The translations under genes and the position numbers were made by a program. A model generated the notes under the pieces. The model worked only from the letters and a program-made list of their open reading frames with translations, made no database searches and was not told the DNA's origin. A stretch of 63,915 bases of DNA, the filler included, from Olpidium bornovanus S191 (Eukaryota; Fungi; Olpidiomycota): assembly GCA_017911155.1 (NCBI GenBank). It is 29 parts of 29 records of this genome, joined end to end, with 100 filler letters (N's around TTAATTAATTAA, not from the genome) between each part and the next. Parts side by side here need not be neighbours in the genome. Positions count along the whole stretch, not along the records: positions 24,680 to 27,749 come from JAEFCI010005186.1; 28 more parts are not named here. One strand, given 5' to 3'. Positions 1 through 63,915 of this stretch are shown piece after piece. Within the stretch, counting starts at the first letter, position 1, and each line of letters starts with the position of its first letter.

Positions 1-13398: not shown

Positions 13399-15013
13399 TT
13401 AGTAGTCTGGGATCTGCGAGAGGCCGAGAAAAAAAAAAGCGACGCCAGGAAAGAAAAAAAAAAGGGGGTCGCCGCCGGAAAGAAATTAAATAAACAAAAC
13501 AAAGCAAGACATAAAAAAAAAAATAAAAAACGGAACGTAATCGGGCGTCAGGAAAAGTGGACGATATCTCCCGGGTCAATTTTAGAAAATGAGTACCGCC
13601 AAAAACGACTCGCCCGATGGCCACCTCCGCGCAACGGGGAGACGGACTGCCTTTCCCACGGACCTGATCGAAATCATAACCGTCGTAACCTTTGTACGAG
13701 TAGTATGCTATTCGGACGTGGTAAGCGCCTGAATTTTCGCGGAATGTTCCGGCCTCGAGGTCAGTGTCCCTCCGGAATTTTGCGGAGCGTGTACGGAAGA
13801 CCAGAATTTGCAAAAAGAGCTCAACTTCGGCGTCGGTTTGCTCACCAGGGATGAAGAGGAGAGCTCCGATGAAGAGAAACGGAAAGATGCTGCTTCCGGT
13901 CCGCTGCAGAGGCCACGGCAAGGGCGGGTGCAGGCGGCAGAGGGGGGGGGGGGGGGATTGGGGGGGGGGGGTTGCGAGGGGAAAAGAGGGGTTGAGAGGT
14001 CAGGCAAACACGTGCCGACGTTTTTCGCAGTCGCCTCAGGCCGGACCGCCTGCAGCTGGTGCCGGTCACCGCTCCTTCCGCCCACTGCGCGAACCAAAAA
14101 CAAAAAACAAAATAAAAAACCAAAACCAAACCAACCAACCTTCGGATCGATGATCCCCAGCATGAGCAGAACGCCGAATATTATGGACAGCGATCCCAGG
14201 ACGAACAGAAGGACCGCAAGGCCGATCGACTTCCAAGGAACTTTTTGAAAAGTTGTTTCCCCCGTGAAACCCCGTCGGCAAAAAAAAAAAAAAAAAAAAA
14301 AGTTGAAAACGGACCTCGGCGGGCGTATCTGCGGGCTGGGAAAACGCACGGCGCCGCGGGTGCGGGGGGTGGGGGGGGGGGGGGGGGGGCCCCGCCGTGA
14401 ACGTACTCGGAGTGGGCGGCTTCACGAACTGACCGGGAATGACTGCCCTATCGCCCGCGTCAGGTTTTCCGGGCAAAACAGAGGGGGAAAGGGGAAATAA
14501 AACGGGGAAGCGGACGGTCGTTTGAGCCCCGGAGCCGGTTCGAGATCGGACGGTCGGGATCGCCCGATGGGAATGGCGGGGGTGGGGGGTCCACGGCGGC
14601 GCGATCCAAGAACGTCACTCCCCCTCCCCCTCCCCCCCCTCCCCCCCCCCCTTCCCCCGAAAGGGAAAACCTTGCTCCGGAGTCACTTCACAGGGGGGGG
14701 GGGGAGGAAACAGCGCAGCGTTCCTTTCCTTTTTTTTCCCTCCTCTTTTTCTTCTTTCCAGAACACATCTTCTACCCCGCACCGGCGGAGGACCGGGAGC
14801 AGGAAGAGGGGCGGGGAGCGGAAGGAAAAAAAGCCCAGAAAAGAAAGAAAGAACCGCAGCAGCCCGCGCCGGGACGGAGAGGGGAAGGGGAAAGAAGGGG
14901 TGGGGGTGGGGGTGGGGTGGTACCTGGCCGCTACACTACGCACACTCGTCTGTGGAGTCGGCCAGCTCGCGGAAGCGCTGCCCGGCGCCGCCCTTGCTGC
15001 CGGGCAGCCGCAT
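13399..15013 (-). CDS. TMEM230 (UPF0414) membrane protein, apparently complete, multi-exon
   Basis: Exons assemble to MRLPGSKGG...DSTDE/AVIPGQFVKPPTP/IPWKSIGLAVLLFVLGSLSIIFG.../FLFIGALLFIPG/AYHVRIAYYSYKGYDGYDFDQ/IPDY*. These are the typical TMEM230 motifs. Confidence 0.88.
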
Positions 15014-15152
15014 CCTGGGCGGAGTTTATTGGCTCAGCACTAAACTTTTTTTTTTTTTTTTTTTTTTCTTTCTCTCTCCGTCCCTCTCTCGGTCTCTTTT
15101 GGGCCTCCCGGGGCGCGGGAGGGGGAACGGGCGGGCGGTGGAGGAAAGGGTT

Positions 15153-15225
<73 letters not shown>

Positions 15226-15873
15226 NNNNNNNNNNNNNNNNNNNNNNNNNNNNNNNNNNNNNNNNNNNNTTAATTAATTAANNNNNNNNNNNNNNNNNNN
15301 NNNNNNNNNNNNNNNNNNNNNNNNNCATGATCACGATGCGGGTTATTTCGCCGATGTACTGCTTGTCGCGAAGAAAGCGTTGGCCGTAACATTCAAACCG
15401 GCAACAAATAACGAACTTCTCCCTATCCCGAAACTTAATCTTACCTCTGCAGCGATAGCGTTTTGTAGATTACCCCCGCCAGCATATCTGGGGGACTTCC
15501 TGTCGAGCTTTCTGTCGTATTGTGACGGTAAACCCCACTTGTTGTCAGAGGTTCCCCACTCACTGTATGGTGAATTTTTTAAGAAGCGGTCACGAAAATG
15601 TCAATGAACCCATAAGACCCTTGATGTGAAGCCTCCGAATGATTGCACTCACAACTCAATAACCTTGAGGGTATGGAACTGAGAGCAAAGCGTAGCACGG
15701 CCCAATTTTTAAGGTCCACCTCGGATGGGCCTCAATGTCCGTTACGCGCCGGACATGTCGATAGAAATTTGCGAGACTTGCCACAACAGTGGCAATTCGG
15801 GCGTCAGTAACCTCATTCCGAAAAAAAGAAAAGTACGTCGGCGCCCGCGATACCGGCAACAAAGGAAGGGGAC

Positions 15874-15916
<43 letters not shown>

Positions 15917-16384
15917 GTGAGTGAGTGAGTGAGAAGAAGAAAAAGGTATGTCAGCGGCGCAAAAAAATAAATAAATAAATAAAAAATACAAAACAAGATG
16001 CAGGCGCGCGCGATGCCGGCAACAAAGGAAGGAAGGCAGGCAGGGAGGAAAGAAGGGTGGCAGTGCCCGGTCAGGGGGACGAGGACTGTCAGCTCGCCCC
16101 CATAATCCTCATGGTCGGCATGCCCGCTATGGTCACCGCCATGATCACAGACGGCGCCGCCGCTCATGGTCGATAACCGAGCTAGCTCGGCAACCATGAA
16201 AGCTATCCTGGTTCCATTTTTTGCAGTAAGTCTCACAGGGTGTTGCTCACCTGCCTGACATGCCCTTTCCCCTGTAGCTTAAGTCCACGTGGCTGGCCAG
16301 TTCAATTCAAGTCCTGAATTGAGCTGGTTTAAGTATTGACAGGAATCCGCAGTTCCGCACGTTGGCCCCCCCTCCCCACGCTCC

Positions 16385-16567
16385 TTTCCTTCCTTCCTTC
16401 CTTTCTTCCTTCGTCCTCCCTTCCTTCCTTCATTCCTCCTTCGTCCTTCCTTCGTCCTCCCTCCCTTCCTTCATTCCTCCTTCGTCCTTCCTTCGTCCTT
16501 CATTCCTTCCTTCATTCCTCCTTCGTCCTTCCTTCGTCCTTCCTTCCTTCCTTCTTTCCTTCCTTCC
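16385..16567. repeat. Compound CCTT/TCGT/TCAT microsatellite
   Basis: Pyrimidine-rich TTCC, TTCGTCC and TTCATTCC repeats, seen directly. Confidence 0.85.
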
Positions 16568-16623
16568 TGGCGCCGGCGCCCGCGCGGGGCGACGTTTTGC
16601 GTTGTGTGTGGCGTTGCGGTTCC

Positions 16624-16664
<41 letters not shown>

Positions 16665-16689
16665 GGGGGGGAGGGGGGAAAAAAAAGGG

Positions 16690-16735
<46 letters not shown>

Positions 16736-17616
16736 AAAAAACAAAAAACTAAAAAAACAAAGAGGAAAGAAAAAAAGAGGGAGATTGAGAGTTAGACAGA
16801 TCAGGGATAACCCTGGCGCTATCTCGGAGGGAGCGAAACTCGCAGATGTGTAGCTAATAAATAATAGAAAAAAGAAGAAAAAGGAAAGAAAAGCAGTAGA
16901 GGCTATGTGGTGGGCCGCCGGGAGGGAGGGAGGAAAGGGCCGGGTGGCTCTCCGGAGTATTACCGGGGGTCGCACCCCGTGGGCGCCGCCTGCAGCAGGG
17001 AACCGCGTGTGGTGGTGAATTCTTTGCACATTGATCACCGTCAGCCAGCCCTTCTTGGAACTGTGTTTTGACGGCACGAGGTGTCTATATGACCCAATGC
17101 GTCCGAGAAGGTCCGCTTTTGCCATCATTGCAGCTGCATTTACCAGGCAGTTTGGAGGAACTTGGCTAACAAAATGCCCTTTTTCTTTTTCCCTCCTACG
17201 AGGGGTTCATTCCCGGCTTAAAAAGAAAAGAGGGGAGCTTGTCAAACACCTCCGCCTGGTGCTCCTTGGGCAACGGTTTCTGCTTTCGCAAAATCGACTA
17301 CGCTTTGTAAGCGATCAATTATTTGAACACTCAAGAATTTCTTCGCCGCTCCAAGAAGCGCACCGCACTTGTGCATGGTGAGTCCGTTTCGTCTTCTTTC
17401 AAGCTTGCTAGCGCGAGGCAAAGACTGGCTAGTAGCGTCCTGCTTTTCTGTAAAGGTGCGAGAGGGTTTCTCTATGGATGCGTGCGCGTTCCCGNNNNNN
17501 NNNNNNNNNNNNNNNNNNNNNNNNNNNNNNNNNNNNNNTTAATTAATTAANNNNNNNNNNNNNNNNNNNNNNNNNNNNNNNNNNNNNNNNNNNNCATGGG
17601 CGGGGACGTAGCTCAC

Positions 17617-18591
17617 CTCCGTCCTCCCCTCAAAAATAACGGGTTCGCTGCCCGGCCCCGTGCTGTATGCAAATGTACAGAGCGCGTAACCGGATTTGTC
17701 TGAGAATCCTTGCAGCATTGCGTTGAGGCCATCGTGGCCCAGTTCATCTAGAAACCATTTTCTGCCGGCGATACGGGAACGGGACAGGCCGGAGTCAGTA
17801 AGCGTGCATTACGAACAAACGAGGTACCGGCCAAGCCGTCCGACCGGCTCCTCGCGTTGGCGGAAAGTCTCCCACATATATGGTCCAGGAAGGCCCTTTA
17901 GTGCGTTGAAGCAAAGAGCGGTGTCTTCCGTGATGACCGGCCCCCCAACCTGCAGCAAGGGCGAAGAAAAGGCTGAAGTCTGAGCAGCGGAAGGCTGGAG
18001 TTGTGCGACATACAAAATTCGCGCCCAATGCCAACACGGGTTACGTAACCACTTCGGTCGCCCTCCTGCACTTGTCGGCCGAAACTTCCCGCGTGCTGCC
18101 CTGGATCTCGGTAACTGCGGTCGAAAACTCCGCGCGACATGTTCGTGTGCGTTTGGAAACGGGACACGCATAGACGGCAGGCCAGAGGGCCCGACGCGGA
18201 ACGCACGTGCGCCAGACGTACGTTCTATTTTCCTCGACTCCAGTTCAACCGAGTCGCCGAGTATCGCCCTGACTTCCTCCAGCTTCTTCTTGTTCCCCGT
18301 GACAAATCTACGCCCAAAGCAAAAACGGCCGCCGGAAAGGGTCCGATCAACACTACCAAGCAGGTCCGTCGACCGAGCGAACGCGTCCACGGAGGGAGGG
18401 GGAGGGGGAGGGAGGGCGCGTCCCGCTCCCCTTCCCACCTCCCTTTAAGCGCGGAAATGGTTGCGGAAGTGGCCGACGGCTGGCCCTGGACCCCGATCCA
18501 CATCACCCCCCTCTGGCCGCCGCTGCCGCCGCCGGCGCTCCTCCCTCGCACCGGAAACCCACACGAGCCTCCTGGCGGCGTTCGCAGTCAT
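17617..18591 (-). CDS. HAM1: Inosine triphosphate pyrophosphatase (ITPA/Ham1), 3' end missing
   Basis: Spliced translation: [27 protein letters not shown].../[91 protein letters not shown]. Confidence 0.93.
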
Positions 18592-18699
18592 GACCGGGCG
18601 GCGTGTCTCTCCAGGGGCTGGAAGGCGGGCGGGATTCGGGCGTGTGGCGTGGGGCGTCTGTCGTTTCGTTTCCGCCCGTGCGCCCTGTGCTGACGTCGG

Positions 18700-19620
18700 G
18701 GGGGCGACACCAGTTCCATGTGGCTCCTCGTTCGCAAACGAGGTAATTTATCCTCTAGCTTGAAAAAAAAAACAACCCCGCGGGCTGGCAGCACAATTCA
18801 CCGCCGGTGATTCCCGGAGCCTCCATGCAATAGATCAGGCACAGGTGGTTGGTGTCGTGATCTATGTGCATTGCGCGGCTGGTAAGAAACGCCAATAAAC
18901 GACGAGGCTCAGATTTTCTGCTGGCGATGTCGGCGTCCGTGATATTGCATAGCACGAACTCAAGCCGAAGATGGACCAAGAACACGCTTTGTCTATGTGC
19001 GTGTAAATTTAGGCATCTACATTTTGAGTCTAGGAAGGGGATGGGGTGACCCGTTGCGGGCCAACAGTTTTTCGGAAAAGCAGAAGCGCAATTTGGGCTA
19101 GTCTAATGAAGTAACACCGCAGCCGTGCGAGGGGTGGGGGACGTCAAAATGTTTCCATTGCGCTGACCATGGCGCGTCCTTCGGACGGGTTTTTTCGCCT
19201 TCCCCGTCCCGTAATACCTGCCCGTGAGTGCCAATATGTGAAGGAAAAATCTGTTGGGACGGGAAGCTGCAGCGGCGGACGGGCAACACGGCTGGTTTAC
19301 AAGGAGGCTGCGAATCTCGGTCAGGGGACGACGCAGCGTCACCGTTCCTTCCCAACACCCCTCTTCAAAGAACTCTTCGATCGGGCTGGCGCCCACGAGG
19401 AACCGAAATCTTTCGACCGCATGATCAAGCCAAATCCTAGGCGTCGTGGTCGCAAGGCGTCAGAACGTCTTCCTTTCCTCCAGGCACCTGCTTCGTAGAC
19501 ATTTGCATAGGAGCTGTTTCGACATAAACCTCAATTTGCACGTCCTTCTTGTATGACCACGTTTGACACACAAGGTGCAACACCTGTTGCTGTCTGGTAA
19601 TGACAGAGGCTCTGACCACT
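18700..19620 (-). pseudogene. Frameshifted homolog of the TET/JBP-like dioxygenase at 24996-26994
   Basis: Reads MHIDHDTNHLCLIYCMEAPGITGGE/LPARG..FFKLED/FANEEPHGTGV across several frameshifts, against MHVDRDANHLCLAFCMEEPGISGGEFVLPARGLFFKLEDHLLFFFANKEPHGTAV in the other copy. Upstream VPGGKEDVL..DHD../WLDHA aligns with VPGALEVLLADREG..WCQHA. A CAG acceptor (18881-18879) sits at the homologous position. Confidence 0.8.
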
Positions 19621-19989
19621 TTCGTTTTGGCATCTGCCTGCTTCGGCAATGTACAGATGGAGCAAAGTAGCCTGGAAAATTGACAAAACAGTCTGAGTAG
19701 AGGACACACTAGCCGGGAAAGGCATTAAAACAGTCCGACTAGGCGGCGAATTAGCCTGACAAGGGGGAAAAAAACAGTCTGACAAGGCGGCAAAACAGTC
19801 TGACAAGGCGGCAAAACAGTCTGACAAGACGGCAAGGGGGATGTACCCCAACTAGGAGGTATCATAGCTTTGGCAAAGTAGCCGGGAGAAGAAGGTATCT
19901 TGGCTTTGATGGACAACAGTGTGCCGCACGCGAGGAAACGGACAGCGCAAGAAACAGCATCAAGGACAGCGTGCAGCCGAGGCAAAGGA

Positions 19990-20400
19990 CAGGGTGTGGG
20001 ACACGCTGACAACGAGAATTTCTCGCATCCCGAACACCGATTTCGCCGCTGACAAGGTCATCCCCGCTTGCTCCAAGCTCGTCAGGACCGCGTCCACGTC
20101 CTTGACATGATTTGCAACAAACTTGTGAGCTCCAGTCTTCGCATCGATATCATGGTCGCATTCCTCAACCCGCGGTCTCTTCATCGGCAAATGGTTTATA
20201 AAAGGAATGGCCACGCGTGGGACGTGATCCCACAGGACGGCGTTGACGGCTGCGACCACGTGTCCCACCGAGTTCGTTCCTCCCATGGGTACCGTCGTTA
20301 TTCGGAGCAAGCCCAACGGGGTTTGAAGCACGGTTAGATCACGATTTGCCCGTTCCAACTGAAAATTGGTCGTACCCTGAATTGTTGTCCGAGTTGTCCA
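19990..20400 (-). mobile_element. Ty3/gypsy reverse transcriptase remnant
   Basis: Reads NSGYDQ/..NRDLTVLQTPLGLLRITTVPMGGTNSV...FINHLPMK...HVKDVDAVLTSLEQAGMTLSAAKSVFGM. The catalytic YxDD position is decayed to FINH. Confidence 0.85.
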
Positions 20401-20839
20401 AGGCCCTAGGGAGCCGCTCAGCCCACCCGGTGAAGGGTTCGTCGGAAAGCTGATCGGAAGTCAAAGAGCGCATCAGCGGCAACCGTACCAGGCGGCGCAT
20501 TGGCGAGCAACCCGGCGACGGCGCCGGCTTTGCGGAGGCGTCGGTAGGCGGTGCCCAGCGTTGACAGCAAGCGGGCTAGCGTCAAGACAAATCGCAGCAC
20601 TACCGATCCACAGATCCGGTCCACGTGGATGTGTCCTCCACCATTGAACAACAACGCTTTCCGCTCGTCCCACCACAAATGCATTCCAAAGGATGCGCAC
20701 GGCTGTCTGACATTCTACATTCTGATTAGAACGTACAATTTTTTTTCAAAACAGGTTTAGAGGGAGTAGGATGTAGAAGGTCATTGGCGCATTAGTCAAA
20801 ACAAATGGCTTTGCCAACCGCTCAAAATGGCCGTAACGA

Positions 20840-21140
20840 ATGTTGAATCCGGTGAAATGGATGTTTTTATGGCGCTTGCAGAGCCAGTCCAAATCTGATT
20901 ATAGTTTGACATGAGATCCACTTCTGTAAAGTGCTTCGTTTCACGCAAACATTCTCAGAGTTCATTACTTCCTGTGATAGGAGTGGCGTCTTTAGTATTT
21001 GAAGTCCATGCACATTCTCAGTGCGCTTTTTTTTATGAATGGAATTAGAGATCTTTAAAGAGAAGAAGAATACTTGACATGGCCAAGTCAAAGCAACTCT
21101 GTAAGCTGCTCAATAATTCTGCCAGTTCTTCTTCATGACA
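20840..21140 (-). mobile_element. Second, heavily decayed Ty3/gypsy RT fragment
   Basis: Minus-strand reading TKDATPITGSNEL*ECLRETKHFTEVDLMSNYNQIW resembles T.KD.YPLPRIDEL...GAKYFTK.DL.SGY.QI. It contains in-frame stops. Confidence 0.6.
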
Positions 21141-21159
21141 TCTGAGTTCAAAGCTTTTT

Positions 21160-21520
21160 TCTCGAAAGAATTCAAAATATTATATAAACGGAGAATTCTA
21201 CATAAACAGAAAATCTTCTCCTTGAAAAAGTCTGAGATAAATGGAGAATCCTTCGAGATAAACGAAAAAAGTCTTTTATTGAAATAGTTCGAGTTAAATT
21301 GAGAGTTTAATCTTTGAAAAGAATTCGAAATTAACGGAGAAACTTTTAAGAGATGAGCAGAGAACTCTTTCCTTGAAAGAACAGTTTAAGATATACGGAG
21401 AAAATCGCAATTTCTTCCTTTAAAAAAGTTTGAGATAAACGGAGATCTATTTCCTTGAAAGAGTTAGAAATAAACGGTTAGCTCCCTTTTTGAAAGAATC
21501 CAAGGTAAACGGAGCTGTTT
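21160..21520. repeat. AT-rich (~30% GC) degenerate tandem repeat, unit ~35-45 bp, core TTGAAARAGTTTGAGATAAACGGAGA
   Basis: About 8-10 diverged copies of CTTGAAA...ATAAACGGAGA are visible. I counted 17 G/C in 60 nt at 21181-21240. Confidence 0.75.
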
Positions 21521-21924
21521 GAGTCTGAAGTAACTCGAAATGACCGGCGAGAAGAATTGGAACGGCACAAGGCAGGAAGGGGCAAGGCTAAAAGCTGCGG
21601 AATCACCCCCCCCCCCTCTGAGATCTAACCGTAAAGCCAGCGCTTAACGACAAATGAGAATGGTGATCGGCAACTCCTCGAGGAATTTGCGCTTAAAGCA
21701 ACGGCGTGACGGCGATACGGCGATGGGCTCAATGGTCCGATGTCGTTAATCGCATTGCTACCATGTATTGTGTTCGAGCGCAGAATTGCAAGAAAACGAA
21801 CTAACCGCGGTGCAAGCTACTATGGTGATTTTTTGAGGACGGCGCACTACGTCACCCGGGGACACACCCCTCCCTTCACACCTTCCCCCCCACCCCGGCG
21901 GAAGAAGAAAAGGAGAAAAGAAAA

Positions 21925-22941
21925 ATGCGGGCGGCCACGGCAGGACCGCCGTCGCGCGCGCCGCTGCGCCCCCCGCCCCCGGCGGAAGCGTCCGACTTGT
22001 CCGCTGCGCCGCCGCCTGTCGCGCGCACGGCGGAGAGGCTGAGTGCCGCTCTCGCCGCCGTCGAGGCGGCGCTGCTCCCGCTGCTTTCCTCCGGCCCGCT
22101 GTCGGAGCAAGTTGCGCGCCTCCAAGACCCCGTCGACCGCTGCAAGCTGGAAGTCTCGCTCGCCTACGCGATAACCAGCGTCGTCTGGGGTAAGGGGGAA
22201 AGAAGAGTTCCCACACAGCCCGTTGTGGGCGGGGCCGGCGCTGGAGGGTTGGGGCGGAGGAAACTTTTCGGGCGCCCTGGCCGTTCCAAACGAAGCGATT
22301 CGACTGCCTTCGGGATTGTAACTTTTTTTTTCCTTTTCCCCGCTCTCTCGCACGCAAAAATCGGTCTGGTTTCTTGACCACGACGCCGCACATAAAAGTC
22401 TTTTTCAAAACCAACGGCTTGGATCCCAAAAACCACAAACTATACAGCGAAATCGTGAGCGGGGTCCTTTTTTTTGCACAGCCGACAAATAGTTCGCAGC
22501 AGCCGCGGCCGTCGCATTCTTTGTTCTTTTTCCCTCTTTTTTTCATGTTCTTTATTTCCCTTCTTTCCCCCCTTTTTTTGCTGACGTTTTCTTTCATCGG
22601 CGGGGTTCAGGACCGCGTACGGGGATATTTCAAAAAGATAGACGCCGCCGACGGCCTGGAAAGACAGCCGAAACGTGCGTTTTCTTCTGTCCTGTGCTAT
22701 TTTTGGGAAATTTGTTTCTGGCCTGTTTGGACCTTGGAACGCCGGAGCCAGGTAAACTGAGCGAAACTCTTCAAACGCGTGTCCGGCGAACAATATATTT
22801 TTCCTTCGGCTCTCCGCAGAATCGCTTACGCTGGACAAGGGTGCCGCAAAGAGAATATTTCGATCCGCGCAGGGCAGCGGCACCCCGGACCCCGATTCGC
22901 AATCGGCCCGGTTTTTGCAGAACCTAGGACGGTCGCTGTAA
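21925..22941 (+). CDS. C1D / Rrp47 (Lrp1) nuclear exosome cofactor, Sas10/C1D family, 4 exons
   Basis: Spliced translation: LAAVEAALLPLL...DPVDRCKLEVSLAYAITSVVW/VFFKTNGLDPKNHKLYSEI/DRVRGYFKKIDAAD.../SLTLDKGAAKRIFRSA...*. Confidence 0.82.
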
Positions 22942-24149
22942 CGAAGTTACACGATTTGTATGGCGCTTGTCGAAGAAAGCAACGAGGTTTGCTTTGCGTG
23001 CCGCATCAATCGCCGTTAACAGGCGAAGAACGGCGTCGATTATACCCTGTCTGCCCCAGAAAGAATTCAACGAGGCGACAAAATAATAAGATAATAATAA
23101 TTTGCGCCCGCGGCCCCGATTTTTTTTTTGTTTTTTGTTTTTGTTTTCGTCCAAAGGACGATGCGATGGCCCCCAAGCGACTCCGCTTTTCCGGCCCGGC
23201 TGCTGGTCAGCTTCTGTCCCGAGACCTAAAGTTCCGAGAAAACGGGTTGTACCTGGTCGTACTCGGGGAACAATGATAGGAAAAAAAGACAAACGATAAT
23301 AAACTATGACAAGCGAGCAATGGAAGGCAACCACGCGTACCAGGCCGGCAAACTCCAATCTTCAACTTAAGCTGAGGAAAGTCTCATCGCAAACAAGCAC
23401 ATTGCGCGGAAATCTTGAGTTTAGATCTTCAATAGGCGTCGCCCTGCACCGCGAAGGGCGAGTGCAGGACGAAAGCGGCTGGCGGAACGCATTTTTACCC
23501 CTACAAAGTAGATTATCATTATAGACATATTGAAGTCGATCCAATAATTTAGTGTACGCTGCTGCGGTATGCCTCACGCTCCTGCAGAAAGGTGTAGACA
23601 CCTGATCGAGTGCCGAGGCGAGGTTGGTGGGCCCGAGGCCACGCCGCAACGCCCCACACGCACCTTGCAACGCCGAACAGAGAAGGAAAGAAGGACGGAC
23701 GGAAAGACGGAAAGAAAGTCGGGGTGGCAACGCCAAACCGCAACTCCGACCCACCACAACGACATAAAAGACCTACCTACACACGGCGATTCAGAACCTG
23801 TATAATACGAATGGCAAGTAGTGGCCCTGCCCCTTTCCTGGAACTCCGTTTCGCCTGCGAAACGATGACCTGCACCACAGTACCGTTGGCCGCTGGCGGC
23901 GTCGTTGCGTGGGACGGTCCATGACGAGTTGCAAGAAAAGACCGTTTCCCGACGTTTCGGAGGGAAATCTGAACCGTTGAAATAACGCTGCCAAGAACAC
24001 TGCCGACCGTCGCCAGAACGATCTGAAACTGCCTCACGTAGTTTTGGCCTGACGCCAACTTCCTTCACTTCGGGGATCCGCGGCCCCGCAGACTGCCCGG
24101 CGCCAGGGCGAAAACCGGAATCCCCGCCCCCATCAGCTGCTTGCCACCC

Positions 24150-24182
<33 letters not shown>

Positions 24183-24398
24183 TTCTGACAAGGCAGAGCA
24201 AACCCGTGCTCCCAGGCCAAGATTGAGGTTTGGCTCCCGCGGAAAATTGCAAGACTAATTGCGCGGCAGAAAACGTTTGGTGCCGACGTAAAAGAAAGTT
24301 ATAGAACAAAAATCATCACAAGGCCAAAGCTTGCCCGACAATTCGGGGGGTCTTCCAGATATGCCGTCACCGAAGGCGGCGTCGCCCCGGTCGCCACG

Positions 24399-24490
<92 letters not shown>

Positions 24491-24491
24491 C

Positions 24492-24578
<87 letters not shown>
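24399..24578. repeat. 11-bp GC-rich minisatellite (GCTCACCGGCC)n, ~16 copies, running into the contig end
   Basis: Nearly perfect tandem copies seen directly, with one variant GCTCCCCGGCC. Confidence 0.95.
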
Positions 24579-24579
<1 letters not shown>

Positions 24580-24764
24580 NNNNNNNNNNNNNNNNNNNNN
24601 NNNNNNNNNNNNNNNNNNNNNNNTTAATTAATTAANNNNNNNNNNNNNNNNNNNNNNNNNNNNNNNNNNNNNNNNNNNNGAAACTTCTTGCTTGACCGCC
24701 CCCCCAGCGGCGACAATTGCAAAAAAACACCGGCAGGGGGGGGGGGGGGGGGGGGGGGGTTTTC

Positions 24765-24811
<47 letters not shown>

Positions 24812-24995
24812 CTGTTCGGCGTAAAGCGCCCGGGCGAAGGTAGAATAAGCTTCGCCTCGCGCGGGCATAAAAGGCGCGCGCGCCCTCCGCCCGCCGCCCC
24901 TCCGCCCGCCGCTCGGAAACACCAACACAGAAACCGAGGGCGAAAAAGGAGGGAAAGGACGGAGAAGAAAGAAAAAGAAAAGGAAAAAAAAAAAG

Positions 24996-26994
24996 ATGGC
25001 GGTCGCCGCGCTCTCTTCCGCTGTGGCTGCGGCCACCGTGGCCGTCCGCGAGTACTGGCACGTTCCTGAAGCATGGCAGTCCGACAACATGCGCCGTGGT
25101 CTGCGTGTTAAACTTGAGGTGCGGACAGAGGCTGTTGCGGACAGAGGCGGGTCGAATTCACGGGCGTCGCCACATGCCGTGCCACACAAAGCGGAGGCAT
25201 GGAGGACCGAAGGCGGCTCTCCCGGGGTGCGTGTGGGCGCGGGTCTCTGACGGTTGGCCACCGGAGCAGAGGTCCCAAGCCCACAGCATTATCCGGGGGC
25301 CGCCGGACGTCCTTCTCGCGGAGGCTTCTTGTGGGCACGGCCGTGTGCGCGGGTTGTAGATGAAGTGGATGCTCGGAGGACCAAAGGTGGCTCTCCCGGC
25401 GTGCGTGCGGGCGCGGGTCTCTGACGGTTGGCCACCGGAGCAGAGGTCCCAAGCCCGCAGCATTATCTGGGGGCCGTCGGACGTCCTTCCAGCAGAAGCT
25501 TGCGTCTGCTGCCCAGCGACGGCGCAGAGGGCCGAAGGCAGCTCTCCCGGGGTGCGTGCGGGCGCGGGTCTCTGACGGTCCGCCACCGGAGCAGAGGTCC
25601 CAAGCGCGCAGCATCGTCCGGGGGCCGCTAAACGTCCTTCCTGCCGACGCTGCCTGCCGAAGCTGCTGCCCGTGGCCTTGTAGGTCTTTTTATCTGCGCG
25701 GTCTCGGACGGCCCCATGCCTGACGTGTTTCCCGATTTCCTTCTTTTCACGCCCCGGGGCAGATCTTGGTCAACTTTCTCGACAAGGTGACGGTGCCGGG
25801 GGCGTTGGAGGTGTTGCTTGCCGACCGGGAGGGCCTGCAGGATTGGTGCCAACACGCGTTTATCCTGGCCGGAGGAGACACGCGTGTGGGACCGACTCGG
25901 GGCCCTCCTCGGAGGTCGGGAGCTCCGCTACCCTCGGGTGCGACAAGCTTGGGGACGTTGGGCCAAGCCTGGGCGCCCGGGGGCCATGGCGCGTCGTCAG
26001 GGAGCCCCGGTCTGCTTCATCCTCCCGCACCGACCGGATCTGCGCGCCCGGTGCCTGGGGAAGTTCATGTCAAGCCTTCCGTGCGAGAAGGTGCCCACGA
26101 CCTCGGAATGCGTCTCCCTGTCGTCCCTGCGGGAGATCAATCCGGAGCGCAAGATTCAGGAATGCTGGATCTTCGATGCGGACACAATGGCGGTCGTCGG
26201 GGGCTTCCGGCAGAACTTCGCGACGACGACGACTTCGAACCGGTGGCACCGTAATTGCCAAGTTTTGCTTGAAACTCAGCTTGGAGTGAGCCGTTCGGCG
26301 TGCCGGCAGCACCGCGCTGGTGGGAAGATGGCTGGCTTTGGGCTGGCCAGTCCGCGGGGTGTGCGGGAGCTTCGCGAGTACCTCGCGAAGCCAGCTCTTC
26401 GAGCTGAGCCAGAAGGACTAGCTACGCGCGCCAATTGCACTGCGCAACATGGCCTTGTTTGCGAGTTTTTGTCCTACGTCAAAGCTCACGATTCGTGCCT
26501 GAGCGATGGGCTCTCGGCCTTCCACAAGGCTTTCCCTGCGGCGCTGCCGCCGATGTGGACGGCGCACAATTATCAGGTGAGATAGGTCTTGATTGCGCGT
26601 CTCCTTGTGCGGTTTAAAGACGCTTTGATCACGGGGGCTGACAAAAGCCATGCTGTTCGTCATTCTCGAGCCCCGCATGCACGTCGATCGCGACGCCAAT
26701 CACCTGTGCCTGGCTTTTTGCATGGAGGAGCCGGGCATTTCTGGAGGCGAATTCGTCTTGCCGGCCCGCGGCTTGTTCTTCAAGCTGGAGGACCACCTCC
26801 TGTTCTTCTTCGCAAACAAGGAGCCGCATGGGACGGCCGTCATGGACCTCCCGGAGGGCCATGAGGGCCGCTTGATGATGGCTCACGCGATTCCGCGGCG
26901 CCTGTGGTCATTTGTGACGACCAGAGGTTTTGGACCTGCGCCGGGTCTTCGGCGCTCTGAGCCTGGAGGCCGGTTACTCCGCAAGTGGTCATAG
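24996..26994 (+). CDS. TET/JBP-family 2OG-Fe(II) dioxygenase (putative nucleic-acid base oxidase); possible frameshift, so it may be a pseudogene
   Basis: Model: exons 24996-25118, 25763-26576 (frame change near 25850) and 26671-26994. Motifs are GKMAGFG, spliced TAHNYQ/PRMHVDRD (HxD at 26680-26688), GGEFVLP, HGT (26827) and GRLMM (Arg at 26869). His-to-His spacing is 49 aa and His-to-Arg 14 aa. Exon 1 is less certain than the catalytic exons. Confidence 0.75.
25201..25645. repeat. Three imperfect direct repeats of a ~115-bp core (periods 174 and 151 bp)
   Basis: The core GGCTCTCCCGG.GTGCGTG.GGGCGCGGGTCTCTGACGG...CCACCGGAGCAGAGGTCCCAAGC...CGTCCTTC starts near 25201, 25375 and 25526. Confidence 0.92.
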
Positions 26995-27139
26995 CCATGA
27001 TATTCGGCAGTAGATCGTCGGTGGCATCAAGGGCCGTGAGCGCCCCTAAGTGGATGTATCCGGGCTCGCCGATGAAGACGTTCTCAGACACTCTGAGCCC
27101 TTGGGCGATGACTCGACGCTTGTTTGAGGTGAGGAGCAG

Positions 27140-27749
27140 GTCGGGATTGCGGTCAAGGTATTCGGTGACGGTGTCTCGGGCATTGACGGGGTTTTCCTCG
27201 TCTTCCCAGGTGGCTTCGGACCTGTCGGAGCCAAGCCAAAGGACGAGGTATTGTTTTTTTTCTGCGCCGAATACGCTTCCCAATTACCGCTTCTACCTCG
27301 TACTCGTCGTTCTCGGAGCGCGGCCGGCTGACCTTCCTTCCTTTGCCCGGTTCCTCGTACTTCTGCAGGAGCGAGACGTGGAAGACAGGATGGATCTGGG
27401 CGAAGGGCGGAGGAAGTGCCAGTGTATAGTTGTCCTTTTTGTCTTTGTCGGTGACAAGAAAAGGGCCAACATAGGGCGCTGCGTATTTTCGGGATAGCAG
27501 TTTTTCCTCGTGCCGGAGTCCTTCTCGGAGAAGTGGATGTCTTTTCGCCGTGAGTTGCACGCCTTGGCTTGTCGTGCTTGAGCTCTCTTCAAGGCGTCCT
27601 GCGCCTTTTGGAGCTTGGCAGATAAATTGGCCAGGGGACTGTCCTTCCGGATGCCGTCGAGGCCACGAAGGTCGGTCCCGAAGGCCAACATATGTGGCGA
27701 CTCGCCGGTGATTGTGTGGGGCATCGCGTTGTGCGCGAATTCCAAGAGA
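27140..27749 (-). mobile_element. Chromovirus (Ty3/gypsy) integrase C-terminus plus chromodomain, frameshifted
   Basis: Reads NAMPHTITGESPHMLAFG...AQARQAKACNSRRK/YVGPFLVT...YTLALPPPFAQIHPVFHVSLLQKY (GPY/F module). This is followed by EYEVEAVIGKR/QYLVLWLGSDRSEATWEDEEN (chromodomain). Confidence 0.92.
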
Positions 27750-27849
27750 NNNNNNNNNNNNNNNNNNNNNNNNNNNNNNNNNNNNNNNNNNNNTTAATTA
27801 ATTAANNNNNNNNNNNNNNNNNNNNNNNNNNNNNNNNNNNNNNNNNNNN

Positions 27850-28210
27850 AATCCTTGACCAGCGGCATTCCTGAATATATGCGCATTACCGGTTCCGCCC
27901 ACTTTTGCGAGGACTGTGTGTTTGCCAAACACACCCGTTCCTCGCATCCATCTAAACTCCACTCGTCATGACCTCATAGAATCAATCCACTCCAATGTTG
28001 TTGGTCCAATGCCGCTGGGCATCGACGATTCCAAGTATGTCGTGAATATCATTAAACACCATTCACATTTTGCTCGTTCCGTCCCCATCCCCTCGAAGGA
28101 ATCCCATGTGGTTCTCCGAGAATTTTAATGTTCAAAGATTTACTCAAAAACACAATGGGTAAAACAATCAAAATTCACTGCACAGATCGAGGAGGGAAGT
28201 ATTTATCCGG
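27850..28210 (+). mobile_element. Ty1/copia gag-pre-integrase / integrase remnant
   Basis: Reads FCEDCVFAKHTR/IHSNVVGPMPLGIDDSKYVVNII..HSHF/FKDLLKNTMGKTIKIHCTDRGGKYLS, i.e. decayed HSDxxGP and RTDRGGEY motifs with frameshifts. Confidence 0.85.
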
Positions 28211-29365
28211 TGTTGGAGGACAATGTGGCCGCCTTCGGCTGCGCCCCCCCCCCCCCCCCCCCCCCGCCCCCCTTTTCCCCCCCCCCCCCCTCCTATTAGC
28301 CCGACTCGCAAAAAAAGCCACCTTAGCTTCTTGCAACCGTCTGAATAGCAAAAATAAACATCACATACCACTTGTGCGCATTTCCCAGAGGATGGTTCGT
28401 GACTGCCATTCCCACGGCAAAGGGCGGCAGCTCCTTGTGTCCGGTATGGGTAAAAACGCGTGAGGCGGCACAAACTGAGCTCCCTTTGGAGGCTTCTTTG
28501 AGCCCCCGTTCCAAGGTCACTTAGAACTCTCCCCAGTACAGGCATAGACGGCGCCGGGAGGGGCCAGCCGACACTGCCGGACACCTTGCAGCAACAGCCC
28601 CCGCTGTCCCTGTTTTCTCCCTTCTTTTTCTCGAGGTCGGGCTCTTCTAGGCCAAAACCGGAGAGTACGAAAATTTTCTTTTTGCCTCCGGAATACAAAG
28701 TCAACTTACGATGCGAGACGCGCCAGAGCAAAATGGCCTTGCCAAACGATTTAATCGCACCTCGAAGAACGGACACGCGCGACATTGTTTTCTTCGCGCT
28801 TACCTCTTAAATTGTGGCCTAAAACTTGGCGTTCCAGAGTACGCATTTATAACTTGTCACCGCATCAAGCTACTCATTCCATTCCTATAAGGCTTAAATG
28901 CTCTGGTATCGATCCGCTGTCAGGAAACTTTCGACTCTGACGGGGTTTTAGCAGACTTGGACGGGCAGCTGTGGACTGTTTTACGCGTGCAGGTTGACGC
29001 AGGTACGGGTGACCACAGGACTCCGAAGTTCCCTTCTTACGGTCGTCGAAGCTTTCTTCGACATGAGTCACGTCGCGCTCCTCTTGTTCCCCACTGCTGC
29101 CCTCCAACCCCGGGAGCTGCCGGCCGCCCGCTCGGAAGCGTCGCAGTCGCAGGCAGTCAGTACTAGACGGCTCTGGGGCTGCNNNNNNNNNNNNNNNNNN
29201 NNNNNNNNNNNNNNNNNNNNNNNNNNTTAATTAATTAANNNNNNNNNNNNNNNNNNNNNNNNNNNNNNNNNNNNNNNNNNNNGATGAAAAAAAAAATGCA
29301 AAGAGGGGCGACCGTGCTCTCTTATTTTTTTTTTTCTTCTGCCGGAGCTTGCGAGCAAAATGTTG

Positions 29366-29437
29366 TGGAGATTCCGGGGTTTGAACCCGGGGCTTTCTGC
29401 ATGCAAAGCAGACACTCTACCACTGAGTTAAACCCCC
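29366..29437 (-). tRNA. tRNA-Ala (anticodon TGC), intronless
   Basis: GGGGGTT TA ACTC AGTGGTA GAGT G TCTGC TTTGCAT GCAGA AAGCC CCGGG TTCAAAC CCCGG AATCTCC A folds as a cloverleaf with the G3:U70 Ala identity pair. A TTTT Pol III terminator follows. Confidence 0.95.
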
Positions 29438-30143
29438 GCGTTTGACGACGTGGAAGTCGGTCGCTTGCAACGACAGAAGAAAGAAACAGGGACGCCGGGC
29501 GCTCTCCTCCGGAGAGCACGGGCGGCCTCGCCTCGCCTGCACCCCGCGCCCTCTCGACCGGCTTCGTTCGCTTCCGTTTTTCCCTTTTTTTTCCTTTTCC
29601 TCAGGATCCTTTCTCCCTCCGAGGCCCCGCCCGACCGCCTGCGCCGCCGCCCGACCCTCGGCCCTTTCCGGTCCCGTTTAGAAACGGAAACATCGCCCGC
29701 CGCCTGCCGCAAACTTGCTGCCCCCCCCCCCGCCGCGCCTGGCAGCCCGCTCCCGCCCTCTCCTGGCCGCGGAGACCCCCCCTTCCCCTCCCCACCCGCC
29801 TCCTCCCGCCCCCTTCCCCGCCTCGCGCGCGCGCCCGCCCTAGAACGCGCGGCCGCCGGCTTCGCGTCTGCACCCGCCCGCGTGCGCGCGTGCCGCGGTG
29901 CCGGCCGCCGGAACGTCGGCAACGGAATGGTCGGGCGCGCCCCTGCCGGACAGATCAGGGACGCTCGGCCGGCCTGGGCCCGGTAGGCTTTTCCGCGGAG
30001 CGCCCGCCGGCCGCCGGCGCCACCGCCGCCGACACCGCCGCCCCAACCGAGAACCGGCGGGGGTGCGGGCCAAGCCGGGGAACAGCCCCGCTCGGAACGT
30101 AGGAGAGCCCGTTGCCGCCCGCGACGGGCAGCGCCGTCGGACG

Positions 30144-31259
30144 ATGGCCCTTCGCGATGCCGCTGGCGTCCGCCCCGCCCGGCCAGGTCAGCGCCACCAG
30201 CACCAGCACCAGCAGGAGCGGCTTTCGGGCGCCGTTTGCGACCACACGCGGAGCCGGAGCGTTTCCTCTCTCTGCGGGACCTTTGGTCCTCACTACGAGA
30301 TGGACGCCGTGGCCTCCCCCGTGCCGTGTTGTGGCGTGCCTCTGGCGGAGACGGCCGGCAATGCGCGCCACGTCCACGGTACGTCACGCGGCCGTTGCCC
30401 GGTTGGGGAAAACTCGAGGTGCGGGGTCCTCGTTCGGCTCGACGCGCTCGCGACCAACCGCCCGTCAAGCCCTGGCCGCGGCTTTCTGCGTTCGGAAGAT
30501 GCGTCGCGAGCGCGCCGTTGAGGCCCCGGCGGGTGTCTCAGTAGGCAGAAAGCGGACGCTTACCTGGGAAGACGCTCCCGAGAGGTCTTCCAAAAAGAAA
30601 GCCGTCGGGCGTCGGCCCCTAAGTGTCGCCGTGATCTTAACTTCGGATCCGCTCCCCGTTTCGCTTGGTAGACAACTCCGCGTCTGCCCTGGAGGTTACC
30701 GGCCAAACGGCGCACGGCCCCGGCTCGTTCTTCACGTTGCGAGGAGGCCCGAGCTCTGCCGTCGCGCGGAGCCGTTCGGCAACAACGAGCTCCTCGTCTG
30801 TCGTTTCCCCGCCGTCGCCTTACTCTTCGTCGTCGGCGACTCTGGGACGGCCTCCCGAAAACGATTGTGCTTTGCCGGGCGAGCTCGACCGGACGACCGC
30901 GCGAAGTCGGCCGCTCTCGACTGCAACGACGCTGTCCGTGTCCACTTCGCGGGCGCCCGTGAAATTTGCCGATTACGCCAAGAAACGGCGGAGCCGCTGT
31001 TTGTGCGCCTGCTGGTACCCCCTGGCGCGGCTCGTGACGTTCATGGTGCCCGACTCTTTGCTTGTGTGGGGCGGCCTCTGGAGGCCAGGTACGTACGAGA
31101 GAGGGAGGTTAAGAGGGGGGGGGGGGGGGGGGGGGGGCCCCCCCGTAATTGAGTGGTTGCTTATTTCCCGCTGTAAATGCCTGCAGCCGCTCAACTCGCG
31201 TGGCGGCAAAAGGTTCTCCTGGTCGCCTTCGTCTACTTCCTCTGTGCGCTTTATGTCGC
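30144..31259 (+). CDS. Chitin synthase, division 2 (class IV/V-like), N-terminal exons
   Basis: CLCACWYPLARLVTFMVPDSLLVWGGL, then after an intron AQLAWRQKVLLVAFVYFLCALYV, matches the W...SR.VTF...AWREK motif. The start codon is tentative. Confidence 0.72.
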
Positions 31260-32367
31260 NNNNNNNNNNNNNNNNNNNNNNNNNNNNNNNNNNNNNNNNN
31301 NNNTTAATTAATTAANNNNNNNNNNNNNNNNNNNNNNNNNNNNNNNNNNNNNNNNNNNNGCATCGTTCTGGAGGTGGCAAACACTTTTTTTTTCCGCCGG
31401 GATTCGCTATTTGACGCAGTCTTCTTCTGACTCCACCCTTGACGTGAAATCTATTTTTGCGATCACACAAGTATGCCATGCTTCCCGAACGGAAGCAACT
31501 CGCGCCACGGGAGCTTTGGGCATCGATCAAGCAGACGTTTGTGCCGGATGAGTCAGTGCGGTCTGCGGACTAGCGACAGGGGGTGAGCGCATGTACATAA
31601 GAGAAACGAATATACCAGATCCATCATGTCTTCGGTCACTCGGCGAACAGCGTCGCCAGCCCGCGTCGCCCAACTTCACGGCGTTGCCCCGCAAACCGTC
31701 GTCGCCCGCGCCACCACGTGCTGTCAGGGCGCTTCTGTACTTTGCCTTTGCCTCAGCACGTGTCGCCCGGTGTCGGCCCAGTGGCATTATACTGCTTGAT
31801 TTTCAACGACAACAACGTATTACGCATGCAGCGGGCATCCAGCAGACATCATGCCGCAGGCATCCCCGGACCTGGTACATTGAATTCCTGCGCTACGCCG
31901 TGCGTTCCCTCCTTCTTTCGGACTACCTCGCCCTCCCTCCCCTTCCCCCCGCCCCACGTTTCCCTTTTCTGAATTCCATCATTCGACTTCACTAAAGAGC
32001 GATTGCAACAATCTAATCAATTGGGAGACGCCATCAACCGAAACCGCGAGACACCCGTCCACTTCGCTGAACGCAGCGCCGCGTGTGTGCTGTCAATGTC
32101 CCAGGTGTCGCGACCTTCGGTTTCGCCTTCGTCGTGACCGCCCTTTTAAACTATAACTATATAAGAGTCGAACCATCAATTTAGGTGCAATTAAATAGCT
32201 GCATTTACTCGCCGAAGCCGGTTGCTGCACCGCATCATCTGACGTCGCCCGATGTCCCAGGCCGTCTCCGGGCATCGCCTGGTGCGGCTCTGCGCGAATC
32301 CCCTTCACCTGTGCAGGCCCTTCCTCCCCACGCCCTGCGCAGGGCCCACCTTTCGGGGCCCCGCGGC

Positions 32368-32448
<81 letters not shown>

Positions 32449-32821
32449 ACACCCACCCCCCCCCNNNNNNNNNNNNNNNNNNNNNNNNNNNNNNNNNNNN
32501 NNNNNNNNTTAATTAATTAANNNNNNNNNNNNNNNNNNNNNNNNNNNNNNNNNNNNNNNNNNNNCATGGGGCGCCGTCTGGAAATAGCGATTCCCAAACC
32601 TCGCTTTGTTTAAGTACGAGTATTTTAGGCGGCGGCGGAACCGGCGGTGGCGGGCGAAGCTGCGGTCTAATCGGCGTTCGGCGCATCGGCGTCGGGGTTA
32701 GCGCCGGTGGGGGCTCGGAGAGGCGGTGGGCTTCGCGGCGTGTTCCGCGGCGGGTGTCGCGGCGGGTGTCGCGACGTGTGTCGCGGCCAGCTCGTCGGCG
32801 CCCTTCGCATCGGTGGCGGTC

Positions 32822-33745
32822 TTAGCGCCGGGTGGCGGGCGCGGTCGCGGGCGTGGTGCCGGGCTCGGGCAGGGAGTCGATATCAACGCCTTCGGGCACC
32901 TCGAGGGTCTGGTTAATCGGGTCGAAGACCAGACCCAGCTCTGCGGCCTTCTCCGCAGTCAGCTCCTTCTTCGCCACTAAATCGAGGGCGATCGTGGTGT
33001 TCTTCGTCTGTTCCGCGAGGAGCGCCGGGTCGATAACGGGGGGCGGCACGACGGAGAACGTGAAGGACTCGGCGCCGGGCGGGGGAGGGATCTTGATGCC
33101 GGGGGGCAGCTCGAGGACGCCGGTCTCAGGGTCGAAGAAAACGCCTAGCTCCTTCGCCTTTTCCGCGGTCAGCTCGCCCCGGCTCGCCAGGTCGGCGGCA
33201 AGTTTGGCGTTTTCCGTCGCCTTCTCCATCGCCTTCTTCTTTTTGCTCTCGCCAATCTCGTTGAAGATCTTGTTGAGGGCGACGGTCGCGATGACGGTGA
33301 TCGCGAGCTCGCTGAAGATTCTCGTCTTCGTCACGCCGGTCCGCGCGGCGAACCCGGTCAGGCCGCCGGCCTTAGACGCGATGGCGCGGGCCGTTTTCGC
33401 CGCTTCTTTGGCCCCCGCCTTCGCCGCCGCGGCGGCCTGCTTCGCCGCCGCCTTCTCGGCGGCTTTTGTCGACGCCGACTTCAAGGCAACCTTATTCGTC
33501 GCTGCCTTCGAGCCGCTGCGGAATACACTTTTGCCGATGCCGGTGGCGAACCTGGCCACGGCGCCAAAGAAACGCTTCCGGAGCAGGGGAGGAGTCTGTT
33601 CTTGCGCGGCGTCAAGCGAGTTCGGAGCGCCGGGAAACTGCGCATCGACGGAGAGATCGACGGCGGTCGGGGGAGCCGCCTGCGTGGCGGTGACCAGCAT
33701 CGCGACGACGAGGACCGCGCGCACTGTGCACTGGAGTCCGCGCAT
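32822..33745 (-). CDS. Uncharacterised secreted precursor protein (signal peptide, Kex2 site, internal repeat)
   Basis: Intronless 307-aa ORF with coding-like codon usage: MRGLQCTVRAVLVVAMLVTATQA-AP..., LLRKR-FFGAVARF..., and two ELTAEKA.ELG..FDP....LE.P.G repeats. Confidence 0.75.
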   Translation of the reverse strand: MRGLQCTVRAVLVVAMLVTATQAAPPTAVDLSVDAQFPGAPNSLDAAQEQTPPLLRKRFFGAVARFATGIGKSVFRSGSKAATNKVALKSASTKAAEKAAAKQAAAAAKAGAKEAAKTARAIASKAGGLTGFAARTGVTKTRIFSELAITVIATVALNKIFNEIGESKKKKAMEKATENAKLAADLASRGELTAEKAKELGVFFDPETGVLELPPGIKIPPPPGAESFTFSVVPPPVIDPALLAEQTKNTTIALDLVAKKELTAEKAAELGLVFDPINQTLEVPEGVDIDSLPEPGTTPATAPATRR

Positions 33746-33911
33746 GANNNNNNNNNNNNNNNNNNNNNNNNNNNNNNNNNNNNNNNNNNNNTTAATTAAT
33801 TAANNNNNNNNNNNNNNNNNNNNNNNNNNNNNNNNNNNNNNNNNNNNAACCACAATTAGAGCTTGTGAAAACACCTCGGTGTCAAAATTTCAGCTCCGAA
33901 CGGCTTGCAAA

Positions 33912-59529: not shown

Positions 59530-59800
59530 GGGCGCCTCCGCGCACCGCCGCCGCGCAGAAGAGAAGGAGCGCCGCCGCCGCCGCCGCCGCCGCGCAGAAG
59601 AGAAGGAGCGCCGCCGCCGCCGCCGCCGCCGCGCAAAAGAGAAGAGGCGCCTCCGCGCACCGCCGCCGCGCAGAAGAGAAGGAGCGCCGCCGCCGCCGCC
59701 GCCGCCGCGCAAAAGAGAAGGGGCGCCGCCGCCGCCGCGCGCGCCGAAGGAAAGGAGCGCCGCCACCGCTGCGCAGAAGAAAAGGAGCGCCGCCCATCGG
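59530..59800. repeat. Imperfect ~30-36-bp repeats built from (CGC)n and GCGCAGAAGAGAAGGAGCGC
   Basis: About 7 copies, seen directly. Confidence 0.8.
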
Positions 59801-60339
59801 CGCCGCGTCGAGCAGCAGAGGAACCAGCAAACCATGGGCGAGGGTCAAGACCAGCAGCAGGGCGCGAGGACGGGCTCAGAAGAAGCCGCCGTCGCTCGCG
59901 GAAAGGGCCAAGCCGCCGACGAGGCCGGTGGAAGTCCCTCGCGTACCGCCCATGGCGCGTCGACGGCCGGGCAGGCGCTGCAGCGCCGCGGCGTCGCCAC
60001 AAACTCGGGACCAGTTCAGACGGCTCCCGGGACGGTCAGACCTGCCCAACGGGACCCCAAGGATGCCAAGAAGGTCGAGAGAACTGCCCGCACAGCCGGC
60101 GAGAGACCCTCTGCCGGGGGTGCTGATCAGCATGTTCGCTCCGCAGCACCGTACGACCGGGCAACGACGACAACGGTGCAATCCGGCCTGCCAGCAACAA
60201 AAACAATGTAAGCGACGCGCTTCCTGCAAGGGACAAGCGTGGCAAGCCCCTCACAGCTGCCGACAACCTTAGCAGCGGTAGCAGGACTGCTGGGAGGCCA
60301 GGGGACGGCACCCAGAAGGTACCCTGGCTGGGAGACGAA

Positions 60340-61329
60340 AAGCACTCGTTGCTCTCGAGACGTTCCGCAGCCGTTGCCCAACGGCAAGAAGAAGGCCGCC
60401 GACGACAAGAGCTCGAAGACCTTTGTATCAGGCTCCAACGAGCTGAGGAAGACAAGCGGCGTGCTCAGGAGGACACAGAGCGCGAACGCCGGAAGGCCGA
60501 ACAAGCCGAGAGGGACCTCGTGGAAGTCCTTGAGGAGGTGTGCGACAAGAGCGATGATGATGACGCTTTCAGCAACAAGGAGATCGGCCTGAACCATTCC
60601 ATTGCCATCGCCCAACATCGCCAACAAGCAGAGGACGCAGAAGAGCGCGAACGCAGTCTCTACTTCGATGCACAGTTGCAAGCGACGCCAGCTCGATCGG
60701 CACGCATGGCTCGTATGCATGCACATGTGCCGGTGCCAGAGGACGGATTGCTGGTCAAAAACTCGACTTAACGGCAGCCCCGACAGCCCCGGGGGCTCCA
60801 GTCCCAACTCCATCAATGGAGTTGAGTGCAAGACCCTCCTTGCTCACGGGAATTGCCAAGACGCTGTTCAGCAAGGTCCCTACGCTCGGCAGCGCGAAGT
60901 GCCAGGTGACAATCACACCAACGGTTCTCGACGAATGGGCGACCAAGTTAGAGTCAGCACTCGAAGTTGGACATCTCGATGATACAGCCGCATTGCAGCT
61001 CGCGGCCAGCACGCTCGCAGGACCGGCATTTGCTGTAGGGGAAGCGAACCGCAGAGATTTTCCCTACGGATCTTCTGGCCGCTGGCGCACCTACGTAGAA
61101 CTCAAGACCGCGTTATATGCCCAATTCTTCCCGACTGAGCACCGGGACGCCGTCCGCACGAAGCTCATCAGATTCGCAACATCAAATAAGATCAGTTCAT
61201 CACGGATTTCCTGGAGCTTTACTACCAGCTCCCAGCGCCTCGCGACGACACCACGTGGTCAACTCTGTTTCTCGAAGCACTTCCGGACGAGAGGAAGAAG
61301 TACGTGCTTTTTCTCCTCCCCCAACATGA
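60340..61329 (+). mobile_element. Ty3/gypsy-type gag with an upstream coiled-coil region, frameshifted
   Basis: A coiled-coil ORF (60349..60771) is followed by LDEWATKLESAL...WRTYVELKTALYAQFFPTEHRDAVRTKL/DFLELYYQL...LFLEALP, a Retrotrans_gag-like pattern. Confidence 0.72.
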
Positions 61330-62779
61330 NNNNNNNNNNNNNNNNNNNNNNNNNNNNNNNNNNNNNNNNNNNNTTAATTAATTAANNNNNNNNNNNNNNN
61401 NNNNNNNNNNNNNNNNNNNNNNNNNNNNNCCGCAAGCCGCATGTAAATTGAGTCAAAACGATTAGTGAACCCTGGACTCTATTAGATTGCAGAAAATTTA
61501 GTTCCATCAAGTTCTTGCCTACTTCTCAATCCGACGGGGGCCGGCCGGGGGAGTGGCCGGCACCGGCAACGGTCCGGGCCGCAGACGACGTGCCGATAGC
61601 GGCGCACAGCACTTACGCCATGTCCCGCAAGCGGAGGCCAAGGGTTTTGTGAGCCTCTGCCGTATTACCCCCGAAGTGCACTGGCACGGCAATCTGCTGA
61701 AGGTTTTGTGTATTGCGTGAGAAGCGGTCGTCTCAAAAACAGCAGGCGGGATATCACTGTGAAATTCCCCCACTCCGCGTAAAACTTTCACTCTGGAAAA
61801 ACCAGTGCGATGTCGGGTAGTGAAAACAGGATAGGAGACAAAGGTGAAAAAAAGCTCACTCGTGTGCAATGTTCGCGATCAGCAGGAATCAGGCAAACGG
61901 ATACTTGGTAGAGAAGGGGAAAGACGGTATTTAGCCAGGTGTTGCAGCTTCACCTTTGCGGCGCTGGCAAACCACCGCATCGGCTGGCACCTTGAGCCCA
62001 ATCCTTGATGTTCTTTATGCCTTGTTGAGGAGCGCGTCTGAACTGGTGAAAGGGAATGGAATTGAAATGACGCAAGAGAACGCCGTGAAGTCAGTCAAAT
62101 TTGGGCCCCTGACCTTCGGTGATGAATACGTCGCCCAAGTTTTTTTTCTGCTGGAATGCGAAATTTGCTTGATCTTGGTGGCAGTCAGGAGGTGGGAGGG
62201 TCTGCAGCTGCGCCGAGATAAAGAATGCAAATCTCACTGTGCAAGGCCCATACTTTTGGCCGCGGCGTGCATCGTTTGCGATTTTGATCACGCCGCCATC
62301 TTTCGATATAAAACAGGAGGATGTGCTTGACAGCGTTTTGAAACCGGGGGATCTCAAAGCGAAATCTCCGATGGACGTGCCCCTGCGCGAGCCCTCCGGA
62401 ACACGACGCCCTTTGCTTTTGCCCCGAAAAGTCGTCGCGAGGCGGGCAGCGCGGTTAGAAAGGGGTTGGTTTATTCTGCCGCGGCCGCTCAAAAAAAAAG
62501 AAAAAAGGAAAAAAAAACCCCCGGCACCGTTCGCCGGGTTACCCGCGCGCTCTCGTCGCACGGGGCCGGCGTGGGAGAAAAGCGGGTCAGTCGCGCCGAA
62601 CGGGCCTACCGACGGCGAAAACGGCGTCCGGGTCCCGGTCCTGTTCTGCCCCCCCCCCCCCCCCCCCCCCGCCCCTCNNNNNNNNNNNNNNNNNNNNNNN
62701 NNNNNNNNNNNNNNNNNNNNNTTAATTAATTAANNNNNNNNNNNNNNNNNNNNNNNNNNNNNNNNNNNNNNNNNNNNCC

Positions 62780-63562
62780 ATGCCGGGCGCCTCCCTGCCC
62801 GGCGGGTGCCTGCGCTACGACCAGCTCGCCCGCACCCAGCCGCTCGGGGAGGTCACTTACCAGTGGGAGGAGCTCGGCCGCGGCAGCGACCAGCTGCTCG
62901 TCTTCAACGGCCTCGTCCTGAACTTGACCGAGTACTTCAGCTTCACGGGCGGCGCCGTGCCCGCCACGACGGACCCCTGGTACGTCGTCGACGCGACGAT
63001 CCGCAGGAACCTGGTGCGTCCCGACCCGGCGAAGACCTCCTCCCGCACACCTTCCGCCCCGCTTTTCCCCGGAGCGGGAGCAAACTAACGGCGCGAACGC
63101 CGCCGCCGCCGCCGCCAGGGTCTCGATTCCACCATAAGCATGCTGTCGACGCCGCAGACCGCGGCGTTCGCCCCCTGCATGGCCGCGCGGTTCCGCGTGG
63201 GGATCCTGAGCAAGGAGTCGGTCGGGTGCGGGGCGGCGTCGGTGATCATGATCGCGGCGCTCACCGTGGTCCTCGGCATCATCCTCGGCCGGTTCTTCAT
63301 GGCGGTCACGTTCTCGTGGTTCCTCTCCAAGGGGATGGTCAAGATCAGCGCCGAAGGCGGCGACCGCATCGACCTGGGTCGCACGCCCGACGCGGACTTT
63401 CCCGACCCCGGCAGCGACGCGACCCAGCTCAGCCCCGTCAACGCGGCGGGCGACCCCCTCATGTACACGATGATGCTCGTCACGTGTTATTCGGAAGGCG
63501 AGTCGAGCCTGCGGTGCACCCTCGAGAGCCTGGCGGAAACGACGTACGACGAGAAGTACAAG
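62780..63562 (+). CDS. Chitin synthase class IV (Chs3-like), internal exons
   Basis: Encodes QLLVFNGLVLNLTEYF, CMAARFRVGILSKESVGC, TM VVLGIILGRFFMAVTFSWFLS and LVTCYSEGESSLRCTLESLAETTYDEKYK, followed by a GT donor. Confidence 0.9.
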
Positions 63563-63859
63563 GTGGGTGAACGGGGTGGGGGTGGGGGGGGGGGGGGGAA
63601 AGGGGAAAGGGCCGGGGAAAGAAAAAAAAAAAAAGGTTTTTGTTTTTTCTTTGGTACCGTCGTCGCCAAAAGACAAGAACGTTTTTCTGACCCGTGCCGG
63701 GGCCGGATCGGGGTGGTTGCCGTGTCGGGGGGTTGTTGGTGTGTGGGTTGGGCGGCGGTCGGGGGCGGTTGTGGTGGTGGTGGCGACGGTGGCGGTGGTG
63801 GTGGCGGTTGTGGTGGCGGCGGCGGCGGCGGCGTGGGGGGGAAACCCCGTGGCCGGGGT

Positions 63860-63904
<45 letters not shown>

Positions 63905-63915
63905 GCGGGGGGGGG

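Follow-up and report, generated by a model that had tools for sequence, protein, structure and literature searches.

The window, i.e. the whole stretch of 63,915 nucleotides of Olpidium bornovanus DNA that was analyzed, contains an unannotated TET-like gene composed of three exons (24996-25118, 25763-26576, and 26671-26994, plus strand). The gene and its surroundings comprise the following features, with positions counted along the window.

24866..24874, plus strand: TATA-like box CATAAAAGG, some 125 nt before the ATG, which may act as promoter of the TET-like gene itself
24930..24995, plus strand: polypurine leader that reaches the start codon
24996..25118, plus strand: exon 1, 41 codons (MAVAAL...RVKLE), ending at a GT donor
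25119..25762, plus strand: intron 1, 644 nt (GTGCGG...GGGCAG)
25763..26576, plus strand: exon 2, helical N-terminal region and first strands of the fold, including GKMAGFG; contains a +1 frameshift
26577..26670, plus strand: intron 2, 94 nt (GTGAGA...CTCGAG), at the same site in eight related loci
26671..26994, plus strand: exon 3, predicted catalytic core; the frame ends early at TAG 26992-26994
26680-26688, plus strand: H-V-D of exon 3 (H4-x-D6)
26827-26829, plus strand: His codon of H-G-T, H53 of exon 3, 49 residues past the first His
26869-26871, plus strand: Arg, R67 of exon 3, 14 residues past the distal His
26971..27070, plus strand: copy-specific insertion of about 100 nt, source of the premature stop
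27071..27127, plus strand: remnant of the ancestral acidic C-terminal tail (DEDVLRHSEPLGDDSTLV, TGA stop), beyond the current reading frame
27149..27302, minus strand: chromodomain, C-terminus of a Ty3/gypsy-type pol (Pfam Chromo, E 5.5e-7), with a frameshift near 27255-27262
27357..27745, minus strand: integrase C-terminal region, SH3_Tf2-1 (GPY/F) (Pfam E 3.2e-12), with another frameshift near 27518-27560

An earlier note on this DNA had proposed a spliced gene spread over three open reading frames, and the three-exon model bears this out. Removal of the 94-nt intron 2 fused ...PPMWTAHNYQ in frame to PRMHVDRDAN. All motifs named in that note (HxD, GGEFVLP, HGT at 49 residues, Arg 14 residues further on, and an upstream GKMAGFG) are present in the sequence; HVD, GGEFVLP, HGT, and Arg follow each other in this order in exon 3, and GKMAGFG lies upstream in exon 2. 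The leading 41 codons of the first open reading frame (24996-25250), up to position 25118, belong to the TET-like gene, and sequence comparison showed the exon 1 protein to be kept in L001, L005, L006, P0011, and P0021. The GT...CAG boundaries of intron 1 were found at an identical codon in four copies, in which the intron measures 644, 429, 373, and 447 nt. In the window it is enlarged by a 139-nt unit present three times in tandem (25189-25327, 25363-25501, and 25514-25652), which occurs once in L001. When the repeats and homopolymers of intron 1 were scanned against Rfam and for tRNAs, only a chance, sub-threshold CrcZ match over poly-T emerged. Intron 2 contains a CTGAC branch-like site. 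Because eight related loci share its position, with lengths (72-265 nt) that are not multiples of three and with stop codons inside, intron 2 is not a product of chance; P0019, a relative without it, reads continuously as NYQPKTHQD. Splicing of both introns is predicted. The TATA-like box, which may serve as the promoter of the gene, has counterparts at the equivalent position in L006 (GGGTATAAAAGG) and L001 (a similar AATAAGCTT...ATACAAAAAGG block), and a comparable purine-rich leader precedes the ATG of L006.

The frame change near 25850 to which the earlier note had drawn attention is real. Frame 2 reads LVNFLDKVTVPGALEVLLADREGLQDWCQHA, after which frame 0 continues with LSWPEETRVWDRLG. In the intact relative P0001, a single frame continues across this site (..LQRWARRALGWPGDKDAWARIG), which points to one extra base in the window copy, located in the T run 25859-25861. 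The insertion of about 100 nt, which truncates the C-terminal tail of the window copy, is absent from L002, L003, L005, and L006. Its interpretation as a third intron (26971-27070) was ruled out because it lacks GT/AG ends and is missing in four relatives. The tail remnant behind it (27071-27127) overlaps the 3' end of the opposite-strand pol frame; an acidic C-terminal tail is conserved in L003, P0028, P0013, P0015, and P0018. With an extra T at 25859 and a truncating insertion of about 100 nt, the window copy of the TET-like gene looks dead. None of the O. bornovanus copies inspected was intact; they are frameshifted or truncated or have lost splice sites or the start codon.

A Pfam scan of the spliced window protein at default settings produced no Tet match, only noise. 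Exon 3 alone matched PF20515 (Tet-like) with an E value of 0.039 (14.4 bits versus a gathering score of 27) and PF12851 (Tet_JBP) with an E value of 0.29. Among 26 family members, seven matched PF20515 weakly (best 6e-5) and four matched PF12851 weakly (best 9e-4); the best member attained 23.6 bits versus the gathering score of 27, and none exceeded the threshold. Only these two Tet families recurred in the scan of the 26 members, which returned no other oxygenase family. The similarity is weak and limited to the last third of the models. When the family profile was compared with PDB sequences, CMD1 was the sole match (E 4e-4 and 3e-4 in two runs), in an alignment that passes through HxD, GGEFVLP, and HGT and pairs His with His and Arg with Arg. 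CMD1 was also found by phmmer against the PDB (E 0.03, unconvincing alone). A 13-sequence alignment (A1) has conserved columns at H, GGEF, HGT, and R. All rows that cover HxD retain its His, and all of these but L005 (HIS) retain the Asp; 12 of the 13 rows retain the distal His and 10 the Arg, the exceptions being decayed copies or one divergent row. The position of this Arg, 14 residues past the distal His, suggests that it binds the co-substrate.

The AlphaFold2 model, for which the input consisted of 26 mostly fragmentary rows, had a pLDDT of 73 and a pTM of 0.57, with values of 80-93 in the core, and placed a strand-rich core around the predicted iron triad. As evident from the Foldseek comparison, ranks 1-21 were occupied by CcTet, CMD1, or TET2 only (E 1e-9 to 6e-6), the best values being 1.4e-9 for CcTet, 5e-9 for CMD1, and 2e-6 for TET2, and the first non-TET match was a prolyl hydroxylase (E 9e-6). 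TM-scores of the model against TET-family structures were modest (0.40-0.47). Alignments spanned 260-430 columns for the TET family versus about 220-250 for hydroxylases, and CMD1 gave the best rmsd among the top matches (5-6 Å). As modeled, the double-stranded beta-helix of the protein thus appears closest to solved TET-family structures.

These matches bear directly on the idea that the protein is a 2OG/Fe(II) oxygenase whose substrate is not DNA but a protein, an RNA, or a small molecule, and that it resembles TET through the shared jelly-roll fold only. Such an enzyme would be in line with the weak TET-family sequence similarity, restricted to the final third of the Pfam profiles, and with the prolyl hydroxylases that also match the model at E values of about 1e-5. 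However, the sequence searches returned TET-family entries only, TET-family structures were ahead by 3-4 orders of magnitude over longer alignments, and the GGEFVLP block is identical in CMD1; the linkage to transposable elements (TEs) described below is likewise consistent with known TET/JBP biology. We therefore regard a non-DNA oxygenase as highly improbable. The TET/JBP-like nature claimed in the earlier note stood up, with Tet-only Pfam matches, CMD1 in the PDB, and the first 21 Foldseek ranks in its favor: no better match to an unrelated 2OG family emerged from Pfam, PDB sequences, or Foldseek, and the expected DSBH fold was seen in the model as a strand-rich core with TET structures ahead of prolyl hydroxylases. 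The TET/JBP call is supported, and holds by sensitive methods only. The family represents a very divergent TET/JBP branch that standard annotation has missed; all its members are 'hypothetical' or unannotated.

CMD1 of Chlamydomonas reinhardtii (PDB 7CY4-7CY8) is a TET homologue and modifies 5mC with a glyceryl group derived from vitamin C. It shares with the Olpidium family the identical GGEFVLP block and the aligned HxD, HGT, and following Arg, but the two are about 15-18% identical, the algal protein is much larger and encoded by a host gene, and its co-substrate is ascorbate rather than 2-oxoglutarate. CcTet of Coprinopsis cinerea and the AG-type TET of Kyakuja/Zisupton transposons (PF20515) are fungal, multicopy, and TE-associated like the Olpidium family. 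Here identity is about 12-14%, and the Olpidium proteins score below the gathering score. Whereas AG-type TET resides in Dikarya next to a KDZ transposase, the Olpidium family occurs in Olpidiomycota next to a chromodomain integrase. Asp337 of CcTet, nine residues after HxD, has no Asp counterpart in the Olpidium family, and the suggestion of 6mA as a substrate thus lacks sequence support. The PE-type transposon TET (Kojima 2025) has HxE in place of the HxD of the present family.

The sole NCBI gene model on the window contig, BJ554DRAFT_7484, corresponds to the integrase region. It is a pol tail extended through the antisense strand of the TET-like gene and as such an annotation trap. The window contig terminates within the integrase, and the contigs of the copies all end or break up within it; they derive from a binned metagenome of non-axenic zoospores and are 1.5-10 kb long. 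The pair of SH3_Tf2-1 and Chromo was also found in L006, and Integrase_H2C2 in the related copy L008. In all five copies with a 3' flank (window, L002, L003, L005, and L006), which are 47-92% identical at the amino acid level, the TET-like gene and the chromodomain end of the integrase lie tail to tail, with stop codons that overlap or are only tens of nucleotides apart. The TET-like family is present on at least nine O. bornovanus contigs, in agreement with the multicopy family and the early-diverging fungal host of the earlier note. The copies are scattered, degenerate, and surrounded by other TE debris. L006 also bears ORFs that we take to be Copia-like from recognized motifs; they had no Pfam match. 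Multiple copies with a constant tail-to-tail integrase neighbor make the TET-like gene look like the cargo of a mobile element.

Divergence between copies runs parallel in the two genes, with pN of 0.18-0.28 versus pS of 0.63-0.74 for the TET-like gene and pN of 0.26-0.27 versus pS of 0.71-0.79 for the integrase. Purifying selection has acted on both in the past. The integrase was constrained while the copies diverged and was thus not a dead passenger. This result argues against a host gene family whose neighbor is one old retrotransposon insertion, co-copied by segmental duplication with no functional coupling. Against it stand also the identical junction in five copies whose proteins diverge by up to 53%, the abutment of the two frames without a spacer, the scattered, degenerate state of the copies amid TE debris, and the occurrence of relatives elsewhere as TE cargo. 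That all integrase parts observed are incomplete or frameshifted, and that element termini were not found on contigs of 1.5-10 kb, would fit a host gene family, which we nevertheless judge very unlikely. The locus is probably a decayed mobile-element copy of a gene for a divergent Fe(II)-dependent DNA-base dioxygenase of the TET/JBP type.

In the full HMMER scan of 1.84 billion representatives, 27 matches to the family were obtained; a word-indexed homologue search gave three matches with a single protein and six with a profile. Two profile scans of JGI metagenomes (alignments A5 and A7) revealed no related loci, and a sequence look-up of the 114-aa ORF of the window gave no exact match on record. 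Some distant relatives lie on or beside DNA transposons. In L004, 77-nt terminal inverted repeats (TIRs; 97%) enclose a DUF6818 gene, a TET-like gene, and a DDE_Tnp_4 transposase; the element is a TIR-bounded Harbinger with the distant TET-like relative and the transposase inside its terminal repeats, at which no target-site duplication was seen. In L009, a TET-like relative adjoins a hAT transposase. With a chromodomain-integrase element as neighbor in Olpidium and Harbinger and hAT beside distant relatives, the KDZ-transposon link of the earlier note was not sustained. TE-borne TET-like cargo has been described as very divergent and as moving between TE superfamilies, with CMD1, CcTet, NgTet, and TET2 as nearest structures (PMC12730594). 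The same theme, i.e. divergent proteins on Harbinger or beside hAT, recurs in the present family, although the TE-borne TET proteins of that study were absent among the 27 matches of the HMMER scan.

As for the carrier, the integrase has GPY/F (SH3_Tf2-1) followed by a chromodomain, as seen at the pol end of Ty3/gypsy chromoviruses. For P0101, among the nearest database relatives, RT_RNaseH families are on record with the integrase and chromodomain Pfam set. Some plant LTR elements bear an additional antisense ORF downstream of pol, and in the Olpidium copies an opposite-strand gene likewise follows directly after pol. In contrast to chromoviruses, the short Olpidium contigs showed no RT, RNase H, gag, or LTRs; LTRs, PBS/PPT, and RT/RNase H were not found in the copies because the contigs are only 1.5-10 kb long. 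The carrier may be a complete LTR retrotransposon. No chromovirus is known to encode a DNA-base dioxygenase.

The same region can be read differently, namely as part of a DNA transposon with a gypsy-like integrase (Ginger or Maverick/Polinton type), cut-and-paste or self-synthesizing, in which the TET-like gene would be ordinary cargo as in Dikarya. No RT/RNase H match was obtained in the 600 nt upstream of the L008 integrase zinc-binding domain, and 9.9-kb L006 contains no LTR-sized direct repeats, only short tandem repeats. All fungal TET genes hitherto described from TEs reside on DNA transposons, and family relatives lie within Harbinger and beside hAT. Yet the arrangement of SH3_Tf2-1 and a C-terminal chromodomain is that of chromoviruses, the nearest database relatives share the integrase/chromodomain set (P0101 with RT_RNaseH in addition), L008 may be a 5'-truncated copy, and the Olpidium loci showed no TIRs. 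Comparison of the upstream regions of four copies revealed nothing shared beyond the promoter block, so that no element end could be defined. We consider a DNA-transposon carrier rather unlikely. Tentatively, and at somewhat less than even chances, we propose that chromodomain Ty3/gypsy LTR retrotransposons of Olpidiomycota carry an antisense, intron-bearing fourth HxD-type clade of TE-borne TET/JBP genes, exchanged with Harbinger and hAT elements elsewhere in eukaryotes. The antisense orientation would account for introns that persist through reverse transcription and retrotransposition.

In the mobile-element reading, the gene has a putative TATA-type promoter of its own, two spliceosomal introns, a predicted 2-His-1-carboxylate center (H-V-D...H-G-T), and a putative co-substrate-binding Arg. 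It lies antisense, directly past a Ty3/gypsy-type integrase gene at its chromodomain end, and the two genes have multiplied and diverged together in O. bornovanus. Intact copies would most likely oxidize 5-methylcytosine or another methylated base in DNA, and this oxidation would let the element escape methylation-based silencing. Catalytic activity, substrate, and anti-silencing role are inferred; such a role has been proposed for TET genes on Dikarya DNA transposons (PMC12730594).

TET/JBP genes on mobile elements are thought to undo host methylation-based silencing. So far, TE-borne TET/JBP has been described from three lineages of Dikarya, always on DNA transposons, and retrotransposons have explicitly been stated to lack such genes (PMC12730594). 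The Olpidium locus is a candidate for this missing retrotransposon-borne case and extends TE-associated TET to the flagellated lineage that stands nearest to the terrestrial fungi. A true LTR retrotransposon as carrier would be the first reported with a TET/JBP gene; if our tentative proposal is true, it would be the first known case of a retrotransposon that encodes a DNA demethylation-type enzyme and the first instance of TE-borne TET outside Dikarya. The family provides concrete enzyme candidates in early-diverging fungi that may oxidize 5mC, 6mA, or thymine or, like CMD1, rely on ascorbate chemistry.

Translation of the O. bornovanus contig part at window 24680-27749 (hereafter the piece) in all frames bore out the spliced gene of the earlier note, which had recognized a TET/JBP-like dioxygenase spread over three ORFs. 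The gene and its neighbor comprise:

24996-25118, plus strand, exon 1 of the TET-like gene (41 codons, ending at GT)
25763-26576, plus strand, exon 2
26577-26670, plus strand, intron 2 (94 nt; 5' GTGAGA, 3' CTCGAG, CTGAC branch-like site inside)
26671-26994, plus strand, exon 3
27745 to about 27150, minus strand, C-terminal part of a Ty3/gypsy-type integrase

As had been proposed, excision of intron 2 fuses ...PPMWTAHNYQ with PRMHVDRDAN... and keeps the frame. Exon 3 contains the expected H-V-D, GGEFVLP, and H-G-T motifs, the second His following the first by 49 residues and the Arg lying 14 residues further on, and GKMAGFG was found upstream, in exon 2. The related protein P0019 reads NYQPKTHQD without an intron and gives a direct view of the junction. 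Intron 2 occupied the identical codon boundary in eight loci, and its lengths where measured (94, 87, 80, 83, 72, and 265 nt) were not multiples of three, with stops inside. The first of the three ORFs proved to be the true first exon; it was conserved in the related loci L001, L005, and L006 and in proteins P0011 and P0021, and it joins ILVNFLD... at 25763, after CAG, at a phase 0 junction. Intron 1 measured 644 nt in the piece, whereas three relatives have 429, 373, and 447 nt. It is enlarged (25189-25652) by a 139-nt unit present as three tandem copies, the later two matching the first at 89 and 83% identity. This unit is single-copy in L001 (1444-1558), and the repeats gave no tRNA or Rfam match.

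A TATA-like CATAAAAGG lies about 125 nt 5' of the ATG and is followed by a polypurine leader; comparable blocks were also seen in L006 and L001. At 24736-24811 (some 60-130 nt in from the contig end), 24 consecutive G followed by TTTTCG and 46 T could be either a real homopolymer expansion or an assembly-edge artefact. An 11-T run occupies a comparable place upstream of the promoter in L006. The N-terminal third of the protein (24996-25330; model residues 1-110) is predicted to be all-helical, is conserved across the family, and had no Pfam match; DNA binding is a conceivable role.

Pfam yielded no Tet match for the spliced protein. When 1.84 billion representative proteins were scanned in full with HMMER, only 27 relatives emerged, all unnamed or 'hypothetical' and in the majority fragments stopping at, or beginning after, the intron-2 site. 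The closest proteins were hypothetical proteins of O. bornovanus. With phmmer, the top match among PDB sequences was CMD1, the TET homologue of Chlamydomonas (E 0.03). Profiles gave this match at 4e-4 (exon 3) and 3e-4 (whole family), all other families lying within noise, and the alignment spans HxD, an identical GGEFVLP block, HGT, and the Arg. When 26 members were scanned singly, PF20515 (Tet-like 2OG-Fe(II) oxygenase) was matched by 7 (best 6e-5) and PF12851 (Tet_JBP) by 4 (best 9e-4), each time over one and the same C-terminal portion of these models; no other oxygenase family appeared among their Pfam matches. The His of HxD, the distal His, and the Arg were conserved family-wide, the exceptions being decayed copies and one divergent row. 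The sensitive sequence methods were mutually consistent on the TET family.

An AlphaFold2 model computed from a 26-row alignment was of moderate quality (mean pLDDT 73, pTM 0.57; catalytic strands 80-93). In a Foldseek search against the PDB, ranks 1-21 were all TET family, with Coprinopsis cinerea CcTet at 1.4e-9, CMD1 at 5e-9, and human TET2 at 2e-6; the first non-TET entry was a prolyl hydroxylase (9e-6), and NgTet scored 3e-5. Despite the moderate model, TM-scores of only 0.40-0.47, and a family standing below the Pfam gathering score, profiles and predicted fold led us to accept the TET/JBP-like identity that had been put forward.

The family is multicopy, as had also been claimed: it is present on at least nine O. 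bornovanus contigs, among them the piece, L002, L003, L005, L007, L006 (two loci), and the contigs of P0011 and P0021. None of the O. bornovanus copies inspected was intact:

piece, plus strand: extra T; insertion of about 100 nt, 26971-27070; stop, 26992-26994
L002: frameshift; acceptor AG changed to AA
L003: 5'-truncated
L005: without start codon and intron-2 donor
L006: frameshift in a T8 run; premature stop
L007: fragment

The Logan contig L001 (SRR30049181), 65% identical, read open over its whole reach. The second L006 locus (833-1009) is a short fragment, residues 247-305, within the 873-aa NCBI model BJ554DRAFT_2733.

The frame change noticed near 25850 is real (frame 2, ...LVNFLDKVTVPGALEVLLADREGLQDWCQHA, then frame 0, LSWPEETRVWDRLG...). 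Because protein P0001 reads unbroken through the site, one extra base is placed within the T run 25859-25861. The contigs belong to a bin of an Illumina metagenome of non-axenic zoospores assembled with MEGAHIT (13,695 contigs, 29 Mb in total; PMC7865070). This origin accounts for the short contigs and lowers the likelihood that a homopolymer sequencing error caused the frameshift; repeat collapse during assembly is a possible cause. The insertion, not found in L002, L003, L005, or L006, supplies the premature stop and severs the acidic tail, whose remnant DEDVLRHSEPLGDDSTLV, 45 nt shorter than the L003 tail, lies downstream with a stop at 27125-27127. Frameshift and truncating insertion together support the earlier suspicion of a pseudogene. 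On the minus strand the insertion is open and extends the pol-frame ORF to 26840.

Codon comparisons (Nei-Gojobori proportions) of the TET-like gene in the piece with L001, L002, L005, and L007 gave pN 0.18-0.28 and pS 0.63-0.74; the ratio is about 0.1-0.15, and synonymous sites are close to saturation. These values show that the family was functional during most of its history, and the ratio of 0.41 for the youngest pair, piece and L003, is as expected from recent decay.

The neighboring integrase part contains SH3_Tf2-1 (E 3e-12), a chromodomain (E 5.5e-7), and two frameshifts. It lies tail-to-tail with the TET-like gene in all Olpidium copies with a 3' flank (piece, L002, L003, L005, L006), among which protein identity was 47-92% for the TET-like and 47-95% for the integrase part. 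The last dozen codons of both frames overlap in antisense in L003; in the other copies the stops are tens of nt apart at most. The pol end (..PLTSNKRR..) and the TET-like end (..TTLV stop) overlap in antisense at L003 1140-1260 and window 27071-27135, and the convergent arrangement is unusually tight. With pN 0.26-0.27 and pS 0.71-0.79, and a dS between piece and L003 of 0.11 (TET-like gene, 0.14), the integrase part evolved under constraint, in step with the TET-like gene. The pattern matches a single mobile unit coding for both proteins that later split into subfamilies; it does not fit independent insertions or a dead passenger.

The carrier may be a complete LTR retrotransposon. A position antisense after pol would explain the persistence of two introns in such an element, since they could not be spliced out of sense-strand genomic RNA. 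A DNA transposon with a gypsy-type integrase is a live alternative, because no LTR-sized repeats were found in L006, the related contig L008 has an integrase zinc-binding domain with no RNase H or RT detectable in 600 nt upstream, and all contigs end or are disrupted within the integrase. Copia-like debris flanks the L006 unit on both sides: RT/RNase H and gag-protease fragments (minus strand, 4889-5777 and 8890-9654), assigned by motif and without Pfam match. Some 2 kb of copia integrase and RT is absent from the stretch that separates them, so the TE cluster is nested or rearranged.

Standard annotation misses the TET-like gene. The integrase search led to BJ554DRAFT_7484 (26629-27560, minus strand), in which the minus-strand ORFs of the piece, integrase and chromodomain, are fused to the antisense of TET exon 3. 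As this sole model found on the contig runs from the pol tail into antisense exon 3, the TET-like gene is unannotated. The same kind of read-through, across introns or antisense TE sequence, occurs in NCBI models P0002, P0003, and P0007 of other copies.

Relatives occur in other mobile elements. ENA contig L004 has 77-nt inverted repeats, 97% identical, at 485-561 and 5404-5480, enclosing:

a DUF6818 gene
a two-exon TET-like gene, its intron at the same site as in the piece
a DDE_Tnp_4 (PIF/Harbinger) transposase gene

The region 485-5480 is a PIF/Harbinger-type element of about 5 kb, around which no target-site duplication was seen. An integrase-like ORF (129-602) reaches into the left repeat, and a retroelement may therefore have been the target into which this element inserted. 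In JGI contig L009 (3004-6278), a distant relative sharing the intron site is arranged tail-to-tail with a hAT transposase (Dimer_Tnp_hAT, ZBED RNase-like); terminal inverted repeats were not identified there. The Harbinger and hAT neighbors suggest that the family was repeatedly mobile-element cargo, and the intron common to the carriers indicates that the gene moved between them as genomic DNA.

The locus is best explained as a decayed copy of a divergent gene for a TET/JBP-type, putatively DNA-base, dioxygenase, carried by a mobile element. Gene structure, fold, family, linkage, and selection were demonstrated here; activity, substrate, role, and the retrotransposon nature of the carrier are inferences. 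The theme of TE-borne TET genes is already known: Kojima (2025) distinguished PU, AG, and PE types among the TET/JBP genes borne by TEs, in eleven DNA-transposon lineages of rusts, mushrooms, and Pezizomycetes, and proposed that they counter methylation-based silencing (PMC12730594). The Olpidium family shows the same behavior but is set apart by its HxD, its origin in Olpidiomycota, and its coupling to a chromodomain integrase; the full single-sequence HMMER scan connected it to no named fungal TET. No residue corresponding to Asp337 of CcTet, which is important in the handling of 5mC and 6mA, is present nine residues past HxD, and the sequence therefore gives no indication of 6mA as a substrate. 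CMD1-like chemistry with ascorbate is conceivable. The finding would gain in interest if the carrier proved to be an LTR retrotransposon. In intact relatives, the product would probably shield its own element from methylation silencing.

Follow-up and report, generated by a model that had tools for sequence, protein, structure and literature searches.

An antisense TET/JBP-family gene as probable cargo of a chromovirus lineage in Olpidium

TET/JBP genes carried by fungal DNA transposons were reportedly described by Iyer et al. in 2014. Such genes ride on Kyakuja, Dileera, Zisupton, Plavaka, EnSpm, hAT, Harbinger, IS3EU and Helitron elements, and the December survey that catalogues them reports no retrotransposon encoding a TET/JBP enzyme and offers reasons for this (Kojima 2025, PMC12730594). 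Retroelements have taken up other parts of the methylation system: DNMTs have been captured by retrotransposons of dinoflagellates and charophytes (de Mendoza et al. 2018, PMC5890265), and arthropod Copia elements carry a methyl-CpG binding domain (PMC6673714). Chromoviruses, for example Tf1, MAGGY and Tcn1-like elements, are Ty3/gypsy elements whose integrase ends in a chromodomain (PMC2864245; Gao et al. 2008, cited by PMC6839031).

We analysed a 63,915-nucleotide stretch of joined DNA pieces from the zoosporic fungus Olpidium bornovanus S191 (the window), focusing on positions 24,680 to 27,749, together with related loci from Olpidium and from environmental read sets. The evidence makes it very probable that a chromovirus lineage carries a TET/JBP gene on the opposite strand, between the end of pol and the polypurine tract (PPT) and 3′ LTR, with its own TATA-type promoter and two introns.

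Extra antisense frames between pol and the 3′ LTR occur in Ty3/gypsy elements of the plant Tat/Ogre type and in some chromovirus lineages, and they are mostly without known function or fold. The Olpidium gene matches such frames in position and orientation, and its introns can likewise be kept since they are antisense to the genomic RNA; unlike those frames, it has its own TATA promoter and a predicted product recognisable as a DNA-base dioxygenase. As in other chromoviruses, the domain order is RT-RNaseH-H2C2-rve-SH3-chromodomain, and relatives show TG...CA LTRs with terminal inverted ends and a PPT, but pol and the PPT are separated by about 2.2–2.4 kb of additional DNA, which encodes the antisense, intron-bearing enzyme gene. 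The lineage resembles TET-bearing fungal DNA transposons in having a separate TET/JBP dioxygenase gene, multiplied copies and a presumed escape from methylation-based silencing, and the best structural match of its enzyme, CcTet, belongs to the mushroom TET expansion. By contrast, the carrier is an LTR retrotransposon (RT-RNaseH-IN-chromodomain, gag, LTR and PPT) rather than a DDE or HUH element, and the hosts are a member of the Olpidiomycota and uncultured relatives rather than Dikarya. Like the DNMT- and MBD-bearing retrotransposons, this retroelement would have taken in part of the host cytosine-methylation system; in those elements a writer or reader lies inside the element's own coding sequence, whereas here a TET-type enzyme occupies a separate antisense gene.

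Layout and state of the window copy

The window piece is the 3′ portion of a dead Ty3/gypsy chromovirus copy. A pol fragment on the minus strand (27149..27749), cut by the right edge of the piece, encodes the C-terminal part of integrase, comprising the end of the core-linker, an SH3-like domain and a chromodomain. The Tf2-1-like SH3 domain lies at 27357..27494 on the minus strand (Pfam PF24626, SH3_Tf2-1; E 3.2e-12, 46.8 bits, cut-off 30), and the chromodomain forms the integrase C-terminus at 27149..27305 on the same strand (Pfam PF00385, Chromo; E 5.5e-7, 29.8 bits, cut-off 25.1). The Chromo match covers profile positions 14–53, with the earliest profile positions falling in the adjacent frame, and the equivalent unbroken chromodomain of the Olpidium copy L001 matches at E 2.7e-13. 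Comparison by tblastn with the unbroken frames of L001 and L005 revealed two frameshifts that split the fragment into three segments lying in different frames, none of them interrupted by an in-frame stop. At the DNA level the fragment is 94% identical to L003, another Olpidium copy.

The TET/JBP-family gene occupies 24996..26994 on the plus strand, antisense to the element, and is supported by in-phase GT...AG introns together with fold and profile evidence. Exon 1 (24996-25118), intron 1 (25119-25762), exon 2 (25763-26576), intron 2 (26577-26670) and exon 3 (26671-26994) end at a stop codon at 26992-26994, so that about 154 bp separate it from the chromodomain end at 27149, in line with the roughly 150 bp given for this minus-strand gypsy integrase-chromodomain in the initial annotation. 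The same annotation described the chromodomain frame as open to 26840, overlapping the TET 3′ end, and this continuation is present in our ORF list (26840..27148, minus strand). However, the pol frames of L001 and of the distant relative L010 stop directly after the chromodomain, and the long open frame is therefore a by-product of decay and not conserved coding sequence. Alignment with L003, the closest copy, shows that it takes in the variable junction region, which is about 100 bp longer in the window. Direct reading of the sequence likewise agrees with the earlier observation that neither a PPT nor an LTR lies between chromodomain and TET gene. The TET gene itself carries one frameshift in exon 2 and has a shortened acidic C-terminal tail. 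Together with the two integrase frameshifts and an insertion near the junction, this damage leaves both genes broken, and the window copy is thus most likely without activity now.

Upstream of the gene lie the promoter and 5′ untranslated region (24844..24995, plus strand), where ATAAAAGG at 24867-24874 resembles a TATA box and positions 24935-24995 form a purine-rich leader. Comparable TATA-type boxes precede the ATG in L002, L009 and L012, and the purine-rich leader recurs in L009. Past the promoter, the sense strand of the element (24680..24811, minus strand), read directly and with TRF, consists of an A46 run (24766-24811), a C24 run (24736-24759) and then a G7 run and CGGTCAAG at the left edge of the piece. 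With low confidence, this segment may be a remnant of a PPT and LTR start; a motif search of the window gave no clean TGTNANAG start, and since the piece stops at the point where an LTR would begin, none can be seen.

Tandem repeats were initially placed beyond the TET exons. The repeats exist, but they lie inside the first intron with exon 1 upstream of them, as three units 151–174 bp apart at 25189-25652 (plus strand; family D1 of the repeat search). Each unit contains a nearly invariant core of about 65 nt able to fold into a hairpin of 25 pairs with one compensatory change. One unit is present in intron 1 of L002 at 88% identity, compared with 69% for the coding sequence. An Rfam scan of the piece at gathering scores returned nothing real, and relaxing the threshold to E values up to 1 over 24680-25800, spanning the TET upstream region and intron 1, yielded a low-complexity artefact as the only match.

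Identity of the cargo gene and selection on it

Pfam searches with single exons and with the joined protein gave sub-threshold TET matches in both cases; the window protein matches Tet_JBP (PF12851) and 2OG-FeII_Oxy_6 (PF20515) at E 0.1–0.3 and 11–13 bits, below the respective cut-offs of 27 and 34.9. The TET-like identity proposed in the initial annotation is now upheld by fold and profile evidence. An AlphaFold2 model built from a 27-row alignment reached a pLDDT of 77.8 and a pTM of 0.72, superseding an unusable model from a 5-row alignment (pLDDT 32). The best PDB matches of this model in Foldseek are CcTet (E 3.4e-10), CMD1 (6.4e-9), human TET2 (7e-7) and NgTET1 (1e-5); CcTet, CMD1 and TET2 fill ranks 1–22 and NgTET1 ranks 24–26, all above FTO, PHD2 and AlkB-type enzymes. 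The predicted fold shares a double-stranded beta-helix and an HxD...H motif with Chlamydomonas reinhardtii CMD1 (PDB 7cy4-7cy8) and Coprinopsis cinerea CcTet (PDB 7vpn, 7w5p, 8jkk). It differs from both in sequence (13–19% identity over the aligned fold, with moderate TM-scores of 0.43–0.46) and in an N-terminal helical part and an acidic SEP/GDD tail specific to the chromovirus TET family.

Profile searches point to the same family. CMD1 is the only PDB-sequence match of the family profile, in an alignment spanning HxD...GGEFVLP...HGT. In a library of 1.84 billion proteins the profile has 32 hits, representing environmental relatives, and matches protein P0042 (E 4.5e-4), which itself passes Pfam Tet_JBP PF12851 with 36.5 bits (cut-off 27); hhalign gives 93% probability and E 3e-7. 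Fold prediction and profiles thus back assignment of the cargo gene to the TET/JBP-family 2-oxoglutarate/Fe(II) dioxygenases.

HxD and the second His of the predicted metal site are conserved. An HVD or HID motif opens exon 3 and an HGT motif follows about 50 residues on. Both His residues of the HxD...H triad are invariant in all five aligned copies, and the Asp is present in the window, L002, L001 and L003; the decayed copy L004 has no complete metal triad. The triad is also kept in environmental members and in P0042, and a candidate 2-oxoglutarate-binding Arg is found 10–14 residues past HGT in most aligned members but not all. Gene structure is also conserved: the position of intron 2, between YQ and PRMH, is common to the window, L002, L001, L004 and L010, exon 1 (24996-25118 in the window) is conserved in L002, L004 and L009, and exon 1 and both intron positions are conserved across L002, L004, L009 and L010. 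Retention of both introns is the expected outcome for antisense cargo, as the initial annotation had proposed, and the introns would survive retrotransposition because they are antisense in the genomic RNA of the element.

Between lineages, dN/dS is 0.09–0.16 for TET and 0.16–0.23 for integrase, and between recent dead copies it is about 1. Divergence of the two genes runs parallel across copies. By this measure, TET and integrase were both under purifying selection between lineages. A gene that is true cargo may nevertheless be a passenger or serve another purpose, acting on RNA, 6mA or thymine or binding DNA non-catalytically, and among the alternatives that we weighed this one survives best, as an unlikely but serious reading to which we give about one chance in four. 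The substrate is not readable from sequence; CcTet, the top structural match, has been crystallised with both 5mC and 6mA DNA, and CMD1, the only sequence-level PDB match, performs a different, vitamin C-using 5mC modification. On the other hand, the conserved metal triad and a dN/dS of about 0.1 argue for a retained enzymatic function, and the nearest structures are all DNA-base-modifying enzymes.

The junction with pol and the ends of the element

The initial annotation suggested examining other TET copies for the same chromodomain junction. The convergent arrangement of pol and TET is present in all five Olpidium TET copies whose contig continues beyond the 3′ end of TET, namely the window, L003, L001, L004 and L009, with 130–155 bp between the conserved TET end and the chromodomain end. 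These copies span at least three diverged lineages with only about 65% DNA identity across lineages, and L001 and L009 align as a single 1559-bp stretch through integrase, junction and TET. In L010 and L011, which come from other read sets, the junction recurs without any spacer. In L010, a Logan contig, the stop that ends TET exon 3 and the stop of a 910-aa pol frame overlap by 4 nt; this frame encodes RVT_1, RT_RNaseH, Integrase_H2C2, rve, SH3_Tf2-1 and Chromo without interruption by stops. The link to reverse transcriptase was found through this distant TET relative; in the window no RT is visible, since the edge of the piece cuts pol, and word-indexed searches with the integrase returned short fragments only, none of them an RT-linked protein of Olpidium.

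Every one of the five Olpidium copies is decayed, and integrase is truncated at differing points in all three whose upstream side is visible. Related chromovirus ends in L005, L007 and L008 have no TET downstream; in L005 the pol stop is followed directly by an A-rich tract and in L007 by a shorter purine-rich stretch. In L006 a reversed CCHC knuckle abuts the integrase, and L009 holds a second TET fragment. The deposited Olpidium gene models P0002, P0003, P0004 and P0031 are chimeric, running on through the antisense strand of integrase.

In two relatives the PPT and an LTR lie on the far side of TET. Past the TET promoter, at the site equivalent to 24680..24811 of the window, L009 has an A11 run, the PPT AGGAAGTGGGGGGGG and then a 497-bp TGTCACAG...CTGTTACA repeat with inverted ends and an AATAAA; neither a TGG motif nor gag follows this repeat in L009. 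L012 reads, in order, TET, GGGGGAG, a 256-bp TGTCATAG...TTACA LTR with TATA and AATAAA, TGGTAGCTGAGGCA and gag (Pfam E 9e-14), with a TGG motif resembling a primer site between LTR and gag. L013 is a 99% twin of L012 that ends before the pol side. The single LTR between TET and gag in L012 could reflect a tandem pair, a circular form or assembly collapse of two identical LTRs. Motif search for an LTR start succeeded in L009 and L012 only and failed in the window, L002 and L004, and when candidate LTRs and all flanks were compared with every locus by sensitive blastn, the only matches were homopolymers. The longest contig, of 9.9 kb, is a truncated copy with no second LTR, and none of the contigs recovered spans two LTRs, gag, pol and TET together with a target-site duplication; the full order of the element is pieced together from separate lineages. 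No relative emerged from two scans of JGI metagenome contigs with the TET alignments. Copies of the lineage in which PPT and LTR immediately followed the chromodomain would have spoken against carriage; in L009 and L012 they instead lie beyond the TET promoter, and with the shared junction this supports the initial proposal that TET is antisense cargo of a chromovirus.

Other ways of producing the arrangement were weighed. The copies might have arisen by LINE-type retroposition of element transcripts, a process that might account for the varied 5′ truncation points of integrase and for the A46 run; the truncations fit independent decay just as well, and L009 carries a PPT and LTR, not a terminal poly-A. 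Alternatively, TET could be a host multigene family with chromoviruses inserting preferentially just downstream, or part of a duplicated host segment comprising TET and a dead integrase fragment. The TET-adjoining Olpidium integrase fragments do lack a catalytic core wherever their upstream side is visible, and a gene with its own promoter and introns looks like a host gene. Insertion next to a host gene would, however, put a 3′ LTR between chromodomain and TET, the opposite of the order observed; L010 leaves no spacer between pol and TET for one; and a dead passenger should evolve neutrally, in conflict with the integrase dN/dS given above for TET-linked lineages. The differing truncation points in turn fit independent decay, and we regard both versions of a host origin as very improbable.

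Chance adjacency of an unrelated TET gene or fragment and a dead chromovirus end, which the initial annotation considered equally possible, gains something from the very fragmented assembly and from nested fragments such as those in L006 and L009, but it is contradicted by recurrence of the same junction at the same spacing in every assessable Olpidium copy despite the divergence between lineages, by the spacer-free junctions in L010 and L011 and by the parallel divergence of the two genes; we consider it highly implausible, and independent NCBI, Logan and ENA assemblies speak against a single misassembly as the source of the junction. Hardly any probability attaches to an integrase derived from a DNA element such as Ginger, GingerRoot or Polinton/Maverick: these elements carry H2C2 and DDE integrases akin to those of gypsy (PMC2836005, PMC6839031), and fungal TET genes known so far ride DNA transposons (PMC12730594), but no chromodomain was found in GingerRoot transposases (PMC6839031), L012 shows gag together with an LTR and a motif resembling a primer site, no transposase domain was found in any scanned reading frame of the loci, and Ginger or Polinton identity is contradicted by L010, in which integrase and chromodomain form the C-terminus of an unbroken frame with RVT_1 and RNase H.

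Proposed role and significance of the TET cargo

With antisense cargo as the preferred reading, a role for TET in counteracting silencing may be proposed by analogy. Other chromoviruses have been shown to be steered by their chromodomain into H3K9-methylated heterochromatin, and integration here would follow the same course. A TET enzyme translated from the antisense transcript could then oxidise methylated bases on element copies or their surroundings, and base oxidation could weaken silencing by methylation, a role already proposed for TET genes on fungal DNA transposons. In its complete form, the model holds that a chromovirus lineage of Olpidium-like zoosporic fungi, also widespread in environmental samples, keeps a catalytically competent, antisense, intron-bearing TET gene under purifying selection and uses it to remove methylation from the bases of its own copies once the chromodomain has guided them into heterochromatin. 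We advance this full model tentatively, at a little under an even chance; if correct, this would be the first retroelement known with an enzyme of the demethylation pathway.

Until now, the only transposons known to carry TET genes were DNA transposons from mushrooms, rusts and truffle-type fungi (PMC12730594), and the Olpidium chromovirus-TET family would provide a counter-example to the survey's lack of retrotransposon carriers, in an early-diverging fungal lineage. It would also offer a natural example of an intron-bearing antisense gene surviving retrotransposition. TET counts in such genomes would represent transposon copies and not host genes. One family would combine a chromodomain, a reader that sends the element to silent chromatin, with a TET enzyme that could erase the silencing mark, and the arms race between retroelements and DNA methylation would become testable in a new group.

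Structure of the window copy

The usable sequence, positions 24680-27749 of the window, holds two convergent coding units. On the minus strand, three overlapping reading frames together encode the C-terminal part of a Ty3/gypsy integrase from the right edge to about 27149, with a Tf2-1-like SH3 domain at about 27357-27494 (Pfam E 3.2e-12) and a chromodomain ending at about 27149 (Pfam E 5.5e-7), both above cut-off. An ORF listing bears out that the chromodomain frame stays open to 26840, and comparison with unbroken relatives reveals two frameshifts and no in-frame stops in the integrase fragment. The convergent plus-strand gene described in the initial annotation is present, with three exons and not two: exon 1 (24996-25118), exon 2 (25763-26576, with one frameshift in this copy) and exon 3 (26671-26994), separated by intron 1 (25119-25762) and intron 2 (26577-26670; GTGAG, a CTGAC branch-type motif and AG). 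Other copies keep exon 1 and the positions of both introns. A TATA-like ATAAAAGG (24867-24874, plus strand) and a purine-rich leader precede the TET ATG, and comparable TATA-type boxes lie upstream of TET in the copy L002, in the Olpidium copy L009 and in the metagenome contig L012. With the TET frame broken once and the integrase frame twice, the window copy is most likely inert.

The tandem repeats that had been placed beyond the TET exons are real, comprising three units at 25189-25652, and they lie inside TET intron 1. The core of each unit, about 65 nt, is almost invariant (25225-25300, 25399-25474 and 25548-25623; equivalent in L002 at 1471-1546), and its identity between the window and L002 reaches 88%, against only 69% for their coding sequences. 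It folds as a hairpin with 25 base pairs at about -37 kcal/mol (z-scores -1.9 to -3.6), in which one C-G pair is replaced by U-A as a compensatory change. Rfam gave no match for it; its candidate roles are precursor of a small RNA, enhancer within the intron, or cis element in the RNA of the retroelement. Near the left edge, G24 and T46 runs adjoin each other (24736-24811). These runs may be genuine features of the elements and not sequencing artefacts, because L005, a chromovirus end lacking TET, shows comparable C runs and long A-rich tracts behind its pol stop and within its presumed LTR. The sequence stops a dozen bases past a G7 run, and it is doubtful that this edge is a polypurine tract (PPT)/LTR remnant, with the expected LTR start coinciding with an expected short-read assembly break.

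Among 5.8 billion proteins, the only close relatives are three O. bornovanus gene models (GCA_017911155.1) and one Logan contig. The closest DNA is contig L003 of O. bornovanus (91-94% identity), which has about 100 fewer bases in the TET tail and junction region than the window copy. This copy is thus most likely from a further contig of O. bornovanus or a very near relative. The O. bornovanus assembly is metagenome-type (PMC7865070) and very fragmented; the contigs analysed have lengths of 1-10 kb. The deposited gene models P0002, P0003, P0004 and P0031 (from L001, L003, L004 and L009) are chimeric, fusing TET exons with antisense-strand translations of integrase or with low-complexity sequence, and P0002 omits the HxD region.

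Assignment of the antisense protein to the TET/JBP family

Direct Pfam matches of the antisense-gene protein are weak (2OG-FeII_Oxy_6 and Tet_JBP, E 0.1-0.3, last 40-50 residues). A five-copy profile searched against solved-structure sequences matched only Chlamydomonas CMD1 (E 0.015), in an alignment spanning HxD...GGEFVLP...HGT. HMMER, run in full against 1.84 billion representatives, found 32 relatives, among them the protein P0042 (E 4.5e-4 over the whole library). P0042 by itself clears the Pfam Tet_JBP gathering score (36.5 versus 34.9 bits) and aligns with the family of the antisense protein in hhalign at 93% probability (E 3e-7). Using these relatives as the alignment, AlphaFold2 produced a confident model (pLDDT 77.8, pTM 0.72) for which Foldseek ranked CcTet first in the PDB (3.4e-10), followed by CMD1 (6.4e-9), TET2 (7e-7) and NgTET1 (1e-5), with FTO, PHD2 and AlkB-type enzymes below. 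Because these lines agree and the HxD and second-His positions are kept throughout the family, we assign the protein, by profile, predicted fold and conserved residues, to the TET/JBP family. Its substrate could perhaps be another modified base, since CcTet has been crystallised with both 5mC and 6mA DNA. At their C-terminus the TET proteins carry an acidic tail in which a SEP...GDD-type motif recurs (L001, L003 and L004 tails; proteins P0024 and P0027). This motif is conserved from Olpidium to environmental relatives; where the copy is unbroken, the tail extends as far as the antisense end of pol or crosses into it.

Linkage of TET to chromovirus pol

The chromodomain junction recurs in other TET copies: all five Olpidium copies whose contigs pass the TET 3′ end (window, L003, L001, L004 and L009) carry it, with 130-155 bp between the conserved TET end and the convergent integrase-chromodomain. 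These copies span at least three lineages with DNA identity of only about 65%, and L001 and L009 align in a single 1559-bp stretch covering integrase, junction and TET. TET and integrase protein identities vary in parallel across copies, and dN/dS between lineages is 0.09-0.16 for TET and 0.16-0.23 for integrase, with synonymous sites saturated and amino-acid change limited. The shared junction, parallel divergence and dN/dS constraint contradict chance adjacency, which the initial annotation had considered equally possible. In recent pairs (L001 and its paired locus L006; window and L003 in exon 2) dN/dS is about 1, which fits dead copies. A dead integrase stub dragged along by a host gene is unlikely, as integrase constraint would not then be expected.

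The contig L010 (Logan run SRR19317540; 99.8% identical to L011 from SRR19317539), from a more distant relative, covers TET from the last part of exon 2, through an intron at the matching position, to exon 3, whose stop shares 4 nt (CTAG) with the stop of a stop-free, 910-aa minus-strand frame encoding RVT_1, RT_RNaseH, Integrase_H2C2, rve, SH3_Tf2-1 and Chromo. This places the integrase within a retrotransposon pol, and a Ginger- or Polinton-type DNA element is ruled out by RVT_1 and RT_RNaseH sharing its frame. L010 leaves no space for an LTR between pol and TET. The shared CTAG (755-758) is palindromic and holds both stops, one per strand, so TET 3′ end signals must fall within pol coding sequence.

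The TET-linked integrase fragments of L001, L009 and L004 end at three different points (about 1794, 5725 and about 3099, respectively), all without the catalytic core. The L009 fragment has an ATG start and 172 open codons. Independent decay is the simplest reading, and a shortened SH3-chromodomain product is a possible alternative. Related chromovirus ends in L005, L007 and L008, at about 50-70% protein identity to the TET-linked ones, have no TET behind the pol stop (in L008, within only 240 bp beyond the stop); L005 has an A-rich tract directly behind it and L007 a shorter purine-rich stretch. TET cargo is therefore the mark of one sub-lineage or has been lost elsewhere. In L005 (596-1439), the A-rich tract is followed by a presumed LTR of about 650 bp that contains long C runs, and then by a tRNA-Pro(GGG) gene at 1362-1434, which hints at insertion beside a tRNA gene. 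In L006, a CCHC zinc-knuckle frame (440-664, minus strand; Pfam zf-CCHC E 1.9e-5) abuts an oppositely oriented integrase N-terminal zinc finger (620-1141, plus strand), which points to nested or rearranged elements.

Element boundaries and a proposed role of the cargo

An LTR directly after the chromodomain, the arrangement expected were TET not cargo, is absent from the TET-linked copies; PPT and LTR candidates instead lie beyond the TET promoter in L009 and beyond the TATA box in L012. On the pol-sense strand of L009, a 9.9-kb Olpidium contig, an A11 run and AGGAAGTGGGGGGGG are followed by a 497-bp unit that starts with TGTCACAG, ends with CTGTTACA, has mutually inverted ends and carries AATAAA near its end; neither a TGG motif nor gag comes after this unit. 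Together these features form a PPT and 3′ LTR signature. L009 also contains an isolated second TET exon-2 fragment on the other strand (830-1045, plus), an array of 31-bp repeats coding proline-rich sequence (3308-3694) and, at 2353-2431, about 75 bp matching the point in L001 where integrase similarity ends, which suggests the end of another inserted element. The sense strand of L012, an ENA metagenome contig 99% identical to L013 from another sample, reads antisense TET exons and TATA box, GGGGGAG, a 256-bp LTR (TGTCATAG...TTACA, containing TATATAAGG and AATAAA), TGGTAGCTGAGGCA and a gag gene (Retrotrans_gag, E 9e-14). Its single LTR can derive from two tandem elements, a circular form or assembler collapse of two identical LTRs, and under all three origins TET falls internal to the PPT-LTR boundary. 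Piecing together contigs from different lineages, we infer a probable composite layout of LTR, primer site, gag, pol (RT-RNaseH-IN-SH3-chromodomain), TET cassette in antisense (about 2.2-2.4 kb), PPT and LTR; neither paired LTRs nor a target-site duplication were seen in the contigs examined.

DNA transposons in Basidiomycota and Pezizomycetes are known carriers of TET genes (PMC12730594), and some retrotransposons have taken up DNMTs or a domain that binds methyl-CpG (PMC5890265, PMC6673714). The 2025 survey of TET-bearing transposons reported none among retrotransposons (PMC12730594). Full-text literature searches found no later report of a retrotransposon with a TET/JBP gene; the carrier class, host group and antisense, intron-bearing layout are new here. 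Ty3/gypsy elements with antisense extra frames are known, the introns of a gene antisense to the genomic RNA survive reverse transcription, and methylated DNA bases are the oxidation targets of TET-family enzymes. Integrase chromodomains bind H3K9-methylated chromatin and steer insertion there (Gao et al. 2008, as cited in PMC6839031). By analogy with the TET genes of fungal DNA transposons, for which the same anti-silencing role has been proposed (PMC12730594), the enzyme would be expressed from the element's own TET promoter and may oppose methylation-based silencing of the element family.
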